From: Parcubacteria group bacterium Athens0714_12
GTDB lineage: Bacteria; Patescibacteriota; Patescibacteriia; UBA2591; VMGY01
Direction: 5' to 3'
DNA length: 64,000 nucleotides
Assembly (NCBI GenBank): GCA_007378955.1
Contig: VMGY01000007.1
Span: 8,644 to 72,643 of the forward strand
Part shown: one piece after another, positions 1 to 64,000 of the stretch
How the letters are laid out: the number at the start of each line of letters is the position of its first letter
Position numbering within the stretch: position 1 is the first letter of the stretch
Notes under the pieces: model-generated
The model's database searches: none
What the model was told of the DNA's origin: nothing
The model's input: the letters and a program-made list of their open reading frames with translations, nothing else
Translations under genes and position numbers: made by a program

Positions 1-150
1 TTAAATACAATAAAAGAATTAAAGGAGATTAATGATAGAAATCTTTTTTTTGACATAATAGATAAAAACAAAAATATTATAAAAGAATGTAGCGGATTTA
101 ATAAAAGTATATATGAAATGAAGAAGAAACTTATTAATTTTTATAAGTCA

Positions 151-190
151 ATCCGACGGCAATGGTAAAATGAAAGATTTATTAGACGGA
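151..190 (+). repeat. 40-nt near-copy (37/40) of the ppdK 5' coding segment at 1048-1087 (encodes SDGNGKMKDLLDG*), not part of a long ORF
   Basis: Direct comparison of the two segments; upstream frame closed by a TGA at 119-121, no start codon. Confidence 0.6.
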
Positions 191-196
191 TAAATT

Positions 197-472
197 TTAT
201 TTTATTATTTTTATCGCCTTGCCGTTTATTAAAGCGTCAGAAATTTTTTTGTAAGCTGAAGATAAAATTCTTTGAAAAGTGCTTTGCGAGGTTTTCATTT
301 GTTCGGCGCATTCAATTTGCTCCAAATTTTTTATATTTTTCAACCTTAAAGCTTCCGCCTCTTCGGTAGTTAACTCAACCATTTCTAAAAACCTCATCGG
401 CACGCCTTGAGGTTTGAAATAAGTTATATTGGGGTTGAATCTAATTTTTCTGCAAAGTTTTGGCCTTGGCAT
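197..472 (-). CDS. DUF134/UPF0251 family predicted DNA-binding protein
   Basis: 91 aa; motif RFNPNITYFKPQGVP ... TTEEAEALRLKNIKNLEQIECAEQMKTSQSTFQRIL typical of DUF134 (sigma-70 region-4-like HTH). Confidence 0.6.
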   Translation of the reverse strand: MPRPKLCRKIRFNPNITYFKPQGVPMRFLEMVELTTEEAEALRLKNIKNLEQIECAEQMKTSQSTFQRILSSAYKKISDALINGKAIKIIK

Positions 473-557
473 AATTTTAAAATAATGTTATTCTTCTAAT
501 AAAAGAAGGTTCCTCAGCCCTTCCTTTTTAAGAAAGGGCCGAGTTCACAGCCTTCTT

Positions 558-779
558 TTATTTTTGCCCTTTTAGTTCGGATAAACGTTCTTTAATCGCC
601 TTTAATTCTTTTTCTAGAGTTTCAACTTCTTCGTTTAATATTTCAGACTCTTCTTTTTTAGTATAAAAATTTCTCCAACCGAATCCTCTGCCTCTGGCCA
701 TGCCGCTACCGCAGGGACCCATTCCCCAGCCAGTTCCCTGGTCGTATCCTAAAGGGCCTGTTCCATTGTATCTTGGCAT
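558..779 (-). CDS. DUF5320 family protein (Gly-rich N-terminus, coiled-coil C-terminus), usual partner of DUF134
   Basis: 73 aa; MPRYNGTGPLGYDQGTGWGMGPCGSGMARGRGFG followed by coiled coil; immediately upstream and co-directional with the DUF134 gene. Confidence 0.5.
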   Translation of the reverse strand: MPRYNGTGPLGYDQGTGWGMGPCGSGMARGRGFGWRNFYTKKEESEILNEEVETLEKELKAIKERLSELKGQK

Positions 780-978
780 AATTTTATCCTCCTGGTAATT
801 TATGATTATATTTAATAACTCGACCTTTATAATAATTATCTATTATGAGTATATACCCATAACTATATTTTGTCAAGTAAACTATTGAGCAAATTTTATT
901 TTTAGTGTAAAATTAAATAATTAAGTTTCTCTCCTTAATTTTTTATCTTAAACAGAAGGGATAAAAAAGGAATTTTTT

Positions 979-3660
979 ATGAAAAAAGGCAAAAAAATGA
1001 ACAAAGCCAAAACAGAGAAGTTCGTCTATTTTTTCGGCGCCGGCAAATCCGACGGCAATGGCAAGATGAAAGATTTATTAGGCGGCAAAGGAGCGAACTT
1101 GGCGGAAATGACCAATATCGGCGTGCCCGTGCCCCCCGGTTTTACGATTATCACAAAGGTTTGCAATTATTTTTCTGCTCAAGGAAAAGTTCCAACCGAG
1201 TTAAACGGCCAGATGAGAACAGCTTTAATAAAATTGGAAAAGATTGCTGAAAAGAAATTCGGCGATGTCGCGAATCCTTTATTGGTTTCTGTCCGTAGCG
1301 GCGCTAAATTTTCTATGCCCGGCATGATGGATACGATTTTAAACCTCGGCCTGAACGATAAAACAGTTGAAGGATTGGCTGAATTGACCAATAACGCCCG
1401 TTTCGCTTACGACGCTTACCGCCGTTTTATTCAGATGTTTGGCAATGTGGTTTTGGGAATTGAAAAAGAAGTTTTTGAAGAAATTTTAACTCACAAAAAA
1501 GAAATTTTAAAAATAAAATTAGACATAGAGATGAATGAAACCGCTTTGAAAGAATTGGTCAGAGAGTTTGAGGAAACGATTAAAGAAAAAACAAAAAAGA
1601 CTTTTCCTCAAGATGTTTATCGCCAGCTGGAAATGGCGCGGGACGCGGTTTTTAAATCATGGAATAATCCGCGGGCCGTCACTTACCGACGGCTTAATAA
1701 AATCGCCGATGATTTGGGCACAGCGGTTAATGTTCAGGCAATGGTTTTCGGCAATATGGGCAATGATTGCGCCACGGGCGTCGGCTTTACCAGAAATCCG
1801 GCCACTGGCGAAAAAGTTTTTTACGGCGAATATTTATTAAACGCGCAGGGCGAAGACGTGGTTGCCGGCATTCGCACTCCTCGCCAAATTGCTGACTTGA
1901 AAAAAGAAATGCCCAAAGTTTTCGAGCAATTAAAAAAGATTACCAATAGATTAGAGAAGGATTATAAAGACGTGCAGGATTTTGAATTTACGGTGGAAAA
2001 AAATAAATTGTATATGCTTCAGACCAGAAACGGAAAAAGAACCGCTCAAGCGGCGGTTAAAATCGCCGTTGATATGGTCAAGGAAAAATTAATCAAAAAA
2101 GAAGAGGCATTGACGCGGCTTGAGCCGGAACAAATAGACCAGTTGCTCCATCCGATTTTTGACCCAAAGATTAAAATTAACGCTATTGTCAAAGGCCTGC
2201 CGGCTTCACCGGGCGCGGCCGTGGGCAAGGTTGTTTTTACGGCTGATGAAGCGGCGGCAGTCGGCGATAAGGAAAAAGTTATTTTAGTCCGCACGGAAAC
2301 TTGCCCTGATGATATACATGGCATGGATGCCGCTCAAGGAATTTTAACTAGCCGCGGAGGAATGACTTCGCACGCCGCGGTTGTCGCCAGAGGTATGGGC
2401 AAATGCTGTGTCGTTGGCTGCGAAGAAGTAAAAGTTAATGAAAAAAAGAAAGAATTAAAAATTAAAGATAAGACAATTAAAGAAGGTGATTGGATTAGTT
2501 TAAATGGTTCAACCGGAGAAGTGATTTTAGGAAAAGTCGCCACGATTGAGCCGAAATTAAGTGGCGAGTTCGGCGAATTTATGAAATGGGCGGACCAAAT
2601 CCGCAAATTAAAAGTTCGGGCCAATGCCGACATCCCCCACGACGCTCAAGTGGCGCGCGGTTTCGGCGCTGAAGGAATCGGCTTATGCCGTACTGAACAT
2701 ATGTTTTTTGCCGAAGACAGGTTGCCGATGATGCAGGAAATGATTTTGGCGGATAATGAAAATGCTCGCCGTAAAGCTTTAAATAAATTATTAAATTTGC
2801 AGAAAAAAGATTTTAAAGGATTGTTTAAAGAAATGAAAGGTTATCCGGTGACGATTCGTTTATTAGACCCTCCTTTACATGAATTTTTGCCCAAAAGGGA
2901 AGAATTAATGAAGGAAGCGGCGGTAATGAAAGCGACGGGAGTTGATAAAAAAGAGCTTGAAAAGAAAGAAAAATTATTAATCAGAGTTGAAGAATTGCAC
3001 GAAGTAAATCCAATGTTAGGCCATCGAGGCTGCAGATTAGGCATTGTTTATCCGGAAATTACCGAGATGCAAGTTAAGGCGATTGTATCAGCCGCTTGCG
3101 AATTAGCCAAGGAAAAAGAAAAAATTATTCCGGAAATAATGGTGCCTTTGGTCGGGCATGTCAATGAATTAAAAAATCAAAAAGAGCTGATTAAAAAAGT
3201 CGCCCAAGAAACGATGAAGAGCTATGGGGTGAAAATAAAATATATGGTCGGCACGATGATTGAAGTTCCGAGAGCGGCGGTGACTGCCAATGAGATTGCT
3301 CAAGAGGCGGAATTTTTCTCTTTCGGCACTAATGATTTGACACAAATGGGTTTTGGTTTCAGCCGCGACGACGCCGGCAAATTCATAAAAATTTATATTA
3401 AAGATAAAATTTTAGAAGAAGACCCATTTCAGGTTTTAGACCAAAATGGCATCGGCCAGTTAGTCAAAATAGGTGTAGAAAAAGGCAGAAAAACCAAAAA
3501 AGATTTAAAGGTGGGAATTTGCGGCGAGCATGGCGGCGAACCAAGCTCGGTGATATTTTGTCACAATGTCGGCTTGAATTATGTAAGTTGTTCGCCTTAT
3601 CGCGTGCCCATTGCCCGCTTAGCGGCCGCTCAAGCGGTGATTTTTGGAAAAAAGAAATAA
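979..3660 (+). CDS. ppdK: pyruvate, phosphate dikinase
   Basis: 893 aa; N-terminal YFFGAGKSDGNGKMKDLLGGKGANLAEM, PEP-utilising and phosphohistidine regions (GGMTSHAAVVARGMGKCCVVG), C-terminal TIM-barrel motifs. Confidence 0.93.
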   Translation: MKKGKKMNKAKTEKFVYFFGAGKSDGNGKMKDLLGGKGANLAEMTNIGVPVPPGFTIITKVCNYFSAQGKVPTELNGQMRTALIKLEKIAEKKFGDVANPLLVSVRSGAKFSMPGMMDTILNLGLNDKTVEGLAELTNNARFAYDAYRRFIQMFGNVVLGIEKEVFEEILTHKKEILKIKLDIEMNETALKELVREFEETIKEKTKKTFPQDVYRQLEMARDAVFKSWNNPRAVTYRRLNKIADDLGTAVNVQAMVFGNMGNDCATGVGFTRNPATGEKVFYGEYLLNAQGEDVVAGIRTPRQIADLKKEMPKVFEQLKKITNRLEKDYKDVQDFEFTVEKNKLYMLQTRNGKRTAQAAVKIAVDMVKEKLIKKEEALTRLEPEQIDQLLHPIFDPKIKINAIVKGLPASPGAAVGKVVFTADEAAAVGDKEKVILVRTETCPDDIHGMDAAQGILTSRGGMTSHAAVVARGMGKCCVVGCEEVKVNEKKKELKIKDKTIKEGDWISLNGSTGEVILGKVATIEPKLSGEFGEFMKWADQIRKLKVRANADIPHDAQVARGFGAEGIGLCRTEHMFFAEDRLPMMQEMILADNENARRKALNKLLNLQKKDFKGLFKEMKGYPVTIRLLDPPLHEFLPKREELMKEAAVMKATGVDKKELEKKEKLLIRVEELHEVNPMLGHRGCRLGIVYPEITEMQVKAIVSAACELAKEKEKIIPEIMVPLVGHVNELKNQKELIKKVAQETMKSYGVKIKYMVGTMIEVPRAAVTANEIAQEAEFFSFGTNDLTQMGFGFSRDDAGKFIKIYIKDKILEEDPFQVLDQNGIGQLVKIGVEKGRKTKKDLKVGICGEHGGEPSSVIFCHNVGLNYVSCSPYRVPIARLAAAQAVIFGKKK

Positions 3661-3666
3661 TTTTAA

Positions 3667-3698
3667 GGCGACTAAAATTTTGCAAAATTTTAGTCGCC
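3667..3698 (+). terminator. perfect 15-bp stem hairpin (ggcgactaaaatttt gca aaaattttagtcgcc) directly after the ppdK stop; terminator or operator-like palindrome
   Basis: Perfect palindrome read from the sequence; no long T-run after it, so intrinsic-terminator assignment is tentative. Confidence 0.45.
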
Positions 3699-3715
3699 GG
3701 TTATAATAAAAATCT

Positions 3716-3913
3716 ATGCCTTACAAAATTGAACAAGATTATGAAAAATGCATTGGCTGCGGGAGTTGTACTTCTGTCTGCGCCGGCAATTGGGAAATGA
3801 AAGACGACGGCAAAGCGCATCCAGTCCAAGAAGAAGTTGAAGAAATTGGTTGCAATAAAGAAGCGGAAGAAATCTGCCCGGTCCAATGCATTAAAATTAG
3901 TCCGCAAAAGTAA
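3716..3913 (+). CDS. small 4Fe-4S ferredoxin
   Basis: 65 aa; CIGCGSCTSVC and C...CP cysteine motifs. Confidence 0.7.
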   Translation: MPYKIEQDYEKCIGCGSCTSVCAGNWEMKDDGKAHPVQEEVEEIGCNKEAEEICPVQCIKISPQK

Positions 3914-4158
3914 TTGAAAATAAAAAACCGGGTGATGTCTTTTTTAGGCCATCGCTCGATTTTTTATTTTATTATTTTTTTACATTTATTTGCCTAAAAG
4001 AATTTTTAGGGAAAACATAGTTAATCCAATAACCAAATGCGTATAAGTTTGCATCTTTTTCACCCTCATTTTTCATTCATTTTTTTAAAAAAGTAAAGAG
4101 CAAAAGATGGCTTTAAAAAATGTAATAATAGACTATGTTTTTGTAAAATTTTATTTTT

Positions 4159-4737
4159 ATGATATTATTTAATTATATGGATATGTTTGAAATAACTATT
4201 TGCGGGCGCGGCGGCCAAGGGTCAAAATTGGCAGCCCAAATTTTAGCCGAAGCGGCGCTGGAAGACGGAAAATACAGCCAGGCTTTTTCCCAATACGGGC
4301 CGGAAAGAACAGGCGCGCCGGTTACCAGCTACGCGAGAATTTCCAATCAGCCGATTTTGACGCATCAGCCGATTATAAAGCCCAACGCGGTTTTGATTTT
4401 AGATTCAAGTTTGTTGAAAGATTTGAATTTTAATAATGACGAAGTTTTGATTATTAATATTTGCCCTAATATAAAATTAGAAAAATTAAAAAATAAAACT
4501 TACAAGATAGACGCTTCTGACATTGCTTTAAAAATTTTAGGCAAGGACTTGCCGAATGTCGCCATGCTGGGAGCTTTGATAAAAATAACCGATTTATTGA
4601 AACTGCCTTCTTTGGAGAAAAGAATAAAAGAATATTTTGCCAAAAAATATAACGACAAAATGGCGGAACAAAATATTAAAGCGTTGCAAGAAGGTTATAA
4701 AACAATTTTATGCCCGGTAGTACAATTTCGAAAATAA
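4159..4737 (+). CDS. porG: pyruvate:ferredoxin oxidoreductase gamma subunit; the C-terminus is extended by 7 codons that read into the inserted element (native end predicted ...KTILC*)
   Basis: ICGRGGQG nucleotide-binding motif, PorG-like length; start uncertain (M at 4159, 4177 or 4183). Confidence 0.8.
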   Translation: MILFNYMDMFEITICGRGGQGSKLAAQILAEAALEDGKYSQAFSQYGPERTGAPVTSYARISNQPILTHQPIIKPNAVLILDSSLLKDLNFNNDEVLIINICPNIKLEKLKNKTYKIDASDIALKILGKDLPNVAMLGALIKITDLLKLPSLEKRIKEYFAKKYNDKMAEQNIKALQEGYKTILCPVVQFRK

Positions 4738-5061
4738 TTGTTAAACAAAAATTCGTCGCATATTACTGGGTTTACATTTTAGAAAGTGTAAACGATAAAA
4801 AAAGATATATAGGATTCGCTACTGATATCAAAAAAAGAATTAGAGAGCATAATAGCGGCATGGTTGTTTCCACAAATTATAGAAAACCGTTAAAATTGAT
4901 TTACGCCGAATTATGTTTAAACCAGAAAGATGCGAGAAGAAGAGAAAATTATTTTAAGAGAACTGGCGGTCGAAGATTTTTAGCCAAAAGACTAAAAGAG
5001 TATTATAAAATAAATAACAATTTTGAATAATAAATAATTCGAAGTTGTACTACCGGGTATG
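4709..5061 (+). mobile_element. small TIR-bounded element (4713-5057, 345 bp) carrying one GIY-YIG ORF, flanked by a duplicated TATG (4709-4712 and 5058-5061). It sits exactly at the porG stop / porD start overlap
   Basis: 20-bp terminal inverted repeats cccggtagtacaatttcgaa / ttcgaagttgtactaccggg (19/20). Removing the element restores an overlapping ...TTATGTTAAAA junction (porG TAA overlapping porD ATG). Confidence 0.75.
4710..5030 (+). CDS. stand-alone GIY-YIG nuclease domain protein (YhbQ/COG2827-like), encoded inside the TIR element; its start codon is the duplicated target ATG
   Basis: 106 aa; YYWVYILES...KRYIGFATDIKKRIREHN...R...N motif order typical of the GIY-YIG catalytic domain. 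Confidence 0.75.
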   Translation: MPGSTISKIIVKQKFVAYYWVYILESVNDKKRYIGFATDIKKRIREHNSGMVVSTNYRKPLKLIYAELCLNQKDARRRENYFKRTGGRRFLAKRLKEYYKINNNFE

Positions 5062-5340
5062 TTAAAATCGTCATCACAAATTCCATTGGGAGGCAATATT
5101 ATAAAGCCGGGTAATTCATCTGAATATAAAACCGGCAATTGGAAAACTTTTTCCCCGGTTTGGGACAAAGATAAATGCGCCCAATGTTTGATTTGTCCCG
5201 TGAATTGCCCGGAAAATTGCATTCCCGTGAAAGAGGGCAAGCGCCTTGAAACTAATTTTGATTTTTGCAAAGGTTGCGGAATATGCAGCCAAGTTTGTCC
5301 ATTCGGAGCGATACATATGAAAAAGTGCCAGACTTCTTAA
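5059..5340 (+). CDS. porD: pyruvate:ferredoxin oxidoreductase delta subunit (2x[4Fe-4S] ferredoxin)
   Basis: 93 aa; CAQCLICPVNCP and CKGCGICSQVCP motifs; start ATG supplied by the TATG at the element's right end. Confidence 0.85.
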   Translation: MLKSSSQIPLGGNIIKPGNSSEYKTGNWKTFSPVWDKDKCAQCLICPVNCPENCIPVKEGKRLETNFDFCKGCGICSQVCPFGAIHMKKCQTS

Positions 5341-5354
5341 ATTTTAAGTTATTT

Positions 5355-6527
5355 ATGAAAAATTTGAATAAAAATAAATATCAGGCGTTAATCGGCGGCC
5401 ACGCGGCGGCCGAAGCCATGCGGCAGATTAATCCGGAAGTAGTGGCCGCTTATCCGATTACGCCGCAAACGCCCATTATAGAAAAATTCGCCGAGTTTGC
5501 GGCTGATAAAAAAGTAGACACTGAATTTATTTGCGCGGAGTCCGAGCATTCGGCTTTAAGCGCCACGGTGGGCGCGTCAGCCGCCGGCGTGAGAGCGATG
5601 ACCGCCACTTCAAGCCAAGGGCTGGCTTTGATGAATGAAATTTTAAGCGTGGCGTCGGGCTTGCGTTTGCCGATTGTGATGCCAATGGTGAATCGCGCTC
5701 TTTCGGCGCCGATTAATATCCATTGCGACCATAGCGATTCAATGTCCGCCCGCGATTTGGGCTGGATTCAGATTTTTTGCGAGACAGCCCAAGAAGTTTA
5801 CGAATATACTTTTTTCGCTTTAAAGTTGGCGGAAAAAGTTTTATTGCCGGCCATGGTGATGCAGGATGGTTTTTCCACTTCTCACAATGTTGAGCCGGTT
5901 AAAATTTATCCTGATAAAATAATTAAAAAATTTATCGGCCAATACAAACCAAAATATTCTTTGCTTGATATAAAAAAACCCATTACTGTCGGGCCTTTGG
6001 TTTTACCTGATTATTATTTTGAAATTAAATATCAAGAAATAGAAGCGATGGAGGAAGCGCGAAAAGTTTATTTGGAAACAGGAAAAGAATTAAAAAAAAT
6101 TACCGGCAATAATTATCCTTATTTTGAGAAATATAAATTAGATGACGCCGAGGCGGCGATAGTAGTCAGCAGCTCTTCCGCCGGCACGGCCAAGGCAGTA
6201 ATAGATAAATTAAGAAAAGAAGGCAAAAAAGTCGGCTTGTTAAAACCAATTTTATTCAGGCCGTTTCCTCAAAAAGAAATAAGGGAAAGCTTAAAAAATT
6301 TAAAAATAATAGCGGTTTTGGACAGATCGGTTTCTTTCGGCGGCGAGGCGCCGCTTTTCAGCGAGATAAAAAATTCTCTTTATCCTTTGGATAAGAAGCC
6401 GTTGTTGCAAAGTTATGTTTTTGGCTTGGGAGGAAGAGATCTTTTTGAACAAGAAGTAGAAGAAGTTTTTGAAGAATTATTAAAAAATAAAACAGGGCAA
6501 GTTAAATATATCGGTCTAAGAAAATAA
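5355..6527 (+). CDS. porA: pyruvate:ferredoxin oxidoreductase alpha subunit
   Basis: N-terminal LIGGHAAAEAMRQINPEVVAAYPITPQT typical of PorA. I chose the ATG at 5355 because the track's 5265 start overlaps porD. Confidence 0.85.
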   Translation: MKNLNKNKYQALIGGHAAAEAMRQINPEVVAAYPITPQTPIIEKFAEFAADKKVDTEFICAESEHSALSATVGASAAGVRAMTATSSQGLALMNEILSVASGLRLPIVMPMVNRALSAPINIHCDHSDSMSARDLGWIQIFCETAQEVYEYTFFALKLAEKVLLPAMVMQDGFSTSHNVEPVKIYPDKIIKKFIGQYKPKYSLLDIKKPITVGPLVLPDYYFEIKYQEIEAMEEARKVYLETGKELKKITGNNYPYFEKYKLDDAEAAIVVSSSSAGTAKAVIDKLRKEGKKVGLLKPILFRPFPQKEIRESLKNLKIIAVLDRSVSFGGEAPLFSEIKNSLYPLDKKPLLQSYVFGLGGRDLFEQEVEEVFEELLKNKTGQVKYIGLRK

Positions 6528-6528
6528 A

Positions 6529-6679
6529 TATGCCCGGTAGGACAATTTTGACCAAGATTTTTCTTTTAGAAAAATCTAAAATTTACCAGGCTTAAAAATA
6601 ATTTATAATTTTATTAAAAGATAATTAATTTAAAAATTTTGACCAAAACAATAATGTCAAAATTGTACTACCGGGTATG
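6529..6679 (+). mobile_element. 143-bp non-coding miniature element (6533-6675) with the same TIRs as the 4713-5057 element, flanked by a duplicated TATG. It is inserted between the porA stop and the porB start
   Basis: TIRs cccggtaggacaattttgac / gtcaaaattgtactaccggg (19/20) share the core cccggtagtacaatt with the GIY-YIG element; contains an internal 9-bp stem hairpin; no ORF. Confidence 0.75.
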
Positions 6680-7585
6680 GATATCAAAACATTAGCTCAA
6701 AAAATAGATTCCGATAAAAAATTGGTTTCAGGCCACAGAACTTGTGCCGGTTGTGCCATTCCTATTATTGTCAGAACAATTTTATCTGCCACTGATAATT
6801 TTTTAGTAGCGGCTAATTCTACGGGTTGCATGGAAGTGACGACAACTATTTATCCTTATACTTCATGGAATATACCTTGGATTCATAATGCTTTTGAAAA
6901 TGTGGCGGCAACTCTTTCCGGAATAGAAGGCGCGTTTAAGGCTTTAAGAAAAAAAGGAAAAATAGACAAAGAAATTAAATTTGTGGCTTTTGGCGGCGAT
7001 GGCGGGCTTTATGATATAGGTTTGCAGTCATTGTCAGGCGCTTTGGAAAGAGGTCATAATTGCCTTTATGTTTGTTATAATAATGAAGCGTATCAGAATA
7101 CCGGCGGCCAACGTTCCTCGGGAACTTCAAAGGGTTCCATTACCACCACTACGCCAAAGGGTAAAAAAGAAGCCCGAAAAGATTTAATGCGGATTGTTTT
7201 GGCGCATCATATAGATTATGCCGCGCAGGCCGCGGTTCATAATATTTTAGACCTTTACCAAAAAGCGGAAAAAGCATTTAACGCAAAAGGCCCCAGTTTT
7301 TTAAATGTTTTATCGCCTTGCACTTTAAATTGGGGATTTATGCCAAATTCAACCATCAAGATTTCAAAATTGGCGGCTGACACTTGCTTTTGGCCGCTTT
7401 ATGAAGTAGAAAAAGGAAAATATAAATTAAATTATAATCCTTTTAAGAAATTGCCTCTTGAAGAATTTTTTAAGCTTCAAAAAAGATTTAGTTATCTTTT
7501 AAAGCCGGAAAATAAAAATTTTCTCAATGAAATTCAAAATGAAGTTGATGATAATTGGGAAGAGCTTCTAAAAAAATCCGGTTAA
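6677..7585 (+). CDS. porB: pyruvate:ferredoxin oxidoreductase beta subunit (TPP-binding)
   Basis: 302 aa; HRTCAGCA and GGDG TPP-binding motifs. Confidence 0.88.
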   Translation: MDIKTLAQKIDSDKKLVSGHRTCAGCAIPIIVRTILSATDNFLVAANSTGCMEVTTTIYPYTSWNIPWIHNAFENVAATLSGIEGAFKALRKKGKIDKEIKFVAFGGDGGLYDIGLQSLSGALERGHNCLYVCYNNEAYQNTGGQRSSGTSKGSITTTTPKGKKEARKDLMRIVLAHHIDYAAQAAVHNILDLYQKAEKAFNAKGPSFLNVLSPCTLNWGFMPNSTIKISKLAADTCFWPLYEVEKGKYKLNYNPFKKLPLEEFFKLQKRFSYLLKPENKNFLNEIQNEVDDNWEELLKKSG

Positions 7586-7665
7586 TTTTAATTTTTTTTA
7601 TTTACTGTTTATTAAAAAGTTGTAAATTGCCATCGCCATGCTGGTGAGTCATGAGTTCATAAATT

Positions 7666-7700
7666 TTTAGTTATAAGTTATTGGTTGTAAGTTGTAAGTT
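7666..7700 (+). repeat. GTTRTAAGTT short tandem motif (gttataagtt attg gttgtaagtt gtaagtt) adjacent to tRNA-Lys
   Basis: Copies of the same motif family at 7785-7820, 26061-26092, 29171-29203 (reverse) and 57511-57548 (reverse). Confidence 0.6.
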
Positions 7701-7705
7701 ATCCC

Positions 7706-7779
7706 TGGTGCCCCCACCAGGATTCGAACCTGGGTTTACTGCTTAAGAGGCAGCTACTCTACCATTGAGTTATGGGGGC
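7706..7779 (-). tRNA. tRNA-Lys (anticodon CTT)
   Basis: Manual fold: acceptor gccccca/tgggggc, anticodon stem ctgc/gcag with loop ctCTTaa, T-loop ttcgaat, encoded CCA. Confidence 0.85.
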
Positions 7780-7784
7780 TAAAA

Positions 7785-7820
7785 ATTTAGTTGTAGGTTG
7801 TTGGTTGTAAGTTGTAAGTT
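7785..7820 (+). repeat. GTTGTAAGTT short tandem motif adjacent to tRNA-Arg
   Basis: ttagttgtaggttgttggttgtaagttgtaagtt. Confidence 0.6.
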
Positions 7821-7826
7821 TATCTG

Positions 7827-7901
7827 TGGTGCCTTCGGAGGGATTCGAACCCCCAACAACTGCTCCGAAGGCAGTCGTGATATCCATTTCACTACGAAGG
7901 C
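7827..7901 (-). tRNA. tRNA-Arg (anticodon TCG)
   Basis: Manual fold: acceptor gccttcg/cgaaggc, anticodon stem actgc/gcagt with loop ctTCGga, T-loop ttcgaat, encoded CCA. Confidence 0.8.
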
Positions 7902-8088
7902 GTAAAATCATTTTTGTATTTTTTATCGCGTTTTGAAAAGTTTATCTCAATTCTACGGTGTTTTGGGCTTATTGTCAATAATTTTCGCGTGCGAAATTAA
8001 TTTTTATTAAATCAAAAAGAATAGTTAAAAAAGACCCTTAAGCGGGCCTTTTTTAGTTTTTAAAAACAAATTCGGCGTTATAATTACC

Positions 8089-8156
8089 TTGAATTACGAA
8101 ATAGAGTGACCCCGAAAGAGGAGGGGGTTTGTGAAAAAACGCGTTTCGTAATTCAA
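8089..8156. repeat. inverted repeat ttgaattacgaaa ... tttcgtaattcaa (13-bp arms, 42-nt spacer); member of a family with a second, larger copy at 48608-48740
   Basis: Read directly; lies between the tRNA cluster and the 3' end of pilT. Confidence 0.55.
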
Positions 8157-8186
8157 AATAATTAAGTTTCGTCGATTTATAAAAAT

Positions 8187-9236
8187 TTATTTCAATTCCT
8201 GCGGATTGAACATATAGGCTAAAGCAATTTGCTTGTCAATTAATTTTTCACTGACGAGCCTTTTTAAATCTTGGTCCATACTGACCATACCTTCCTTAGC
8301 GGAAGTTTGAATCACGGCTTTTATTTGGGAAATTTTATTTTCCCTGATTAAATTTCCTACGGCCGGAGTGTTGATTAAAATTTCCCGCGAGGCGATTCGG
8401 CCATTGTCAATTCTGGGCAATAATTGCTGGGAAATCACTCCTTGCAGGGAAATGGATAATTGCAATCTAACTTGAGTTTGCTGGTGAGGAGGAAAAACAT
8501 CAATAATTCTGTCTATGGTTTGGGAAGCGTTTTGAGTGTGCAGAGTGGCTAAAATCAAATGCCCTGTTTCCGCTAAAGTCAAAGCAGTGCCGATAGTTTC
8601 CAAATCGCGCATTTCGCCGACCATAATTACATTCGGGTCCTCTCTGACTACATGTTTTAAAGCATCTCCAAAAGAGAGTATATCACTTCCTAATTGGCGC
8701 TGGCTGATGATGCTTTTTTTAGGAAGAAAAACATATTCAATCGGGTCTTCCATAGTAACTATATGGCATGAGCGTTCTTCATTGATTAAATTTATCATTG
8801 CCGCCAGAGAAGTGGATTTTCCGCAGCCAGTCGGTCCGGTGATTAAAACCAGCCCTTGATTTAAGCGGGCTAATTTATAAGCGATTTTAGGCATTAAAAT
8901 TTCTTCCATATTAGGAAGAGAAGGAAGGATAACTCTCGCCGCTAAAGCCAAATTGCTTTTTTCCCAATAAACATTTATTCTGAATCTGGCTATCCCGTCT
9001 GATTGGTATGAAGTGTCTAATTCTCTCCGAGCTATTAATTTTTCTTTTTCTTGCGAGGTCAGGATGGAAAAAATTATTTCTTGAATCGTGTCTTTGGTCA
9101 GAATATTAATTTTGTCAATTTCTTTCAATTGCCCGTCAATTCTTAAAACAGGCGGCTTGCCGACTATTAAATGAACGTCAGAAGCTTTATTTTGAGCGGC
9201 AATTTTGAAAATCTCGTTGAGGTTTAAATTTTTCAT
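8187..9236 (-). CDS. pilT: type IV pilus retraction ATPase PilT
   Basis: 349 aa; Walker A GPTGCGKST, Asp box and His box; PilT-like N-terminus ASDVHL. Confidence 0.88.
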   Translation of the reverse strand: MKNLNLNEIFKIAAQNKASDVHLIVGKPPVLRIDGQLKEIDKINILTKDTIQEIIFSILTSQEKEKLIARRELDTSYQSDGIARFRINVYWEKSNLALAARVILPSLPNMEEILMPKIAYKLARLNQGLVLITGPTGCGKSTSLAAMINLINEERSCHIVTMEDPIEYVFLPKKSIISQRQLGSDILSFGDALKHVVREDPNVIMVGEMRDLETIGTALTLAETGHLILATLHTQNASQTIDRIIDVFPPHQQTQVRLQLSISLQGVISQQLLPRIDNGRIASREILINTPAVGNLIRENKISQIKAVIQTSAKEGMVSMDQDLKRLVSEKLIDKQIALAYMFNPQELK

Positions 9237-9443
9237 AAATTTTAATTGAAGTTAAATTTTAAATATAGCCTTATTTTAACATAATATAAAATAATGGTAA
9301 ACTATTTATTTAATTAAATACCGGAATTATGCACAAAAGTCCAAAAATCATATTTTGACAATTTTTAATTCTTATTGCCTACTTTCATTTGATATGTTAG
9401 AATAAAACCATTAAATTTTATTAATTATTTATGAGGCATATTT

Positions 9444-10967
9444 ATGACAATTTTAGAATTTTTGTTTATTTTAGTAATTTTTGCGTTAAGCGTTATTATT
9501 GGTTACAATTTGCGAAGATTAATTGCTTCTAAAAAAGCTCTCTCCGCTGAAATCAGGGCGGAAAAATTAGTTTCTGAAGCAAAAGAAAAGCAAAAGGAAA
9601 TTTTATTTCAAGCCAAGGAAAAAGCTCTTAAATTATTAGAAGAAGCGGAAAAAGAAGAACAAAAAAGGAGAAGAGAATTAAATTATCTCCAGCAAAGATT
9701 ATCAAAGAGAGAATCTCTTTTTGACCAGAAATTGTTGGATTTGGAAAACAAACAGCAGCAGCTTTACGACAAGGCTGATAAAATAGAAAAATTAAAACAG
9801 GAAATTCAGGAGATAAAAAATGAACAGTCTGATAAATTGGAAAAAATCGCTAATTTTTCTAAAGAAGAAGCCAAAAAAGTCTTATTGGAAAACGTGGAAA
9901 AGGAAATTAAAGAGGAAATTGCTCAGAGAATAAGAAAGTTAGAAAGCCAATCGCAGGAAGAACTTGAAAAAAAGGCAAAACATTTATTAAGTTTGGCAAT
10001 AGAAAGATGTTCCACTTCCCACGCGGCCGAAACTACGACCAGCTTGCTTAGCATTCCTTCTGATGAAATGAAAGGAAGGATTATCGGCCGGGAAGGGAGA
10101 AATATAAAAGCCATAGAACAGTTGACTGGCGTGGAAATTATCGTTGATGACACGCCCGAAGCGATTTTAATTTCCGCTTTTAATCCTATCCGCCGCCAAG
10201 TGGCTAAAAAAGCTTTAGAAAAATTAATTTTAGACGGCAGAATTCATCCCGGCAGAATTGAAGAAAAGGTGGAAGAAGCGAAAAAAGAATTAGCTTTGGA
10301 AATAAAAAAAGCCGGCGAGGAAGCGGCGTATGAATTAGGCATTGCCGGTTTAGACCCAAAACTCATTCAGATCGTCGGAAGATTAAAATATAGAACCAGC
10401 TATGGACAAAATGTTTTGCAGCATAGCATAGAAGTGGCTCATTTATCCGCTCTTTTGGCCGGAGAATTAGGCGCCAATGTCAGCATTGCCAAAAAGGCCG
10501 GATTTTTGCATGATATCGGCAAAGCAATAGACCAGGAGACAGAAGGGACCCATCCGGAATTGGGCGCGGAAATAGCAAAAAAATTCAATCTTTCAGAAGA
10601 AATTATCGCGCCGATTTTAACTCACCATCAGGATAATCCGCCAACTTTGGAAGCGATTATCGTCAAATCAGCTGACGCGGTTTCAGGCGCTCGTCCGGGA
10701 GCGAGAAGGGATTCGTACGAGCAATACATAAAACGTTTGGAGGAATTAGAAAATTTGGCTAAAACTTTTGATGGCGTGGAGAGAGTTTACGCCATCCAGG
10801 CAGGCAGAGAAGTAAGGGTTTTTGTGACTCCTTCTAAAATTGACGACGCGCAAGCTTTGAAATTATCCCGCCAAATAGCCAACAAAATAGAACAAGAGCT
10901 GAAATATCCGGGCGAAATAAAAGTCGCGGTTATCAGGGAAACAAGAGTAATTGAGTACGCAAGATAA
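9444..10967 (+). CDS. rny: ribonuclease Y
   Basis: N-terminal TM helix, coiled coil, KH domain (KGRIIGREGRNIKAIE), HD domain (HDIGKA). Confidence 0.9.
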   Translation: MTILEFLFILVIFALSVIIGYNLRRLIASKKALSAEIRAEKLVSEAKEKQKEILFQAKEKALKLLEEAEKEEQKRRRELNYLQQRLSKRESLFDQKLLDLENKQQQLYDKADKIEKLKQEIQEIKNEQSDKLEKIANFSKEEAKKVLLENVEKEIKEEIAQRIRKLESQSQEELEKKAKHLLSLAIERCSTSHAAETTTSLLSIPSDEMKGRIIGREGRNIKAIEQLTGVEIIVDDTPEAILISAFNPIRRQVAKKALEKLILDGRIHPGRIEEKVEEAKKELALEIKKAGEEAAYELGIAGLDPKLIQIVGRLKYRTSYGQNVLQHSIEVAHLSALLAGELGANVSIAKKAGFLHDIGKAIDQETEGTHPELGAEIAKKFNLSEEIIAPILTHHQDNPPTLEAIIVKSADAVSGARPGARRDSYEQYIKRLEELENLAKTFDGVERVYAIQAGREVRVFVTPSKIDDAQALKLSRQIANKIEQELKYPGEIKVAVIRETRVIEYAR

Positions 10968-10981
10968 TTATTTATAATTTT

Positions 10982-11782
10982 ATGAATTTAAGAGTTTTAA
11001 TCTTCGGCGATGTGATGGGAGGAATCGGCAGAAAAGCGATAGCCAAAATATTGCCTAAATTAAAAAAAGAGCTTAAGCCGGATTTAATCATCGCTAACGC
11101 GGAAAATATCGCTCATGGCAAAGGCATTACCCAAAAAACTTTGGAAGAATTGAAAAAAGCCGGAGTGGATTTTTTTACTTCCGGCGACCATGTCTTTGAT
11201 AAAAAAGAAATCATTCCGGTTTTGGAGGATAAAAATTCTCCTCTTATCAGGCCGGCGAATTATCCGCCGCTTGCTTCCGGCTTTGGCTATAAAATAGTTG
11301 AAATCGGCATAAGAAAAATTTTGATGATAAATTTAATTGGCCGGGTTTTTATGAAAGGCGACTATGACTGCCCTTTCAGAAAATTCGATCAGATTTTAGA
11401 AGAAACAAAAAATGAAAAATTGAACGCGGTGATTGTGGATTTTCATACCGAAGCGACTTCGGAAATAAGGGCTTTTAGTTTTTATGCTGATGGCAGAGCA
11501 AGTATAGTGTTTGGAACCCACACTCATGTTCCTACATCCGACAATCAGATTTTAGCGGAAGGAACCGGGTATGTTTCAGATGTGGGAATGGCGGGAGCGA
11601 AAGATTCTGTTTTGGGCGTGGACAAAGAGAATATTATCAAAAATTTTTTAACCCAAATGCCGTTTGAACATCAAATTCCTGAAACCGGCAAAGCGATTAT
11701 CAACGCGATTTTTTTAGAAATCAATCCTAAAAATAAAAAAGCGGAAAAAATCAAAAGGGTTGATAAAGAAGTGGAAATTTAA
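10982..11782 (+). CDS. ymdB: YmdB-like metallophosphoesterase (2',3'-cyclic-nucleotide phosphodiesterase family), conserved partner of RNase Y
   Basis: VLIFGDVMG...ANAEN...GHG motifs; synteny rny-ymdB as in Firmicutes. Confidence 0.8.
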   Translation: MNLRVLIFGDVMGGIGRKAIAKILPKLKKELKPDLIIANAENIAHGKGITQKTLEELKKAGVDFFTSGDHVFDKKEIIPVLEDKNSPLIRPANYPPLASGFGYKIVEIGIRKILMINLIGRVFMKGDYDCPFRKFDQILEETKNEKLNAVIVDFHTEATSEIRAFSFYADGRASIVFGTHTHVPTSDNQILAEGTGYVSDVGMAGAKDSVLGVDKENIIKNFLTQMPFEHQIPETGKAIINAIFLEINPKNKKAEKIKRVDKEVEI

Positions 11783-11805
11783 TAGAATTTAAAAAATAAT
11801 TTGTC

Positions 11806-11890
11806 AGATTAAAATTTTGGTTACAGCCCGCCTTCGTCCTTCGCTTTCAGTCCAGGTTTCGGCGGGCGCTCAATTTTGTAACCAAATTAA
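11806..11890 (+). promoter_or_regulatory. nested GC-rich hairpin (outer tttggttaca/tgtaaccaaa, inner gcccgcc/ggcgggc) between ymdB and hup; terminator and/or 5'-leader structure of hup
   Basis: Inverted repeats read from the sequence; strong RBS (aagggggtg) 8 nt before the hup ATG. Confidence 0.4.
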
Positions 11891-11927
11891 AAATTTGGAC
11901 AAAATTGGCGAAAGGGGGTGAAAATAA

Positions 11928-12200
11928 ATGAATAAAACTGAATTATGCGATAAAATTTCCGAGAAAGAGAATTTGCCTCGAGCCCAAGCTAATAGAGTGG
12001 TGGAATTAATTATTGAAACTATTATTTCCACTTTAAAATCAGGCGATGAAGTGGCTTTAACCGGTTTTGGCACTTTTTCCGCCAAAAATAGAGCCGCCCG
12101 CCAGGGCGTTAATCCTAAAACAGGAGAAAAACTTCAAATTCCGGCGATGACCGTGCCTAAATTCAAAGCAGGCAAATTTTTGAAAGACGCGTTGAAATAA
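11928..12200 (+). CDS. hup: DNA-binding protein HU
   Basis: 90 aa; GFGTF...R.GRNP.TGE beta-arm signature. Confidence 0.92.
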   Translation: MNKTELCDKISEKENLPRAQANRVVELIIETIISTLKSGDEVALTGFGTFSAKNRAARQGVNPKTGEKLQIPAMTVPKFKAGKFLKDALK

Positions 12201-12227
12201 AATAGATATTCATTTCAGATAAAAGCT

Positions 12228-12275
12228 AAAAATCCATACTTTAAAAATTTTAAATTTTTAAGTATGGATTTTTAT
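12228..12275 (+). terminator. rho-independent terminator after hup (stem aaaaatccatactt / aagtatggattttt followed by T-run)
   Basis: 14-bp perfect stem plus T-tract. Confidence 0.7.
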
Positions 12276-12355
12276 TAACAAAAAAATAAAATTTAATTTT
12301 TTAAAATTTATTCAACGATAAAAGTTATAAAATCATTTTATTTTATTAAAAAATT

Positions 12356-12931
12356 ATGATACATTTGAATTTAGACAAGATGATGGCATTAAAAATCAGT
12401 GATAAAAATATAGAAAAAGCGAGAAAGATAATCAAAAAAGGAGGCGTGATTATTTATCCCACGGACACGCTTTACGGCTTAGGAACGGATATTTTTAATT
12501 TGGAAGCAATTGGAAAAATTTTTAAAATTAAAAAAAGGGATTTTGGAAAACCGATTTCAGTAATGGTTTCTGATTTTGAAGAAATAAAAAAACTGGCCTT
12601 TGTGGGCAGGAAGCAGAAAGAAAAAATCAAAGAATTATTGCCCGGTCCTTATACAATTATTTTAAAAAAGAAAAAAATTGTTTCCGGCCTTCTGACCGCG
12701 GGGAGTAGTAAAGTGGGAATTAGGATTCCTGACAATGAATTTTGCCGGGCCTTAGCCAAAGATTTGCCGATCACCACCACCAGCGCCAATATTTCAGGCG
12801 AAAAAGATTTTAATTTTAAAAAATTAAAAGGCGTGGATTTGATTTTTACCGGCGGGAAAATCAGCGGCGAAGCTTCCACGATCATTGATTTAACTAAAAG
12901 GCCGTTTAAAATTTTAGAAAGAAAAAGATGA
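12356..12931 (+). CDS. tsaC: L-threonylcarbamoyladenylate synthase (TsaC/Sua5/YrdC family)
   Basis: 191 aa; IIYPTDTLYGLG and SANISG motifs. Confidence 0.8.
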   Translation: MIHLNLDKMMALKISDKNIEKARKIIKKGGVIIYPTDTLYGLGTDIFNLEAIGKIFKIKKRDFGKPISVMVSDFEEIKKLAFVGRKQKEKIKELLPGPYTIILKKKKIVSGLLTAGSSKVGIRIPDNEFCRALAKDLPITTTSANISGEKDFNFKKLKGVDLIFTGGKISGEASTIIDLTKRPFKILERKR

Positions 12932-13866
12932 TAAAAAAGAAAAAAATCAGAGCGATTGTTTTGTTTTCCGGCGGCCTGGATTCTATTTTGGCGATTAAAA
13001 TTTTGGAAAAACAAAAAATAGAAATTCTGGCTTTGATTTTTGAAAGTTATTTTTTTAACGGCGAGGAGGCGGAAAAAATCGCCAAAGAATTAAAATTTAA
13101 TTTTAGGATTTTTGATTTTTCCGAAGAACATTTGAAGATGGTAAAAAATCCAAAATACGGCTATGGCAGGGCAATGAATCCTTGCGTGGATTGCCACGCC
13201 TTAATGTTGAAAAAAGCCAAGGAAATAATGGAAAAAGAAAAATTTGATTTTGTCGCCACGGGCGAAGTTTTGGGCGAGCGGCCGATGAGCCAGAACGCCG
13301 GCGCGCTTAAATTAATAGAAAAACAATCCGCTTTGGATGGTTATTTGATCAGGCCTTTATCGGCGAAACTTTTAATTGAGTCAATTCCTGAAAAATCAGG
13401 CTGGATAAAAAGAAGCGAGCTTTTGGACATTTCCGGCCGGTCAAGAAAAAGGCAAATTGCTTTAGCTGAAGAATTCGCCATAAAAAATTATCCTTCTCCT
13501 GCCGGCGGCTGTCTTTTGACTGAATCGGCATTTGGGGAACGTTTAAAAAAACTTTTAATCAATTGCCCGAATTGCGGGGGCAATGACATAGAATTATTAA
13601 AATCAGGCAGGCATTTATGGGAAAATGGGGCGAAGATAATAATAGGCAGGAACAAAGATGAAAATGAAAAATTGGGGGAAAGCGCGAAAAAGGGCGATAT
13701 TTTAATTCAATTAAAAGATTATCCCGGGCCTTTGACGATTATTAGGAATTATCAAAAAGGAAAAATTAAAAAAGAAATTTTGGATAAAGCGAGAGAATTA
13801 ACTCAATATTATTCTCTTAAGGCAAGAAATAAAAAAGATTTAAAATTTAAAGAAAAGATTTTTTAA
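12928..13866 (+). CDS. PP-loop (adenine-nucleotide alpha-hydrolase) ATPase, probable tRNA thiolation/modification enzyme (ThiI/MnmA-like); exact family not resolved
   Basis: SGGLDS PP-loop motif, NPCVDCH and C-terminal CPNCG cysteines; sits beside tsaC. Confidence 0.5.
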   Translation: MIKKKKIRAIVLFSGGLDSILAIKILEKQKIEILALIFESYFFNGEEAEKIAKELKFNFRIFDFSEEHLKMVKNPKYGYGRAMNPCVDCHALMLKKAKEIMEKEKFDFVATGEVLGERPMSQNAGALKLIEKQSALDGYLIRPLSAKLLIESIPEKSGWIKRSELLDISGRSRKRQIALAEEFAIKNYPSPAGGCLLTESAFGERLKKLLINCPNCGGNDIELLKSGRHLWENGAKIIIGRNKDENEKLGESAKKGDILIQLKDYPGPLTIIRNYQKGKIKKEILDKARELTQYYSLKARNKKDLKFKEKIF

Positions 13867-14100
13867 AGCGCAATTAAATTTTATTATCAAGCGAGCGAGA
13901 GAAGTGATATGCCTTAAAGCATATCACTTCCGAGCGAGCGCGGATAATACAGGGTTAATACCCCGTCAGCTTGCTCCGGGGTTTAATACCCTTTATTTTG
14001 TGGTAGAATAAAGTCAAATGAATTTTATATGTTCGAATAAAAAAATTCATCCGCGAATATTGAAGCATTTAAAAAATATTTAAACGCGGAATTTTGAAGT

Positions 14101-15579
14101 ATGAAGAACTTGGTTATTTTACTAATTATTCTTGTTTTGATATTTTTAGCCTTATTTTTCATGCCTCATAAAGAAAATATGCCCAAAAAAGAATTATCCG
14201 TTAGAGAGTGCGTGGCGGCCGGAATGTTTTATCCCGCGGAAAAAGAAATTTTAGAAAAGCAAATTAAAGATTTTTTGGCGCGAGTGAAAAAAACGGAAAA
14301 TAACCCTAAAATTTTAATTGTTCCCCATGCCGGCTATGATTATTCCGGCCAAGTTGCCGCTTACGCTTTCAAACAATTGGAAGGGGAAAATTTTGAAAGA
14401 GTTGTTTTAATCGGGCCTTCTCATTACGATTATTTTGACGGCCTCGCGCTTTCCGAAGATGATTTTTGGCAGACGCCTTTGGGAAAAGCGGAAGTGGACC
14501 ATAATTTTTATCAAGAATTATTAAAAGAAAATAAAAATATTTTTTATCGCCAAATCAGCCATCAGCAAGAGCATAGCTTGGAAGTTGAACTGCCGTTTTT
14601 ACAAACTGTTTTAAAAGATTTTAAAATCGCGCCGATTATGATCAGCGGTTTAAACGCGGAAATTTTAGCTGAAGCGCTAAAGAATTTAATAGATGAAAAA
14701 ACTTTGGTTGTAATTTCTTCGGATTTATCGCATTACCCGCCCTATGAAATCGCCAATCAAACAGATAAAAAAACGATTGAAGCGATTTTAAGCGGCAAGG
14801 CGGAAAATTTTGAAAAAGCAATTCAAGAATCAATGAGCCAAAATTCAGAAAACTTGGATACTTGCGCCTGCGGCGGAGAGCCAATAAAAACAGCTTTGCT
14901 TTTAGCCAGAGATTTAGAGATTAAAGATATTAAACTTTTAAAATACGCTAATTCCGGCGATACAAGCAACGATTATTCAAAAGTTGTGGGATACGCGAGT
15001 ATTATTTTTTCAAAAAATGATGAAGATTTTTTGTCTGAAACGGAAAAACAAGAGCTTTTAAAAATCGCCCGCCAAAGCATTGAGAATTATTTTAAAGGAA
15101 ATAAAATGTTGGAATTTGAAGTTGCTTTTAAAAGATTGAAACAGCCGCAAGGGGCTTTTGTAACTTTAAGAAAAGGACAGCAATTAAGAGGATGCATCGG
15201 CATCATTGAAGAAAGGGAAATGCCTTTATATAAAGTGGTGTCGCAAATGGCGATTGCCGCGGCTTTTGAAGACCCGCGATTTATTCCGGTTAGCGCGCAA
15301 GAAATGGATGAGCTTAAAATCGAAATTTCCGTTTTATCGCCTTTGAAAAAAATCAGCGACCCGTTTAAGGAAATTGAAATCAACAAGCATGGCGTGATTA
15401 TAAAAAAAGGTTCTAATTCCGGCGTGTTTTTGCCGCAGGTTGCCGCGGAAAATAATTGGGATTTGGAAACTTTTATGAACGAGCTTTGCCAAAACAAAGC
15501 CGGTTTGCCGAAAACCATCTGGAAAACCGGCAAAGCGGATATTTATATTTTTAGCGCTGAAATTTTTGAGGAGAAATAA
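14101..15579 (+). CDS. fusion of AmmeMemoRadiSam system protein B (MEMO1-like) and protein A (AMMECR1 domain)
   Basis: N-half IVPHAGYDYSGQVAAYAF (MEMO1); C-half GAFVTLRKGQQLRGCIG (AMMECR1); N-terminal TM helix. Confidence 0.75.
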   Translation: MKNLVILLIILVLIFLALFFMPHKENMPKKELSVRECVAAGMFYPAEKEILEKQIKDFLARVKKTENNPKILIVPHAGYDYSGQVAAYAFKQLEGENFERVVLIGPSHYDYFDGLALSEDDFWQTPLGKAEVDHNFYQELLKENKNIFYRQISHQQEHSLEVELPFLQTVLKDFKIAPIMISGLNAEILAEALKNLIDEKTLVVISSDLSHYPPYEIANQTDKKTIEAILSGKAENFEKAIQESMSQNSENLDTCACGGEPIKTALLLARDLEIKDIKLLKYANSGDTSNDYSKVVGYASIIFSKNDEDFLSETEKQELLKIARQSIENYFKGNKMLEFEVAFKRLKQPQGAFVTLRKGQQLRGCIGIIEEREMPLYKVVSQMAIAAAFEDPRFIPVSAQEMDELKIEISVLSPLKKISDPFKEIEINKHGVIIKKGSNSGVFLPQVAAENNWDLETFMNELCQNKAGLPKTIWKTGKADIYIFSAEIFEEK

Positions 15580-17325
15580 ATGAAAGAATCAAAATTAAAA
15601 AAATATCAGCAGAAAAGAAAATTTGAAATCACGCCGGAGCCGGAAGGAAAGATAGAAAAAAGCGAATTAAAAAGGTTTGTCGTCCATAAACACCAAGCTC
15701 GGCATTTGCACTATGATTTTCGTCTGGAAATGGAGGGTGTCTTAAAATCTTGGGCCGTGCCCAAAGGAGTGCCGGAGAAGCCAAATGTAAAAAGACTTGC
15801 CATTGAAGTAGAAAATCATCCGGTTTGTTTGGCTCCTTTTACAAAAGTTAATGCCCCGGGAGGCGAAAAAAGTATTAGAAAAAATTTTTCTAAAATTTTT
15901 TCTTATAATTTTCAAAATAGGAAAGTAGAATCTAAAAAAATAACAGCTTTTTCTAAAAGAGAAATAAATAATGATGAAATTACTTTATATTTTCATCAGG
16001 GAAAACCATTAAAAAAATTGTGTTGTACCCTGAATCATGAAATATTTGCTCCTCAAGGTAAAAAACAAGCATTTCAACTTAAAAAAGATGATTTTATTTT
16101 TATTTTAAAAGAGACATTTCAAAAAAGGAAGAAGGAGTTACTTTTAGGTATGCTTTTGGGAGATGCGGGATTAGAAAGCAACGGTTCTTACAGTAACACA
16201 GCCATTGTTTCTTTTACCCACTCTATTTCTCAAAGAGATTATTTACTTACAAAATGCAGACTGCTTAATTTAAAATTTCATTTTCAGAATTATCCTTCAA
16301 AAATACAAAGAATTAAAAATTATACTGCCTACTTTAAACCATCAATCAGGGCGGTGAGTAAGACTTACCCTTTTCTTTATGATCTTTATCTACTTTGTTA
16401 TAAAAACGGAAGAAAAACTCTTACTAAAGAATGGCTAAATCAATTAAGTGAAGTTTCTCTGGCTTATTTTTATCTCGACGACGGCAGTTTATTAAAAGAT
16501 AAAAATAAAATGAACATTCATGCTATAGAGCTATCTACCCAAGGATTTACAAAGAAAGAACAGTTATTACTTAAAGAAGTGATAGAAAAAAAATTTGGTC
16601 TTAAGACTAATATATATCGAATAAATAGTGGAAGCGGTTGGAGGTTAAGAATTTCTAGCGTAAAAAAATTTTTTTCTTTAATTTCCCCATGGATTCCTTT
16701 AAAAATTATGGATTATAAGATAGGTAAGCATTGTCCTGTTTGTGGAAATTCAGTCCCTGGTTTTAAAAATCATTTTTGTTCTTATTGTTTGTTGAATTAT
16801 TTAAGAAAATTAAAATATCCTTCTTATGCCGATTATTGTAGGTTGAGGTATTATGAGAAAAGAGGTGGCGTTGCCCCAAAAACTTTTCAGAATTATTTTG
16901 GAAGTTGGGCTAACGCCATTAAATTAGCAAAAGAAAATAAATTAGTAGTTTCAGGCCAGAGGGGGAGTAAAGTAAAAGAAATTAAAAATGAAAGAATGAA
17001 AAAGGATATAGGAATAGCCAAAATCAGAGAGATTAGAAAAAAATGGAATCCCGAAAGAAAGTATGCACATGATATTCAAGTTAAGGATAATCATAATTTT
17101 TTTGCAAATGGAGTTTTGGTAGGAAATTCTTACATTGATTTTTTTGGCGTTATTCCCGAAGGTTCTTACGGCGCCGGCAACGTGGAAATTTGGGACAAGG
17201 GAGAATATGAATTATTGGAGAAAAGCAAAAAAACGATTAAATTCAGATTAAAGGGCGAAAAATTAAAAGGCGAATATATTTTGGTTTTAATGAAAGAAAA
17301 TAACTGGCTGATTTATAAATTGTAA
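15580..17325 (+). CDS. stand-alone LigD-type 3'-phosphoesterase (PE) domain protein interrupted by an intein (host exteins 82 + 65 aa)
   Basis: Extein N: RFVVHKHQARHLHYDFRLEMEGVLKSWAVPKG...VENHPV; extein C: SYIDFFGVIPEGSYGAGNVEIWDKGEY - LigD PE domain signatures. Confidence 0.75.
   Translation: MKESKLKKYQQKRKFEITPEPEGKIEKSELKRFVVHKHQARHLHYDFRLEMEGVLKSWAVPKGVPEKPNVKRLAIEVENHPVCLAPFTKVNAPGGEKSIRKNFSKIFSYNFQNRKVESKKITAFSKREINNDEITLYFHQGKPLKKLCCTLNHEIFAPQGKKQAFQLKKDDFIFILKETFQKRKKELLLGMLLGDAGLESNGSYSNTAIVSFTHSISQRDYLLTKCRLLNLKFHFQNYPSKIQRIKNYTAYFKPSIRAVSKTYPFLYDLYLLCYKNGRKTLTKEWLNQLSEVSLAYFYLDDGSLLKDKNKMNIHAIELSTQGFTKKEQLLLKEVIEKKFGLKTNIYRINSGSGWRLRISSVKKFFSLISPWIPLKIMDYKIGKHCPVCGNSVPGFKNHFCSYCLLNYLRKLKYPSYADYCRLRYYEKRGGVAPKTFQNYFGSWANAIKLAKENKLVVSGQRGSKVKEIKNERMKKDIGIAKIREIRKKWNPERKYAHDIQVKDNHNFFANGVLVGNSYIDFFGVIPEGSYGAGNVEIWDKGEYELLEKSKKTIKFRLKGEKLKGEYILVLMKENNWLIYKL
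15826..17127 (+). mobile_element. intein (434 aa) with LAGLIDADG homing endonuclease domain and a C-terminal Cys-rich zinc-finger-like segment
   Basis: Begins at Cys (CLAPF), ends ...DNHNFFANGVLVGN followed by +1 Ser; two LAGLIDADG motifs (LLGMLLGDAGLES, LAYFYLDDGSL); in-frame within the PE-domain gene. Confidence 0.8.
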
Positions 17326-17398
17326 AAAAGTTTGAGATTGATTTTTTTTAAATAATAATTTATTATGTTATTAATCAAATTTTTTATTGATTAAATTC

Positions 17399-17473
17399 GC
17401 GGGTATCGTATAGCGGCTATTATATCTCCTTGCCAAGGAGAAGATACGGGTTCGACTCCCGTTACCCGCTCCA
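17399..17473 (+). tRNA. tRNA-Gly (anticodon GCC)
   Basis: Manual fold: acceptor gcgggta/tacccgc, anticodon stem tctcc/ggaga with loop ttGCCaa, T-loop ttcgact, encoded CCA. Confidence 0.85.
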
Positions 17474-17600
17474 AGATTTGACCTATAAGTCAATTTTACT
17501 CTACTTGACTGTGGATAAGAATTTACTGACCTTTTGGTCTTTTTTTATTGCGTAATTATTTGCAAGAAAAAAGCTATTTGATAGAATTAAAAGAATAGCT

Positions 17601-18455
17601 ATGAAAAATATCATAATATCAAAACCAAAGAATGACTCAGTTATCGCTCAATTAAGTTCGCTTTATAACACCTTTAAAAACGTTAGTTTTGGCGACAATT
17701 TAGAATTTAATTTGTCATTATTGGATTGGGTTTGTCCTTCATTAATATTGCCGATAAGCGCCTATATAAATAGTACTCGGAGCAGTTATAAAACAGATAA
17801 TTGCGGCATTAAGTCTTATTTGGAAAAAATAAGCTTTCCGCGAGGCGTAAATTCTATTTCTTTATTTCAATATAGAACTCAGAAATATAAAAGCTATATC
17901 CCGATAAGTGTCTTAAAAAAAGAATCAGGAATTGAAAGGGAAAGATTAGAATCATTGTTTTCAGAAAAAATTTATGAAACACTTGGCAATGTGCCAGGAG
18001 CGCAAAGCGCCGTAGTTTACCCCATATCAGAATTAGCAACTAATATTTTTGAGCATAGCAAAAAAGATTCAGGTTTTATTTTTGGGCAATTTTATCCCAA
18101 GAAAAATTATCTTGATATCTGCATAGTAGATTGCGGAAGAGGATTTGCCGCGGCTTATAAAGAAGAAAAGAATTTAAATTTGACGGACGCGGAAGCTATT
18201 AACCAGGCAATATTAGGCAACTCGGTTAAAAAAGACAGAGAAAGAGGATATGGAATAAGAACTTCAAAAAATGTGGTGTGTCACGCGCTAAAAGGAGGGA
18301 GTTTTGTTTTAATTTCTGGTTCTTGCGCGTTGCTTTCCACGGGAAAAGCGGAAAAGTTAGTATCTTTACCTAAATTTTATTGGCAAGGAACTATTATTGC
18401 TTATAGGATACCTAAACCATTGGGACCTATTGATATTTCCGGATATTATGAGTAA
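17601..18455 (+). CDS. GHKL (histidine-kinase-like) ATPase domain protein, hypothetical
   Basis: 284 aa; N-box-like ELATNIFEHS and G1-box-like VDCGRGF; no transmitter/HisKA region. Confidence 0.45.
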   Translation: MKNIIISKPKNDSVIAQLSSLYNTFKNVSFGDNLEFNLSLLDWVCPSLILPISAYINSTRSSYKTDNCGIKSYLEKISFPRGVNSISLFQYRTQKYKSYIPISVLKKESGIERERLESLFSEKIYETLGNVPGAQSAVVYPISELATNIFEHSKKDSGFIFGQFYPKKNYLDICIVDCGRGFAAAYKEEKNLNLTDAEAINQAILGNSVKKDRERGYGIRTSKNVVCHALKGGSFVLISGSCALLSTGKAEKLVSLPKFYWQGTIIAYRIPKPLGPIDISGYYE

Positions 18456-18506
18456 TATTAATTAAAATCAATTTTGCGGCGTAAATACTATAATAACTAT
18501 AAATTT

Positions 18507-18881
18507 ATGAAAATCAAAAAAAGTCAAAATTTAACTAAAATCAATATAGCTAATCTAATAGCCCCGATTATAAGTTCCCGGAGCATAGCTGATATATTAG
18601 AAAAAGAAATTAAAGGAGTTGATGCTAAATCAATAAATTTAGATTTTAGCAAGGTTAAATTTATTTCTCGTTCAGCCGCTCACGCTCTGCTTTTATTGAA
18701 GGAAAAAATTGAAACTAAAACTTTTAATAAAAAAGAAGTAAATTTTGTAAATGCCAATAATGATATTGCCGAAATGCTTCGCATTGTAGCCGCGAATAGG
18801 GCATTTCCTAAAGATAAAAAATTCCAATTTAATCCAAAAAAAGTCAGTATAAATTCTTTGTTAAAAAAGGCAGTGATATAG
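18507..18881 (+). CDS. STAS-like (DUF4325-like) small protein, hypothetical; likely partner of the upstream GHKL protein
   Basis: about 124 aa from ATG 18507 (the track's 18474 start is a TTG); INLDFSKVKFISRSAAHALL resembles STAS-like DUF4325; 18-nt gap to the upstream gene. Confidence 0.4.
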   Translation: MKIKKSQNLTKINIANLIAPIISSRSIADILEKEIKGVDAKSINLDFSKVKFISRSAAHALLLLKEKIETKTFNKKEVNFVNANNDIAEMLRIVAANRAFPKDKKFQFNPKKVSINSLLKKAVI

Positions 18882-19039
18882 CTTTAAATTTTTTTAGCGG
18901 TTTTTTTTCATCTGATATTTAAAGCTAATCCAGTCATTTGAATTTCTTACCGCTTTCTGCCAATAGGTTCTAACATTGTCTACCACGGAGCTCCAGAATA
19001 TTAATAAATTTATAAATATGTGGCCAAGAGGAATGTAGC

Positions 19040-19066
19040 AAAAAATTCCGGATTATCCGGAATTTT
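19040..19066. terminator. bidirectional hairpin (aaaattccgga tta tccggaatttt) between convergent genes
   Basis: Perfect 11-bp palindrome flanked by A/T runs on both sides. Confidence 0.6.
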
Positions 19067-19286
19067 TGTTTTGATTTCCTTTAAAACAGTCACACCCCTC
19101 CCATTTTTTGTATTTCATTTTTTCTATGCAAGGATTTCCATTGTTGCAATACCAAGCTCTGGCGCTCTCTATATCCATTAGGCAAAAACTTTGGAAATAA
19201 TTGTTGCATTTCGATGGTTCTTTAGTAAGACTTTCCTCATAACTTTCCCTTTCAAACCTACCTAATTCATTAGGATTTTTATGCAT
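19053..19286 (-). CDS. small Cys-rich hypothetical protein (6 Cys in the C-terminal half)
   Basis: 77 aa ORF, no recognisable domain. Confidence 0.35.
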   Translation of the reverse strand: MHKNPNELGRFERESYEESLTKEPSKCNNYFQSFCLMDIESARAWYCNNGNPCIEKMKYKKWEGCDCFKGNQNKNSG

Positions 19287-19434
19287 TTTATCCTCCTTTT
19301 TCAGTTTTCCACACTCTTTAAAGATTATTATTTTAATTTTTCAAGGTGTAAAATTGTTTTTATATCTTAACACAAATCAAAAAAAAATGAAAGAGTTTTG
19401 ATATATGATTTTTTTAGTGATTTTAAACTATTTT

Positions 19435-20979
19435 TTAATACGCTTTTTTTATCTCAATGTCGGTATAATAATATTTTAAAATCTGGCCGAAGCTGTATTC
19501 TTTTCCCAGAAGCAAAGCGCCGCGGGAACTCATTCCCACGCCGTGGCCGAGCATTGTTTTGCCTTTCATGTAAGGGTCGGGCTTGCTGACTAACCATGGC
19601 TTGCTGCCCGACCAGACTTCGCTCCAGCTTCTTGTTCGTCCGTCGCTTTGGGAAAAATAAGGCGTAATCGCCAAAGTATTATTGTAAAAAACCATCATTC
19701 CTTTTGTTTCATCAACCGCTTTGGTAATATTCGGCGAACGTTTTTCCATCCCATAACCGCGGTAGACTTGGTCGCCTTCCGTGGCAGTGACGGTAAAAAT
19801 TCCATGTTTAAAGGGTTCAAGGACATGGTAGGTGGCGTAAGCGCGGGCGGCGACAACCAAAGATTTAAGAAATTCAAAAGGCGAAACATCAACCGCCTCC
19901 GCCAAACCTTTCAGATAATCTTCCATTTTCAATTCATTAATCACCCAAAGCCGGCCAGACCCGCCTTCCGCCGGGTCGGCATAATGAGTTTCTAAAACTC
20001 CTTTGAATTGATTATCGTTCAAATTTTGATTCCAGCTTGGCGAATTTTGATAACTTGAAATTTCCAAAATTGTGTTTTCGTCTTTAGGAGCAAATCTCAA
20101 AATAGAATCAGTGCTTAAAATTCTTTGACCGCTGATATTTAAAAATTGCCTTTCAAGGGAAAAATCAAAAACTATTTCAATTTCTTCGCCTTCGGTTTGA
20201 GTGACTAATAATTTATTATTTTCATCCCTGATTTCGTAAGGCCCGTTAGCTTTAATTTTTATCGGTTTTTCACTGTGGAGAAGCCCGACGCGCACGTTCG
20301 GCTCTTCCATGTTTAATAAATTGGAATCTTCTTTTATTTCAGACAAGTCAAAATCAGGCATATCATAGGTGCCGGCGGAAGAGCTGGTGATTTGGCTGTT
20401 ATTGTTTTCAGTTGGCGCGGGAGTTTCTGTTTTTTTAACAATAGTTGTCGGCGCTAAAACCCTGATTGGCACTTCTATTTCTCCGCCGCCAATTTTTTCT
20501 TCGCCTCTCATTAAGTCAAGTTTTACCCAATACAAGCCGCTGTCAGCAGGCGCGGTCAGGGCGAATTTAAAAGTTCCTTCCTGGCCCGGTTTAATCGAGC
20601 CTTCCGAAAGTTTGGCCGGCTCCCGGCCATTCAGCCAAAATTTATGATAAAAAGCGCTTTGGTTTATTATACTGCGGTGTCTGATGGTTACCATATTGTT
20701 GCCGGTATTGTACCAAGTGTTACTTCCGCTGTTTTTGAACTTGAACCAAAAGGTAAAGGATTTGCCCGGTTCAAGATTGATGATATAGGGATAGCTTTGG
20801 TTAGTTTTTTGCGCTTGATAGTTTTGCGCCTTAACTCCAACAGGCAAAAGCGTTAATAAAGCCAAAGATAAAATTAAATAATTTTTTAATTTCACCCCGT
20901 TAGAAACCTTTTTTAAGAAAGGCATTTTACGGAGTTTTTTGATATAATTATTTTTCATAAAATTTCTAACGGGGTTCAT
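19435..20979 (-). CDS. SpoIID/LytB domain protein (secreted, peptidoglycan-remodelling), N-terminal Ig-like domain
   Basis: Signal peptide; C-terminal SpoIID signature ...VYRGYGMEKRSPNITKAVDETKG. Confidence 0.75.
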   Translation of the reverse strand: MNPVRNFMKNNYIKKLRKMPFLKKVSNGVKLKNYLILSLALLTLLPVGVKAQNYQAQKTNQSYPYIINLEPGKSFTFWFKFKNSGSNTWYNTGNNMVTIRHRSIINQSAFYHKFWLNGREPAKLSEGSIKPGQEGTFKFALTAPADSGLYWVKLDLMRGEEKIGGGEIEVPIRVLAPTTIVKKTETPAPTENNNSQITSSSAGTYDMPDFDLSEIKEDSNLLNMEEPNVRVGLLHSEKPIKIKANGPYEIRDENNKLLVTQTEGEEIEIVFDFSLERQFLNISGQRILSTDSILRFAPKDENTILEISSYQNSPSWNQNLNDNQFKGVLETHYADPAEGGSGRLWVINELKMEDYLKGLAEAVDVSPFEFLKSLVVAARAYATYHVLEPFKHGIFTVTATEGDQVYRGYGMEKRSPNITKAVDETKGMMVFYNNTLAITPYFSQSDGRTRSWSEVWSGSKPWLVSKPDPYMKGKTMLGHGVGMSSRGALLLGKEYSFGQILKYYYTDIEIKKAY

Positions 20980-21113
20980 ATATTATTATTTTACCATAAG
21001 ATTAACCAAGGTCAAACATTGACAAAATAAAAAAAAATGTGATAGATTGAATTTCAATAATTGTTCCTTGAAATATTAACATTAACCCTAAAAATCAGGA
21101 GGTGAAAGATAGG

Positions 21114-21560
21114 ATGAATCATTCAAAAGGTTTAGTTATATGTGTATTAGTTTTATGGTTAATAGCAGTTTTAATGGTAGTAGTATTGCCTCTATTAGGG
21201 AATAAACGAATTATGCAAGGACTGCATGATTTGAAACGAATTAGAGTAGTTGGAGGTCCTGAAATAAGTGGTTCTTTTTTTCTGGGCTGTGGTTCAGTTT
21301 CAAGCGGTAATTTCAACAGTGTGCGGTTTTGGTGGCAAGATAATACTGCGCCAGAAATTTATTACTGCACCACGCTTGATTTTGATTCAGTGATTGTAGT
21401 GGAAGATGAGACGTTGGAATTTCCCAAAGTCGAATTTATTGATTACGAAAAATATTGCGGAATAAGATCCTTATATGGAAAGCTTCCTGAATCCGCAAAG
21501 ATTTACACCCCTTCAAAATATTGGGAGTTTCAAATTGAGGATTTAAAAACAAAGTTTTAA
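21114..21560 (+). CDS. hypothetical membrane-anchored protein
   Basis: N-terminal TM helix; RBS aggagg upstream; the track's GTG start at 21102 is also possible. Confidence 0.5.
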   Translation: MNHSKGLVICVLVLWLIAVLMVVVLPLLGNKRIMQGLHDLKRIRVVGGPEISGSFFLGCGSVSSGNFNSVRFWWQDNTAPEIYYCTTLDFDSVIVVEDETLEFPKVEFIDYEKYCGIRSLYGKLPESAKIYTPSKYWEFQIEDLKTKF

Positions 21561-21575
21561 CAGAATTTTTAACAC

Positions 21576-21609
21576 GCCCGCTTTGCAAAACAGCAAAGCG
21601 GGTTTTTTA
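21576..21609 (+). terminator. rho-independent terminator (gcccgctttgc aaaaca gcaaagcgggc + T-run)
   Basis: Stem plus T6 read directly. Confidence 0.75.
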
Positions 21610-21638
21610 TTATCAAAATTTAATGTTATGATAGAAAT

Positions 21639-22877
21639 ATGAATTTTGTGTTTTTAATTTTATTTTCGCTATTTTTTCTTTATTTATCATGGAAAAAGCC
21701 GATTGTGGCTTTGGCTTTTATTGTCGCTTTTCTACCGAGTTATTTAATCCGCTTTAAAATCGGATTTTTGCCGATGACTTTGTTGGAATTGATGATTTTG
21801 ATTTTATTTGTTATCTGGTTGATTAAAAAAAAAGAAAAATGGAATTTAAGCCATTTTAAATACCCGATTATTTTTTGGCTAGTTGCGGCGACAATCGCTG
21901 TTTTTGTTTCGCCTGATTGGTGGCCTGCTTTGGGAATCTGGAAAGCGTATTTTATTGAGCCGATTTTATTTTTTATTGTTTTTATTAATGTTGTGAAAAC
22001 AACGGGATCCTTCGCTGGCGCTCAGGATGACATAGGCTTGAATTTAATTTTCAGGGCTTTGGGATTTTCCGCGCTTTATATTTCCCTTTTCGCCATTTGG
22101 CAAAAAATTACCGGACAAGGAATTTTGAGTTTGCAGTCCTGGCAGGGCGAGAAAATTTTAAGAGCAACTTCCATCTTTGAATACCCGAATGCCGTCGGAT
22201 TATTTTTAGCCCCTTTGATTTTAATTTTTATCGGCCAGAAAAAGCAAAAAATTTTTTATTGGCTGGTGGCATTTTTATCCTTGATGGCGATTATTTTCGC
22301 CCAATCCGAAGGGGCTATTGCAGGAATTTTGGCGGGATTAATTTTTATCGGCTTAGCGATAAAATCCGCGAGAAAATTTACGCTTGCCGGATTGTTTATT
22401 TCCATGATTATAATTTTTTCTTTCGCGCCTTTGAAAAATTATCTTTGGCAGAAAGCGAGCTTGAATGATTTTTCCGGCCAAATCAGAAAAGAAATGTGGA
22501 GCGAAACTTGGCAGATGCTGAAAGAAAAACCGATTTTCGGCGCTGGTTTGGCTGGTTACCAAAAAGCAGTGGAGCCATACCATAAAAAAGATTACATAGA
22601 AATTTATCTCTATCCTCATAATATTTTTTTTAATTTTTGGAGCGAATTGGGAATTATCGGGTTATTCGTTTTCCTTTGGCTTGTTTTTAAATTTTTTCGC
22701 CTTGGCTTCAAATCAAAATCGTCATTTTTTATTATGGCCGCGATGATTGCCATACTCGTTCATGGCTTGGTTGATGTTCCTTATTTCAAAAATGATTTAT
22801 CAGTGTTATTTTGGCTGATTATTGGCTTGATGCAAATTAGCAGTAATCAAGAAGATAAAAAAATCCCTATTGTTTAA
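21639..22877 (+). CDS. O-antigen ligase (Wzy_C) family polytopic membrane protein
   Basis: 412 aa, about 10-12 TM helices, central periplasmic loop with conserved H/R pattern. Confidence 0.6.
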   Translation: MNFVFLILFSLFFLYLSWKKPIVALAFIVAFLPSYLIRFKIGFLPMTLLELMILILFVIWLIKKKEKWNLSHFKYPIIFWLVAATIAVFVSPDWWPALGIWKAYFIEPILFFIVFINVVKTTGSFAGAQDDIGLNLIFRALGFSALYISLFAIWQKITGQGILSLQSWQGEKILRATSIFEYPNAVGLFLAPLILIFIGQKKQKIFYWLVAFLSLMAIIFAQSEGAIAGILAGLIFIGLAIKSARKFTLAGLFISMIIIFSFAPLKNYLWQKASLNDFSGQIRKEMWSETWQMLKEKPIFGAGLAGYQKAVEPYHKKDYIEIYLYPHNIFFNFWSELGIIGLFVFLWLVFKFFRLGFKSKSSFFIMAAMIAILVHGLVDVPYFKNDLSVLFWLIIGLMQISSNQEDKKIPIV

Positions 22878-22930
22878 AACAAAAAAAATAACGCCAAAGG
22901 ATTATTCCTCTGGCGTTTTGATTTTAAATT

Positions 22931-23923
22931 TTAGTTAAATCTCCTCAACCTCCTTTGTTTTTTTGATTCTTTATATTTACTATATTCATTGATGCCAAAA
23001 TCTTTTAATCGCTCCCAATTATTTTTAGTTCGCAGTTTGGACAGCGCTTTTTTAATGTTTTGCTCGACCCGTTGCCAGCTGATGGAGAGGTCTTCGCTAA
23101 TTTTTTTTAAAGTTCGTTCCAAGTAAAAATACTCTCTAAGACAACATTGCTCCGTCTTAGACAACTTGCTTTCCAAAAAAATTTTTTCTAATCCTTTTTT
23201 TAGTTGGAATTGAAAAATATTTTTTTCTACAACCTTGTCTGTTTGGAAGATTGAAATTTCTCCGGTTAATGTTCCGTTGGGAATTTTTTCATAAAGCCGC
23301 ATCCCGTCATTATCTGGATATGTTTGGCTGTCCAAGGAAAATAATCGATTTTCAAAATTCATTACCTCGGTGATGTTTTCAAATCTTTTATTTGTCCAGC
23401 GCAGGCTTTTTTTTATTTCTTCCTCTGTCGGCTCTCTCATTAAAATGTTTTTTAGCCTATTTTTACTTTTTTTAAATTTAGCTATGCAATCGCAAGCATA
23501 GACAGGAATTCGTATCGCTTTGCCATTTTTTATTGAATATTCCATGCCCTGCTTGATTTCCCACCAAAGATAGGTGCTATATCGGCAACCCCTTAAATAA
23601 TTAAATTTTTTAGTACCACTTATTAACCCAATCATTCCTTCTTGAAATAAATCGTCCGCATCCATTGATGGATCATAGAGTTTATTCAGGCAGTGATTAG
23701 AAATATTTATGACTAATTTAAAATTCTTAGCCATAATTTGACCGAGTATTTTTTTCCTCTTTTTCTCATTTTTAGTTTTTTTAAAAGCTTTAAGCAAAGA
23801 AAACATAATTTCGCCCAAAATTTCTTTAGCTTTTTTTTCCGCTGGCGTGGCGGGATGCAAAATTTTTACTGAATTATTACTTGATTCATAAGCAATACTG
23901 TTTAAATTCAACATCTTCAACAC
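22931..23923 (-). CDS. RNA polymerase sigma factor, sigma-70 family
   Basis: Region 2 (DADDLFQEGMIGLISGTKKF) and region 4.2 HTH (SISWQRVEQNIKKALSKLR). Confidence 0.75.
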   Translation of the reverse strand: MLKMLNLNSIAYESSNNSVKILHPATPAEKKAKEILGEIMFSLLKAFKKTKNEKKRKKILGQIMAKNFKLVINISNHCLNKLYDPSMDADDLFQEGMIGLISGTKKFNYLRGCRYSTYLWWEIKQGMEYSIKNGKAIRIPVYACDCIAKFKKSKNRLKNILMREPTEEEIKKSLRWTNKRFENITEVMNFENRLFSLDSQTYPDNDGMRLYEKIPNGTLTGEISIFQTDKVVEKNIFQFQLKKGLEKIFLESKLSKTEQCCLREYFYLERTLKKISEDLSISWQRVEQNIKKALSKLRTKNNWERLKDFGINEYSKYKESKKQRRLRRFN

Positions 23924-24112
23924 CTCCTTTAAAGGTTAAATTTTTTGTTTTTTATTTATTTTTTTCAAAGGACTGTCATTTTTTAAATTTAAGAAGAGTA
24001 TATCATAAAATAATAATTTGTCAACTGCTGATACCTCCGCAGAAAGATTTTTTTTGATTCGCGACTAATGTTTTTATTTGATAAATTATGAAAAATTTAA
24101 TATCATAAAGAG

Positions 24113-25099
24113 ATGATGTTAAAAAATAAGGCAAAAAAATATTTAATCGCTTTTTTTATTGTTTTGGGAATAATTAGTTTTTCGTTTAAAAAAGTTAACG
24201 GGCAGGAATTAAGAATAATTCCTCGCGCTGAATGGGGAGCGAACGAGAGTTTGAGATTTAATGAAAAAGGAGAAGATAAATGGCCGGAAGAATACGCTCC
24301 GGTTCAGAAGTTTATCATTCACCATAGCGGCACGACTTTAAAAGACAATGATAAAAACGGCGCGGTTGACCAAGAAGATTATAAAGCCACCATCAGGGCG
24401 ATTTATAATTGGCACGCTCAAGTTTTAAATTGGGGCGATATCGGGTATAACTATTTAATTGACCCGCTGGGGAATATTTATCAAGGCAGATATGGCAGCG
24501 ATGGCGTGGTTGGCGGGCATGCTTTGGATGATGTTAAAAATATTGGCTATAACCGGGGCAGTGTCGGCATTGTAATTTTAGGCACTTACGGCGGTTGGGT
24601 TTATGAGCAGGAACAAGGAGAATATTTAAAAAAGCCGGAACAATTTCCGGAAATTGGCGGCATCCAAAAAATCGGCCAAGAAGAGCAACATAACGGCAGA
24701 TGGCGCGTTCGGGTCGAGGGCAATATTTCCCAAGCCGCGAAAGACAGCTTGTCTTCTTTAATTTCTTCAAAATCAAAAAAGTTTAATATCTCCCCGAATG
24801 GCTATAGTGATTTTGTTGATTTAATTAATATCCCAAATATAATAGGTCATCGCGACGTAGACAGGACGACTTGCCCGGGCGAAAATTTGTATGCTTCGTT
24901 GCCGGAAATCAGAAATTTAGCGCAAAGTAAATATGGCCAATCAGTTAAAGCAGCTAATATTAATCGTATTTTTGCCGCCAGTTTGCAGGGGCAAAGCGAT
25001 TCGGAAATTACTTTAAAGCCCAATGAAACAAAAGAGATTTATCTTGAGTATAAAAATGAGGGCAATACGGCGGCGATGAAGTTTATTTGGCCAGCATAG
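24113..25099 (+). CDS. N-acetylmuramoyl-L-alanine amidase (PGRP / Amidase_2 family), secreted; the C-terminal part probably continues in the next ORF
   Basis: IIHHSGT, NYLIDPLGNIYQGR, IGHRDVDRTTCPG motifs; signal peptide. Confidence 0.8.
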   Translation: MMLKNKAKKYLIAFFIVLGIISFSFKKVNGQELRIIPRAEWGANESLRFNEKGEDKWPEEYAPVQKFIIHHSGTTLKDNDKNGAVDQEDYKATIRAIYNWHAQVLNWGDIGYNYLIDPLGNIYQGRYGSDGVVGGHALDDVKNIGYNRGSVGIVILGTYGGWVYEQEQGEYLKKPEQFPEIGGIQKIGQEEQHNGRWRVRVEGNISQAAKDSLSSLISSKSKKFNISPNGYSDFVDLINIPNIIGHRDVDRTTCPGENLYASLPEIRNLAQSKYGQSVKAANINRIFAASLQGQSDSEITLKPNETKEIYLEYKNEGNTAAMKFIWPA

Positions 25100-26058
25100 A
25101 AAAAAAAGAACAAATGCTGGGGAATAAAATCGCCAGCGAACCGGAGATTATAAAACTGACTCATTCCGTCGCGCCGGGAGAAAAAATAAAATTTAATCTT
25201 ACTTTGAAACCGCCTGCCGCAGGAACAAAAATAGAAAAAATTTATTTACTTTTTTGGGGAAATAAAGCTTGGCTGCCGTCCACCGAAGGAAAAATTTTAA
25301 TGAATGTCAGAAGAGACAATTATGCCGCGGCAATGAGTTTTTCCAATTTGCCGGAAAAAATTTGGGCGAAGGACATTATTCCCGGACAAATTAAATTTAA
25401 AAATGTCGGCTTAAAGTCTTGGATTGTGGATAAATTAAAATTAAAGATTTTTGACAGCGGCTATAAGTCGTCTCTCTTTAAAAATTTCGATTGGCCGGAT
25501 AAAGACGGCAGTTTTAAAGCAATTTCTGATTTAAAAGAAATCAAGCCGGATGAAGAAATAACTTTTAATTTTAATTTAAAAGCGCCGACTTTGCCGTGGC
25601 TGTTTAAAAATATTTTTAAATTAGAGATAGAAGGAGTAGAAAAAATGGTGGACGCGGAGGCGGAAAATTTTATTCAAGTGGAACCGGATTTAAAAGCGGG
25701 ATTAACCACCCATTCCTTTCCACACGCGATGCTTAATGTTTGGCGGCCATCGGTGATGCTGAAATTCAAGAACACAGGCAGAAAAGCGTGGGATAAAAAT
25801 TTAATTTTGAAGTCTTTCAGCAGTGATAATAAAACCAGCCCTTTTTATCATTCTTCTTGGGAAAGTTCCATGATAATAGAGAAATTAGACGGAAAAGTGG
25901 AGCCCGGGCAAGAAGTCACTTTTATTTTTAAATTAAAAGCGCCCAGCAAGGCGAATCTTTATCAGCATAAATTCAGCTTATTCCAAGGCAATGAAAGAGT
26001 TTATATTAATGAAAAACCGGAATTGATATTTTCTACCCGCGTTGACTCGGCTCAATAG
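25087..26058 (+). pseudogene. repeat-domain region (about 100-aa Ig-like repeats with KFKNxG..W motif) in a different frame from the upstream amidase. It has no ATG (TTG only) and no signal peptide. It is probably one gene with 24113-25099 split by a frameshift (true or sequencing error)
   Basis: 13-nt overlap; the repeat motif already begins in the amidase ORF tail (LEYKNEGNTAAMKFIW); an A8 homopolymer sits at 25100-25107 just after the stop. Confidence 0.5.
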
Positions 26059-26060
26059 AA

Positions 26061-26092
26061 GTTATAAGTTATTAGTTGTAAGTTATGAGTTG
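26061..26092 (+). repeat. GTTATAAGTT-type short tandem motif immediately upstream of tRNA-Ser
   Basis: gaagttataagttattagttgtaagttatgagtt. Confidence 0.6.
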
Positions 26093-26097
26093 CCCCC

Positions 26098-26188
26098 GGT
26101 GGGGTGCGAGAGTGGTTTAATCGGGCGGTCTCGAAAACCGCTGTCGCCTCATCGGCGACCGCAGGTTCAAATCCTGCCCCCACCGCCA
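26098..26188 (+). tRNA. tRNA-Ser (anticodon CGA), long variable arm
   Basis: Manual fold: acceptor ggtgggg/ccccacc, anticodon stem gcggt/accgc with loop ctCGAaa, 18-nt variable arm, T-loop ttcaaat, encoded CCA. Confidence 0.8.
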
Positions 26189-26207
26189 ATTTTCAGAATT
26201 ATAATTT

Positions 26208-26240
26208 AAAAGCCAAAGCGATTAAGCTTTGGCTTTTTTG
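26208..26240. terminator. bidirectional terminator hairpin (aaagccaaagc gattaa gctttggcttttttg)
   Basis: 11-bp stem plus T-run; serves tRNA-Ser (+) and the convergent small gene (-). Confidence 0.7.
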
Positions 26241-26242
26241 AT

Positions 26243-26467
26243 TTATTTAACAATGGTCGGGCATAAGAAGCATGGTTTGCGCAGGTCGCGGTCGTAAACA
26301 GGATGATGGTCATTAACTCCCTTTCTACAATGTTTATTTTTCGCTTTTTTTCTTTTAAGAGCCTTTTTGATTTCTTTTTCAAGATTTTTTTCTTGAAAGG
26401 CAATAACCATTCCATGCGAGTTATCAACAAATTTTTTAACCATTTTGCCAATTTTTCTTCGGCTCAT
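26243..26467 (-). CDS. small basic hypothetical protein with a C-terminal C-x17-C-x2-C motif
   Basis: 74 aa; strong RBS aaggagg 8 nt upstream of the ATG; the overlapping 26206-26451 ORF was rejected. Confidence 0.5.
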   Translation of the reverse strand: MSRRKIGKMVKKFVDNSHGMVIAFQEKNLEKEIKKALKRKKAKNKHCRKGVNDHHPVYDRDLRKPCFLCPTIVK

Positions 26468-26622
26468 TATCTTCCTCCTTCTTAATATTTGTAAATGAAC
26501 ATTTTTGATATTTATTGCAATTGAATTTAATTACAGGTAATATTAATTTATTATCACAGTATTGTCAATGATTCGCGTTTCAGGCGAATTTAAAATAAAA
26601 TTTAGCATTTAATTAGTTAAAA

Positions 26623-27744
26623 ATGAAAAAAGATAAATTTAAAAAAATTTTAAAAGAAATATTGTCTTCGGCGGGAATAAAAATCAATGGTCGCAATCCT
26701 TGGGACATAAAAGTTCGTCACGAAAAATTTTATCAAAGAGTTTTAGTTCAGGGCTCTCTCGGCCTTGGCGAATCTTATATGGATAAATGGTGGGATTGCC
26801 AGAAAATTGACCAATTGTTTGAACGGATTTTTATTTTTCAATTGGAAGATAAAATTAAAAAAAATTGGGCGTTGATTTTTGAACTTTTAATAGCGAAGAT
26901 TTTTAACAGGCAATCAAAAAAGAGAGCGTTTCAAGTCGGGGAGAAGCATTATAATTTAGGCAACGAGCTCTATGAAAATATGCTTGATAAGCGGATGGTT
27001 TATACTTGCGCTTACTGGAAAGAGGCGCGTAATCTTGACCATGCCCAGGAAAATAAATTAGATTTAGTCTGCCGCAAATTAGGATTGCGAGAAGGAATGA
27101 AAATACTTGATATCGGCTGCGGTTGGGGGAGTTTTGCCAAATATGCCGCGGAAAAATACAAAGTTGAAGTAGTCGGGGTTACCGTCTCCGAGGAGCAAGT
27201 AAAACTCGGAAAAAAATTATGCCGAGGATTGCCGGTGGAAATCAGGCTACAAGATTACAGGGATATAAATGATAAGTTTGACCACGTTGTTTCTTTGGGC
27301 ATGTTTGAGCATGTTGGTTGTAAAAATTACCGGATATATATGGAAGTTGTCGAGCGATGCTTAAAGGACGAGGGATTGTTTTTATTGCATACCATTGGCG
27401 GGAACAAATCAAGAAATTTTGGCGAGGCATGGGTGGATAAATACATTTTTCCCAATTCAATGCTGCCTTCAATCAAGCAGATAGGATTATCAACCGAAGG
27501 ATTGTTTGTGATGGAAGATTGGCATAATTTTAGCGCTGATTACGACAAAACATTAATGGCTTGGTATGAAAATTTTGATAAAAATTGGCATAAGATAAAA
27601 TCAAATTACGACGAAAGATTTTGCAGGATGTGGAAATATTATTTATTGATAAGCGCCGGTGCGTTCCGTTCAAGGAATAATCAGTTATGGCAAATTGTTT
27701 TTTCCAAGAAAGGCGTTAGAGGAGGATATAAATCTATACGTTAA
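26623..27744 (+). CDS. cfa: cyclopropane-fatty-acyl-phospholipid synthase family SAM-dependent methyltransferase
   Basis: LDIGCGWGSFAKYAAEKY SAM motif, CFA-synthase-like length and C-terminal region. Confidence 0.8.
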   Translation: MKKDKFKKILKEILSSAGIKINGRNPWDIKVRHEKFYQRVLVQGSLGLGESYMDKWWDCQKIDQLFERIFIFQLEDKIKKNWALIFELLIAKIFNRQSKKRAFQVGEKHYNLGNELYENMLDKRMVYTCAYWKEARNLDHAQENKLDLVCRKLGLREGMKILDIGCGWGSFAKYAAEKYKVEVVGVTVSEEQVKLGKKLCRGLPVEIRLQDYRDINDKFDHVVSLGMFEHVGCKNYRIYMEVVERCLKDEGLFLLHTIGGNKSRNFGEAWVDKYIFPNSMLPSIKQIGLSTEGLFVMEDWHNFSADYDKTLMAWYENFDKNWHKIKSNYDERFCRMWKYYLLISAGAFRSRNNQLWQIVFSKKGVRGGYKSIR

Positions 27745-27802
27745 TTTAGAGCGGTTGTTTAAATTAAAAGTATTGTGTTATAATAAAAGAAAATATTTTT
27801 TT

Positions 27803-29170
27803 ATGAAAAGTATAAAATTCAAAATTATCTTTTTAGGTTTGGTAACGATAATGTTTTTAACTTCTGGTTTTGGCTGTAAATGGACCGAAAGCAGAATTAA
27901 GCAAACCTTGAAGCCGGTTAATTTGGTTATTTGGCGGGTTTGGGACGACGAGGATACTTTTAATGATATTCTGACCGCTTATAAACAAATTCACCCCAAT
28001 GTTACTTTTACTTATAAAAATCTTCGTTATGAAGAATATGAAAATGAGCTTTTAAAAGCCTGGGCTAAAGACGAGGGTCCTGATATTTTTTCTATTCCCA
28101 ATGCTTGGCTTAGAAAATATCAGGATTATATTGTTCCTTTGCCGGAAAAAATCACTCTTTCTTATAAAGAAACCTCTGGTTTTTTAAAAAAAGAAGTAAA
28201 GATTACGCAAAAAACTAAAAAAAGCCTATCTTTAAAAGATTTAAAAAGTAATTTTATAGACGTGGTTTATGATGACGCGGTTATTAGCGATAAAATTTAT
28301 GGTTTGCCGTTAAGCGTAGATACTTTGGCTTTATTTTATAATCGCGACCTTTTAAATCAAGCTCAAATTTCCGAAGCGCCGCAGAATTGGAATCAATTTA
28401 TTGAAGCGATAAAAAAATTAACCGTCCAAGATTATTTAGGCAATATAATTCAATCCGGCGCCGCTTTAGGAACAGCGAGCAATGTAAACAGAAACGTTGA
28501 TATTTTATCTTGCCTGATGTTGCAAACTGGAACAAAAATGGAAGACGGAAATAAAGTTGTTTTTGATAAGCATTCTGAAATATATAAAGATTATTTTCCC
28601 GGCGAAAGAGCTTTGGAATTTTATACCGATTTTGCCAATCCGAGCAAAGAAACATATACTTGGAATGAAAAAATGCCTGATTCTTTGCAAGCTTTTATTG
28701 AAGGGAAAACAGCTTTTTTCTTTGGCTATTCTTATCATCTTCTCCAAATCCAACAACAAGCGCCTAAGTTGAATTTTGACGTAACATTAATGCCTCAAAT
28801 TGAAAGCAGTGGCTACAAAGTAAATTATGCCAATTATTGGATAGAAACTGCCGCGAAAAAAACAAAATTTTCTAATGAGGCTTGGGATTTCATCCAGTTC
28901 GCGGCTTCGCAAGAGCAAGCGGACAAATTTCTTAGCCGCGCCAAAAAGCCGACCGCTTTAAGAAGTTTAATTGAAAAGCAATCAGAAGATTTTGATTTAA
29001 TGTCTTTTGCCAAACAGTTGCTTTCCGCTAAAAGCTGGTATCATGGCAAAGATTTTAACGCCGTGGAAGAAATTTTTAAAGAAATGATTAATCAAACTCT
29101 CAAGGGAGAATTATCCGTGAAAGATATAGTTAAATTGGGAGTGCAAAAGGTTAATCAAACATACAAATAA
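27803..29170 (+). CDS. ABC transporter solute-binding lipoprotein (family 1, sugar type); no permease or ATPase genes adjacent
   Basis: Lipobox LTSGFGC; SBP_bac_1-like sequence; start ATG at 27803 chosen over the track's 27659. Confidence 0.65.
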   Translation: MKSIKFKIIFLGLVTIMFLTSGFGCKWTESRIKQTLKPVNLVIWRVWDDEDTFNDILTAYKQIHPNVTFTYKNLRYEEYENELLKAWAKDEGPDIFSIPNAWLRKYQDYIVPLPEKITLSYKETSGFLKKEVKITQKTKKSLSLKDLKSNFIDVVYDDAVISDKIYGLPLSVDTLALFYNRDLLNQAQISEAPQNWNQFIEAIKKLTVQDYLGNIIQSGAALGTASNVNRNVDILSCLMLQTGTKMEDGNKVVFDKHSEIYKDYFPGERALEFYTDFANPSKETYTWNEKMPDSLQAFIEGKTAFFFGYSYHLLQIQQQAPKLNFDVTLMPQIESSGYKVNYANYWIETAAKKTKFSNEAWDFIQFAASQEQADKFLSRAKKPTALRSLIEKQSEDFDLMSFAKQLLSAKSWYHGKDFNAVEEIFKEMINQTLKGELSVKDIVKLGVQKVNQTYK

Positions 29171-29203
29171 CCCATAACTGACAACTTACAACTTACAACT
29201 AAA
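29171..29203 (-). repeat. GTTGTAAGTT short tandem motif (reverse orientation: cccataactgacaacttacaacttacaactaaa)
   Basis: Same motif family as at the tRNA genes. Confidence 0.6.
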
Positions 29204-29710
29204 ATGACAAAAAAACTAAAAAATAAAAAAATTAAAATTATTTACTTTACTTTAAGTTTCTTATTATTTACTTTTTTATTTTTTAGCGCCGCGCCTATTT
29301 TTGCCCAGGAGCCGCAAGGAATTTTTTCCGACGTGCCTTGTTTTAGGCCGGCCGGGGAGTGCGTTAGCGCGCCCGGCGAACCTTCGCCATGCGAATGCGG
29401 TTTATGCGATTTTCTTTACGTTCTCCTTAAAGTCGCTAATTGGGGTTTAAACGGCATTGGCGCCTTAGCTTTGCTTTTTTTTGTCTTCGGCGGCCTTGTC
29501 TGGCTCACTTCCGCCGGCGATAAAAATCGCGTGGCCGCCGGCAAGAAAATTTTGACAGGAACCGCGCTAGGGATTATAATAATTTTAAGCGCTTATCTGG
29601 TTATAAATTTTACTATTTCCACTTTGACCGGAAAACCGGGACAATTTTATATTAAAAGCGACCAATTAAAAGAATGGTATAATGTCTGTGAAATTAAACC
29701 AAATCAATAA
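29204..29710 (+). CDS. TrbC/VirB2-like small membrane (pilin-like) protein, paralog 1, with an extra Cys-rich insert
   Basis: Signal peptide, hydrophobic helix, conserved GGLVWLTSAGD motif, second TM helix. Confidence 0.5.
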   Translation: MTKKLKNKKIKIIYFTLSFLLFTFLFFSAAPIFAQEPQGIFSDVPCFRPAGECVSAPGEPSPCECGLCDFLYVLLKVANWGLNGIGALALLFFVFGGLVWLTSAGDKNRVAAGKKILTGTALGIIIILSAYLVINFTISTLTGKPGQFYIKSDQLKEWYNVCEIKPNQ

Positions 29711-30056
29711 AAATTTTCTAAAAAAAATTATTTCTTTAATTTTAATAATTATCTTTTTTAATTTGTTTCTTATTCAAATTGACGCCCAGGAAACCCTGCC
29801 AAATCCCATTGGCACGACGGATATTAAAGAATTAATTGCTAGAATTATTACTACTATTTTAGGATTGACCGGCGCGATTGCTTTGGTTTTGTTTGTTTAT
29901 GGCGGGTTGGTTTGGATGACTTCCGGCGGCAGTTCGGAAAAGATAAAAGAGGGAAAAAATATTTTAGTTTGGGCAATATTGGGATTAGTGGTGATTTTTA
30001 CCAGTTATATTATTCTTAATTTTGTTTTTGAAACTTTAGAAAAGGTGACAAAATAA
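29682..30056 (+). CDS. TrbC/VirB2-like small membrane protein, paralog 2
   Basis: GGLVWMTSGGSSEKIKEGKNIL motif followed by a TM helix. Confidence 0.5.
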   Translation: MSVKLNQINKNFLKKIISLILIIIFFNLFLIQIDAQETLPNPIGTTDIKELIARIITTILGLTGAIALVLFVYGGLVWMTSGGSSEKIKEGKNILVWAILGLVVIFTSYIILNFVFETLEKVTK

Positions 30057-30126
30057 ATAATAATTTGCGCGAATTCACATTGAATTTATAGAATGTTGCA
30101 ATTTTTATGAGAGGGGGTGAAAAAAA

Positions 30127-30495
30127 ATGACAAAAAAATATTTATTAGCTGGAATTTTAAGCTTAAGTTTAATGGTTGTGTTAGCTGTGCCCGTGTTAGT
30201 CGGAGCCCAGGATATCGTTGATTGGGATAAAGTGGACGTTGGCTTGAGTAGAAGAGATTTAATTGAGGTAGTTAACGCTGTGATTAGAATTGTTTTAAGC
30301 TTTTTGGGAATAATCGCGGTGGTGATTATTTTGATTGGCGGATTTAATTGGATGACTTCCGGCGGCAGTCAAGAGAAGATAGATGGGGCGAGAAAGGCAA
30401 TAAGCGCGGGCGCGATAGGCTTGGTAATCATATTTACGGCTTACGCGATTGCTTACTTTGTTATTGAACAATTGGCCAGTGTAACCGCTGAATAA
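30127..30495 (+). CDS. TrbC/VirB2-like small membrane protein, paralog 3
   Basis: GGFNWMTSGGSQEKIDGARKAI motif followed by a TM helix; RBS gagggggtg. Confidence 0.5.
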   Translation: MTKKYLLAGILSLSLMVVLAVPVLVGAQDIVDWDKVDVGLSRRDLIEVVNAVIRIVLSFLGIIAVVIILIGGFNWMTSGGSQEKIDGARKAISAGAIGLVIIFTAYAIAYFVIEQLASVTAE

Positions 30496-30504
30496 AATTA
30501 ATTT

Positions 30505-30921
30505 ATGAAGAAATTTTTATCTTTTTGGCTGTATAAAGTATTTTTAATTATACTTTTTACGGGTTTAATTTTGCCGGTTTTCGCGGCTGATGACCATGGT
30601 TTGACGGATATGGCGGAAAAAACAGGATTATATACTTCAAGGACTGATGTATATCTTTTGGTGAGCCAGATAATAAATTTGATTTTGAGTTTTTTGGGTT
30701 TAATAACTGTCATTATAATATTTGTGGCAGGTTTTCAGTGGCTCACTTCCGGCGGAAATTCCGAAACAATTCAAAAGGCCAAAGGGAATATTACCAATGC
30801 CGTAATAGGACTGATAATCATTTTATCCGCTTTAAGTATCAGTATTTTTATAACCGATCAGATAAAAATAGCCACCGGAGTGGAAGGTTCGCGAGGCGGC
30901 AGAGGAATATTGCAGCAATAA
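30505..30921 (+). CDS. TrbC/VirB2-like small membrane protein, paralog 4
   Basis: AGFQWLTSGGNSETIQKAKGNI motif followed by a TM helix. Confidence 0.5.
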   Translation: MKKFLSFWLYKVFLIILFTGLILPVFAADDHGLTDMAEKTGLYTSRTDVYLLVSQIINLILSFLGLITVIIIFVAGFQWLTSGGNSETIQKAKGNITNAVIGLIIILSALSISIFITDQIKIATGVEGSRGGRGILQQ

Positions 30922-30992
30922 ATAAAATTTGTTTTCATAAAAAAATACTCCAACTTTGTTAAGTCGGAGTATTTTATTTTTTTTATCTTCTC

Positions 30993-31487
30993 TTATAGAA
31001 TATATCTCCAGTCGCATATAATGCCGTTGTGAATAATGCCCCCCTTTTTATTTTTAATAATTTTTTTATCAATATATAGTTTTTTTCTATGGCCGTCGCC
31101 CCCATAATATTCAGAATAAAAGTATACTTCTACCTCAGAATTTTCTTTAGGTAAAAGTATTTTAGCGATTTGATACTTTCCCGCTTTAACTTTGTATTCC
31201 CCGCCGAAAGAAGTTCTGACTTTGATGGTATAATTCCACGGGTTAACGATTACACCAATCAGACAATCCACTTCTTTAGAGGCACTAGAGGCGCTGATTT
31301 CTCCATTTTTTGTCATCCTCATAATAGCGTCAGCCGAAGCCACGTCTATCGGGTCTTCAGTCCCAAGCCCTCTTCTTAAATATTCTGTTTCTATTGAGCC
31401 GTCCGGCGAGCTTTTCATTTTTAGCGTGCTGGAACAACCAGTAACAATCAATAAAAAAACCAAAAGAAAGACAATTTTACTTTTCAT
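30993..31487 (-). CDS. hypothetical lipoprotein
   Basis: Lipobox VTGCSS after a signal peptide. Confidence 0.5.
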   Translation of the reverse strand: MKSKIVFLLVFLLIVTGCSSTLKMKSSPDGSIETEYLRRGLGTEDPIDVASADAIMRMTKNGEISASSASKEVDCLIGVIVNPWNYTIKVRTSFGGEYKVKAGKYQIAKILLPKENSEVEVYFYSEYYGGDGHRKKLYIDKKIIKNKKGGIIHNGIICDWRYIL

Positions 31488-31567
31488 TTTTTCACCTCCT
31501 TAATTTTTGATTTTGAAGAACATTTTTTAATTAAAATAATAACAGAAATTTATATTTTTGTCAAATA

Positions 31568-32278
31568 TTATCCCTTGGCCAAGACCAAGCCCCAAACATT
31601 TTTAAAACCCGCTTTTTTAAGAATTTTAGCCGCTTCCCTTAAAGTGGAGCCAGTCGTGGTTACATCGTCAATTAAGATAATTTTTTTATAAAGCGTTTCT
31701 TGAGGAAGCGAGAATGAGATGGAAAAAATATTTTTTACATTTTTTTGCCGTTCTTTTCTTTTTAATTTGGTTTGCGGTTTAGTATTTTTTATTCGTTTCA
31801 AAATTCCGGCCGCCGTTTTTATTTTAAAAAAAGTTCCAATTTCTTCGGCTAAAAGTTCGCTTTGGTTAAAACCGCGCCAGCTAAAGCGTTTTTTATGCAA
31901 GGGAATCGGAACGATTAAAAAATCGTCTTTTTCGGATAAATCAAATTGTCGCAAAAAATTGATTAAAATTTTCCCCAATGGTCTTGATAGGTCAAAAGCA
32001 AAATTATATTTAAAAATTTTGATTGATTTGTTTAATAAAATATTTTCATAAGAAGAAGCGATTAAAATGCCGTCTAATTCACAGGATGAAGTTTTTGAAT
32101 TACTGAAAGAATTAAAAAAATCCCCAGCTTGAGGAAAGAAAAATTTTTGGTTGACAGGGATGTTATTCAAGCATTTTTCACACAACCAGACATCCGCCTT
32201 GCCGCATCCTATACAGGAAATGGGGAATAATAAGTCTAAAAAATATTTTTTTATATTTTGAAGTTTTTTTATTATCAA
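31568..32278 (-). CDS. comFC: ComF family protein (phosphoribosyltransferase domain with N-terminal zinc finger)
   Basis: CIGCG...CEKC zinc finger; PRTase motif IILIDDVTTTGSTL. Confidence 0.75.
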   Translation of the reverse strand: MIIKKLQNIKKYFLDLLFPISCIGCGKADVWLCEKCLNNIPVNQKFFFPQAGDFFNSFSNSKTSSCELDGILIASSYENILLNKSIKIFKYNFAFDLSRPLGKILINFLRQFDLSEKDDFLIVPIPLHKKRFSWRGFNQSELLAEEIGTFFKIKTAAGILKRIKNTKPQTKLKRKERQKNVKNIFSISFSLPQETLYKKIILIDDVTTTGSTLREAAKILKKAGFKNVWGLVLAKG

Positions 32279-32279
32279 A

Positions 32280-33173
32280 TTAATTTTTTATCATTTTTCT
32301 TAAAGCATTCACCCTTTCTTCAATCGGCGGGTGAGTGGAGAAAAGTTTTGTCAGCCATGACTTTTTTTTGCCGAAAGGACTGGCGATATATAAATGCGCG
32401 GTCGCGTTAGAAGCTTTTTGAACAGGAGGAGATTGGGAAATTTTTTCCAACGCTCTTGCCAATCCCTCGGGATAACGGGTTAAAAGGGCGGCGTCGGCGT
32501 CGGCTAAAAATTCTCTTTTGCGGGAAATAGTTAATTGGATAATTTGGGCGATTAAAGGGGAAAGAATCGCCAGAATTAAACCGATTATTAAGAAGATGGC
32601 CATAATTTGTCCGCCCTCCTTGCCGCGCCTTCTGTTTCCGCCCCAAAGAAAACTTCTCATCATCCAATCGGAAAGGAGTACGATAACGCCGGCTAAAACC
32701 GCCGTAATGGTCATTAATTTAATATCAAAATTTTTTATATGGGAAAGTTCGTGGCTGATTACGCCCTCCAATTCTTCATTTTCTAATTTTTCCACGATGC
32801 CGGTGGTTAAGGCGATTGAACTGCGCCGAGGGTCTCGGCCGCAGGCAAAAGCATTCATTGCTTGGTCGGGAATAAGATAAATTTTAGGCGCGGGTAAGCC
32901 GGCGGCAATGCATAAATTTTCTACTAAGCGATAAACATATGGATTTTCTTCTTTTTTTATTGGCTTGGCGCCGCTGACCGACAAAGCTATTTTATCCCCT
33001 TTATAATAGCTAACCAAAGCCATCATTAAAGAAATAACTATTGCCATTATCAAGCCGCCATAGCCATAACCGGTTATTTTGCCGAAAATCCATCCCAAGA
33101 GCAGGATAAAAAGAATAAAAAAGAAAATGAGGAAAAAAGATTTTCTTTTATTGGAAGTAATTTGGGAATACAT
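32280..33173 (-). CDS. htpX: M48 family zinc metalloprotease HtpX-like
   Basis: HELSHIKNFD (HExxH) plus TM helices. Confidence 0.8.
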   Translation of the reverse strand: MYSQITSNKRKSFFLIFFFILFILLLGWIFGKITGYGYGGLIMAIVISLMMALVSYYKGDKIALSVSGAKPIKKEENPYVYRLVENLCIAAGLPAPKIYLIPDQAMNAFACGRDPRRSSIALTTGIVEKLENEELEGVISHELSHIKNFDIKLMTITAVLAGVIVLLSDWMMRSFLWGGNRRRGKEGGQIMAIFLIIGLILAILSPLIAQIIQLTISRKREFLADADAALLTRYPEGLARALEKISQSPPVQKASNATAHLYIASPFGKKKSWLTKLFSTHPPIEERVNALRKMIKN

Positions 33174-33277
33174 AGGAGTAATTGCTTATTGCTAATTGAA
33201 TAAAATTAAAAAAATATAACTAACTATTAACAATTATCAATAATAATATATATTTATTTTAATTCTATTGTGGTATA

Positions 33278-33595
33278 ATGTTATTGTCAATCCCGCACCT
33301 TTTAAGCACTAAGCTATGCATTGGGTTTATTATCAAAAGTAAAAAGAATAATTTATTATATATTGGCAGCACTCTTAATTTAGAAAAAAGATTTAAAGAG
33401 TTTTGTAACCATCTCAAAGAACATAATGAAGGGAAATCATTGTCAACTAAAAAATATAAACCTTGGGTTTTAGTTTATGCCGAATGTTATTTTTTAAAAG
33501 AAGATGCTTTATCTCGTGAACGAAATCTAAAATATTTTGGAAAAATTTACGCCCAACTTAAAAGAAGAATAAAAAATAGCATTCAGGGTGCTTAA
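33278..33595 (+). CDS. stand-alone GIY-YIG nuclease domain protein (YhbQ/COG2827-like), second copy; start and stop codons lie within the element termini
   Basis: 105 aa; IGFIIKSKKNNLLYIGSTLNLEKRFKEH...R...N GIY-YIG motif pattern; about 25% identity to the 4710-5030 protein. Confidence 0.7.
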   Translation: MLLSIPHLLSTKLCIGFIIKSKKNNLLYIGSTLNLEKRFKEFCNHLKEHNEGKSLSTKKYKPWVLVYAECYFLKEDALSRERNLKYFGKIYAQLKRRIKNSIQGA

Positions 33596-33613
33596 GAGGT
33601 GCGGGATCAATAA
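33281..33613 (+). mobile_element. second small TIR-bounded GIY-YIG element (about 333 bp), different TIR sequence family, inserted about 22 bp upstream of the pilM start
   Basis: Imperfect about 27-bp inverted repeats ttattgtcaatcccgcaccttttaagcac / gtgcttaagaggtgcgggatcaataa; ATG-containing flanks (taATG / ctttATG). Confidence 0.6.
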
Positions 33614-33635
33614 CTTTATGCTATAATATTTATAT

Positions 33636-34697
33636 ATGAGTATTTTATCGTTTAAAGAAAAAAGTTATTTAGGAGTTGATTTAGGAAGGGGAAGTATTAA
33701 AGTAGTGGAAATGAAAAATGAAAAAGGCAAACCGCAGCTTGTAACTTATGGTTATATAGAAAAAGGAATTGATTTTATTAAAGACGACTCTGAAGATAAA
33801 ATAAAGCAAGCAGCTTTTTACTTGAAAGAAGTTTGCCAAAAATCTCGTGTCGCCACTTCGCAAGTTATCGCTTCTTTGCCGGGATTTTCTGTTTTTAGCG
33901 CCGTGATTAATTTGCCTGTTATGCCGCATAAAGAATTAGTTTCCGCCATTTATTGGGAGGCTAAAAAGTTTATTCCCTTGCCCATAGAAGAAGTGGTTTT
34001 GGATTGGAAAATATTAGAAAATTTAGATAGCCATGACGTTCAAAAAAATGGGAATAATAAAAAAAATTTTAAAATTTTATTAACCGCCGCTTCTCGGAAA
34101 TTAGTTAAAAAATATTTAGAATTATTTAAATTAGCTAATCTGGAATTAATGAGCTTGGAAACAGAGGTTTTTGCCTTGACCCGTTCTCTGATCGGGTACG
34201 ACCCTTCCACGATTATGATTTGCGATATCGGAGCCAAAGTTTCCGATGTGATTATAGTTGAAAATAGCATTCCTGTTTTAAATAGAAGTTTCAACATCGG
34301 CGGAGAATCCATCACAAAAACTATCGCTTCAAATTTAAATATTGATTTTAAAAGAGCGGAACAATTCAAGGTTGATATTGGATTAAACAGCCAGGGCGAC
34401 GGAGTAATTCCGAAAGTAATAGAAGATATTTTAACATCAATAATTAATGAGATTAATTATACGATAGAGCTTTATCAGAGCCAGGGCGCGAAAAAGATAG
34501 AAAAGATAATTTTAACCGGCGGTTCCGCTTTTTTGCCCAATTTATCTTCTTATTTTTCCGAAATTACTAATTTAAAAACATTAATAGGCGATCCTTGGTC
34601 AAGGGTGATTTATCCGTTAGAATTAAAACCGGTCTTAGAAGAATTAGGTCCAAGATTAGCGGTGGCTATTGGTTTAGCGATGAGGGAAGTAGTGTAA
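33636..34697 (+). CDS. pilM: type IV pilus assembly protein PilM
   Basis: Actin-like ATPase fold motifs (LGVDLGRGSIKVV ... ILTGGSA). Confidence 0.85.
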   Translation: MSILSFKEKSYLGVDLGRGSIKVVEMKNEKGKPQLVTYGYIEKGIDFIKDDSEDKIKQAAFYLKEVCQKSRVATSQVIASLPGFSVFSAVINLPVMPHKELVSAIYWEAKKFIPLPIEEVVLDWKILENLDSHDVQKNGNNKKNFKILLTAASRKLVKKYLELFKLANLELMSLETEVFALTRSLIGYDPSTIMICDIGAKVSDVIIVENSIPVLNRSFNIGGESITKTIASNLNIDFKRAEQFKVDIGLNSQGDGVIPKVIEDILTSIINEINYTIELYQSQGAKKIEKIILTGGSAFLPNLSSYFSEITNLKTLIGDPWSRVIYPLELKPVLEELGPRLAVAIGLAMREVV

Positions 34698-34739
34698 ATG
34701 TCTAATAATCATTAGGATTTAGGATTTAATATTATTTTT

Positions 34740-35756
34740 ATGTCCAAAAAAGACATTAATTTATTACCCGAAGATCTTCGGGGGAGAATAAAAATTAATA
34801 CACCCAAAATAAAAATTGAGAAAAGTTTTGAATTGAACGACCCTCAAAAGTCAGAAAAGTTTAAGAATGATAAAATTGAACTTAAAAAAACTTCTCCCAC
34901 CCCTATTTTTACTGAAATCAAAGAAGTTGAAGATATCGCCCCGCTGCCTGGAAAAGAGAGCAGTCGTGAAGAAAAAACAGAAAAGAAAAAAGAATTTTCT
35001 TCTGAAAATGATTTAAAATATCCGGAAGAGAAAACAGAAAATAAAGGCGAAAGCGGCAAAAAAGGAGTTTTAATTATTTCTAAAAAAAAGCCAAATATTT
35101 TTTCTAAATTAAGGCTCATTTTTTCTAAATTTGAAAAAGAAAATTTTTCTTTCAAGAAATTATTTGATTTAACAAAGAAAAAGGATAAGCGCCACTTCCA
35201 TTTAGATGTCAATTTAATTTTTAAAGAAAACGAGTTTTTAAAATCAAAAGAAAAAGAAATATTAGTCAAGATTTATTTAGAAATTATCGCAAGTTTATTT
35301 ATAGTTTTTATTTTTTATTTTTATTTAATTTTTTTAGAATGGAAAATAGGAGACGAAGGCAAAAAAACCGAAGGAGAAATATTAAAAATAGAAGCTCAGA
35401 TAAATAATTTTAAAAAAGAGGAAAAAGATTTGCTTAGCATCCAAGAAAAATTTTTATACGTTAAAGACTTATTTGAAAAACATATTTATTGGACGAAATT
35501 TTTTGATTTTTTAGAAAAATACACCCTTTCCGATGTTTATTACAGTAAATTTGAATATTCTTTAGACAATCCACTTGAATTATCCGGCATCGCCAAGAAC
35601 TCGGAAACTTTAGCGCGCCAAGTCATTTCTCTCCGCAACGCCTCTGATTTTATAGAAAAATTAGAAATAAAACAAATTGACATATTAAAAGAAAAAGAAG
35701 TTTCTTTTGTGTTAAATATAATTTTAGCGCCTGATATTTTTTTAATTAAAGATTAA
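34740..35756 (+). CDS. pilN: PilN-like protein (expanded, with a low-complexity Lys/Glu-rich insert)
   Basis: N-terminal INLLPEDL motif typical of PilN, single TM helix, position after pilM. Confidence 0.55.
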   Translation: MSKKDINLLPEDLRGRIKINTPKIKIEKSFELNDPQKSEKFKNDKIELKKTSPTPIFTEIKEVEDIAPLPGKESSREEKTEKKKEFSSENDLKYPEEKTENKGESGKKGVLIISKKKPNIFSKLRLIFSKFEKENFSFKKLFDLTKKKDKRHFHLDVNLIFKENEFLKSKEKEILVKIYLEIIASLFIVFIFYFYLIFLEWKIGDEGKKTEGEILKIEAQINNFKKEEKDLLSIQEKFLYVKDLFEKHIYWTKFFDFLEKYTLSDVYYSKFEYSLDNPLELSGIAKNSETLARQVISLRNASDFIEKLEIKQIDILKEKEVSFVLNIILAPDIFLIKD

Positions 35757-35757
35757 A

Positions 35758-36315
35758 ATGGAAATAAAAAATAAATTTAAAAATTTTTTAGTTGCTAATT
35801 TTGGCTTATTTAGTTTTATTATCCCTTTGGTTCTTTTATCTTTCAGCTATTTTTATTTATTAGCGCCAAAATATGCTTATTTAAAAGAGATAGGCGGTTT
35901 GACTTTGCAATCTTTAAAGGAAGCAGTTTTAACTAAAGGCGAATATTTATCAAATTTAAAAGAATTAAAAGAAGTTTATAATCGCTTGAGCGATGACGAA
36001 AAAGAGAGATTAAAACAAATTCTTCCTAAAAATAAAGATATTACGAATTTATTCATTCATTTTGAAAACTTGGTTGAGAAAAACGGGCTGGAGTTAGGCG
36101 GGATAAATTTTACTGACTTAAAGTCGGAGGGAAAGATCAAAATTTTAAATATTAAATTGTCTTTAAAAGGCGGCAATTATCAAATTTTTAAGAAATTTTT
36201 ACAAAATTTGGAAAAAGACGTGAAAATATTAGATGTCAATTCGGTTAATTTTTCTGTAGACGGCTATGATTTAAGCATCAATACTTATTATTTGGAAGAT
36301 TCTTCCGGGCAATAA
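35758..36315 (+). CDS. pilO: PilO-like protein
   Basis: Single N-terminal TM helix plus coiled coil; position in pilMNO order. Confidence 0.5.
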   Translation: MEIKNKFKNFLVANFGLFSFIIPLVLLSFSYFYLLAPKYAYLKEIGGLTLQSLKEAVLTKGEYLSNLKELKEVYNRLSDDEKERLKQILPKNKDITNLFIHFENLVEKNGLELGGINFTDLKSEGKIKILNIKLSLKGGNYQIFKKFLQNLEKDVKILDVNSVNFSVDGYDLSINTYYLEDSSGQ

Positions 36316-36342
36316 TTTGATTAATAAGATAAATAATTTAGA

Positions 36343-36645
36343 ATGTCTATTCAACAAGTAATTAATAAAAAGAGACAAAAGATGGAAATAACGGCTTTAG
36401 TCGTTCTTTTGGTTGTAATTATTTTTTTTGTTTATAAAAATTTTTTAGAAAAAAATTTTGTTTATGAAAAAGCGGAAAAAATAGGATTTATTGAATCGCC
36501 GCAAACAGAGCTCTATCCGCCTTTTTCAATCAAGATTTCAGATGTTTTGAACAACTCTAAATTTAATAGCCTAAAAGTTTTTAGCCGGCTGATAGAAGAT
36601 TCGGGTTTAGCCGGCAACCCGAACCCTTTCGTGCCTTTTAAATAG
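36343..36645 (+). CDS. small membrane-anchored hypothetical protein (possible PilP-like)
   Basis: 100 aa, one TM helix, position between pilO and pilB. Confidence 0.35.
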   Translation: MSIQQVINKKRQKMEITALVVLLVVIIFFVYKNFLEKNFVYEKAEKIGFIESPQTELYPPFSIKISDVLNNSKFNSLKVFSRLIEDSGLAGNPNPFVPFK

Positions 36646-36656
36646 CAATATTATTT

Positions 36657-38393
36657 ATGATTAAAAGAGATTATCAAAATAAATTACTCAGTATTTTTTT
36701 GGAAGAAGGATTGCTTTCACCAGATCAAATAAATGAATTAAAGAAAGAATCTTTAAAAACCAAACAAAGCATCGAGGATTTAATTAAAACTAAAAAATTA
36801 ATAAAAGAGGATGAATTATTAATGGCAAAAAGCAAATTTTTTAACCTTCCGACAGTGGATCTTTCTAGGGAAATTATTAAAAAAGATGTTTTGGAAATTA
36901 TTCCCAAAGAATTAGCTGAAAATTATCAGATGATCGCTTTTGGTAAAATAGGAAATAAATTAAAGGTGGCAATTGAAGACCCTGATAATTTAAAAGCCAA
37001 AGAGGCAATAGAGTTTTTAGCGCGCAGTAAGGATTTAAAGGTAGAATATTATTTAGCCAGTAAAGAAGTATTATCCAATATTTTACAACGGCACGAAGAG
37101 TCAAAAAAAGAAATAGAAGAAGCTTTGTCAGTGGCCGAAGGCAAGGCAAAAGTTGTTTCAAGAACATCATTAAAGGAGAAAGGTTTTGAGGAAATAATAA
37201 AAGGCGCTCCCATTTCCAAAATAATAAGCGTAATTTTAAGGGACGCGGTGGAGGGGGGAGCTTCTGATGTGCATATTGAGCCAGAGGGAGAGGTAAGTCG
37301 GGTGAGATACAGGGTTGACGGAGTTTTGCGCGTGGTTCTTACCTTGCCTAAATATATACACAGTTCCCTTATTTCAAGAATTAAAGTTTTAGCTAATTTA
37401 AAATTAGATGAAACAAGAATTCCTCAAGATGGAAGAATCAGAGAAATATTTGATAACAAAATAATTGATTTTAGAGTTTCTACCTTTCCTTTATTGGATA
37501 ATGAAAAAGCGGTAATGAGAATTTTAAAAACCGGGGAAGCTCTTACTTTGGAAGAGCTTGGTTTTTGGGGCAAGGGATTGCAAGTAATCGAAAGAAATAT
37601 TCAGAGGCCTTCGGGATTGTTTTTGGTTACCGGGCCGACGGGCAGCGGGAAAACTACCAGCCTTTATTCTGTTTTAAATATACTTAATAAAGAAAGCATT
37701 AATATTATTACCTTGGAAGATCCAATAGAATATTATTTAGAAGGTGTTAATCAGTCGCAGGTAAGGCCGGAAATAGGATTTAATTTTGCTTCCGGCTTAA
37801 GGGCAATTTTGAGGCAAGACCCGAATGTCGTCATGGTGGGAGAAATCAGGGATTTTGAAACAGCGGAATTGGCTATTCACGCGGGTTTAACCGGTCATAT
37901 CGTTCTTTCAACTTTGCACACCAATGATACTTTCGGGGCCGTTCCTCGTTTGATTGATATGAAAATAGAGCCATTTTTAATCGCTTCCACTTTAAATATA
38001 ATAATCGCGCAAAGATTAGTAAGAAAAATTTGTCCTGATTGCAAAGAAGAAGATGTTTTGCCAAAGGGGGTAATAAAAGAAATTTACGCGGAAATAGAAA
38101 ATATTCCTAATTTAGAAAAATATTTGCCTCAAAAAACAGAAAAAATGAAATTTTACAAAGGCAAGGGATGCTCTAATTGTCAAAATAGAGGGTATCAAGG
38201 AAGAATAGCGATTACCGAAGTATTGGATATAACAGACGAGATGAAAGAAATTATTACCAACGGCTGTAAAATAGATGAAGTAAAAAAAGAATTCAAAAAT
38301 CAAGAAATGCTTTCTATGAAGCAAGACGGGATTATAAAAGCAATTAAAGGATTTACTTCTTTGGAAGAAATAATAACCGCGACAAGGACATAG
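36657..38393 (+). CDS. pilB: type IV pilus assembly ATPase PilB (GspE family)
   Basis: Walker A GPTGSGKT, Asp/His boxes, tetracysteine C..C...C..C, N-terminal GspE_N domain. Confidence 0.9.
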   Translation: MIKRDYQNKLLSIFLEEGLLSPDQINELKKESLKTKQSIEDLIKTKKLIKEDELLMAKSKFFNLPTVDLSREIIKKDVLEIIPKELAENYQMIAFGKIGNKLKVAIEDPDNLKAKEAIEFLARSKDLKVEYYLASKEVLSNILQRHEESKKEIEEALSVAEGKAKVVSRTSLKEKGFEEIIKGAPISKIISVILRDAVEGGASDVHIEPEGEVSRVRYRVDGVLRVVLTLPKYIHSSLISRIKVLANLKLDETRIPQDGRIREIFDNKIIDFRVSTFPLLDNEKAVMRILKTGEALTLEELGFWGKGLQVIERNIQRPSGLFLVTGPTGSGKTTSLYSVLNILNKESINIITLEDPIEYYLEGVNQSQVRPEIGFNFASGLRAILRQDPNVVMVGEIRDFETAELAIHAGLTGHIVLSTLHTNDTFGAVPRLIDMKIEPFLIASTLNIIIAQRLVRKICPDCKEEDVLPKGVIKEIYAEIENIPNLEKYLPQKTEKMKFYKGKGCSNCQNRGYQGRIAITEVLDITDEMKEIITNGCKIDEVKKEFKNQEMLSMKQDGIIKAIKGFTSLEEIITATRT

Positions 38394-38461
38394 AATAAGA
38401 AATTTCTAATGTTAAATTTCTAATTTCTAATAGAAGATATTAAAATTTAGGATTTTTAATT

Positions 38462-39661
38462 ATGATATTCCAACATAGGTCTAAAAATAAAATAGGAGAA
38501 GATTTTGGCGGATTGGTAGAAGCCTCTTCCATAGATGAAGCAAGCGATCTTTTAAGAGACCGAGGTTTAGTGGTCATTTTTTTAAAAGAGCAAGAATCAG
38601 CGAAATTAGGGCAATTAAAAGTTTTTACCAAAATAAAAAGCAAAGATTTGGTGATTTTTTTTAGGCAATTGTCAGTAATGATTTCATCCGCTTTTCCTAT
38701 AGTCCAAGCCTTGAGAATAGTCGGCAAACAAGTTGAAAATTCTAATTTGAAAATAATAATTTCTGAAATTGCCGATGAGGTTGAAGGAGGAAACAAACTT
38801 TCATCTTCTTTGGCCAAATATTCAAAGATTTTCAGTAATTTTTTTGTTAATATGATAAAAATAGGCGAAAGTTCCGGCAAATTAGATGAAATTCTTAATT
38901 ATTTGGCTGACCAGCAGGAAAAAGATTATGAATTAATGAGTAAGGTAAAAGGAGCAATGACTTATCCAATTTTTGTTTTGTCGGCATCCGTAGTCTTGGG
39001 AATTTTTATGATGACTTTTATGATCCCAAGATTATCAGGCATTTTAGAGGAAACTGGCGCTACGCTTCCTTTGCCTACAAGGATGTTAATTGGGGTAAGT
39101 AATATATTTACTAATTATGGGATAATTCTTTTTATGCTCGTTTTATTTTTCTTTATTTTTTTCAGGCTTTATTTAAAAACCCCCCAAGGAAAATACCAAT
39201 GGGATTATTTTAAGCTGAAAATTCCTGTTTTCGGAATCTTTTTTCAAAAAATTTGCTTAATCCGCTTTACGAGAAGTTTAAATACTTTAATTATCGGGGG
39301 CGTTCCTTTGACAAATAGTTTGGAAATAGTCAGCGAGGTGGTGGATAATAGCGTTTACAGAGATTTAATTAAAAAAACTATCAAAGAAGTGGAAGACGGC
39401 AATCCAATAGCCACTGTTTTTTTGCAAAACAAAACTATCCCCACGATGCTTTCGCAAATGTTGGACGCCGGGGAGCAAACAGGAAAATTAGATGTTGTCC
39501 TAAGCAAATTATCCAGTTTTTATGGGAGGGAAATAGATATTATGATTGATAATTTAATGACTCTTATTGAGCCGATTATTCTTATCGTGATGGGTATAGG
39601 CGTGGGCTTGATGGTGGCGGCGTTTATTTTGCCAATGTATAATTTAGCCGGCAGTTTTTGA
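38462..39661 (+). CDS. pilC: type IV pilus platform protein PilC (GspF family)
   Basis: 399 aa, two GspF-type repeats, 3 TM helices. Confidence 0.85.
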   Translation: MIFQHRSKNKIGEDFGGLVEASSIDEASDLLRDRGLVVIFLKEQESAKLGQLKVFTKIKSKDLVIFFRQLSVMISSAFPIVQALRIVGKQVENSNLKIIISEIADEVEGGNKLSSSLAKYSKIFSNFFVNMIKIGESSGKLDEILNYLADQQEKDYELMSKVKGAMTYPIFVLSASVVLGIFMMTFMIPRLSGILEETGATLPLPTRMLIGVSNIFTNYGIILFMLVLFFFIFFRLYLKTPQGKYQWDYFKLKIPVFGIFFQKICLIRFTRSLNTLIIGGVPLTNSLEIVSEVVDNSVYRDLIKKTIKEVEDGNPIATVFLQNKTIPTMLSQMLDAGEQTGKLDVVLSKLSSFYGREIDIMIDNLMTLIEPIILIVMGIGVGLMVAAFILPMYNLAGSF

Positions 39662-39803
39662 TTCATTTATTTTATTTTTTAGCTGTGGATAACTAAAAGG
39701 TTTTAAAATAATGTTTTTTATTGTATAATAAAGATAATAATTAATATTCGCGATAATAAGAATACATTAATTCGCGATCAAGGAGAGGGGGTGAAAAAAA
39801 TAA

Positions 39804-40259
39804 ATGAAAAGAAAAGGTTTTACGTTAATTGAGTTATTGGTGGTTATCGCTATCATTGGCTTGCTTTCCACTTTAGCAGTCACTGCTTTAGGCGGAGCAA
39901 GAAAGAAAGCGAGAGACGCCAGAAGATTGTCTGATATTAAGCAGATTCAAACAGCCTTGGAAATGTACGCGTCAGATTCAGGAACTTATCCGATCACGGC
40001 TGGCGGCATCACTTACACAGACATAGGTGTAACTGGAGGAAGTCTTGTCTGTTTGAGCAGCGGCGGTTTCGGAGCAACGGGTTGCGCGAATGCTTATATG
40101 GCAAAAATCCCCGCGGGTCCCAATACCAGTGAATATTATAAATATTCAGCAGCGGCAGCCAGCACTACTTATAATATCCGCTACACCTTAGAGCAAGCCG
40201 TAGGAGACATCACGGAAGGCATGCATTATGCCAATCCCGGAGGCGTTGCTAATCCATAA
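39804..40259 (+). CDS. pilA: type IV major pilin (prepilin with class III signal peptide)
   Basis: MKRKGFTLIELLVVIAIIG prepilin cleavage/methylation motif; strong RBS gagagggggtg. Confidence 0.88.
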   Translation: MKRKGFTLIELLVVIAIIGLLSTLAVTALGGARKKARDARRLSDIKQIQTALEMYASDSGTYPITAGGITYTDIGVTGGSLVCLSSGGFGATGCANAYMAKIPAGPNTSEYYKYSAAAASTTYNIRYTLEQAVGDITEGMHYANPGGVANP

Positions 40260-40358
40260 TAACATTTAAGTCCTAGGCCTTAGGTGTTTTAATCCCCATT
40301 GTTCTCTATAAGCAATGGGGATTTGCTTTGTTTTTCCAAGATAGCATATAATTAAAAT

Positions 40359-42551
40359 ATGCGGGAAAGAATAGAAAAATATATTGAAATAATTTTAGAA
40401 GTTTTTTGGCTTCTAATTATTTTTTTGATTCCCATTTATTTTAACTGGTATCATAGTTATTCTGTTTTTGAGCTGGGCAAAATCGTTGTTTTCAGGGTCT
40501 TGGTTGAAATAATGCTTTTGTTTTTTTTGCTTAAAATTTTGTTTTTTAAATTAAAAACAAAGGTATATTTCAAAAAACTTTTACCATTTTTTGCCTTTTT
40601 TTTAGTTGTTTCTTTGGCTACTTTTTTCTCTTCGCATTTTTATATCAGCTTCTGGGGCTCTTTTTTTAGATATTTGGGGCTTTTTAGCTTATTCCATTAT
40701 TTTATTTTTTTCTTAATTTTAGTTTTTTGTTTAAAAACAGAAGCGCAGATAAAAAGAATTATTTTAGCTGTTTTATTTTCTTCTTTGGTTGTTTGTTTAT
40801 ACGCTTGTTTGCAAATATTCGGATTAGACCTTTTTTCTTGGTCAGAAGAAGGTTTGCGCGCGACTTCTACTTTCGGCCAGCCGAATTTTTTAGGAAGTTT
40901 TTTAATTTTAGTTTTTCCTTTAACGATTGCCGGCTTTAAGTTTTGGCAATCTTCCCTAATGAGGCTTTTTTTGATTGTCAGCGGCTTGCTGCAAATTTTT
41001 GTTTTGATTTTTACTTTCAGCCGAAGTTCTTGGCTGGGTTTTCTGGGTGCTATTTTTTTTCTCCTCGCCTTTTATTTTTATTTGGCGGGAAAAAGAAAAT
41101 CGCGCCTTTTAATTTATTTAATAATATTTTTAAGTTTATTGGCGTCAATTTTTTTAATTTCCAATAATTATTTAGTTAATTCAGACAATCTTTTTTTTAG
41201 CAGGATTGCCTCTGTTGTTGATTTTAACGCCCCGACGGCGAAAATAAGGTTATTGTATTGGAAAGCGGCCCCGCAAATTATAAAGGAATGGCCGGTTTTG
41301 GGATATGGGCCAGACACTCAAATTTTTCCTTTTGTTGAGCATTATTCGCCAGAAGCTTCTATTTATGAAGCGATAAATTCCCATCCGGACAGGGCGCATA
41401 ATGAAATTTTGGATATTTTGATCACCACCGGCATTTTAGGTTTAATAAGCTATCTTTTTTTGATTGGCGGTATTTTTTATCAAGGCTTGAAGAAAAAATC
41501 GTTTTTTGCCGCGATTCTGCTTTCTGCTCTTTTTGGACATTTTATCGCCAACCAATTTGGCTTTTTTACCATCGCGGATTTGCTTTATTTCTGGTTGATT
41601 TTAGCTTTGATTACGATTATAGTTAATAAAGATAATCAAGAGAAAGAATACCGATTGAATTTTAGTTTAATTTCCAAATTATTGATTTTATCCGCTTTTT
41701 TGGGCGCTTCTTTTATTTTAATTAAGTATAAAAATATAAATTTACTGATTGCGGATTATCATTTTTATCAAAGCAGAAAAGAGGTTAGAGACAAGGAATT
41801 AGTAAAACTTTTAGACCGATATGAAGAAATATATAAATATAATTTTTACGAATCTTATTATTACCGCCAGGAAGCGGAAGATGTTTTAAATTTAACGGCT
41901 AAATTTAAAGACAAGAATTTAAAAAAAGACATTTTAGAAATTGTTTTTAAAAATTTTAATGATATACCCGAAGATACGCAAGCAATTGAGTTTTTGCTTT
42001 TAAAAGGGCAATTATTATCTGCCTATGGAGAAATAGAGCCGGCTAAATTTGAGGAAGCGGAAGAAGTGTTTTTAAAGCTTTCGCAAACAGCGCCGCGAAT
42101 GGCGGTCATTTACAATGATTGGGGAAGGATGTATTTATTGAAAAAAGATTATGAAAAAGCGATAGAAAAGCTGGAAAAAGCATTAATTTTATACCCGATA
42201 AATCATCCTGACATAGATTGCTGCAACCGCAGGTCGCAGATTGAAAAAGAAATGAGCGTGGTTTATCATAATTTAGGCGATGTTTATTTTTTTCAGAAAG
42301 ATTACCAAAAAGCGATAGAAAATTATGAATCAGGGCTTAAATTACAACCTCTTGAACCTTTATTTCATAAAAAACTGGCCGACGTTTATTATTTGGAAGG
42401 AAATTTAGAGCAAGCAATCAAAGAAAATTTGAACGGTTTGAGATTGGAGCCGAAAAATAAAGATTGGTATGAAAATTTGATTTTGCTTTATCAAGAAAAA
42501 AAAGATTTAAAGAAAGTTAAAGAATACCAAGATAAAATTTCAAAGTTATGA
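40359..42551 (+). CDS. O-antigen ligase (Wzy_C) family membrane protein with C-terminal TPR repeats; candidate pilin O-oligosaccharyltransferase (TfpO/PglL-like) by position
   Basis: 12 or more TM helices, Wzy_C-type loop, TPR region after residue 480; immediately downstream of pilA. Confidence 0.55.
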   Translation: MRERIEKYIEIILEVFWLLIIFLIPIYFNWYHSYSVFELGKIVVFRVLVEIMLLFFLLKILFFKLKTKVYFKKLLPFFAFFLVVSLATFFSSHFYISFWGSFFRYLGLFSLFHYFIFFLILVFCLKTEAQIKRIILAVLFSSLVVCLYACLQIFGLDLFSWSEEGLRATSTFGQPNFLGSFLILVFPLTIAGFKFWQSSLMRLFLIVSGLLQIFVLIFTFSRSSWLGFLGAIFFLLAFYFYLAGKRKSRLLIYLIIFLSLLASIFLISNNYLVNSDNLFFSRIASVVDFNAPTAKIRLLYWKAAPQIIKEWPVLGYGPDTQIFPFVEHYSPEASIYEAINSHPDRAHNEILDILITTGILGLISYLFLIGGIFYQGLKKKSFFAAILLSALFGHFIANQFGFFTIADLLYFWLILALITIIVNKDNQEKEYRLNFSLISKLLILSAFLGASFILIKYKNINLLIADYHFYQSRKEVRDKELVKLLDRYEEIYKYNFYESYYYRQEAEDVLNLTAKFKDKNLKKDILEIVFKNFNDIPEDTQAIEFLLLKGQLLSAYGEIEPAKFEEAEEVFLKLSQTAPRMAVIYNDWGRMYLLKKDYEKAIEKLEKALILYPINHPDIDCCNRRSQIEKEMSVVYHNLGDVYFFQKDYQKAIENYESGLKLQPLEPLFHKKLADVYYLEGNLEQAIKENLNGLRLEPKNKDWYENLILLYQEKKDLKKVKEYQDKISKL

Positions 42552-43426
42552 TTAGTTATCTTATAAATTTTTTAAAAGTAAAATTGCATAAATTAAAAAG
42601 GATGCTTTCTTTGCCGAGGGAATGGCTTGTTTTAGATATTGGGAGCGGCAATGGTCCTTTTCCGAGAGCGGACGTTTTGTGCGATAAATACATTGAAGAT
42701 ACGCAAAGGGTTGATAAATTAGTTATTGACCGGCCGTTTGTCATTGGGGACATAAACGCTTTGCCTTTTTTGGATAATAGTTTTGATTTTATATTTTGTT
42801 CGCATATATTGGAGCATACGGATAATCCGGAAATAGCCATAAAAGAACTTATGAGAGTGGGGAAAAGAGGATATATTGAAGCACCGACCGAATTCCAGGA
42901 AAAAATGCAAAGCACTTTTTCGCATAAATGGCTTATCAAAAAAGAGGGAGAAGCTCTCATTTTTTGGGAAAAAGAAAAAGAGATCTTTGATGAATGCCTT
43001 CAGAAAAATATTAGAAATTTAATAGATAAAAACGACAAAGCGTATTTAACTTTTTTTTATAGACATCATAATTTATTTAACATAGAGCATTATTGGGAAA
43101 AAGAAATAAAATTTAAAGTTTTGAGGCGAAATATTGACACAAAAGATGATATAAAAGAATCTGTATTTTCTCGCCAACAACTTCTGGCGCAGATAGATAA
43201 AAATAGCTCTAAAATTCCTTTTGGTTTTAGGCGTTTTTTAAAATTTATGATAAAAATTATTTTTACTAAAGGGAAAAATATTGATTTATTACAACTTTTA
43301 GCTTGCCCAAAGTGTAAAAATAAAATGAGTCTTTTAGAAAAAGACGTATTAGCATGCAGCTCTTGTGATAGTAAATTTTTAATTCATAAAAATATACCAA
43401 TTATGCTAAAAGAATATATTTTATGA
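42548..43426 (+). CDS. class I SAM-dependent methyltransferase with C-terminal Trm112-like zinc ribbon
   Basis: LDIGSGNGPF motif; C-terminal CPKC...CSSC. Confidence 0.6.
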   Translation: MISYLINFLKVKLHKLKRMLSLPREWLVLDIGSGNGPFPRADVLCDKYIEDTQRVDKLVIDRPFVIGDINALPFLDNSFDFIFCSHILEHTDNPEIAIKELMRVGKRGYIEAPTEFQEKMQSTFSHKWLIKKEGEALIFWEKEKEIFDECLQKNIRNLIDKNDKAYLTFFYRHHNLFNIEHYWEKEIKFKVLRRNIDTKDDIKESVFSRQQLLAQIDKNSSKIPFGFRRFLKFMIKIIFTKGKNIDLLQLLACPKCKNKMSLLEKDVLACSSCDSKFLIHKNIPIMLKEYIL

Positions 43427-44316
43427 CCGGTATCAGACTTTCTATAATAATCGTAAATTATAATACAGACACGCTTTTGAAAGATTGCTTGAATTCTATT
43501 TTTCAATATCCGCCGAAAAAGCAGTTTGAAATAATAGTTATAGACAATGGTTCCACGGATGATAGTGTTATAATGCTCGAAAAAGATTTCTCTAATATTC
43601 AATTGATAAAAAATAATTCTAATCTTGGGTTTGCCAAAGCAAATAATATAGGAATAAAATTAAGCCAAGGCGACTATGTTCTTCTTTTAAATAGCGATAC
43701 CTTAATTTTGCCTGAATCCCTTAATAAAATAATAAATTATATGGACTCTCATTTGTCGGTGGGAATATTGGGTCCAAGATTGACAGGGTTGAATGGAGAA
43801 ACTTTGCAGATGTCTTGGTGCGGAGCGCCCATTTCTTTAAGCGGGGAGATTGTTATAAAACTTTTTTCGCCAAAATATATTTCTAAATACAGGTTCGCGC
43901 GTTTTATAGTAGATTATATCCAAAGACGAGAAAGGAAAGTCATGCATATTGCGGGAGCTAGTATGATAATCAGAAAAAAAGTTTTTAAAGATATTGGCTT
44001 GCTTGATGAGAATTTTTTTCTTTTTTTCGAGGAACCTGATTTTTGTTGGCGAGCGCGAAAAAAATGTTGGGATGTAGTTTTTAATCCAGACATTAAAGTT
44101 ATTCATAAATTAGGTTCATCAACGAAAAAATTGGGCAGTTCAGTTATGATACATTATAGAAAGAGTCAACTTTATTTTTACAAAAAACACCATTCAAAAT
44201 ATCAACAAAATTGCTTAAGATTATATTTACTGATTAAGTTTCACGCCTTAAAAATTTTACATCAAAAAAACGCGGAAATTTATAATCAACTAATTAAATT
44301 AGTGAAAGAGTCATAA
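43423..44316 (+). CDS. family 2 glycosyltransferase
   Basis: LSIIIVNYNT...DNGSTDDS, DxD, GT2 fold motifs. Confidence 0.8.
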   Translation: MTGIRLSIIIVNYNTDTLLKDCLNSIFQYPPKKQFEIIVIDNGSTDDSVIMLEKDFSNIQLIKNNSNLGFAKANNIGIKLSQGDYVLLLNSDTLILPESLNKIINYMDSHLSVGILGPRLTGLNGETLQMSWCGAPISLSGEIVIKLFSPKYISKYRFARFIVDYIQRRERKVMHIAGASMIIRKKVFKDIGLLDENFFLFFEEPDFCWRARKKCWDVVFNPDIKVIHKLGSSTKKLGSSVMIHYRKSQLYFYKKHHSKYQQNCLRLYLLIKFHALKILHQKNAEIYNQLIKLVKES

Positions 44317-44498
44317 AATAAAGCCAATTTATTTTTTTAAAGGAATTCAGCATCCAATGAGGTTTTGATAATAATATTATTTTTGGCGGAACGAGGCGCG
44401 TCAAAAAATGTATGAAAATTTTTGTAATAAGTTTATAATTAATAATAAAAAGAGCGGTTGTCAGATGTTGGCGACTGCGCGGGATATTTTAAAAAGCA

Positions 44499-45293
44499 AT
44501 GAAAATAACAAGCGAGCAAATAAAAAAAATTAGAAAAATTAGTTTTGGAAAGAAATTGCCGTTAAATAGCAAGCTGTTGGAAATAGCGGATAATGTTGAT
44601 AGCCATTTTTTTTTAAAAAATCCGGCGGGACAAAATATTTTTATATATTTAATTGAGTACGTGAAAAATTTTTCTGAATACTGGTTTGATAAAAATTTAG
44701 GCCAGCTAAAAATATTGGATTGGGGATGCGGCAAGGGACAAGTTTCATTTCTCCTTAAAGAAAATGGCGCCAAGGCGGTTAGCTGCGACATAAAAATAGA
44801 GACAGATGATTCATCGTTTGGGCAAGAAACGCCAATTATAAAGAAAGCCGGCATTGAAGTAATTCCATTAAAACATGAATATGTTCTGCCTTTTCAGCGC
44901 GAGGAATTTGATGTCGTATTAAGTTTCGGGGTTTTGGAACATACTTCCAATGATCTCGAGTCATTGAAAGAAATTAATAGAATTTTGAAGCCCTCGGGAT
45001 TGTTTTTCTGTTTCAATCTCCCTTATTTTTTATCATGGACGCAAAGATTATCGCATCTTTTGGGTAATTTTTATCATCATAGATTATATAGTAAAAAATT
45101 AACCAAAAATCTTCTTAATAAAAGCGGTTTTAATTTAATTGATATATGGCGCAGGCAGCTTTTTCCTAAAAACACGGTAAAATATCCCGAATATCATCTA
45201 TTTGAGAGTTTAGATCAATTTTTAACCAATTATACTTTCTTAAAATATTTTGCCACGAATATAGAATTTGTGGCTGAAAAAAGATATTTTTAA
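44499..45293 (+). CDS. class I SAM-dependent methyltransferase
   Basis: ILDWGCGKGQVS SAM-binding motif. Confidence 0.65.
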   Translation: MKITSEQIKKIRKISFGKKLPLNSKLLEIADNVDSHFFLKNPAGQNIFIYLIEYVKNFSEYWFDKNLGQLKILDWGCGKGQVSFLLKENGAKAVSCDIKIETDDSSFGQETPIIKKAGIEVIPLKHEYVLPFQREEFDVVLSFGVLEHTSNDLESLKEINRILKPSGLFFCFNLPYFLSWTQRLSHLLGNFYHHRLYSKKLTKNLLNKSGFNLIDIWRRQLFPKNTVKYPEYHLFESLDQFLTNYTFLKYFATNIEFVAEKRYF

Positions 45294-45296
45294 AAA

Positions 45297-46130
45297 ATGA
45301 TTTTTATAATTTTTATTTTTGGTTTAATGGCGGGCAGTTTTATCAACTGTATCCTTTATCGCCTTGAACAGAACCAGTCTTTTATTAAAGGCCGTTCTTA
45401 TTGCCCTCATTGCAAGCATCAATTGGGTTTTTGGGATTTGATTCCGATTTTCAGCTTTATTTTTTTAAAAGCCAAATGCCGCTATTGCCAGAAAAAAATT
45501 TCCTGGCAATATCCCTTAATAGAAATTATTACCGGCATAATTTTTATTTTTGTTTATTTAGAGACTAAAGTCTCTATTCCTTTTATAGGCGAGATGATTA
45601 TATCCAAGGGAATAGAGGCTTTAGCCTCTTTTAATTATTTAATTTTATTCCGGAATTTATTTTTTAGCGCGGTTTTGATTATAATTTTTGTTTATGACCT
45701 AAAACATCAGCTTGTTTCTGAGAAAATTGTTATTCCGGCAATAATTATTGCCTTGACATTTAATTTTTTTATGAAAATCAGCCCCATAGGAATCCCTGCG
45801 GGATCTTACGGGGTGAACTGGCTTGATTTGCTTTTAGGAGTTATAATAGGAAGTAGTTTCTTTTTATCGCAATATTTAATTTCCAAAGGCAGATGGATCG
45901 GTTTTGGCGATGTTTATCTCGGTTTTATGATGGGCGCGATGCTTGGCTGGCAAAAAGTGATTTTGGCGATTATTTTAGCTTATTTTATTGGCGCGATGAT
46001 CGCTGTAATTTTAATTATTCTTAAAAAAGAATCTTGGAAAAGCAAAATTGCCCTAGGCCCATTTCTGATGATAGGAACATTTATCGCCTTGCTGTATGGA
46101 AATAAAATTTTAGAATGGTATTTGGGATAA
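45297..46130 (+). CDS. pilD: prepilin peptidase PilD (A24 family)
   Basis: N-terminal zinc motif CPHC...C..C, 8 TM helices, catalytic Asp motifs. Confidence 0.85.
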   Translation: MIFIIFIFGLMAGSFINCILYRLEQNQSFIKGRSYCPHCKHQLGFWDLIPIFSFIFLKAKCRYCQKKISWQYPLIEIITGIIFIFVYLETKVSIPFIGEMIISKGIEALASFNYLILFRNLFFSAVLIIIFVYDLKHQLVSEKIVIPAIIIALTFNFFMKISPIGIPAGSYGVNWLDLLLGVIIGSSFFLSQYLISKGRWIGFGDVYLGFMMGAMLGWQKVILAIILAYFIGAMIAVILIILKKESWKSKIALGPFLMIGTFIALLYGNKILEWYLG

Positions 46131-46201
46131 AATTTAAATTTTATTTATCATTTGTTTTTAATAATTAAACATAGTCTTAAATTTGAAAATAGAAAAATAA
46201 C

Positions 46202-46714
46202 ATGGAGCAAGATATCAACATCGCAATAAAAAAAGGCTTCACTTTGATTGAATTAATAGTAACAATATCTATTATGACCCTTTTGATTACTTTGTCGATG
46301 GCTAATTATAAAGAAGAGGGAGTTAAAAATGATGTAAATTTTCAAGCTCAAAAATTTTCCGGCGTCTTGAAAGAAGCGCAAATAATGGCTTTAACGGGAG
46401 AAAAAGTGGATGGTTCGCGTCCCGCAAGTTATGGGGTTTATATTTTAGATTTTAATACATATATACTTTTCGCCGATAAAGACGGCAGTTATAGCAGAAA
46501 TGTTGGCGATAAAGACATTAAATCATTTGATTTGCCAAGAGGCGTCAATATTGATTCCATTGGAGAGGACGCGGTTTTTATACCGCCAAGCGCGGATATT
46601 TATATCGGCCCGGCATTAACAACCCATACTTTTAAATTTAATTTTAATGCTCGATGCCGAATGGTTTATATTAATTCTATAAGCGGAAGAATTGACATAG
46701 AAAATTGCCCATAA
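46202..46714 (+). CDS. minor pilin / pseudopilin (prepilin-type N-terminus)
   Basis: KKGFTLIELIVTISIMTLL. Confidence 0.7.
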   Translation: MEQDINIAIKKGFTLIELIVTISIMTLLITLSMANYKEEGVKNDVNFQAQKFSGVLKEAQIMALTGEKVDGSRPASYGVYILDFNTYILFADKDGSYSRNVGDKDIKSFDLPRGVNIDSIGEDAVFIPPSADIYIGPALTTHTFKFNFNARCRMVYINSISGRIDIENCP

Positions 46715-46761
46715 ATAATTGGTTTATAATTTTTAAATATTGTGTTAAAATTTATAAAGAT

Positions 46762-47259
46762 ATGTTTGCTTTTAAAAAAGCTCAAACCTTAATAGAAGTT
46801 ATCACAGTTTTGGGAATTATTACTATGGCCTTAGTGGCTATTTTATCATTAGGCGCGGCGAGTATTAATTTCAGCGGGCAAAGCAAAGAAGAGGTAATCG
46901 CCAGTAATTTAGCAAGAGAAGGGATAGAAATATTAAGAAGTTTTAGGGACGATAATTGGCTTATTAATGAAGATGCTTTTAAAAATTTGGATGATGGGTA
47001 TTGGGTAATTAATTATAATGATCCAGGGTTGGAAGATTTAGCGGATTCAAACGATATAAGCGCTTGTGCTAACTGCCAGCTTTATTTTAAAGAAGGTTTT
47101 TATAATCATGATTCCGAGGGTGTGATTACTCCTTATAAGCGCCTTATTAATATTATTACTAACGGAGATGGCAAAAAAGTGATTTCTCGAGTTTCATGGA
47201 TCGCGAAAAATCAAACCAAAAATTTTAGCTTGGAGACTTATTTAACTGATTGGCGATGA
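46762..47259 (+). CDS. minor pilin (prepilin-type N-terminus)
   Basis: MFAFKKAQTLIEVITVLGII; start moved to the internal ATG at 46762. Confidence 0.6.
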   Translation: MFAFKKAQTLIEVITVLGIITMALVAILSLGAASINFSGQSKEEVIASNLAREGIEILRSFRDDNWLINEDAFKNLDDGYWVINYNDPGLEDLADSNDISACANCQLYFKEGFYNHDSEGVITPYKRLINIITNGDGKKVISRVSWIAKNQTKNFSLETYLTDWR

Positions 47260-47819
47260 ATAAAAAAATGGGAAATCATAATTCAAAAGGTTTTACTTTG
47301 GTTGAAATGTTAATTTCAGCCGCTATTTTAGCAATCATCATTGTTAGCGCTTGCGGCATTTATTTGTCTACCGTTGGTTCGCAAAAGAAAGTAGGGCGAA
47401 TGATTAATATTTTGCAAGACGCGCAATTTGTAATGGAAAGCATGGTAAAAAGAATAAGGTCGCTGGAAATTGATTACAGCTATACTTATAATTTTGACGG
47501 AGATACGGGGATTAACGGCGATGAAGCGGAATTGGCCCTTAAAGACATGTCCAACCCTTTATTTCATTTATATTACAGGTTAAATGGGACAAAGCTGGAA
47601 CAAAATAATGGCAGCGGCTGGCTACCGGTCACGATGTCAACTATAGAAATTAATTCTTTAAAGTTTTATATTAATCCCGTAACTGATCCTTTTCGGCACA
47701 GCAGTCCGGGCAGCAAACAGCCAAGAGTTACTATTGTGATAACGATGAAGCCATTACAGGGCGAAGATTGGCTGGTTTTACAGCAGACTATTCCGCAGAG
47801 ATTCACCCAAAAAAAATAA
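47250..47819 (+). CDS. minor pilin (prepilin-type N-terminus)
   Basis: NSKGFTLVEMLISAAILAIIIV; start may be one of the downstream ATGs (47256 or 47268). Confidence 0.65.
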   Translation: MAMNKKMGNHNSKGFTLVEMLISAAILAIIIVSACGIYLSTVGSQKKVGRMINILQDAQFVMESMVKRIRSLEIDYSYTYNFDGDTGINGDEAELALKDMSNPLFHLYYRLNGTKLEQNNGSGWLPVTMSTIEINSLKFYINPVTDPFRHSSPGSKQPRVTIVITMKPLQGEDWLVLQQTIPQRFTQKK

Positions 47820-47829
47820 TAATTTAAAA

Positions 47830-48582
47830 ATGGAATTTAATAATTTAAAAATTCAACAAAAAGCATTTTCTTTATTAATGGCGATTTTGATATTAAGCAT
47901 CATGCTAACAGCTGTTTTGATAGTCAGCGATATGATGCTTCGCCAAGGGAAAATAATGAAAAATATTACTACTTCGGAAAGAGCGTATCTTGCCGCCGAA
48001 GCAGGCGCGGAAAGAACTTTATATGAAATAAATAAAGCAAGGCAGAAGAATATAAACACCGAGCTTTCAGGATGCTGGTGCGGAGTTGATTGTAATAATT
48101 GTCAGATAAATTATTCTGATAGCAATGCCCTGTGGCAGGTTATAAGCATAGTAGAGGACAAAAAAACCGTCAGCGATCCTTTAGAAGTTAGCTTGGCCGA
48201 AGGAGAATCTTTTCAGTTAAATTTAGATATGGCGGGAGCGACTTATCCTGATAAGTCTGGAGATGATTTGGTTTTTGAAAGAATATCGGGGAGCGCGGGC
48301 GGGTTGATTGTTTTTAAAGAGAATAAAAGCACCGGGGAAGTTATCCAATATGGCCCTGATAATAGCACTCCTACGAGTACGGATTTAGACATTGCTAATT
48401 ATTATTATATATTTAAAATTCGCAATCCTTTAGGTAGCGGCGAATTAATAAATTATCAAGTTAAGCCATTAGGCACTGAAAATTTAGCTGTCGGTGTAAC
48501 CGCGATTATTTCTTCTGTTTATAAGGGAGTTGAGCGGAGAATTGAAACTAATAATTCAAAATGGCAGATTTACGGGCAATAG
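47830..48582 (+). CDS. pilin-like / PilX-like protein
   Basis: Hydrophobic N-terminal helix QQKAFSLLMAILILSIML (degenerate prepilin motif), position in the minor-pilin cluster. Confidence 0.45.
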   Translation: MEFNNLKIQQKAFSLLMAILILSIMLTAVLIVSDMMLRQGKIMKNITTSERAYLAAEAGAERTLYEINKARQKNINTELSGCWCGVDCNNCQINYSDSNALWQVISIVEDKKTVSDPLEVSLAEGESFQLNLDMAGATYPDKSGDDLVFERISGSAGGLIVFKENKSTGEVIQYGPDNSTPTSTDLDIANYYYIFKIRNPLGSGELINYQVKPLGTENLAVGVTAIISSVYKGVERRIETNNSKWQIYGQ

Positions 48583-48607
48583 TTGGCCGCCTTTAAAATT
48601 TATTACT

Positions 48608-48740
48608 TTGAATTACGAAACACTTAAAACTAAACCGTCATTGCGAGCGAGCCAGCAAGTATGCGAAGCAGGAATTTCGTCAAAAGCGAAATTATTTAAT
48701 AGGGCGAGCAATGACACCTTTGGAGCGTTTCGTAATTCAA
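48608..48740. repeat. about 130-bp composite palindromic element: outer arms ttgaattacgaaacac / gcgtttcgtaattcaa, inner arms ccgtcattgcgagcgagcc / gggcgagcaatgacacc, central hairpin gaatttcg...cgaaatt
   Basis: Nested inverted repeats read directly; shares outer arms with 8089-8156 and the GTCATTGCGAG motif with the 58102/62037/63937 repeats. Confidence 0.6.
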
Positions 48741-48777
48741 GGTTATTAAGAAATTAAAATTAATTAATTTTATCAAT

Positions 48778-50211
48778 ATGCGCAAAAAAATTGTATTTTT
48801 GGCTGGCATCTTTCTTTTTACAGCCGTGATTTTAGGTTTGTTTTATTACTATGGTTTTTTAAATTTTTCCGGAAATGAAGCGCGGGCGGTTTCCACGGAT
48901 AATACCATCGGCTGGGCCTGGAGCGAAAATATCGGCTGGATTTCTATGAATTGCTATAATGATTTTGATGGCAATGGTACTTTAGAAACTCATGCGAGCA
49001 ATCCTAACTGTAGTAATTCTATCTATGGAGTAAATATTGATTTAATAAATGGACCGGTTACTGGTTATGCTTGGAGTAAAAATATCGGCTGGATTAGTTT
49101 TAATTCATTAGATTTAACTGGTTGTCCGGTTGGTACTTGCGAGGCAAGAGTTAATTTAGGAACTAAAGCGCTTTCCGGCTGGGCAAAAATTTTAAATTTA
49201 GGAGAAAATGGCTGGTTGAGGTTACAGGGGCCTGTGGTTGCGGCGCCTGCTAGTTATGCTTTGTGTCGGAATTGTATGGGAGGCAATTGCGATTTTTGTT
49301 ATGAGTTAAGCGCTAATAGTGGAAGCGGAAAAATAGGAACCGCGTGTAGTTCTTGCGCTGGCACGCCTCCATCTTGTGGTAGTTGTAGTAATATTTATCA
49401 ATACGGGGTTTCTGCTTTACCTTACTCAATTAAAGATTTGGGAAATAGATATGTTTTAGAGGGCTGGGCTTGGAACGGGGAAAAGGACGCGGCAGTTTCT
49501 GAAAAACCTATTGGCTGGATTCATTTTAATTATGCTTACGCGAATGAAAATCTTCCTTTTAGTTTTAATAGTTTTACTGCCACGCCTTCCCAAGTTCCCC
49601 CTCCCAGCGCTTGCATCAGCGCGGATTTAAGTTGGGAGCTCGCTTCCTGGTCTACTGGCTATGAAATAAAGAAAGCGGATAATAGCGGTTTAGGTTATAA
49701 TGTTTCGCAAAATTGCGGCGCCTTGCCAGCCGGCGATTACTCCACGATTATTCCGGTTAATCTTTCAAATTGCAGCGCTATTAGCTGTTTATACCAAGAT
49801 TCTACTTTAAGAGAAAATAGATATTATTGTTATAAAGTTTTTGCCCTTAATGACAGTGGTTTAATAGAAAATACCGATGGTCCTAAACAAGTGAAAACGC
49901 CTCTTTGCGCGCCTTCTAATTTAACTGCTATTGAGACAATTTGCGGCGAGATTACTTTAAACTGGAGTGATAAAGCCGAAGAGACTGGTTATAAAGTTTA
50001 TCATAGTCTCGCGGATACGGATTCTACTTCCACGGCTACTTTAATTGCCACTTTAGGAGCGAATATTATCTCCTATAAAGATGAAGATATAATTCCGCGT
50101 AAGACTTATTATTATTTACTTACAGCTTTGACTAACACTGATGAATCCCCGCCTTCAAAAATTTCCGCCGAAACTCTTTGTTACAAAGGCGCGGAATGGG
50201 AAGAAAAATAA
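48778..50211 (+). CDS. secreted Cys-rich protein with internal NIGWIS(M/F)N repeats and a C-terminal FN3-like region; candidate pilus-associated adhesin
   Basis: N-terminal TM/signal; repeats ENIGWISMNCYN, KNIGWISFNSLD, KPIGWIHFNYAY; location after the minor pilins. Confidence 0.4.
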   Translation: MRKKIVFLAGIFLFTAVILGLFYYYGFLNFSGNEARAVSTDNTIGWAWSENIGWISMNCYNDFDGNGTLETHASNPNCSNSIYGVNIDLINGPVTGYAWSKNIGWISFNSLDLTGCPVGTCEARVNLGTKALSGWAKILNLGENGWLRLQGPVVAAPASYALCRNCMGGNCDFCYELSANSGSGKIGTACSSCAGTPPSCGSCSNIYQYGVSALPYSIKDLGNRYVLEGWAWNGEKDAAVSEKPIGWIHFNYAYANENLPFSFNSFTATPSQVPPPSACISADLSWELASWSTGYEIKKADNSGLGYNVSQNCGALPAGDYSTIIPVNLSNCSAISCLYQDSTLRENRYYCYKVFALNDSGLIENTDGPKQVKTPLCAPSNLTAIETICGEITLNWSDKAEETGYKVYHSLADTDSTSTATLIATLGANIISYKDEDIIPRKTYYYLLTALTNTDESPPSKISAETLCYKGAEWEEK

Positions 50212-50276
50212 TAAATATAATTATTTTTAAAAAACCTCCTCAAAAAGGAGGTTTTTTGTTATAATAAAAGAAAAAT

Positions 50277-52286
50277 ATGTTAAAGCAAGAAGCAAAACAA
50301 CGAATAGAAAAATTAAAAAAAGAAATTAATCACCATCGCTATTTATATCATGTTTTAGACAAACAGGAGATCAGCGAGGCGGCTTTGGATTCTCTAAAAC
50401 ATGAACTTTATAAATTAGAGCAACAATACCCGGAATTTATCACTCCTGATTCACCAACTCAAAGAGTGGGCGGCCAGCCGTTAAAGGAATTTAAAAAAGT
50501 AGAGCATAAAATCAGGATGCTTTCTTTGCAGGATGTTTTTGACGAGCAAGAAATTGAAGATTGGCAAAAGAGAATTAAAAAATTAATTCCTAATGAAAAA
50601 TTGGATTATTACGCGGAGGTAAAAATGGACGGCTTGGCCGTAAGCTTGATTTACAAAAAAGGAATTTTTTTTCAAGGCTCAACCAGAGGCAATGGAATTA
50701 TCGGCGAAGATATCACTCAAAATCTTAAAGTGATTGAAGCCATACCCTTGAAATTAGAAACAGAAAATTTTTTTAAAGAAATGAAAAAAAACCTTCCGGA
50801 AGAAATAGAAATCAGGGGCGAAGTTTTTATGAGTAAAAAAAGTTTTGGAGAATTGAATAAAATTCAGAAAAAAAATAATCAGCCGCTTTTTGCCAATCCA
50901 AGAAATGCCGCCGCCGGCTCTTTAAGGCAATTGGATTCCAAAATTGTTCTTTCCCGTAAATTGGATTTTTACGCTTATGATTTGGTTGCTGATTTAAGCC
51001 AAAAGACGCATCAAGAAAGCCATCAATTGGCAAAGTTGCTCGGCGTTAAGGTAAATCCTGAAAGCAGATATTGCCGCGACTTAACGGATGTCGCGGAGTA
51101 TTATCGTTATATCGGAAAAATAAGGCAAAATTTGCCATATTTGACAGATGGCATCGTGGTTAATGTTAATAATATTTTTCTCTTTAAAAAATTAGGCATC
51201 GTGGGAAAGGCGCCAAGAGCCGCTGTTGCCTTTAAATATCCCGCCGAGCAAGCAACCACCATCGTGGAGGATATTATCATTCAAATAGGCCGGACCGGCG
51301 CTTTGACTCCGGTGGCTATTTTAGAGCCGGTGAAAGTGGCCGGTTCCACGGTTTCCCGCGCCACTTTACATAATGAAGATGAAATTAATCGTTTGGGAAT
51401 AAAAATAGGCGATAGCGTCATTGTCCAAAAAGCAGGCGACGTTATTCCTGATATCGTCAAAGTCTTGCTTAATTTAAGAACAGGCAAAGAAAAAAAATTC
51501 AAATTTCCCAGCCAATGTCCGGTTTGCGGCAGCGCGGTCATCAGAAAAAAAGGCGAAGTCGCCCATTATTGCGCTAATAAAAATTGTTTCGCCCAAAATA
51601 AAGAAAATCTTTATCATTTTGTTTCAAAAAGCGCTTTTGATATCAAACATTTGGGCCCGAAAATCATAGACAAACTTTTAGAAAATGGATTAATTGAAGA
51701 CGCGGCGGATATTTTTAAATTAAAACGAGGCGACCTTGAGCCGATAGAAAGGTTCGCGGAAAAATCGGCTGTTAATTTGATAGAAGCGATTAATCAAAGC
51801 GGAAAAATTTCTTTGGCGCGTTTAATTTACGCTTTGGGTATCAGGCACATAGGCGAGGAAACAGCTATTGATTTGGCCGATTATTTCGGTTCTTTGGAAA
51901 AAATAAAAAACGCGGGCGAGGAAGAATTGAAATCAGTTCAAAGTGTCGGCGAGGTGATGGCGAAAAGCATTTATGAATGGTTTAGGGATAAAAAGAATTC
52001 GCGATTATTGGATAAATTATCAAGAGAGATAGAAATAGAAAATATAAAAGTTAAAAAATTAAAATTAAAAGGAAAAATTTTTGTTTTAACCGGCAACTTG
52101 CAAAGCATGACCCGCGAAGAAGCAAAAAATAAAATCAGAGATTTGGGCGGCGAGATTTCTTCTTCGGCGGGCAAAAACACTGATTTTGCGGTGGCAGGCG
52201 CGGAACCGGGTTCCAAATACGAGAAAGCGGAACGGCTTGGCGTAAAAATAATTGGCGAAAAAGAGTTTCTTGATATATTAAAGTAA
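50277..52286 (+). CDS. ligA: NAD-dependent DNA ligase
   Basis: KxDG adenylation motif (EVKMDGLAVSL), Zn finger CPVCGS...C, HhH and BRCT regions. Confidence 0.92.
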   Translation: MLKQEAKQRIEKLKKEINHHRYLYHVLDKQEISEAALDSLKHELYKLEQQYPEFITPDSPTQRVGGQPLKEFKKVEHKIRMLSLQDVFDEQEIEDWQKRIKKLIPNEKLDYYAEVKMDGLAVSLIYKKGIFFQGSTRGNGIIGEDITQNLKVIEAIPLKLETENFFKEMKKNLPEEIEIRGEVFMSKKSFGELNKIQKKNNQPLFANPRNAAAGSLRQLDSKIVLSRKLDFYAYDLVADLSQKTHQESHQLAKLLGVKVNPESRYCRDLTDVAEYYRYIGKIRQNLPYLTDGIVVNVNNIFLFKKLGIVGKAPRAAVAFKYPAEQATTIVEDIIIQIGRTGALTPVAILEPVKVAGSTVSRATLHNEDEINRLGIKIGDSVIVQKAGDVIPDIVKVLLNLRTGKEKKFKFPSQCPVCGSAVIRKKGEVAHYCANKNCFAQNKENLYHFVSKSAFDIKHLGPKIIDKLLENGLIEDAADIFKLKRGDLEPIERFAEKSAVNLIEAINQSGKISLARLIYALGIRHIGEETAIDLADYFGSLEKIKNAGEEELKSVQSVGEVMAKSIYEWFRDKKNSRLLDKLSREIEIENIKVKKLKLKGKIFVLTGNLQSMTREEAKNKIRDLGGEISSSAGKNTDFAVAGAEPGSKYEKAERLGVKIIGEKEFLDILK

Positions 52287-52377
52287 AAAATACAGGATTT
52301 ATTTATAGTAAGACAGACGAAATTTATCGCCAGAACTTCGATTTGGCTACGGACAAAATTAAGAATAAAAATAATAA

Positions 52378-52405
52378 AAATGCCGGTTTTTAACGGCATT
52401 TTTTG
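52378..52405 (+). terminator. putative rho-independent terminator after ligA (aatgccg gtttttaa cggcatt + T-run)
   Basis: 7-bp stem plus T5. Confidence 0.5.
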
Positions 52406-52536
52406 GGGAGTGGGAATTTTTTTAAGCAAAGGTCTTTTGCTGCGTTCCCACTCCCTTTTTACTAAGGAGGTATATTTAAAAATACTTTATTACGGGGGAT
52501 TTGTCAAGACTTATTTTTTATATTATACTTTAATTT

Positions 52537-52818
52537 ATGCTTACGATTCAAATAGTTGAATATATCGCTAAATTAGCCCGTTTGGGCCTGAATAAAAAAG
52601 AAAAAGAAAAATTCGGGGAACAGCTTTCCAAAATTTTGGATTTTGTCGAGCAATTGCAAAAAGTAGAAGTTAAAAATATAGAGCCAATCGCCCAAATTAC
52701 AGGTTTGGAAAATAGAGAAAGAATTGATGAAGTGGAGCAATTTGCCGGTGAAAAAAAATTATTAGATTTAGCTCCTGATACGGATAACGGTTATTTTAAA
52801 ATTAAAACCGTTTTTTGA
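52537..52818 (+). CDS. gatC: Asp-tRNA(Asn)/Glu-tRNA(Gln) amidotransferase subunit C
   Basis: 93 aa GatC-like sequence (VEYIAKLARLGL...). Confidence 0.85.
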   Translation: MLTIQIVEYIAKLARLGLNKKEKEKFGEQLSKILDFVEQLQKVEVKNIEPIAQITGLENRERIDEVEQFAGEKKLLDLAPDTDNGYFKIKTVF

Positions 52819-52874
52819 TTTATTTGTCTAAATTTTTAAAATTGTTTTAGTGGCTAAAAAATAGTAATAAATTC

Positions 52875-54305
52875 ATGATGTTAAATAAATTGACAATTAA
52901 ACAAGCCCATCAAGGCCTGATTGATAAAAAATTTTCCAGTTTAGAATTGACCGAAGATTGTTTATCGGAAATTAAAAAAAGAAATAAAAAAATTAATGCT
53001 TTTATCTCTATTGATTCGGATTTAGCTTTGGAAAAAGCAAAAGAAGCGGATAAAAAAATCGGGCAAGGAGTTGAAATTGGTGTCTTGGAAGGCATTCCTT
53101 TGGCGATTAAAGATAATATTTTAATAGAAGGAATAAAAACGACGGCTGGTTCCAAGATTTTGGAAAATTATATCGCTCCTTATGACGCGACCGTGATAAA
53201 AAAGTTGAAAAACGCCGGCGCTATTTTTTTAGGAAAAACAAATATGGACGAATTCGCCATGGGGTCAAGCACGGAAAACTCTTATTTCGGTCCGACAAAA
53301 AATCCCAGGGATTTGGAGCGCGTGCCCGGAGGCAGTTCAGGCGGCAGCGCGGCCGCGGTCGCGGCGAATTTTTGTTTGGGCGCTTTGGGGTCTGACACAG
53401 GCGGCAGTATCAGACAGCCGGCTTCTTTTTGCGGCATAGTCGGCTTTAAGCCCACTTACGGCTGTGTTTCAAGATATGGCTTGATGGCAATGGCGTCTTC
53501 TTTGGACCAAATCGGGCCTTTAACAAAAAATGTGGAAGACGCGGAAATTTTATTTCATGAAATTAAAGGGAGAGACGGCAAAGATTCAACAAGCATTGAA
53601 TTAAATTCAAAACTTGAAATTAAAAACAAATTCAAAGTCCAAGGCATTAAAATCGGAATTCCTAAAGAATATTTTATAAAGGGAATGGATAAAGAAGTTG
53701 AAGAAACATTAAAAAAAGCGATTAAAAAATTTGAAAATTTGGGGGCGAAAATAGAAAAAGTCAGTTTGCCTCATACTGATTACGCTTTGGCTTGTTATTA
53801 TATTATTATGCCTTCCGAGGTGAGTTCTAATTTAGCCCGTTATGACGGTATAAAATACGGCTATTCGGCGAAAGAAAAAATAAAAGATTTGCTTGATGTC
53901 TATTTGCGGTCAAGAGAAAAGGGCTTTGGCGATGAAGCGAGAAGAAGAATAATGCTGGGAACTTATTCTTTGTCTTCGGGATATTATGAAGCGTATTACT
54001 TGCAAGCGCAGAAAATTCGTGCTTTAATTAAAAAAGATTTTGTTCAGGTTTTTAATAAAGTTGATTGTTTAATCGCGCCCACTTCTCCCACTATTGCCTT
54101 TAAAATAGGAGAAAAAATTGACGACCCTTTAAAAATGTATCTTTCGGATATTTTTACGATTTCCGCCAATTTAGCCGGTTTGCCGGCAATATCTCTGCCG
54201 TGCGGCTTGGTTAATAATTTGCCGGCGGGATTGCAAATAATCGGAAATCAATTTGAAGATGAAAAAGTTTTGGCAATCGCCGATATTTATGAACGGTCTG
54301 AATAA
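52875..54305 (+). CDS. gatA: Asp-tRNA(Asn)/Glu-tRNA(Gln) amidotransferase subunit A
   Basis: Amidase signature GGSSGGSAAAVAA, 476 aa. Confidence 0.92.
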   Translation: MMLNKLTIKQAHQGLIDKKFSSLELTEDCLSEIKKRNKKINAFISIDSDLALEKAKEADKKIGQGVEIGVLEGIPLAIKDNILIEGIKTTAGSKILENYIAPYDATVIKKLKNAGAIFLGKTNMDEFAMGSSTENSYFGPTKNPRDLERVPGGSSGGSAAAVAANFCLGALGSDTGGSIRQPASFCGIVGFKPTYGCVSRYGLMAMASSLDQIGPLTKNVEDAEILFHEIKGRDGKDSTSIELNSKLEIKNKFKVQGIKIGIPKEYFIKGMDKEVEETLKKAIKKFENLGAKIEKVSLPHTDYALACYYIIMPSEVSSNLARYDGIKYGYSAKEKIKDLLDVYLRSREKGFGDEARRRIMLGTYSLSSGYYEAYYLQAQKIRALIKKDFVQVFNKVDCLIAPTSPTIAFKIGEKIDDPLKMYLSDIFTISANLAGLPAISLPCGLVNNLPAGLQIIGNQFEDEKVLAIADIYERSE

Positions 54306-54332
54306 TTTAATAATTTTAATAAAATAAATTTT

Positions 54333-54938
54333 ATGACAGAAAACAACCAGACAAAATTTTCCTCAAAATCAAATTTCTTTTTTGGTTTTTTCGCGGGCTT
54401 AGCCATTTTCAGTTTAATTGGTTTTCTAAGCCTGTCTTTTGCCTTTAAGAAAGCCAATAACCAATCAACAATTGGTAAAGAAAATCAAGAAACCAATCAA
54501 GATAATAGCCAGCAAGAAGTAAGTCAAGGACCTAAAATTATCAGCAGTATAGGCACATTTGGCGAGGTTGAAAGCGAAATTTGCAAAGACGGAGACAAAC
54601 CAATAATCAGATTATTTTCTTCCACTACCTGTCCCCATTGCGTTTGGATAAAGAAAACTTTTGACAAAGTCGCCAAAGAATATGTTGGCACAGGCAAGAT
54701 TAAAGCTTACCATTGGGAGCTTGACCAGCAAGACAATACCTTGACTGAAGAAAAAGAAACGCAAATTCCCGATTCAGAAATTAAAATTCTTACGGATTTT
54801 AATCCCGAAGGATATGTCCCGGTTTTTATTTTTGGCTGCAAATATTTCAGAATTGGCACTGGCTATGAAAGAGAAAATGATTTAGCCAAGGAAGAAGCGG
54901 AATTTAAAGAAATAATTGACGAACTTTTAAAATCATAA
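54333..54938 (+). CDS. membrane-anchored thioredoxin-fold protein
   Basis: N-terminal TM helix; TCPHC active-site motif. Confidence 0.55.
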   Translation: MTENNQTKFSSKSNFFFGFFAGLAIFSLIGFLSLSFAFKKANNQSTIGKENQETNQDNSQQEVSQGPKIISSIGTFGEVESEICKDGDKPIIRLFSSTTCPHCVWIKKTFDKVAKEYVGTGKIKAYHWELDQQDNTLTEEKETQIPDSEIKILTDFNPEGYVPVFIFGCKYFRIGTGYERENDLAKEEAEFKEIIDELLKS

Positions 54939-54948
54939 TCAAGCATAT

Positions 54949-55794
54949 TTGTTTATGCTGAATTTTTTTCATACCTATAATCCATCGCCGATAATCTTTC
55001 AAATCAGCAGAATAGCTTTTTATTGGTATGGCTTATTTATGATTTTGGGAATGCTATTCGGTTTATTTGTAATTTTAAAATTAGCCAAACTATATAAAAT
55101 TGAAAAAGAGAGAGTTTTAGACCTCTCTTTTTTGTTGATTATTTTTGGCATTATCGGCGCCAGATTATTCGCCATTTTTTATTATTGGGATTATTTTTGT
55201 AAATATCCTTTGGACGCGTTTAAAATTTGGCAAGGCGGATTGAGTATTCATGGCGCCATCATCGCCGGCATAATAGTTTTATTTTTTCATTTTAAGCGCC
55301 ACAAAGATTCTTTTTGGCTTTTGGCCGATCTGATTGTCCCAGGCTTAATTTTAGGTCAGGCGATAGGCAGATGGGGTAATTACTTTAATCAAGAATTATA
55401 CGGAAAGCCAACCTCTTTATTTTTTGGAATACCCATTAGTTTGGCGAATAGAGTTTTTGGTTATGAAAGTTTTAATTATTTTCATCCCGCGTTTTTGTAT
55501 GAATCAGCTTTAAATTTAATCATTTTCGCCGTTCTAATTTATTTACACAAAAGAAGGCTGAAAAATAATAAAAAAACAGGAGAAAATATTTATGGCGGCA
55601 TTTTTTTGGCTTATTTGATTTTATATTCCGTTAATAGATTTTTCCTTGAATTTTTAAGAATTGATATCCAGCCGGCATTTTTGAGCCTGCGTTTCGCGCA
55701 GTGGATAAGTTTATTGATTGTCGCGATTAGTTCTGTTATAATTATTAATAGGTGCCCCATGCTTTTTGTCTCTAAAAAAGGTCACAAATCCTAA
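54949..55794 (+). CDS. lgt: prolipoprotein diacylglyceryl transferase
   Basis: GRWGNYFNQELYG signature, polytopic membrane protein. Confidence 0.85.
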   Translation: MFMLNFFHTYNPSPIIFQISRIAFYWYGLFMILGMLFGLFVILKLAKLYKIEKERVLDLSFLLIIFGIIGARLFAIFYYWDYFCKYPLDAFKIWQGGLSIHGAIIAGIIVLFFHFKRHKDSFWLLADLIVPGLILGQAIGRWGNYFNQELYGKPTSLFFGIPISLANRVFGYESFNYFHPAFLYESALNLIIFAVLIYLHKRRLKNNKKTGENIYGGIFLAYLILYSVNRFFLEFLRIDIQPAFLSLRFAQWISLLIVAISSVIIINRCPMLFVSKKGHKS

Positions 55795-55863
55795 GCCATA
55801 ATGGCTGGATAAAAAGATCGAATTAGTATTGCAAAAAGAATCTAAGAAAAGACTTAAAAAAAC

Positions 55864-55896
55864 AAAAACCAGTCGTTAAAACGACTGGTTTTTTTG
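55864..55896 (+). terminator. rho-independent terminator after lgt (aaaaaccagtcgt taaa acgactggttttttt)
   Basis: Stem plus T7. Confidence 0.75.
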
Positions 55897-55938
55897 TTGC
55901 GCGTTTATCGTATACTAATTCGTATAATTAAATATTAA

Positions 55939-56016
55939 TGGCGCAGCGGACGGGATTCGAACCCGCGATCTCCGCCGTGACAGGGCGGCGCTTTAAGCCA
56001 GCTAAGCTACCGCTGC
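55939..56016 (-). tRNA. tRNA-Asp (anticodon GTC)
   Basis: Manual fold: acceptor gcagcgg/ccgctgc, anticodon stem ccgcc/ggcgg with loop ctGTCac, T-loop ttcgaat, encoded CCA. Confidence 0.85.
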
Positions 56017-56018
56017 TT

Positions 56019-56381
56019 TTAGGTTTTTAAATAATCTTGTTTGGCAAATTCAATAATTTTATTGAAAACAACAGGATTATTTTCAGCTAAGTCGGCTAAT
56101 ATTTTTCTGTCCAATTTAATTTTAGCTTTTTTTATTCCACCGATTAATTTGCTGTAACTTAATCCTTGTTCTCGGCCGGCGGCATTGATTTTAATCAGCC
56201 ATAAGTTCCTTGATTCTCTTTTTTTATTTTTTCTATCGCGATAGGCGTAGACACCCGCCTTTAAAACAGCTATTCTTGCTAATTTAATTTTATTTTTTCT
56301 TCCGCTGCGATAGCCTTTAGCCGCTTTTAGGAGCTTATTTCTTTTTTTAAGATGAATTTTACCTCTTTTTACTCTTGGCAT
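56019..56381 (-). CDS. rplT: 50S ribosomal protein L20
   Basis: MPRVKRG... typical L20 N-terminus. Confidence 0.9.
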   Translation of the reverse strand: MPRVKRGKIHLKKRNKLLKAAKGYRSGRKNKIKLARIAVLKAGVYAYRDRKNKKRESRNLWLIKINAAGREQGLSYSKLIGGIKKAKIKLDRKILADLAENNPVVFNKIIEFAKQDYLKT

Positions 56382-56401
56382 AATATTATATTAATTTGAG
56401 T

Positions 56402-56584
56402 CTATTTGATATAAGTTTTAACGGTTTTTTCAAAAGATTTTGATAATTTTTGGGGCTGGCGTTTTTTAAGAATAATTTTTCCCGCTTTTCTGGACCTAAA
56501 ATGATCCTGTCCGCAAAAGCGATGGATGACTTTTTTATTTTTGGTTATCCTAAATCTTTTTTTGATTGTTTTTGAACTTTTCAT
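56402..56584 (-). CDS. rpmI: 50S ribosomal protein L35
   Basis: 60 aa basic protein; KKRFRITKNKKVIHR pattern; infC-rpmI-rplT synteny. Confidence 0.85.
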   Translation of the reverse strand: MKSSKTIKKRFRITKNKKVIHRFCGQDHFRSRKAGKIILKKRQPQKLSKSFEKTVKTYIK

Positions 56585-56586
56585 AA

Positions 56587-57135
56587 TTATTTTTTTCCAA
56601 TTAAGGCGATTAGCTTGTTTCCCTGCTTGCTTATCGGCTGTTCAATATTTATTTCTCCCAATTCTTTGATAAAATTTTCAACGATTACTCTCGCTATGTC
56701 AAAGCGGCTTTTCTCTCTTCCTCTTAAAATCATTTCTATTTTTACCTTATTGCCTTGCCCCAAAAATTTTTTTGATTGATTTAATTTTAATTGTATATCT
56801 CCTTTTCCGATTTTAAAACTCAGTCTGATTCCTTTTATTTTTATTTTTTCCTGTTTTGTTTTTTGTTTCTGCTCTTTTTTCTTTATTTCGTATTTAAATT
56901 GTCCAAAATTTAAAAGTTTTGCTACCGGAGGCGCGGCTTTGGGCGAGATTTCCACTAAGTCAAATCCTTTTTCTTTCGCCATATTTAAAGCTTCGGAGAT
57001 GGAGACAATGCCAAGATAGCTTCCTTTTTCGTCTATTAGGCGGACTTGAGGAACTCTAATTTGATTGTTAATTCGATAACGTTGTTGAATATTTTTTAAA
57101 TTAAAAATAAGATGGCTTGCCGTCCGAAGCCCCAA
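56587..57135 (-). CDS. infC: translation initiation factor IF-3; true start probably an atypical codon downstream of the track's ATG
   Basis: IRVPQVRLIDEKGSYLGIVSISEALNMAKEKGFDLVEISP typical of IF-3. Confidence 0.85.
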   Translation of the reverse strand: MGLRTASHLIFNLKNIQQRYRINNQIRVPQVRLIDEKGSYLGIVSISEALNMAKEKGFDLVEISPKAAPPVAKLLNFGQFKYEIKKKEQKQKTKQEKIKIKGIRLSFKIGKGDIQLKLNQSKKFLGQGNKVKIEMILRGREKSRFDIARVIVENFIKELGEINIEQPISKQGNKLIALIGKK

Positions 57136-57157
57136 GTGATAGCTTAGGGGCGAAGGA

Positions 57158-57503
57158 TGGTGGAGATGATGGGAATTTAACCCATATCCAAAAAAGAGAG
57201 AGAAAAACTTCTACCAACGTAGTTTGATTTAAGTTTTCGGATTAGAAGTAGAAATCAAACAAAAATTCTTTCCAATCCAAACCTATTTTATTTCAGCAGC
57301 TTAAATTAGGTTTTTTAAGTTGCCTAATCCTATAAATATAATATCTAATTTCTTAATAGGAATAGGAAATTAAACAGCGACTTGCTTTACGCAGTCGCGT
57401 ATGCATAAGCGTTGTTTTTGGCACTTATGTTTTTAGCGGCTTTACGAACCGCCCAACGATTGGCCATTTTTGCCTCTGTTTTTTGTCGATTTAGATCATC
57501 CCC
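57158..57503 (-). ncRNA. ssrA: tmRNA (SsrA); predicted tag peptide (A)KNNAYAYATA* (tentative)
   Basis: 5' end GGGGATGATCTAAATCGAC, tRNA-like 3' end ...GGGTTAAATTCCCATCATCTCCACCA pairing with the 5' end, internal ORF GCC AAA AAC AAC GCT TAT GCA TAC GCG ACT GCG TAA; adjacent to smpB. Confidence 0.75.
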
Positions 57504-57510
57504 GCGTAAA

Positions 57511-57548
57511 TAACTTATAACTAATAACCTATAACTAACAATTTATAC
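57511..57548 (-). repeat. GTTATAAGTT-type short tandem motif (reverse orientation) between smpB and tmRNA
   Basis: taacttataactaataacctataactaacaatt. Confidence 0.55.
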
Positions 57549-57998
57549 TTAAAATTGTTTCATTTTTTGTTTTATTTTTTTGTCTAAATCTCGTTTTTTA
57601 ATGAACTCTTTTTTATTCCACTTTTTTCTGCCCTTGGCTAAGCCGATTTCAATCTTTATCAGTCCGTTTTTAGTATATACTTTTAAAGGCAGGGCTGTCA
57701 AGCCTTTCTGTTGCAGACTGCCGATTAAAGAAGCGATTTCCCGTTTATGAAGCAGGAGCTTTTTGTTTTTTAGCGGATTGTAATTTTTTTGAGCCGTAAA
57801 AGCCGGCGGGTAAGGCGCGATATGGCACTTAATGAGCCAAGCTTCGCGCCCAATAAGTTCAACATAACTGCCTTGAAGGTTTATTCCGCTCATTTTGGCG
57901 GATTTAACCTCTGGTCCGGAAAGAACCAGCCCGGCCTCATATTTTTTTAAGATTTCGTAATCAAAATAAGCTCGCTTGTTTTCAGCTAAAATAGGCAT
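57549..57998 (-). CDS. smpB: SsrA-binding protein SmpB
   Basis: MPILAENKRAYFDYEILKKYEAGLVLSGPEVKS typical SmpB N-terminus; start set at ATG 57998 (the track's ORF extends to 58106 through repeat DNA). Confidence 0.88.
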   Translation of the reverse strand: MPILAENKRAYFDYEILKKYEAGLVLSGPEVKSAKMSGINLQGSYVELIGREAWLIKCHIAPYPPAFTAQKNYNPLKNKKLLLHKREIASLIGSLQQKGLTALPLKVYTKNGLIKIEIGLAKGRKKWNKKEFIKKRDLDKKIKQKMKQF

Positions 57999-58101
57999 AA
58001 TTTTTATAAATTTTTTGAATCGCGAAACATTTAAAATCAATCTGTCATCGCGAGGAGCTTCCGGATTGCTTCCTGCCTCACCCCAGCGCAGGCGTTTCGT
58101 T

Positions 58102-58195
58102 CGCAATGACAGGGTAAAAGATTGTCATTGCGAGGAGCCCAGCAGGGCGACGCGGCAATCCCGTTCGTTAAGCCGCGGGATTGCTTCGGCTGACG
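58102..58195. repeat. left copy of a perfect 94-bp inverted repeat (partner 62037-62130), itself built of two hairpins (cgcaatgaca...tgtcattgcg and gcaatcccg...cgggattgc)
   Basis: 94/94 identity with the reverse complement of 62037-62130, verified base by base; related partial units at 58021-58101, 48637-48717 and 63937-64000. Confidence 0.9.
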
Positions 58196-58307
58196 GTATT
58201 TAGTATTTCGGATTTATTCCCATTATACCATCTTGCTTTGATTTTTAAAATTAGTTATTATAAAGGTATAGCATGATTCGTTTTAATTCATAATAATTCG
58301 CGAATTT

Positions 58308-59450
58308 ATGAAAATAGGAATTGATTGTCGGACAATTTTAAACCCTGAAAAAGGAGAAAGAGGCGGAGTGGGGCATTATACATATCAATTAGTCAGACAT
58401 TTGCTTAAAATTGATAAAGAAAATCAATACGTTCTTTTTTTTGACCGAAAAATAAGAGAACATAAAATGGCCAAGTTCCTCCAGCCCAATTCGCGGGTTA
58501 AATTTTTTCCCTTTATTCAATACGCTAAATTCTTGCCTCTCAAATATAATAATTATTTAATCAGCGCTGTTTTAGAGAGCGAGAAATTGGATATATTTCA
58601 TTCCCCGATTTTGTCGCTTCCTTCAAGTTATAAAGGCAATTGCGTGATTACCGCCCATGGCTTCGCCAGATACAGGGGTTTGAAATATTTTCCCAAAGAA
58701 GAATTTTCCAAAGCTAAAAAAATAAAGCCCTTGGCGATAAATCAAGCAAAGAAAATAATCGCTCCTTCTAAATTCGTCCAAAAAGAATTGCTTGAATTAT
58801 TTGATTTTAAAAAATCCGATATCTCAGTGATTCATCATGGCTTGGATGAAAGATTTCTCGTAAGGGGATCTGAAGCGGAAAGAAAAAAAATATTGGATAA
58901 GTATAAAATTAGTAAAAAATATATATTTTTTCTGGGCACTTTAGAGGCTCGCAAAAATATCGCTGGTTTGATTGAAACTTTTGAATTTTTAAGAGAAGAG
59001 TTGAAATTGGACTGGCAATTGGTTTTGGCCGGCCACCGAGGATTTGGGTTTAAAAATATTGATAACAGGATTAAAAAAAGCAAGCATAAAAAGAATATTA
59101 TTTTAACCGGTTATGTTTCCGGCGATGATTTAGACGCTTTATTCGGTGAGGCAGAGGTTTACATTTTCCCTTCTTTTTATGAAGGTTTTGGTTTGAGCGT
59201 TATTGAAGCGATGGCAAAGGGAGCGCCAATAATTACTTCCAATACCACCGCTTTTCCGGAGATTGCCCATAATGCCGCTTTATTAGTCAGTCCCGATAAT
59301 TCCAAGGAAATGAAAGAAGCGTTAAAAAGAATTTTATTTGATGAAGATTTAAAACAAAATTTAAAAAATAAAGGGATAAAGAGGGCTAAGGAATTTTCTT
59401 GGGATAAATGCGCTAAGCAGACTTTACAAGTTTATAAAGAATCTTTATAA
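58308..59450 (+). CDS. glycosyltransferase family 4 (GT-B fold, group 1)
   Basis: C-terminal EGFGLSVIEAMAKGAPII motif. Confidence 0.8.
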   Translation: MKIGIDCRTILNPEKGERGGVGHYTYQLVRHLLKIDKENQYVLFFDRKIREHKMAKFLQPNSRVKFFPFIQYAKFLPLKYNNYLISAVLESEKLDIFHSPILSLPSSYKGNCVITAHGFARYRGLKYFPKEEFSKAKKIKPLAINQAKKIIAPSKFVQKELLELFDFKKSDISVIHHGLDERFLVRGSEAERKKILDKYKISKKYIFFLGTLEARKNIAGLIETFEFLREELKLDWQLVLAGHRGFGFKNIDNRIKKSKHKKNIILTGYVSGDDLDALFGEAEVYIFPSFYEGFGLSVIEAMAKGAPIITSNTTAFPEIAHNAALLVSPDNSKEMKEALKRILFDEDLKQNLKNKGIKRAKEFSWDKCAKQTLQVYKESL

Positions 59451-59550
59451 TAATTTTAAGCAGCATTCGCGCTCAGTAAAAATTTTATTAATTTAATTTA
59501 TAATTTATTTACGCGAAATTAAAATCTCGCGTAAAACAAAGGAGATAATT

Positions 59551-60093
59551 ATGCCGATTAGAAAATCTTCCGTGGATGAAAGAGAAAAAATATTAAATCT
59601 CGTTCATCGGGCGGAAAAAGAAGAAGCGAGTGTTCCCTTTATGCCCGCGGCTAAAAAAAGGTCGAATGGTTTTTTAAAAACATTGGCAATTGTCGCGATG
59701 TTGATATTGGTTGTTTTTATTATTATTTATGGCGTTTCAAAATATACCAAAACAGACTTTTTAAAATTAGGAAACTTAGGAAAGCAGACAGGCGAAACAT
59801 GGCAAGCTGTTTTTTTAAGCAACGGGCAAGTCTATTTTGGGCACATAACCAAACGAACCAAAGAAGAAATAACTTTGAAGGATATTTATTATTTGCAGGT
59901 TAACAAGCAAATTCAACCCAGTGAAGAAAACCAAGATATCCAGCCAGAGTTGAGTTTAGTGAAATTGGGAAATGAATTGCACGGCCCGGTGGATGAAATG
60001 AAAATTAATCGTTTCCATATTTTATTTACCGAAGGATTAAAAGATGATTCGCGAGTGGTCGGCGCTATTAAAGATTATAACACGAAAAAATAA
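59551..60093 (+). CDS. hypothetical bitopic membrane protein
   Basis: 180 aa, single TM helix (residues about 42-62). Confidence 0.45.
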   Translation: MPIRKSSVDEREKILNLVHRAEKEEASVPFMPAAKKRSNGFLKTLAIVAMLILVVFIIIYGVSKYTKTDFLKLGNLGKQTGETWQAVFLSNGQVYFGHITKRTKEEITLKDIYYLQVNKQIQPSEENQDIQPELSLVKLGNELHGPVDEMKINRFHILFTEGLKDDSRVVGAIKDYNTKK

Positions 60094-60249
60094 AAGCCTG
60101 CTTTTTCAGTAAAAATTATCCCATCATTTAATAAAAAAATGATGGGATTTTGTTTTGAAAATTTATTCACGTAAAAAATAAATCACCATTATTTTTTGAA
60201 ATTAATTTTTTGCTGTGGATAACTCAATTTATTTTTTTAAAGCAATATT

Positions 60250-60278
60250 CCCGTATCGCTCAGCCGATACGGTTTTTT
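60250..60278 (+). terminator. rho-independent terminator (ccgtatcg ctcagc cgatacgg + T6)
   Basis: 8-bp stem plus T-run. Confidence 0.65.
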
Positions 60279-60446
60279 CGCTTAAAATAAGGGTTTTTTA
60301 CTCTTTTATTTTTTTTTAGATGATTTTTTCATTTCTCGTTTTTTTATTCTTTTTCCATATGGTAAAAGAACATTTTTTGTTTTATAATAAAGATAAGGAA
60401 AATAATAGAATAAAAGATTAAAAAATAACAATATCGCTTATCCGAT

Positions 60447-62018
60447 ATGGAAGAAAATAAAAGAAAAAACAATTCAAAAAATTTTTATTTTAAAACCTTG
60501 AAAGAAGAGGAAATTTTAACATTGAGAGATTTCCAAGGTGATAGAAATAAGCGTATTTTATTGTCCGAAATTTACCGATACACCCCTTACTCCCAAGAGT
60601 ACCTTTCTTTGAGGGCGAGGCAGGGAAAATTGAAAGCGGTTAAACTGGGAAGGGATTGGATGACCACGGTTAATTGGATGAGGGATTATTTGGACGGAGT
60701 TGATAATAATAAAAATATTGATAGCAAAACGCGGAGCGATAAAAAAATAGTTTTTCCATCTTTCAATAAAGTTTTTTTAGGGTATGGCGTTTTGGCGTTA
60801 ATCGTTTTTTGCCTCGTCTCTTACTCGGCGTTTTATTGGCGAAATTGGGCGCCGCAAGTAAAAAATAATTTTTTATCTTTGAGTTCGGCGGCGGAAAGAA
60901 ATTTTACGGACATATCAAAAATTTTTAAATCCGATTATCGCGATAAAACTGAAAAAATAGGAATGATGATTGTTGGCTCTTTAAAGCCAATGAAAAAATT
61001 TCCAAAAGTTTTATCAGAGGAAAGCGATTTGGCGAAAAATAAAATAATAACATTTAAAAAAAATATATTTTCTTTTTCCCAAAAATTAACAAAAGGAATT
61101 AAAGAAGAAATTAAAAAATCAATCGTAAAAGTAAAAGAAGAAAATTTAAAAGCTCGCTGCGCGGTTTTGCGAGCCGTAAATTTTAACTATAGAAAAATAA
61201 AGCAAATTATGGTTTCCAGCCAAAGAACCATTCGGCAAGTTGGCAATTTTGCGGACAATAGCCGATTAGCGGTTAGGGACAATTTTTTTAAAGCCGCGGC
61301 AAGATTATTTTTTTCTTTGGACAAGAGTTCAGAAATTTTAATTCTTGCCGGTAAAAATGCAAATCAATTTTTGGGAAATGGGACGGCAAATTTAATCTTC
61401 GCGGGCGAAAGAGGAACAAAAAATTTATTTTCCGCGTTAGATAATGGAGCAGAGGTTTTAATTTTTACTGTTGAAAAAGGAAAACAAAGTTTAGATAAAG
61501 GATTGGCAATTTTAGTTTCAATTAGCAGAAGCGGAACAAAAAGTTTGTTTTTCGCTTTAGACAGGGGGTCGGAAAGTTTAATTTCTTTTGGCGGGAATAT
61601 TCGTTGTTCCGTGAATGATAAAGGATATATGATTCAAGGTTCGGTAAAAAAAGGATGGTCAATTTCTAATAGTTTTCTGAGTAGAGCATGGAATAAATTC
61701 AGCGATAAGTTAAGCGATGGCTATTTAACCCTTTTGAATTATTTAATTCCGGAAAGAACTTTATACGGCTATCCTTCGCTGATTGCGAAATCGGAAAATG
61801 GCGGCGCGGCTGAAAACGGTATGGTTATTTTTCCTTTAATGGGGCAGGAGGGCATTTCGCGGAATAAATATCTTTTAGCCAAGATAGAAAAAGCTTTCAG
61901 CGACGAGGTGATATTAAAACCGTCAGAACAAAAAGGAGTGGGAATTGTGGAGCCGACCGAGCCGGCTGTTCCAGGCGAAAAATATCTTTATATGATGGTG
62001 CCGATTAATGAAAAATAA
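60447..62018 (+). CDS. membrane protein with N-terminal excisionase-family (HTH_17-like) DNA-binding domain, one TM helix and a C-terminal region of short tandem peptide repeats
   Basis: YSQEYLSLRARQGKLKAVKLGRDWMTTVNWMRDYL resembles the Xis/AlpA-type HTH; repeats ...GTKNLFSALDNGAEVLIF / GTKSLFFALDRGSESLISF. Confidence 0.45.
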   Translation: MEENKRKNNSKNFYFKTLKEEEILTLRDFQGDRNKRILLSEIYRYTPYSQEYLSLRARQGKLKAVKLGRDWMTTVNWMRDYLDGVDNNKNIDSKTRSDKKIVFPSFNKVFLGYGVLALIVFCLVSYSAFYWRNWAPQVKNNFLSLSSAAERNFTDISKIFKSDYRDKTEKIGMMIVGSLKPMKKFPKVLSEESDLAKNKIITFKKNIFSFSQKLTKGIKEEIKKSIVKVKEENLKARCAVLRAVNFNYRKIKQIMVSSQRTIRQVGNFADNSRLAVRDNFFKAAARLFFSLDKSSEILILAGKNANQFLGNGTANLIFAGERGTKNLFSALDNGAEVLIFTVEKGKQSLDKGLAILVSISRSGTKSLFFALDRGSESLISFGGNIRCSVNDKGYMIQGSVKKGWSISNSFLSRAWNKFSDKLSDGYLTLLNYLIPERTLYGYPSLIAKSENGGAAENGMVIFPLMGQEGISRNKYLLAKIEKAFSDEVILKPSEQKGVGIVEPTEPAVPGEKYLYMMVPINEK

Positions 62019-62036
62019 AATAGTGTCATCGCGAGG

Positions 62037-62130
62037 CGTCAGCCGAAGCAATCCCGCGGCTTAACGAACGGGATTGCCGCGTCGCCCTGCTGGGCTCCTC
62101 GCAATGACAATCTTTTACCCTGTCATTGCG
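62037..62130. repeat. right copy of the perfect 94-bp inverted repeat (partner 58102-58195)
   Basis: See the left copy. Confidence 0.9.
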
Positions 62131-62169
62131 GCAAGAAGCAATCCCGAAGATAAATAATTTATAAAAATA

Positions 62170-63918
62170 ATGAGACAGAAAATATTAGTAATAGTATTAA
62201 TAATTTACCTGCTCTTTCCAATTCATTTAATTTTGGCCGAAATGACCAGCAGTAATTATAAAATAGAAGTTGATTCCCTGAATTTCAGCGGCGCCGAGCT
62301 TGACGCGGGCGATATTTATAAAATGAGTTCTACTTTGGGAGAAGTGGCAGTAGGTTATGGAAGTTCTGGTTACGCGATTTTTTCCGGCTACAGATATATG
62401 GTCAATGTATATTCTAATCCGGTTGAAGAAGCGGGAGCCGTTCCATCGGTTCCCGGGTCGGGACCGTTATCTCCGGAAACCATCCCCCCGCTTATTTCAG
62501 AAATTAAATATTCCAGCCCTGATAGCGAAACTATTATTATTGAATGGGAAACTAACGAGCCGACTACCTCGGAATTGGATTTCGGCCTGACACCGGAATA
62601 TGAATTGGGGAGATTGAAATCAAGGCCGGAAGATTTAACAAAAAAGCATAAAATTATTATTAAAGATTTAAAACCGGACACAAAATATTATTTCCGGCCG
62701 CGGGCGAAAGATTTGCAGGGCAACGAAACTCTAAGTAAAGGATTTATTTACGATACGCCGGATAATATCGCGCCAGCCAATGTAAGCTCTTTAAAAGCAA
62801 GATCAAATGATAAACAAATAACTTTGCGATGGATTAATCCTTTTGATGAAGATTTCGCGGGCGTAAAAATCCAGAGAAGTTTGGAATATTTTCCCTTGTC
62901 CGTTGACGAAGGCGAAACGGTTTATCAGGGCGAGGCAATGAGTTTTATAGATAAATATTTGGAGAACAACAGAAAATATTATTACACGATTTTTAGCTAT
63001 GACGGCAATAATAATTTTTCATCAGGCGCGATTATCAGCGCCGCGCCGCAAAGCCGGTATGTCCCGCCTGTCGCTCCGCCTGAAATTCCGCCAGGAGTCA
63101 TTCCTTCTGAAGTGGTCCCATTTTTACCGCCAGAATTTGCTCCGCCTATTCCGGAAGAAAATATAGAAATTTTGGATTTTAGCGATATTATATCTTTTGA
63201 AATGGCAAAAGGGACATTAAAGATTGAGCCGGATGAAAAAAATAAAATAAAAATTTTGCCTAATGTCGCCTTAAATCTTTTCATCGCCAAAGAAAAATTA
63301 TCGCCTTTTTTGAAAAGCATTATTGCGACTGTCGGGGAATCTTCTTATTTATTAAAAATTAATCAAGAAAAAAGCGTTTATGAAGTTTCCTTTATTACGC
63401 CCGGAAATGTCGGCAAATACGCTTTAAACGCTTTGGTTTTAATTTATAAAGACGGAAAAATTCAAGTGGCAAAAGGCGAGTTGGAAGTGGAAGAACCGGG
63501 TTATGTCTGCCGGCAATCAACGGCCAAAAGACTTCCCGGCGCCGAAGTAACGCTTTATCATTTTAATCAAGAAAAAAACGTTTGGGAAAAATGGCCAGCC
63601 AGCCAATATTTTCAAGTTAATCCGGAAATCACTGACAATAAAGGAGAATATATTTTTATGGTTAACCCCGGTGAATATTATTTAACAGTTTCAAAAGAAG
63701 GATATGATTTTAAAAAAACAGAAATTTTTGAAGCGAAAAATATAATCAATCAAAAAGTCGGTTTAGAGCCAATTCCGTTTTTTTCCAAAATTAAATCATA
63801 TTTTGACTGGCAGCCCATTATTGATTTTTTCGGCAACAGCGCAAGAGTCCTAATCGCGATAATAGTTTTTATAATAATTTTTTTGCTATTTAAATTAATC
63901 CCGTCGTGGAAATCATAA
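62170..63918 (+). CDS. large surface protein: signal peptide, two FN3-like domains, Pro-rich linker, C-terminal Ig/CarboxypepD_reg-like domain and C-terminal TM anchor
   Basis: Domain-like motifs (TIIIEWETNEPTTSELDFGLT...YYFRPRAKD; ITLRWINPFDEDFAGVKIQR...YYYTIFSYDGNNN), PPVAPPEIPP linker, C-terminal hydrophobic helix. Confidence 0.5.
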   Translation: MRQKILVIVLIIYLLFPIHLILAEMTSSNYKIEVDSLNFSGAELDAGDIYKMSSTLGEVAVGYGSSGYAIFSGYRYMVNVYSNPVEEAGAVPSVPGSGPLSPETIPPLISEIKYSSPDSETIIIEWETNEPTTSELDFGLTPEYELGRLKSRPEDLTKKHKIIIKDLKPDTKYYFRPRAKDLQGNETLSKGFIYDTPDNIAPANVSSLKARSNDKQITLRWINPFDEDFAGVKIQRSLEYFPLSVDEGETVYQGEAMSFIDKYLENNRKYYYTIFSYDGNNNFSSGAIISAAPQSRYVPPVAPPEIPPGVIPSEVVPFLPPEFAPPIPEENIEILDFSDIISFEMAKGTLKIEPDEKNKIKILPNVALNLFIAKEKLSPFLKSIIATVGESSYLLKINQEKSVYEVSFITPGNVGKYALNALVLIYKDGKIQVAKGELEVEEPGYVCRQSTAKRLPGAEVTLYHFNQEKNVWEKWPASQYFQVNPEITDNKGEYIFMVNPGEYYLTVSKEGYDFKKTEIFEAKNIINQKVGLEPIPFFSKIKSYFDWQPIIDFFGNSARVLIAIIVFIIIFLLFKLIPSWKS

Positions 63919-63936
63919 AAAAGTTCATTTCCCTGT

Positions 63937-64000
63937 CATTGCGAGCGAGGTCGCCAGTAGGCGGCCGACGAAGCAATCCCGTTGTCTATCGCGTCCCCGC
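63937..64000. repeat. another unit of the GTCATTGCGAG ... GAAGCAATCCC repeat family (runs to the window end)
   Basis: cctgtcattgcgagcgaggtcgccagtaggcggccgacgaagcaatcccg. Confidence 0.6.

Follow-up and report, generated by a model that had tools for sequence, protein, structure and literature searches.

The stretch of DNA analysed here, referred to as the window (64,000 nucleotides from Parcubacteria group bacterium Athens0714_12), carries a pyruvate oxidoreductase (por) operon in which the genes porG (PF01558), porD (Fer4), porA (POR_N and PFOR_II) and porB (TPP_enzyme_C) were identified by their domains. Two insertions lie exactly on start codons of this operon, those of porD and porB (Table 1). 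The larger one, at 4713-5057, is an element of 345 bp with 20-bp terminal inverted repeats (TIRs) that agree at 19 of 20 positions and with TATG on either side, so arranged that the sequence reads ttTATG-CCCGGTAGTACAATTTCGAA...TTCGAAGTTGTACTACCGGG-TATGtta. A repeat search returned its inverted arms as 23-nt segments (4710-4732 and 5038-5060, 91%). The ATG at 4710-4712, which takes the place of the original start of porD, opens a GIY-YIG nuclease ORF, and the left TIR doubles as the codons for residues 2-8 of this protein (PGSTISK). With up to three mismatches allowed, a 15-nt core of the TIR occurs five times in the window compared to 0.88 times expected, a number reached in none of 100 shuffles, and four of these five occurrences, with 0-1 mismatch, are element ends.

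Table 1. Features of the por locus and of the second GIY-YIG element, in window coordinates.
Feature	Coordinates	Strand	Basis or remark
porG (gamma subunit), C-terminus extended by 7 residues (PVVQFRK) from the left TIR	4159-4737	+	PF01558
Left target-site duplication TATG	4709-4712	+	Window sequence, repeat search; single TATG at the empty site of L128/L129
GIY-YIG nuclease ORF, 106 aa, UPF0213/Slx1-like type; only ORF of the element	4710-5030	+	Pfam PF01541
Left TIR CCCGGTAGTACAATTTCGAA	4713-4732	+	Repeat search; core shared with the ends of 104 paired elements
Right TIR TTCGAAGTTGTACTACCGGG	5038-5057	+	Repeat search
Right TATG copy	5058-5061	+	Contains the regenerated porD start (ATG at 5059)
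porD (delta subunit, 2x4Fe-4S), host gene hit at its start codon	5059-5340	+	Fer4
Left TATG duplication of the gene-less copy	6529-6532	+	1 nt after the porA stop (6525-6527)
MITE-like non-autonomous copy, 143 bp	6533-6675	+	TIRs 6533-6552 CCCGGTAGGACAATTTTGAC and 6656-6675 GTCAAAATTGTACTACCGGG; same ends and flanks as the 345-bp element
Right TATG of the gene-less copy	6676-6679	+	Contains the regenerated porB start (ATG at 6677)
Second GIY-YIG element, independent of the first and with other TIRs	33287-33610	+	TCAA flanks, ORF to 33595

The smaller insertion shares its TIRs with the copies that encode the nuclease, and its arms were again recovered as 23-nt segments (6530-6552 and 6656-6678, 91%). 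Its coding content is limited to a remnant ORF of 21 codons (MPGRTILTK...), and as RNA it is predicted to fold with a 23-bp terminal stem (z = -7.8). Being shorter than 300 bp, without coding capacity, bounded by TIRs and a duplication, present in many copies and provided with a coding relative, it satisfies the definition of a miniature inverted-repeat element (MITE), and about 90 similar gene-less copies exist.

Both junctions are empty in relatives whose PorA is ~90% identical to that of the window. At loci L128, L129 and L130 the porG-porD junction is ATGTTAA, where the stop of porG and the start of porD overlap, and has a single TATG (with porG at 2695-3225 overlapping porD at 3219-3494), and the porA-porB junction likewise has one TATG without an insert. 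The 143-bp copy is absent from L128 and L129, and L131 carries it at the same site as the window. As both junctions have a lone TATG without an insert in such close relatives, the two por inserts are real insertions. PorG of the relatives is 176 aa long and ends at the ATGTTAA overlap; that of the window ends in ...TILC-PVVQFRK*, and in ...TILC* after removal of 4713-5061. In this way, the description of the locus in the first-pass annotation was borne out: the TIRs and TATG flanks at 4713-5057 were recovered in the window sequence and by the repeat search, the coupled porG/porD junction expected upon removal of the element is the one found in L128, L129 and L130, the 7-residue PorG extension is present, the proposed sole ORF from the duplicated ATG encodes a bare GIY-YIG domain (PF01541, no further domain), the supposed MITE derivative at 6533-6675 belongs to a large gene-less family, and the comparison with the por operons of close relatives that it had proposed found the insert missing at both junctions. 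As a separate matter of annotation, copies of the element split or extend gene calls, as in the seven residues added to PorG, and they also break assemblies, L131 beginning within a copy.

The 106-aa protein matched PF01541 over residues 18-87 (E = 3.6e-15, 56.4 bits against a cut-off of 22.6), and no other domain was detected. Y22, Y33, G35, R43 and E79 are invariant across 37 sequences from both nuclease lineages described here, and conservation of H47, E67 and R78 reaches 90% or more in the same set. Membership of the GIY-YIG superfamily is thus supported both by a domain model above its curated threshold and by conserved catalytic residues. The closest relatives in sequence and fold, together with the stand-alone size of ~100 aa, place the protein in the UPF0213/YhbQ-like (Slx1-type) subfamily: phmmer returned 1zg2 (6e-5), 1ywl (5e-4) and Slx1 (4e-3), with modest E-values, and for an AlphaFold2 model (pLDDT 84) the best Foldseek matches were 1zg2 and Slx1 (structures 7cq2/7cq3, TM ~0.57-0.59 over the query), I-TevI appearing only at E ~1. 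The group I intron endonuclease model TIGR01453 matched weakly (18.3 bits, cut-off 56), and the features of a homing endonuclease of the I-TevI or Seg type are lacking in this single domain of 106 aa without a separate DNA-binding domain. Neither is the protein a usual insertion-sequence transposase (DDE, DEDD, HUH, serine or tyrosine), the GIY-YIG ORF being the only one, and the absence of an HUH domain, the true TIRs and a duplication copied from the target do not fit the IS200/IS605 group. All 11 examined copies of 299-345 bp encode this protein alone from TIR to TIR, without room for any second ORF. Members of the family measure ~95-106 aa, and their termini are encoded by the TIRs, which supply an N-terminal MPGSTTS peptide and C-terminal ..NSKLY* or ..CTTGY tails. 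Between the nuclease of the window and that of L001, copies at different loci, dN/dS was 0.16; judged by this comparison of sequences, the nuclease is under purifying selection.

The window also holds an element of an independent lineage, arranged as TCAA, TCCCGCACCTTTTAAGCAC (33291-33309), an ORF reaching 33595, GTGCTTAAGAGGTGCGGGA (33588-33606) and TCAA. Its nuclease is 38% identical to the one in the por operon and its TIRs are unrelated, and it again shows a 4-bp duplication and TIR-encoded termini. Relatives of this element have the same type of TIR with other 4-bp duplications (TAAA in L132, TTGA in L136). As a lineage of 38% identity has unrelated TIRs and its own 4-bp duplications, the TIR sequence tracks the nuclease lineage. 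A total of 4793 clusters (at 50% identity) are related to the window protein. The first-pass annotation had suggested that small YhbQ-like GIY-YIG proteins can be genes of mobile elements, and this stands for the Patescibacteria family, in which they are bounded by TIRs, but not for every such protein: the extension to all small GIY-YIG genes was rejected on account of a homologue (L151) in a Bacteroidota-like context without bounding TIRs.

A genome scan, with element boundaries anchored on CCCRG, identified 104 TIR-paired copies at different loci in many Patescibacteria genomes. Only genome fragments were examined (~116 loci with the 104 paired copies and 41 single ends). Most copies measure 131-136 bp, and the nuclease is encoded by the eleven of 299-345 bp. 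Identical 4-bp flanks, mostly TATG, were found in 81 of the 104; the non-ATG duplications among them (TTTA four times, CAAA, TAGA, TGTA and CGTA) show that the flanking repeat originates in the target. In 79 of 88 copies, an ORF of 60 codons or more begins at the ATG on the right. Insertions that do not disrupt genes fall 47 times on a start codon and 5 times in intergenic DNA, compared to 304 and 489 for all TATG sites. The base preceding the host ATG is T in all 78 oriented copies, in which the left-hand base is variable and the right-hand T invariant, and in the asymmetric subfamily the polarity of the element is tied to that of the TATG and the gene in ~27 of 28 copies. These data agree with three further proposals of the first-pass annotation, namely that the TIRs and flanking duplications would recur (at ~100 other loci), that start codons are the target and that the downstream ATG is regenerated. 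An extended target motif was considered as the cause of the start-codon preference and rejected, as no position other than the ATG and the T at -1 is conspicuous; upstream contexts are mixed, with a -10-like box in 12 of 78 and a Shine-Dalgarno-like motif in 9 of 78. Selection after insertion may account for part of the start-codon excess. Essential operons are among the hosts (rplF-rplR, secY-adk, dnaG-rpoD and por).

TIRs are strongly conserved between distant lineages while the interiors drift. MITE interiors from a single genome agree by no more than 60-82%, which lends no support to a recent burst. Some copies are common to related genomes (L131 and the window), others are decaying (L057, L147), and pseudogenised and tandem copies are also present. 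The smallest members are micro-elements of 31-32 bp that consist of two TIR tips only, each with its own duplication, and some of these are nested within the nuclease gene itself. In 15 MITEs an upstream ORF of 42-43 codons is retained that ends 9 nt before the host ATG. A role of the MITEs as in-frame N-terminal extensions of host proteins was rejected, with frames distributed 30/22/19 and mostly early stop codons. RNA folding of the copies predicted a terminal stem of ~23 bp with z-scores of -5 to -8.7. An Rfam scan of 4600-6800 gave chance-level matches only (E >3, far under the gathering scores), and therefore this is not a known RNA motif. No match to the TIR pattern was found in viral contigs, and searches of plasmid DNA and of phage proteins gave none either; PADLOC and PHROGs gave nothing meaningful and no support for reading the element as a defence system or a phage gene. 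Lone matches to the pattern in non-Patescibacteria genomes were taken as chance, ~140 being expected in 596 Gb by our estimate.

We consider it probable, with clear reservations, that these elements are a family of tiny DNA transposons mobilised by their own GIY-YIG nuclease, 4713-5057 being an autonomous member and 6533-6675 a non-autonomous (MITE) one. The anatomy of the elements, their mobility, the duplication, the choice of target and the polarity are observations; the function of the nuclease as the mobility enzyme, in excision, target cleavage and strand rejoining, is an inference from the anatomy, the conservation and the second family with different TIRs, made without a transposition assay. 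In this proposal the element amounts essentially to one ORF. It starts on the ATG of the left duplication, takes its first ~8 codons from the left TIR and, in some subfamilies, runs into the right TIR for its last codons and the stop. The nuclease would recognise its own copy and the MITEs by their conserved 20-bp ends (CCCRGTAGNACAAYTTYGA), probably in the form of a folded-back stem or branched structure, as does Slx1, its nearest structural relative, and would cut at the boundaries between element and flank. Entry would take place at a (T)ATG site opened by a staggered break of 3-4 nt, the 3-4-bp duplication being completed by host repair and ligation. The nuclease ORF would then take over the transcription and translation start signals of the host gene, which could still be translated because its ATG is rebuilt directly after the right end, either by re-initiation past the stop codon of the element or through the terminal stem, which would conceal the first AUG and place the upstream signals beside the second. 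Several points weigh against self-mobilisation. A 100-aa protein without a separate DNA-binding domain would have to read a 20-bp end, the family shows no sign of recent expansion, with some copies shared by relatives and others decaying, and an invariant right T with a variable left base misfits a simple 4-bp duplication. Moreover, to our knowledge no GIY-YIG enzyme performs transposition, and we know of no strand transfer by this fold, which has one active site and hydrolyses DNA, so that joining would need host functions that have not been identified.

That last property is also an argument for an unlinked conventional transposase (DDE or other) moving a MITE family in trans, with the GIY-YIG ORF as a passenger such as a selfish retention nuclease. 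In general, the transposase on which MITEs rely is encoded elsewhere, staggered cuts by DDE enzymes typically leave a 3-4-bp duplication, and most of the copies described here lack the nuclease gene. Nevertheless, a larger element with these TIRs was not found among the 104 paired copies and 41 single ends at ~116 loci: the fetched loci contained none of 700-3500 bp, the sole candidate being a spurious pairing of 1035 bp whose left end was poor. Fused to both TIRs and starting in the duplication, the ORF is unlike a cargo gene with its own signals, and the second nuclease lineage comes with its own TIRs and the same 4-bp duplication. The micro-elements are hard to fit into a looped paired-end complex; in our judgement, 31-32 bp are too short for such pairing of ends and natural as hairpins. 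We therefore regard a transposase acting in trans as unlikely, and as only genome fragments were examined it is not excluded.

Less plausible still are domesticated repeats that benefit the host in the manner of REP/REPIN and RAYT, with hairpins that aid translational control or mRNA stability and a nuclease that maintains them. The conservation of the TIRs over distant lineages with drifting interiors would suit this explanation, as would sense-oriented copies at gene 5' ends even in essential operons, strong terminal stems masking the first AUG and the upstream ORF kept in 15 MITEs. However, presence or absence varies among close relatives, the affected host genes are mutually unrelated, no regulatory RNA family was matched, and the pseudogenised and tandem copies, along with micro-elements nested in the nuclease gene, are the behaviour of a parasite. 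Finally, a free-standing GIY-YIG homing endonuclease gene like seg of phage T4, which cuts the empty allele and is copied by homologous repair, would account for the domain, for the weak TIGR01453 match and for tight insertion between conserved genes with none disrupted. It is very hard to maintain here, since the many unrelated loci share only (T)ATG and hence offer no flanking homology to copy from; TIRs, target duplications and ~90 gene-less copies are foreign to homing, a DNA-binding domain is lacking, the fold is nearer to Slx1/UPF0213 than to I-TevI, and phage collections gave no match.

Returning to transposons moved by their own nuclease, a broader proposition can be made, to which we give about an even chance: that the small stand-alone GIY-YIG nucleases found in Patescibacteria act as transposases for a previously unrecognised class of DNA transposon, in which a single ORF of ~300 bp is wrapped in its own recognition sites. 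This would be the smallest autonomous mobile element known, with hairpin or branched DNA probably handled by the structure-selective, Slx1-like nuclease, homing to start codons and rebuilding of the codon, MITEs and 31-32-bp micro-elements as offspring, and at least two lineages with different ends. The family is apparently undescribed, no published description of such an element having been found in the literature searched, which did not cover most subscription journals. Transposons are classed by the enzyme that moves them, and few catalytic classes are known. If the proposal is true, a bare GIY-YIG nuclease would be an added enzyme class for transposition, and the lower bound on the size of a self-contained mobile element would move to ~300 bp with one protein of 95-106 aa. 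It would also offer a possible concrete role for many hypothetical GIY-YIG proteins of ~100 aa, such as those in the related clusters. Landing on start codons, with takeover of the signals and regeneration of the codon, would be how the family persists in operons of genomes that are highly reduced. Should its activity be confirmed, so small a nuclease, with its defined 20-bp site and 3-4-nt target, could become a useful tool.

We compared the family with known systems that resemble it in part. UPF0213/YhbQ proteins (COG2827) are likewise bare catalytic domains of ~100 aa and, along with Slx1, the best matches in sequence and fold. YhbQ-type genes are regarded as normal chromosomal genes without an assigned role and Slx1 acts with Slx4 in eukaryotic repair, and we know of no YhbQ-type or Slx1 gene reported as bounded by TIRs. 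In I-TevI, the Seg proteins of T4 and Penelope-like retroelements, a GIY-YIG nuclease also cuts the target for a mobile element; these enzymes possess DNA-binding domains or a fused reverse transcriptase, and spread by homologous repair or reverse transcription, whereas the element described here has neither a further domain nor a reverse transcriptase, and its insertion sites share no homology. Bacterial MITEs (Correia/NEMIS of Neisseria, RUP, ERIC) resemble the gene-less copies in their size of 100-150 bp, TIRs, short duplication and high copy number, and as hairpins without an ORF that are transcribed into host mRNAs, a description that fits 6533-6675 and its ~90 relatives. DDE insertion sequences are the source or the presumed helpers of known MITEs, which show neither start-codon specificity nor fixed polarity, whereas the full-length partner of the family described here encodes a GIY-YIG protein only and insertion takes place in sense on (T)ATG start codons. 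REP/REPIN sequences with their RAYTs are alike in that a single small nuclease gene is flanked by inverted repeats which are scattered as hairpin doublets. RAYTs are HUH enzymes, and REPINs, which pass down vertically and have no target duplications, occupy mainly the intervals between convergent genes, in contrast to the presence/absence polymorphism, duplications and start-codon location of the present family. The IS200/IS605 group contains the smallest known autonomous bacterial transposons, of ~0.7 kb with a nuclease-type transposase of ~150 aa (the HUH enzyme TnpA, with single-strand 'peel and paste' transposition). Its members resemble the elements of the window in their small size, their target of four or five nucleotides, the strict orientation of their insertion and their folded DNA ends. 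Their own features are an HUH/Y1 enzyme, a covalent intermediate, subterminal hairpins and no target duplication, whereas the family described here combines a GIY-YIG nuclease with genuine TIRs of 20 bp and a real 3-4-bp duplication that derives from the target, in half the size (299-345 bp).

The first-pass annotation had proposed a mobile element at the porG/porD junction. The segment was found to be bounded by terminal inverted repeats (TIRs) with TATG on either side, as described there, and the surrounding genes were identified by domain search as porG, porD, porA and porB. The gene-less copy (MITE) that the annotation had also recognized carries ends and TATG flanks identical in kind to those of the main element. 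At ≤3 mismatches, the window contains five occurrences of the 15-nt TIR core where 0.88 would be expected, and none of 100 shuffles gave as many. The sole ORF indeed encodes a bare GIY-YIG domain (PF01541, E = 3.6e-15) without a second domain, and PorG is lengthened by the predicted seven residues (PVVQFRK), encoded by the left TIR. Elsewhere in the window, a lone weak TIR-like match without a partner end is probably a chance occurrence or a relic.

Coordinates of the elements and related features (L numbers, related loci)
Feature	Position	Details
Left TATG	window 4709-4712	flank of main element
Main element	window 4713-5057	left end CCCGGTAGTACAATTTCGAA, right end TTCGAAGTTGTACTACCGGG
GIY-YIG ORF of main element	window 4710-5030	106 aa
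Right TATG	window 5058-5061	flank of main element
MITE	window 6533-6675	TATG both flanks
Second GIY-YIG element	window 33287-33610	TIRs TCCCGCACCTTTTAAGCAC / GTGCTTAAGAGGTGCGGGA, 19 bp; TCAA both flanks
Second GIY-YIG gene	window 33278/33284-33595
Vacant TATG	window 36654-36660
Lone TIR-like match	window 56900-56929 (- strand)	…TTTTGCTACCGGA
Coding copies in or near core operons	L147 1198-1510; L148 1198-1504; L149 1160-1490; L146 1198-1512	secY/adk, rplF/rplR, dnaG/rpoD, polX
CCCAGT(T)AG-ended copies	L002 797-948; L048 447-533, 3549-3652; L126 7393-7479
Micro-elements, palindromic	L002 2525-2556; L074 6054-6084	31-32 bp; two TIR tips only
Tandem insertion	L057 6529-6967
GIY-YIG homologue	L151 801-1031	76 aa; Bacteroidota-like context

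In alignments with contigs of relatives bearing the same operon (three contigs, L128-L130, PorA 89-90% identical), both window elements appear as clean insertions beside a single TATG: there, porG shares seven bases (ATGTTAA) with porD, and porA adjoins porB directly. In L131, a closer relative, the porA/porB site is occupied by the MITE as in the window, and the contig starts inside an element at the porG/porD site. In L001, from the same sample, a nuclease copy 85% identical to that of the window lies at a different locus, where it occupies another gene's start codon, with both TIRs and both TATG flanks. The dN/dS between these two copies is 0.16, and the catalytic residues of the nuclease are conserved. 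The window also contains a vacant TATG at the start of a pilB/T2SS-ATPase-like gene; this gene is a homologue of the one hit in L001, although orthology has not been established.

Scanning one genome per species with a 19-nt TIR pattern yielded at least 116 loci, nearly all in Patescibacteria (Saccharibacteria, Kaiser-, Moran-, Uhr- and Adlerbacteria, Parcubacteria). As about 140 chance single matches were estimated in 596 Gb, only paired ends were counted as evidence; the TIRs recur, as anticipated, in at least 104 paired elements among the matches listed. Most of these measure 131-136 bp, and seven are nuclease-encoding copies of 299-345 bp (11 including copies fetched by protein). In 81 of the 104 listed, the two 4-bp flanks match exactly (TATG/CATA 68, CATG 5, TTTA 4, and CAAA, TAGA, TGTA and CGTA one each), and the non-ATG duplications show that the flanking repeat is copied from the target. 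Within genomes, MITE interiors are 60-82% alike and the TIRs are conserved; a 42-43-codon ORF ending 9 nt before the ATG of the downstream host gene is kept in 15 of the MITEs listed. In RNA folding, copies form a terminal stem of ~23 bp (z = -5 to -8.7) that contains the first AUG and stops just short of the second.

Among the matches listed, an ORF of ≥60 codons starts at the right-hand ATG of 79 of 88 elements, versus 32% of TATG sites generally. With crude gene calls, 47 listed insertions fell on a start codon and 5 on an intergenic TATG; another 16 were apparently inside genes, these being mostly ORFs extended upstream by the simple gene caller. The same calls placed all TATG sites at 304, 489 and 2267, respectively, so start codons are enriched well past the effect of avoiding gene disruption. 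Apart from the ATG and a T at -1, the flanks showed no wider target motif. Immediately upstream of the host ATG, all 78 oriented copies among the matches listed had T, whereas the base before the left ATG was T in 68, C in 8, A in 1 and G in 1; mismatched pairs were always non-T on the left and T on the right. This pattern is inconsistent with a plain 4-bp duplication, and points to a duplication of 3 bp, with the T carried by the element. In two coding copies (L146, L149) the right-hand T is absent and a 3-bp ATG repeat remains. Element polarity matched that of TATG in ~27 of 28 copies of a subfamily with unequal ends. Another subfamily, with CCCAGT(T)AG ends, is flanked by TTTA/TAAA duplications instead of TATG; its copies are still in sense orientation, with a start codon 7-10 nt downstream.

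Coding copies were found at rplF/rplR, secY/adk and dnaG/rpoD, in the por operon, in a type IV secretion-like cluster and upstream of polX, always co-oriented with the gene immediately downstream. The nuclease ORF takes its start codon from the left duplication, and the left TIR encodes its residues 2-8 (PGSTTSN/K); in one subfamily the right TIR supplies the C-terminal residues and the stop (..NSKLY-TAA), 9 nt short of the host ATG. The copy in L147 has its start codon mutated from ATG to ATT, with the host ATG intact. The AlphaFold2 model (pLDDT 84) comprises a GIY-YIG core and a long C-terminal helix; among solved structures it is closest to UPF0213 proteins and to the Slx1 nuclease domain, with a far weaker match to I-TevI. 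The wider nuclease family includes 4793 clusters at E ≤ 0.001.

Copies also occur nested and in tandem. The micro-elements lie inside coding copies with short duplications of their own (CGAA / GAAG), and that in L002 is in frame and inherited by several proteins (P0004, P0017, P0021, P0036). In L057 a decayed GIY-YIG copy (degenerate TIRs, in-frame stop) is followed by an intact MITE on one start codon, so a regenerated TATG can be hit again.

The second GIY-YIG gene of the window is 38% identical to the main-element nuclease, and its element, with different TIRs, sits 30 nt upstream of a pilM-like gene. Relatives share its TIR type with other 4-bp duplications (TAAA in L132; TTGA in L136, where TTG is the start codon), and the protein termini are again TIR-encoded (PHLLST..., ...AEKVRG). 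A third, more distant nuclease lineage (L150) has a related TIR variant (CCCCCTCACCTAATTA / TAATTAGGTGCGGGGG) ending 3 nt before the host ATG; no matching flank duplication was seen there. Judged from these sequences, the TIR tracks the nuclease lineage and the 4-bp duplication is common to lineages, which constitutes the strongest, albeit indirect, argument for the nuclease as the mobility enzyme. No bounding inverted repeats were found at the L151 homologue, which adjoins a Por_Secre_tail gene, so the interpretation does not extend to every small GIY-YIG gene.

Mobility, TIRs, a 3-4-bp duplication, a (T)ATG/start-codon preference, fixed polarity and purifying selection on the nuclease are observed; the reactions themselves are inferred. 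The nuclease would bind the conserved ends, cut at the element boundaries and open the target with a short stagger, the joints presumably being sealed by host functions. Its Slx1-like fold, together with the micro-elements, points to recognition of the ends in a folded or branched form. Insertion at a start codon may supply the nuclease ORF with a promoter and ribosome-binding context, and host gene expression could be kept by the regenerated ATG plus re-initiation or the terminal stem.

Movement in trans by an unlinked transposase remains possible, if unlikely, but no transposase-bearing element was seen and the nuclease ORF is fused to the element ends. Presence/absence polymorphism, decay and nesting conflict with a domesticated REP/RAYT-like system, which we consider improbable. 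Still harder to sustain is classical homing, contradicted by the unrelated target loci, TIRs, duplications and MITEs. The literature, incompletely covered, yielded no account of a TIR element encoding GIY-YIG alone, nor of MITEs that target start codons in Patescibacteria. With the enzymatic role of the nuclease only inferred, we rate the anatomy of this element as lying outside every known transposon class.

Follow-up and report, generated by a model that had tools for sequence, protein, structure and literature searches.

The element that separates porA from porB in a Parcubacteria genome is an insertion of a mobile DNA family at the start codon of porB. Its inverted ends and its TATG flanks recur in a second element of the same operon, which carries the gene of a GIY-YIG nuclease, and the site that it occupies is uninterrupted in one relative and filled in another. 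In our full account, this element, termed E2, is probably a non-autonomous and internally degenerate member of a very small mobile family of CPR/Patescibacteria, whose full-length form of about 340 bp, exemplified by the second element (E1), would consist of two inverted ends of about 20 nt and a single gene coding for a Slx1/UPF0213-type GIY-YIG protein of about 100 residues.

Two elements with common ends in the por operon

The window, which is the entire stretch of 64,000 nucleotides that was analysed, has a G+C content of 35% and contains a tmRNA. It harbors an operon coding for a four-subunit 2-oxoacid:ferredoxin oxidoreductase, whose genes porG (POR gamma, 4159–4737), porD (ferredoxin-like delta subunit, 5059–5340), porA (alpha subunit of 390 residues, 5355–6527) and porB (beta, TPP-binding subunit of 302 residues, 6677–7585) follow each other on the plus strand. 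Proteins of 'Parcubacteria group bacterium Athens1014_10' match PorB and the nuclease of E1 with 100% identity, and PorA has the same length as its orthologue in the relative L251.

E2 extends over 143 bp on the plus strand (6533–6675), with the stop codon TAA of porA located 2 nt upstream of its left ATG. The left TATG (6529–6532) is the original copy of the target, which is found as a single TATG at the empty site of L251, and the right TATG (6676–6679) is the duplicated copy, whose ATG at 6677 opens the 302-residue frame of porB, the host gene whose start codon has been targeted. The original prediction, which had placed a 143-bp element with these flanks between the porA stop and the porB start and had assigned the porB ATG to the right-hand TATG, is accurate to the base in its coordinates and sequences. 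The left inverted repeat cccggtaggacaattttgac (= CCCGGTAGGACAATTTTGAC, 6533–6552) and the right inverted repeat gtcaaaattgtactaccggg (= GTCAAAATTGTACTACCGGG, 6656–6675), both given on the plus strand, are 20 nt long and complementary at 19 of 20 positions, and the complementarity reaches 23 nt at 91% if the flanking ATG and TAT are counted. As RNA, the whole element with its flanks is predicted to fold with −42.8 kcal/mol compared to −17.9 ± 3.1 kcal/mol in shuffled sequences (z = −8.0), with a closing stem of 23–24 bp that amounts to 24 bp once the U-A-U-G flanks are included. A GTAG tetranucleotide within the inverted repeat resembles the heads of REP sequences.

The interior of E2 contains the AT-rich hairpin with a 9-bp stem that had been noticed before (AGATTTTTC-TTTTA-GAAAAATCT, 6555–6577, plus strand, stem arms 6555–6563 and 6569–6577), which is preserved only imperfectly in the relative L253. 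We found no terminator signature at this hairpin, which is not followed by a run of T. A promoter-like site (TTTACC-16-TATAAT, 6582–6609) is of a kind that is matched frequently in AT-rich DNA, and it is not conserved in L253. The initial view that E2 holds no ORF is correct with respect to long frames, but the left ATG opens a frame of 21 codons (6530–6595, plus strand, MPGRTILTKIFLLEKSKIYQA followed by a stop), which is the longest sense ORF of the element and whose opening codons are those of the inverted repeat.

The second element, E1 (4713–5057, plus strand, 345 bp), is located at the junction of porG and porD. Its inverted ends (4713–4732 and 5038–5057) match at 19 of 20 positions, and it is equally bordered by TATG on both sides (4709–4712 and 5058–5061), the right-hand ATG providing the start of porD. 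E1 holds one ORF, which codes for a GIY-YIG nuclease of 106 residues (4710–5030, plus strand) and starts at the flanking ATG of the host; ahead of the nuclease domain there is no other start codon, and the first 6–7 codons of the frame are those of the left inverted repeat. The insertion has extended the C-terminus of PorG by seven residues (..ILC-PVVQFRK), whereas the native end (..TIC), whose stop overlaps the porD ATG, is present in L251. Removal of E1 together with one TATG from the window gives back a porG stop that overlaps with the porD start (ATGTTAA).

The two elements, which are the only copies of the family within the window, share their outer 13–15 nt in addition to the TATG flanks. 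The claim that the termini of E2 match the core of the GIY-YIG element with one mismatch is borne out, with the single mismatch to the 15-nt core of E1 residing in the left end and the right end being identical. With up to two mismatches, this core occurs four times in the 64 kb, where 0.15 occurrences are expected and where four were reached in none of 100 shuffled sequences; for a core of 19 nt that includes the ATG, the four occurrences compare to an expected 0.01. The common termini and flanks support the earlier assignment of E2 as a MITE derivative of the GIY-YIG element family, and E2 shows the general features of such elements, which include terminal inverted repeats, a flanking direct repeat, a small size, the lack of a transposase or nuclease gene, ends that are common to an ORF-bearing element of the same genome, and multiple copies with polymorphism in their presence and absence.

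Filled and empty sites in relatives

The comparison of the porA–porB spacer in related genomes, which the original prediction had proposed, distinguishes an insertion from an element that is native to the operon. In L251 and L253, PorB is 87% identical to its counterpart in the window. Both junctions are uninterrupted in L251, where a single TATG is found between porG and porD (..actaTATGttaaaa) and between porA and porB (..aaaatgagTATGgatata). In L253, by contrast, the TATG between porA and porB is occupied by an orthologue of E2 with a length of 130 bp, and the start of the L253 contig contains the right end of an orthologue of E1. The spacer is thus not identical in all relatives, as the refutation named in the original prediction would have required. 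Since L251 shows the unoccupied site with one TATG and L253 the insert, we conclude that E2 is an insertion and not a native regulatory hairpin, and its presence in L253 indicates vertical inheritance that dates back at least to the separation from that lineage.

A conserved hairpin of the por operon, acting as an attenuator, a processing site or a thermometer, with a coincidental resemblance to E1, would account for a stable structure between two cistrons and for the orthologous copy in one relative. It does not account for the clean junction in L251, which is equally closely related, nor for the recurrence of these ends around a nuclease gene that lies 1.8 kb upstream and around more than 100 elements located at unrelated genes of other CPR lineages, when the chance expectation for shared ends is 0.01–0.15, and we thus regard this explanation as extremely improbable.

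L253 was located via the PorB protein instead of a DNA pattern, so that its comparison with E2 is free of pattern bias. The arms of both elements are identical at 38 of 40 positions, with the two substitutions being complementary to each other (T to C on the left and A to G on the right), whereas the interior is only 67% identical, which is about the same value as found for the third codon positions of porB (62%). We conclude from this difference that the arms of the resident copy are under constraint while its interior is drifting. The apparent conservation of 100% in the arms of orthologous copies of about 133 bp was discounted as a sign of selection, since it is affected by ascertainment, and the comparison of E2 with L253 was used in its place.

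Miniature copies and their target sites

The sequences collected from genomes and metagenomes show that the family is widespread in CPR/Patescibacteria. An initial scan of genome contigs with a 14-nt pattern was too loose, with about 110 of 120 loci being single chance matches in unrelated phyla, and loci were therefore retained only if they contained a partner end within 3 kb. After this filter, seven paired-end elements of about 130 bp remained in CPR MAGs, with Kaiserbacteria, Saccharibacteria and two MAGs labelled as Bdellovibrionales as hosts and TATG/TATG, ATTG/ATTG, ATG/ATG or CCTG/CCTG as flanks. A scan of metagenome contigs with a two-arm pattern, in which 31 nt were fixed and lengths of 121–152 bp were allowed, returned at least 120 loci with at least 124 elements, at least 113 of them unique, and all of the listed matches have a length of 130–137 bp. 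The claim of a genuine mobile family with copies elsewhere is thus upheld by at least 113 distinct miniatures from metagenomes and by the seven from CPR genomes. The interiors of the listed metagenome elements are essentially unrelated, with a pairwise identity of 46%, and the conservation of the arms among the at least 113 pattern-selected copies is partly a matter of ascertainment, as the pattern itself fixes 31 nt. With both patterns, we found no copies in viral contigs and hence no sign of a phage vector.

Downstream of the listed miniature copies, the flank can in nearly every case be read as the start of a housekeeping protein, among them, by their N-terminal sequences, MreB, NusB, NusG, DnaJ, UvrB, AtpD, Obg, S16, S8, CysS and others. 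When elements were removed in silico, 67 of the 86 ATG-flanked sites among the matches listed (78%) coincided with the first ATG of a reading frame that spans at least 60 codons, which is true of only 11% of all ATGs in the same contigs (p ~1e-46). A null model of survivorship, in which only YATG sequences at start codons or in intergenic regions are tolerated, predicts an occupancy of start codons of about 30%; the bias is thus in part a consequence of survivorship and, as this null is crude, it could be largely so in genomes that are about 85% coding. The base preceding the left ATG (position −4) is T in 67% and C in 33% of the listed sites but never a purine, and the other positions of the flanks are not conserved. 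All of the listed matches are in sense orientation, with no antisense copy found among them. Taken together, the sites show integration at a pyrimidine-ATG tetranucleotide that in the great majority of cases is a gene's start codon, and exclusively in the sense direction. The proposed preference for TATG at translation starts is thus supported with respect to the starts, for which the statistics are strong, whereas the duplicated core is better described as ATG following a pyrimidine.

The pyrimidines preceding the two copies of ATG reveal an asymmetry. Among the matches listed, the left and right bases are combined as TT in 61, CT in 25, CC in 6 and TC in 0 cases, which argues that the left copy belongs to the target and that the T in front of the right ATG mostly travels with the element. 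About a fifth of the listed sites do not contain ATG, and most of these are alternating pyrimidine-purine tetramers found on both sides (TACA, CACA, TGTA, TGTG, TATA), many of them directly upstream of an ATG or a few nucleotides before it. The matching repeats at such sites (TACA/TACA, CACA/CACA, TGTG/TGTG, CAAG/CAAG and GTAA/GTAA) make a model resembling IS605, where the right TATG would be the end of the element itself and no duplication would take place, less likely.

The nuclease-bearing form

The protein encoded by E1 belongs to the GIY-YIG family (PF01541, E = 3.6e-15, 56.4 bits compared to a gathering cutoff of 22.6), and its catalytic residues Y22, Y33, G35, R43 and E79 are invariant in 64 homologues. 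It consists of a bare catalytic domain of about 85 residues without a DNA-binding domain. The best matches in the PDB are the UPF0213 protein BH0048 and Slx1, which are found well ahead of I-TevI and UvrC. This is reflected in the scores of phmmer (1zg2 6e-5, 1ywl 5e-4, Slx1 4e-3) and in a Foldseek search with a model of the E1 protein, where UPF0213 and Slx1 proteins occupy ranks 1–10 and I-TevI appears at rank 16 (E = 0.67). In the AlphaFold model, which has a mean pLDDT of 83, the first 18 residues, which are repeat-encoded, are of low confidence. By its sequence and predicted fold, the nuclease is thus best described as Slx1/UPF0213-like, and the wider family encompasses 612 cluster representatives at E ≤ 1e-10.

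The relationship between gene and ends is not a peculiarity of E1. Around 75 of 120 close homologues of its protein begin with MPG(S/R)T(T/I)S..., and this N-terminus is the translation of ATG/CCCGGTAG(T/G)ACAAC.., which is the left repeat. In all eight nuclease-bearing elements that we have inspected (E1 of the window, L241, L255, L257, L258, L259, L260 and L261), the left junction reads N-ATG/CCC(G/A)GTA.. and the right junction ..C(C/T)GGG(T)/ATG, with the last ATG being the start of the next gene. These downstream genes include porD, a PrgI-like gene, folD, def, a Wzy-like gene and the gene of a TrwB-like ATPase. The full-length elements measure 339–345 bp and contain the inverted ends and the nuclease gene but nothing else, and in L255, L257 and L260 the stop codon of the nuclease is located within the right repeat, 5–8 nt before the host ATG. 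A refinement of the initial description thus concerns the nuclease ORF, which has no start codon of its own and uses the captured ATG of the host. In L241 and L260, changes in one arm are compensated in the other (CCCAG/CTGGG and GTACTAC/GTAGTAC); such covariation would equally be expected if one protein binds both ends and is, on its own, no proof of a hairpin.

The described features bear on the question of which enzyme would mobilise the family. In a conventional transposon, the elements would be moved in trans by a DDE-type or other transposase, with the GIY-YIG protein as passenger or accessory factor and E2 as ordinary MITE. Terminal inverted repeats, a short target-site duplication and miniature derivatives correspond to the classical picture of MITEs, stand-alone GIY-YIG domains have no known transposition chemistry, and in the flanks examined no nuclease-bearing copies were found near the metagenome copies of about 133 bp. 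However, this scenario does not conform with a nuclease ORF that is fused to the ends, taking its start from the flank, its N-terminus from the left repeat and in several copies its stop from the right repeat, in elements without any other content. It also does not conform with a duplication whose imperfect and asymmetric character, with 25 cases of CT and none of TC, is unlike the product of a staggered cut and fill-in. To our knowledge, the ends (CCCGG..) and the YATG target match no IS family, which counts against the same scenario, and we consider it unlikely.

A second scenario concerns free-standing homing-endonuclease cassettes, where the cognate empty allele is cut and repair copies the cassette in a process of intronless homing, with E2 being a decayed cassette. 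It would be in line with a GIY-YIG nuclease encoded between genes, with filled and empty alleles in relatives and with the donor-derived T at the right junction, which suggests templated copying. Nevertheless, the more than 100 unrelated genes share only YATG and neither a long homing site nor flanking homology, the bare domain lacks the DNA-binding modules of I-TevI or Seg-type enzymes, and inverted ends, the duplication of ATG and abundant miniatures without ORF are not features of homing cassettes, which leaves this possibility as distinctly less probable than a conventional transposon.

A putative translational relay

The miniature copies of about 133 bp show a property that points to translation through the element. 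Among the listed copies, 80.5% contain an open frame of at least 30 codons that ends between −12 and +4 nt from the host ATG, compared to 30% of controls with shuffled interior, and the median length of this frame (42 codons) corresponds to the whole element. The stop is located 6 nt before the host ATG in 89 listed copies, where it is provided by an in-frame TAA or TGA of the right arm, and it is a TGA overlapping with ATGA of the host in 20. The right-arm motif CT(A/G)ACCGGG, which places TAA or TGA in the frame of the host ATG, is found in 112 of the 113 copies listed. If a ribosome starts at the original ATG and is allowed to restart within 12 nt of each stop, it reaches the host ATG stepwise in 71% of the listed copies compared to 28% of controls. 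Most successful paths involve either one step, consisting of a single ORF of 43 codons, or two steps, where the TGA terminating MPGRTISNRLV overlaps with the ATG of an ORF of 32–35 codons. The encoded peptides are not conserved, and it is only the openness of the frame that is. We read this open frame as a translational relay from the ribosome-binding site of the host to the duplicated ATG, which would explain the fixed orientation, the stop codon in the arm and the narrow range of lengths. A conserved RNA structure of the interior was considered as well and dropped in favor of a frame that is open but free in sequence: in the at least 113 copies, RNAalifold recovered the closing stem only, and the shapes of minimum free energy differ between copies.

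E2 does not contain such a relay, since the ORF starting at the left ATG terminates at position 6595 and thus 81 nt short of the porB ATG, and the right arm has no stop codon. The orthologue in L253 equally lacks a relay. With E2 failing this test, its compatibility with the expression of porB is presumed.

Tolerance could alternatively originate at the level of RNA, if the element were an intervening sequence whose long stem is excised from the RNA or cleaved within it by an enzyme such as RNase III, in analogy to the intervening sequences of rRNA. The high stability of the stem, the restriction to sense orientation among the listed matches, the drifting interior between conserved arms in E2, and the GIY-YIG ORFs reported in non-intron insertions of CPR rRNA genes (PMC11270868), which constitute the nearest mention in the literature, would be compatible with this idea. 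In contrast, the element matches no family of Rfam at the gathering threshold and, at E ≤ 10, only unrelated eukaryotic families at chance level, with no ribozyme or intron among them. The folds of the miniatures share no interior structure, the selection for frames terminating at the host ATG speaks for translation across the element, and a cleavage without ligation would part the ribosome-binding site of the host from its ORF. We thus assign a very low probability to a mechanism based on RNA cleavage. The element family was not found in Rfam or in the searchable literature, although its absence there is no proof that it is unpublished.

Proposed mechanism

The preferred account of a minimal element that is mobilised by its own nuclease starts from the two copies of the start codon. 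The arrangement of sequences indicates that the left, original ATG and the initiation signals of the host serve the nuclease or the short ORF of the element, and that the right ATG restores the start of the host gene. We propose that the GIY-YIG nuclease, which would be of a structure-specific type, recognises the hairpin or cruciform into which the inverted ends fold and thereby mobilises full-length and miniature copies alike. Insertion would be templated by the donor, with a copy-in reaction primed from the microhomology of ATG, since the right ATG is preceded almost invariably by the T of the element, whereas the left ATG is preceded by whichever pyrimidine the target contained. We know of no experiment in which a GIY-YIG domain alone has been shown to excise or integrate DNA. 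A GIY-YIG nuclease forms no covalent intermediate, and ligation or repair by the host would thus be needed.

Expression of the host gene would be maintained by ribosomes that translate across the element. In the subfamily of about 133 bp, ribosomes would proceed from the original ATG to the stop located 6 nt before the duplicated ATG and continue by termination and reinitiation. In E2, where the stem would otherwise sequester the AUG of porB, ribosomes that terminate at the porA stop may restart at the left ATG, and translation of the 21-codon ORF may melt the left arm and thus the 24-bp stem, thereby freeing the porB AUG. Alternatively, porB might be expressed from a transcript that initiates at the promoter-like site within E2 and that would not contain the left arm.

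E2 would be derived from a nuclease-bearing copy. Its origin as an internal-deletion derivative of the nuclease gene is plausible, and the similarity of MPGRTILTKIF.. in E2 to homologues such as MPGSTTLTKIYW.. is suggestive only. A search in three frames with an HMM of homologues beginning with MP revealed no significant remnant of GIY-YIG past the repeat-encoded codons (3.7 bits). By its ends, E2 might still be mobilised by the nuclease of E1 acting on their hairpin or cruciform. In its most specific form, this account describes a prokaryotic mobile class that has so far not been recognised, with an autonomous form of about 340 bp that would be below the size of any known insertion sequence, an Slx1-like nuclease acting on the hairpin of its own ends, integration at start codons, capture of initiation signals for its own gene and return of ribosomes to the host gene by termination and reinitiation, of which E2 would be a miniature that is still constrained; we hold this combined proposal tentatively, at slightly below even chances.

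If the nuclease is the mobilising enzyme, it would define a new class of enzymes for bacterial transposition and the element would be the smallest self-contained mobile DNA known. By borrowing ATG and ribosome-binding site, by regenerating the ATG and by handing over the ribosome, such a parasite could live in the most compact genomes while leaving operons unbroken. The same account would explain why small 'GIY-YIG' ORFs starting with MPGSTTS.. are common in CPR annotations, and it serves as a warning that many CPR genes may have their start parted from the real ribosome-binding site by an insert of about 130 bp. The por operon, with two inserts in a central enzyme of energy metabolism, offers a natural test case for translation across inserts, and the pair of nuclease and hairpin, with its 4-nt target that is biased towards start codons, could serve as a tool.

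Relationship to known systems

The described family shares features with several known systems while differing from each of them. With MITEs and their parent insertion sequences, it has in common the short length, terminal inverted repeats, a short direct repeat, ORF-less derivatives sharing the same ends, and polymorphism between filled and empty sites. In contrast to these elements, its sole gene codes for a GIY-YIG protein of about 100 residues instead of a DDE, HUH, serine or tyrosine transposase, translation of this ORF begins at an ATG that is taken from the target, and insertion takes place essentially at the start codons of genes and in one orientation only. Different are also the asymmetric duplication, where the left base belongs to the target and the right T to the element, and the many miniature copies that have been kept translatable.

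The REPIN-RAYT system consists of hairpin-forming doublets of REP sequences and a single domesticated IS200-like Y1 transposase that is flanked by them (PMC3116915). It resembles the present case in the spreading of hairpin-forming, non-autonomous units of about 100 nt within a genome and in a putative mobilising gene that is bracketed by the same inverted sequences. However, RAYT is a HUH/Y1 enzyme and the gene flanked here codes for a GIY-YIG protein, which places the family outside this system. REPINs are also extragenic and not tied to start codons, and they neither duplicate an ATG nor are they translated. IS200/IS605 elements are similarly minimal, they depend on DNA hairpins, insert beside a specific tetranucleotide and are strictly specific for strand and orientation. 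Unlike the elements described here, they contain neither terminal inverted repeats nor a duplication, they use a Y1 HUH enzyme, and they carry a subterminal hairpin at each end instead of one joint hairpin. The presence of a GIY-YIG gene as only ORF, of inverted ends and of a duplicated ATG thus sets the family apart from IS200/IS605.

Among enzymes of the same superfamily, the free-standing GIY-YIG homing endonucleases of the Seg and Mob type in T4 show a comparable wedging of a nuclease gene between host genes, a selfish spread and probably a copying that is templated by repair. Yet homing enzymes are equipped with DNA-binding domains and directed to a single long site of one gene, whereas the present elements, with their inverted ends and miniature derivatives and with a nuclease that is reduced to its catalytic domain, reside at hundreds of unrelated YATG sites; more than 100 of these sites share only this tetranucleotide, and the family is thus distinct from homing endonucleases. 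The closest matches in sequence and fold are found in Slx1 and in UPF0213 proteins of the YhbQ type (1zg2, 7cq2/7cq3, 4xm5 and 6seh), with which the nuclease shares the bare catalytic domain of the URI type and the conserved core Y..Y-G..R..E. Slx1 acts together with Slx4 on branched intermediates of repair and no role in mobility has been assigned to UPF0213 proteins, whereas the gene described here is embedded in inverted repeats and tied to its insertion site.

A final parallel concerns the introner elements of eukaryotes and the palindromic elements of Rickettsia. Their organisms and enzymology are different, and tolerance of the elements described here appears to rely on translational coupling. 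In all of these cases, the signature of the insertion itself provides the signal by which the host gene remains functional: introners generate splice sites through the duplication, the palindromic elements of Rickettsia insert in frame, and in the family described here the regenerated signal is the start codon.

Age and reading frames of the miniature elements

The miniature elements of about 133 bp found at host start codons in metagenome contigs are not solely the product of recent bursts. The start codon of one orthologous gene is occupied in four clearly diverged contigs (L155, L167, L132 and L176), and further pairs of loci share a site at the start codon of an orthologous gene (L149/L212, L154/L165, L153/L140, L152/L219 and L156/L182). 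The interiors of such same-site elements are 60-71% similar, compared to 46% for random pairs, and these insertions at orthologous genes are old and vertically inherited. Among the matches listed, these copies occupy a narrow length range of 130-137 bp within the 121-152 bp permitted. A reading frame remains open through the entire element, with its stop codon located either 6 nt before the host ATG or overlapping it, as illustrated by the copy at L145:3445-3576. Such a frame is found in 80% of the copies among the matches listed (L121-L240), compared to 30% of shuffled controls.

At the opposite extreme of size, one nuclease-bearing element carries, nested in its right inverted repeat (L259:983-1039), a 31-nt hairpin consisting only of ends (CCCAGTAGCACAAC-TTCG-TTGTCCTACTGGG). 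The family is apparently able both to reduce to its bare ends and to insert into itself.

A second repeat-wrapped nuclease gene and features near the por operon

A second small GIY-YIG ORF of 105 residues is located in intergenic DNA of the window (33278-33595). It matches the nuclease-bearing element E1 at 3e-8 (phmmer), and we regard it as unrelated. The inverted repeat surrounding it (33290-33309/33588-33607, 95%), which continues with a 3-nt bulge at 81% (33266-33286/33608-33628), differs from the ends shared by E1 and the miniature E2, and it contains both the start and the stop of the ORF. Since the alternative frame reads MHWVYYQK*, the ORF may be frameshifted. This locus (33266-33628) suggests that small GIY-YIG genes enclosed by inverted repeats are a general theme encompassing several end families.

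The best sigma-70-like match of the por region (TTTACC-16-TATAAT, 6582-6609, plus strand, 10/12) resides within E2 and is directed at porB. The orthologue of E2 in a relative (L253) does not conserve it, and matches of this kind, of which 20 were found compared to 12.4 expected, are common in AT-rich DNA. Upstream of the operon, a perfect 16+16-nt palindrome (GGCGACTAAAATTTTG/CAAAATTTTAGTCGCC, 3667-3698), probably a terminator or operator, directly follows a pyruvate phosphate dikinase ORF (979-3660) and precedes a small ferredoxin gene (3716-3913). Just past porB (7588-7901), tRNA-Lys (7706-7779) and tRNA-Arg (7827-7901), both on the minus strand, are each followed by an 88%-identical, GTTGTAAGTT-rich 41-nt repeat (7660-7700 and 7780-7820).

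Possible links to known systems

The conserved end CCCG-GTAG-TACAA (4713-4727 and all family ends) contains GTAG. In many REP sequences that RAYT transposases recognise, this tetranucleotide forms the head (PMC3733652), a likeness that may be coincidental. In CPR rRNA genes, GIY-YIG ORFs were reported in insertions that did not match group I or group II introns, alongside many unexplained ORF-less inserts of <200 bp (PMC11270868). Both kinds of insertion could be members of the E1/E2 family.

Follow-up and report, generated by a model that had tools for sequence, protein, structure and literature searches.

Two adjacent genes, A and B, are encoded on the forward strand of the 64,000-nt stretch of the Parcubacteria group bacterium Athens0714_12 genome analyzed here (contig VMGY01000007.1; this whole stretch is referred to below as the window). 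Gene A (17601..18455) is an open reading frame (ORF) specifying a 284-aa protein of the VapK/CapK type. Gene B (18507..18881), identified both as an ORF and in gene calls, specifies a 124-aa VapS-like STAS/DUF4325 protein. The intergenic gap is 51 nt when B is started at the ATG at 18507. The 18-nt gap given in the original prediction is obtained with an in-frame TTG farther upstream, at 18474, and neither the N-termini of homologs nor public gene calls support that start. A protein with 100% identity to the product of gene A, Athens101410_728, is known from Parcubacteria group bacterium Athens1014_10. With 272 homologs of A (E ≤ 1e-3; nearly all 280–286 aa long) and 71 homologs of B, both genes are real and not chance ORFs.

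A tRNA-Gly(GCC) gene (17399..17473, forward strand; ARAGORN; Rfam 61.3 bits) lies 127 nt upstream of A. Just upstream of A, a consensus scan finds a promoter-like site, TTGCAA-16-TAGAAT with an extended-10 TG (17559..17587, forward strand), to be read as a pattern match, such sites being no more numerous in this region than the shuffled expectation. On the 3' side, the A-B operon is followed by a convergent 77-aa ORF and then by SpoIID and Wzy_C genes. A terminator scan places a bidirectional intrinsic-terminator-like hairpin (19041..19067, assigned to neither strand), with a 12-bp stem (AAAAATTCCGGA/TCCGGAATTTTT), an A-run before it, and a T-run after it, between the operon and the 77-aa ORF. 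This is the only good bidirectional hairpin here, and it lies 160 nt past the stop codon of B, not directly after it as noted earlier. Flanking genes encode RNase Y, YmdB, Sua5, a LigD_N-intein protein, SpoIID, Wzy_C, a sigma-70 family protein (22931-23923, 4 kb downstream of the pair), an amidase, and CMAS. A defense-island context in the window was considered and rejected, the neighbors being housekeeping genes; the neighborhood survey suggested earlier for defense islands likewise found mostly housekeeping flanks at related loci. Integration of an island at the tRNA gene was rejected too: no att-like repetition of the 3' end of the tRNA gene was found downstream, nor was a GC anomaly or an integrase. 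The upstream position of the tRNA gene, to which attention had been drawn, is correct but only weakly general, as a tRNA gene adjoins the pair in 9 of 74 related loci, with differing identities and an enrichment that is mild at most. The tRNA gene is therefore probably context and not a part of the A-B module.

The AF2 model of the A protein (pLDDT 90.7, pTM 0.90) consists of an alpha/beta N-domain followed by a Bergerat fold. The N-terminal part (17601..17984, forward strand; aa 1–128), modeled as beta-alpha-beta-alpha-beta-alpha, is a predicted STAS-like (pseudo-STAS) sensor domain. It contains W43 (17727-17729), conserved in at least 90% of A homologs, and the invariant P46 (17736-17738). 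In a direct profile-profile comparison with narrow alignments, the B family did not match the N-terminus of A; the STAS-like assignment is supported instead by comparisons involving phrog_3364, VapK (hhalign, see below), and VapS. The phrog_3364 profile matches A at E 4e-34, and its N-terminal part is cross-matched by B. Positions 21–72 of the A-family HMM align with the STAS domain of VapS (13 bits; E 8e-6 in a four-sequence test). The best reading of these comparisons and of the model is that A comprises a degenerate N-terminal STAS-like domain that would pack onto a GHKL Ser-kinase domain with an intact catalytic site.

The GHKL (Bergerat-fold) kinase/ATPase domain occupies aa 129–284 (17985..18452, forward strand), an assignment supported by Pfam at the family level and by Foldseek. 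Against the single A protein, the Pfam model HATPase_c_2 scores 20.4 bits, under its cut-off of 27.4. Among 46 homologs of A, 35 match HATPase_c and 22 match HATPase_c_2. Foldseek matches include the ATP domains of CheA P4, WalK, GyrB, and Hsp90. The ATP site is recognizable from an N-box with E144, N148, and H152 (ELATNIFEH; 18030-18056), a G1 box D177xGxG (DCGRG; 18129-18143), and a G2 segment R215-G216-Y-G218 (18243-18254); a basic hairpin, K167-K168 (18099-18104), lies between the first two boxes. All of these elements are on the forward strand, and the coordinates were checked. Residues E144, N148, H152, D177, G179, R215, G216, and G218 are invariant among 66 diverse relatives with a mean identity of 33%, and G181 is invariant within the close clade. 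Searches of solved-structure sequences with the A and B family profiles gave nothing useful.

The B protein, which includes the segment INLDFSKVKFISRSAAHALL, has its STAS core at aa 9–99. The Pfam STAS model scores 21.5 bits against the single protein, under the cut-off of 22.6, and matches 41 of 42 B homologs; STAS_2 matches 17 of the 42, and DUF4325 matches four. The AF2 model of B (pLDDT 78) retrieves RsbS, TM1442, stressosome, SLC26 STAS, and SpoIIAA structures in Foldseek, with the best E about 0.01. A Ser54-Arg55-Ser56 (SRS) motif (18666..18674, forward strand), placed where STAS helix alpha-2 begins, is a candidate phospho-acceptor site. In a gap-free alignment, with CapS aligned by eye, Arg55 falls at the position of SpoIIAA S58, CapS S54, and VapS S48. 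All three residues of the motif are invariant across the 42 homologs, so that an invariant arginine at the VapS S48 position is flanked by two equally invariant serines. In partners of distant relatives, serine at the S56 position is kept in every case sampled (TRS, TPS, TQS, SRS). The SRS motif is also found in gp42 of phage BF1-TP2, psiM100 ORFC, and an 88-aa ORF of Halobaculum; the SRS clade spans Patescibacteria, a phage of Bacteroides, and, on the archaeal side, a prophage and a haloarchaeal plasmid. The STAS core is followed by a C-terminal tail (FPKDKKFQFNPKKVSINSLLKKAVI; 18804..18878, forward strand; aa 100–124), in which F108, I115, and S117 are conserved in at least 90% of homologs and a terminal helix is predicted at 115–123 with low AF2 confidence. 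The partners of distant relatives have similar amphipathic tails at the C-terminus, a feature that is family-wide.

Among 74 distinct Patescibacteria loci, all those that could be tested have B after A; the loci come from several lineages and show identities of 56–75% for A and 49–68% for B. An automated scan placed B directly after A in 91 of 93 cases, and the remaining cases were resolved to a partner by inspection. In five sampled distant relatives, a STAS partner directly follows the kinase as well. The A gene is split in one locus only (L094). The neighborhoods of the 74 loci are unrelated to one another. Neighboring ORFs were clustered with a minimum length of 80 aa out to 8 kb and of 35 aa out to 1.5 kb, and no conserved third gene emerged: no other family was found in more than 6 of the 74 loci, and the most recurrent neighbors, ribosomal rplJ/rplL or ABC ATPase genes, were each found in at most 6. 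Occasionally, Fic, Doc, and restriction genes neighbor the pair. A related genome contains a separate HTH-containing variant, a MerR-HTH protein with DUF4325 (L011, 11194-12226). Outside the Patescibacteria, the same pair is carried by a phage of Bacteroides, by the archaeal prophage psiM100, and by two plasmids, one haloarchaeal and one from Pseudomonas; it also occurs fused to an SF2 helicase. A scan of IMG/VR with the close-clade alignment returned no viral contigs.

The nearest characterized relatives of the pair are VapK/VapS and CapK/CapS. VapKSC is a toxin-antitoxin/anti-phage system of Escherichia sp. E4736, and CapK-CapS regulate CBASS, Bub, and Thoeris operons; both are DNA-damage-sensing kinase switches, wired to a repressor domain or a PIN toxin (Chambers et al., EMBO J 2026, PMC13373217). 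That the kinases act on a STAS serine is supported biochemically for CapK, and for VapK by mutant phenotypes and a predicted complex. Activation by ssDNA was demonstrated biochemically for CapK only, the case for VapK resting on an AF3 model and the phenotype of F54A. The residues contacting ssDNA are W68, K237, and K239 in CapK, with VapK F54 equivalent to CapK W68, and N218 of CapK is needed for activity (PMC13373217).

The A family aligns with VapK over both domains (hhalign probability 97.8%, E 9e-13, 247 columns; A 15–271, VapK 24–289). The A-family HMM scores 59 bits against VapK and 38 bits against CapK. BLASTP aligns A with VapK at 28% identity over 159 aa of the GHKL domain (E 1e-8). 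Signatures are held in common (NIFEHSK in A and NSFEHSK in VapK; YPKKN and FIKKN), and in the alignment W43, P46, and K167/K168 of A correspond to F54, P57, and K180/K181 of VapK. In position, K167/K168 also come close to CapK K237/K239, which suggests a positional equivalence. The likeness of B to its counterparts is slighter: hhalign finds a local match of 12–34 residues to VapS/CapS (E about 1e-3), and what B and VapS have in common is a short motif alone, in which VapS S48 aligns with Arg55.

Based on these comparisons, we consider it reasonably probable that A and B form a stand-alone kinase-substrate signaling pair of the CapK/CapS-VapK/VapS family, with a mechanism reconstructed by analogy. 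In its best reading, B is the cognate STAS/DUF4325 partner of A with a short C-terminal helix, similar to VapS. The architecture, the full-length homology to VapK, the conservation of the ATP site and of candidate ssDNA-contact residues, the strict co-occurrence of A and B, and the lack of a conserved third gene are observations; kinase activity on B, the acceptor residue, an ssDNA signal, and a role in stress or defense would follow from them by analogy only. Counted against the proposal are the weak similarity of B to VapS/CapS, the presence of R55, the lack of an effector near the pair, the housekeeping surroundings, and the fact that biochemical proof of activation by ssDNA concerns CapK alone.

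The following mechanism is proposed. A stress signal would activate A, most likely ssDNA held in the inter-domain groove by W43 and K167/K168. With ATP, A would then phosphorylate B close to the start of helix alpha-2, with S56 or S54 as the candidate acceptor. Phosphorylation of B would need such a serine neighboring R55, as the canonical phospho-serine position is an arginine. Phosphorylation may in turn switch the binding of B, via its STAS face and C-terminal tail, to a partner encoded away from the pair. As the pair comes with no PIN toxin and with no domain of the HTH or wHTH type, either its output must be exerted in trans or the kinase itself is the output.

The original prediction had recognized GHKL-ATPase motifs in A and a STAS/DUF4325-like segment in B, and both identifications hold at the family level, with invariant ATP-site residues in A. 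The outcomes named beforehand as decisive also favor it, since profile searches detect GHKL and STAS similarity and the pair is co-conserved. Its comparison with RsbW/RsbV was right as regards a GHKL Ser-kinase with a STAS partner, but not as regards a sigma switch (see below). The ATPase is indeed larger than RsbW, and the N-terminal STAS-like domain, which had gone unrecognized, explains the excess. The other suggestion made then, an accessory or defense-type two-gene module, comes closer than RsbW/RsbV.

The arginine at the phospho-serine position of SpoIIAA, CapS, and VapS raises a different possibility, namely that the kinase is the effector of a two-gene TA/abortive-infection module, with B serving as a non-phosphorylatable pseudo-substrate that keeps A inactive until a signal such as ssDNA frees A to phosphorylate targets of the host or phage. 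Such a module would be in keeping with the missing third gene, with an ATP site so fully conserved that catalysis must be retained, and with the occasional Fic, Doc, and restriction genes that adjoin the pair; it would also suit the moron-like insertion of the pair in psiM100, where ORFB/ORFC sit within the inserted fragment IFa, and its presence in a Bacteroides phage. We nevertheless regard it as unlikely. S54 and S56 are as invariant as R55, and the serine kept at the S56 position in all sampled partners fits a shifted acceptor. The conserved tail suggests that B binds something besides A, and a pseudo-substrate is without precedent among the characterized relatives. A related proposal concerns the SRS clade, which may constitute a self-sufficient two-gene system where B is a pseudo-substrate lock on a nucleic-acid-sensing effector kinase with host or invader targets. 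This proposal seems to us quite unlikely; if true, it would describe a new kinase-based abortive-infection or stress switch distributed across bacteria, archaea, and their viruses.

It could also be argued that A is not a protein kinase but a GHKL ATPase acting as a MORC- or GyrB-like conformational switch on nucleic acid, the ATPase cycle of which is modulated by B. The top Foldseek matches of A include GyrB and Hsp90 along with kinases, and neither SpoIIAB nor RsbW is among them. Moreover, there are SF2 helicases to which the module is fused: the metagenomic protein P0263 has DEAD/Helicase_C domains and a C-terminal VapK-like module, and its gene is followed by one for a 117-aa STAS partner. 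Residues 69–242 of A also match the N-terminus of the PADLOC model of DrmA (PDLC02567; positions 73–243 of 1750; E 1.6e-8). Against this stands the signature of A (E-x3-N-x3-H, DxGxG, T-D..ERGxG), which is of the HATPase_c_2 or Ser-kinase type. In the AF2 model, no transducer or S5 domain extends past the Bergerat fold, and the nearest characterized homologs, CapK and VapK, are experimentally supported STAS-serine kinases. An ATPase switch is therefore a very unlikely account of the pair.

In a classical partner switch, A would be an anti-sigma kinase like RsbW/SpoIIAB and B an antagonist like RsbV/SpoIIAA, controlling an alternative sigma factor of the host. The pair does resemble SpoIIAB-SpoIIAA and RsbW-RsbV, in which a single-domain STAS protein likewise partners a HATPase_c_2-type GHKL Ser-kinase, and the spacing of the E-x3-N-x3-H and DxGxG motifs in A is that of SpoIIAB. 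JGI labels some homologs as "anti-sigma regulatory factor" or "anti-anti-sigma factor." Besides the weak match to HATPase_c_2, there are weak matches to NCBIfam RsbW (A, 13.9 bits, E 0.026) and to the anti-sigma-antagonist model TIGR00377 (14.2 bits, E 0.029), but these scores are far under the curated cut-offs of 145 and 53.45, respectively. A sigma-70 family gene is located downstream in the window, and 9 of 74 loci have a sigma gene no more than 8 kb from the pair, perhaps 2–3 times the background. The distances of these sigma genes range from -5.7 to +6.3 kb, their types and strands are scattered, and they never share an operon with the pair, except possibly in L028; on these grounds the sigma-factor link was rejected. 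No PP2C phosphatase gene was seen in the annotated neighborhoods. Unlike RsbW and SpoIIAB, A possesses an additional N-terminal STAS-like domain and aligns over its full length with VapK instead, and unlike SpoIIAA and RsbV, B has SRS in place of the DSS phospho-motif. Archaea (psiM100/MTH315-316, Halobaculum) and phages have the pair too, and there a bacterial sigma factor is absent or irrelevant. Control of a sigma factor by this pair is thus highly improbable. Finally, decay of a VapKSC or CapKS system into a non-functional remnant that lost its effector would account for the missing toxin or HTH output, but it is essentially refuted by the conservation pattern, in which both genes are intact across the 74 loci (A being split only in L094) and the catalytic residues are invariant.

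This locus shows the sensor-substrate core of CapK/CapS and VapKSC in the form of a bare two-gene cassette lacking a cis-encoded output. This cassette is strongly conserved in the genome-reduced Patescibacteria and is common to phages, an archaeal prophage, and plasmids. If the pair works as a kinase-substrate module as proposed, the kinase-STAS core would be a portable sensing module, the outputs of which can be supplied in trans, and the mechanism would reach archaea and viruses. The experimental question would become which target the tail-bearing STAS protein binds, and whether its SRS motif is an acceptor or a pseudo-substrate. The proposal also hints at what phrog_3364 and many DUF4325 proteins may do, as well as ORFB/ORFC (MTH315/316) of psiM100 IFa, which have long lacked an explanation.

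The pair can be compared with several known systems. Unlike DrmA of DISARM, A lacks an SF2 helicase domain, and its surroundings contain no DISARM genes. The pair has direct homologs in gp43/gp42 of Bacteroides phage BF1-TP2 and ORFB/ORFC (MTH315/MTH316) of the Methanothermobacter prophage psiM100. As with A and B, an "ATP-binding protein" is followed by a "DUF4325 domain-containing protein" with an FxSRSFA motif and a C-terminal tail. These homologs differ in having 27–35% identity to A and in being accessory (moron-like), virus-borne genes.

The CapK/CapS and VapK/VapS systems are closer in organization. Like the CapK and VapK kinases, A joins a STAS(-like) domain at its N-terminus to a GHKL domain at its C-terminus, and its catalytic asparagine, N148, corresponds to CapK N218. 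Unlike CapK, A has no N-terminal HTH and begins directly with the STAS-like domain. Unlike CapS, B ends in the 25-aa tail instead of a C-terminal wHTH, and no HTH was matched by Pfam in either protein; lacking the wHTH, B cannot be a DNA-binding repressor of the CapS kind. Nor does an immune operon follow the pair, in contrast to the CapKS arrangement. The supplementary datasets of PMC13373217, including the list of VapKSC systems (Dataset EV3), contain no Patescibacteria. Unlike in VapKSC, no gene for a VapC (PIN) toxin follows the pair at this locus or at related loci. A VapC homolog, searched for with the 9Z7O sequence by tblastn and phmmer, was not found in the window or in 97 loci, and no PIN domain was matched in genes downstream of the phage, archaeal, and plasmid relatives. 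In other respects, VapK and VapS are built like A and B. VapK is a STAS+GHKL protein of about 300 aa without an HTH, and its gene precedes the STAS gene. VapS, which matches DUF4325 at E 3e-17, is a DUF4325/STAS protein of 116 aa, compared with 124 aa for B, and like B it carries a short C-terminal helix.

Gene A, at 17601-18455 on the + strand, encodes a protein of 284 aa, and gene B (18507-18881, +) one of 124 aa. A tRNA-Gly(GCC) gene lies upstream (17399-17473). The ATG start of B is backed by homolog N-termini and public gene calls, which favour it over a TTG at 18474; the gap between the genes is therefore 51 nt. The 18 nt of the original prediction came from the longer TTG-initiated ORF. 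The bidirectional hairpin assigned there as terminator exists and is strong, but it lies 160 nt past the stop of B (19041-19067). The motifs quoted are present at verified coordinates. A and B are 100% identical to Athens101410_728 and Athens101410_729, respectively, of Parcubacteria group bacterium Athens1014_10. Convergent with B is a cysteine-rich ORF of 77 aa (19053-19286, - strand) that public records list as a gene; no Pfam family matches it, and it is not kept beside the pair in other loci.

Taken alone, both proteins fall just under Pfam thresholds (A, HATPase_c_2, 20.4 bits vs 27.4; B, STAS, 21.5 bits vs 22.6). Among their homologs, HATPase_c is matched by 35 of 46 and HATPase_c_2 by 22 of 46 for A, and STAS by 41, STAS_2 by 17 and DUF4325 by 4 of 42 for B. 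These matches confirm the predicted GHKL-type A and STAS/DUF4325-type B, and at family level both assignments are secure. The confident AlphaFold2 model of A (pLDDT 90.7, pTM 0.90) places an alpha/beta domain at the N-terminus (aa 1 to about 128) and a Bergerat ATP-binding fold behind it; Foldseek matches this fold to the ATP domains of CheA P4, WalK, GyrB, and Hsp90. Structural matches of the B model (pLDDT 78) are RsbS, TM1442, stressosome, SLC26 STAS, and SpoIIAA. A, too, begins with a STAS-like domain. Its secondary-structure order agrees with that of B in the models, and positions 21-72 of the A-family HMM align to the STAS domain of VapS; phage family phrog_3364 is matched by A over its full length and by B in its N-terminal part. 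Across 66 diverse relatives (mean identity 33%), the ATP-site residues E144, N148, H152, D177, G179, R215, G216, and G218 are invariant, as are P101 and G263. It is the invariant GHKL ATP site that leads one to expect an active enzyme.

A set of 5.8 billion proteins holds 272 homologs of A at E<=1e-3, nearly all of 280-286 aa, with identities of 56-75% among the 120 matches listed. Wherever a source is named, it is a lineage of Patescibacteria (Parcubacteria, Paceibacterota, Magasanikbacteria, Komeilibacteria). An exhaustive HMMER scan with the A family gives 1353 cluster representatives at E<=1e-3. The sampled loci comprise 6 from genomes, 80 from metagenomes, and several long contigs; in the 74 whose A sequences differ from one another, a B homolog lies downstream on the same strand wherever sequence suffices. 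An automated count finds A then B in 91 of 93 testable loci, and the rest have a STAS/DUF4325 partner on inspection. The original prediction would have failed had the two genes not been co-conserved elsewhere; they are, in all testable loci. In one metagenomic locus (L094, 8001-8844), A appears as two ORFs (8001-8279, 8299-8844) before an intact B, owing either to a frameshift that made A a pseudogene or to misassembly.

The two-gene arrangement also recurs on several replicons that are unrelated to one another. Bacteroides phage BF1-TP2 encodes gp43 ('ATP-binding protein') and gp42 ('DUF4325 domain-containing protein'), and a conjugative Pseudomonas plasmid an 'ATP-binding protein' and a 'STAS-like domain-containing protein'. 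In Methanothermobacter prophage psiM100, the arrangement consists of ORFB and ORFC, similar to MTH315/MTH316, within inserted fragment IFa; ORFC is a DUF4325 protein (E 6.5e-7). The long-unexplained IFa insert (locus L015, 3628-6420) thus holds homologs of A and B; ORFD (492 aa), next after ORFC, has no Pfam match. On a Halobaculum plasmid, the partner of the A homolog is an unannotated 88-aa ORF. This ORF (H. marinum NZ_CP119990.1, about 67167-67433; L016 5823-6089) bears the partner motif IDLINVEFVSRSVADEL and is a STAS/DUF4325 gene missed in public annotation. Distant relatives of A have a 111-126-aa gene immediately downstream in 5/5 sampled. One of the five, metagenomic protein P0263 (L099, 1-4171), is an SF2 helicase of 1266 aa (DEAD/Helicase_C) with a VapK-like STAS-GHKL module fused at its C-terminus, in agreement with the match of A to the N-terminus of the PADLOC DrmA model; a 117-aa STAS partner with the SRS motif (Ser54-Arg55-Ser56 in B) follows. 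A 769-kb Patescibacteria contig (L011; L062 lies on it too) holds another pair of a different kind (11194-12226), 2.3 kb downstream from the main one; its 245-aa MerR-type HTH protein, a weak A-profile match (25.7 bits), and 97-aa DUF4325 protein look like a CapK/CapS-like HTH-bearing variant.

No third gene recurs with the pair: other families occur in at most 6 of 74 loci, also when ORFs down to 35 aa are counted within 1.5 kb. The flanks are mostly housekeeping genes that vary from locus to locus; in the window they include RNase Y, YmdB, Sua5, an intein-containing LigD_N gene, SpoIID, Wzy_C, a sigma-70 family gene, amidase, and CMAS. A tRNA adjoins the pair in 9/74 loci, with differing identities, and the window locus shows neither an att-like repeat nor an integrase nor a GC anomaly. 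Partial synteny of the window (9444-12200 and 26623-27744) with a 210-kb Paceibacterota contig (L012), with RNase Y and HU upstream and a CMAS-type methyltransferase downstream, suggests vertical inheritance inside a subclade, though flanks vary overall. Just upstream of the tRNA (15580-17325, +), the DNA ligase D 3'-phosphoesterase gene is split by an intein bearing a homing endonuclease of the LAGLIDADG type (Pfam: LAGLIDADG_2, Intein_splicing, and LigD_N in two stretches). Elsewhere the window holds an ordinary tmRNA gene (57158-57503, -; tag peptide AKNNAYAYATA) and four more tRNA genes.

In a gap-free alignment, the phospho-serines SpoIIAA S58, CapS S54, and VapS S48 correspond to invariant Arg55 of B, with the likewise invariant S54 and S56 on either side. 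Partners of the distant relatives carry [ST]-[RPQ]-S here, which makes the serine aligned with S56 the one conserved throughout. The best-supported model, which we consider fairly probable, is that A-B works as a kinase-substrate switch of the CapK/VapK type that stands alone. What the analysis shows is the architecture, the homology, conserved catalytic and sensor residues, strict co-occurrence, and the lack of a cis effector; phosphotransfer, the residue that accepts the phosphate, the signal, and the biological role we infer. The GHKL kinase would be activated by a signal, for which ssDNA bound between the two domains of A is the likeliest candidate. A would then phosphorylate B on S56 or S54, where helix alpha-2 begins, and this may alter the binding of B via its STAS face and conserved C-terminal helix. 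Arg55 could alternatively mark B as a pseudo-substrate in a two-gene system akin to toxin-antitoxin pairs, in which the kinase would be the effector; this is unlikely. That A is a non-kinase GHKL ATPase switch is possible at rather long odds. The RsbW/RsbV-like reading was loosely right in its GHKL-STAS pairing, but a classical sigma-factor partner switch is disfavoured as highly improbable: the pair is found in archaea and viruses and has no linkage to sigma genes, which lie within 8 kb in 9/74 loci at inconsistent positions. Conservation all but rules out a decayed remnant.

ssDNA activates CapK (HTH-STAS-GHKL), which phosphorylates CapS, a STAS-wHTH repressor, on a conserved serine; for VapK (STAS-GHKL), the proposed substrate is VapS, a STAS protein whose C-terminal region is short, and phosphorylation of VapS would free the PIN toxin VapC; VapK F54 is equated with CapK W68, the ssDNA-stacking residue (Chambers et al., EMBO J 2026, PMC13373217). 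The sequences of all five, from the supplementary files of that paper, were compared directly. Both domains of VapK align with the A-family profile (hhalign 97.8%, E 9e-13, 247 columns); the A-family HMM scores 59 bits against VapK and 38 bits against CapK, and BLASTP aligns the GHKL domains of VapK and A at 28% identity (E 1e-8). W43 and P46 of A align with VapK F54 and P57, NIFEHSK with NSFEHSK, and K167/K168 with K180/K181, at about CapK K237/K239. VapS clearly belongs to DUF4325 (E 3e-17); it has its architecture and a V-x-LDFS-x-VK motif in common with B, and little other sequence likeness. VapKSC has VapC, whereas the A-B pair does not: tblastn and phmmer find no VapC homolog in the window or 97 related loci, and no PIN domain occurs among the downstream genes of phage, archaeal, and plasmid relatives. 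CapK and CapS have HTH and wHTH domains, whereas none was found in A or B, respectively, and no immune operon lies downstream. Patescibacteria are absent from the VapKSC list of PMC13373217. The pair brings no new principle, and the sharp question that it poses is what output the kinase-STAS core drives. It belongs to the recently defined CapK/VapK-CapS/VapS kind as a distinct variant, marked by the lack of an effector, by the SRS motif, and by a clade that takes in Patescibacteria, phages, and archaea, and it carries a just-described immune sensing module into new lineages.
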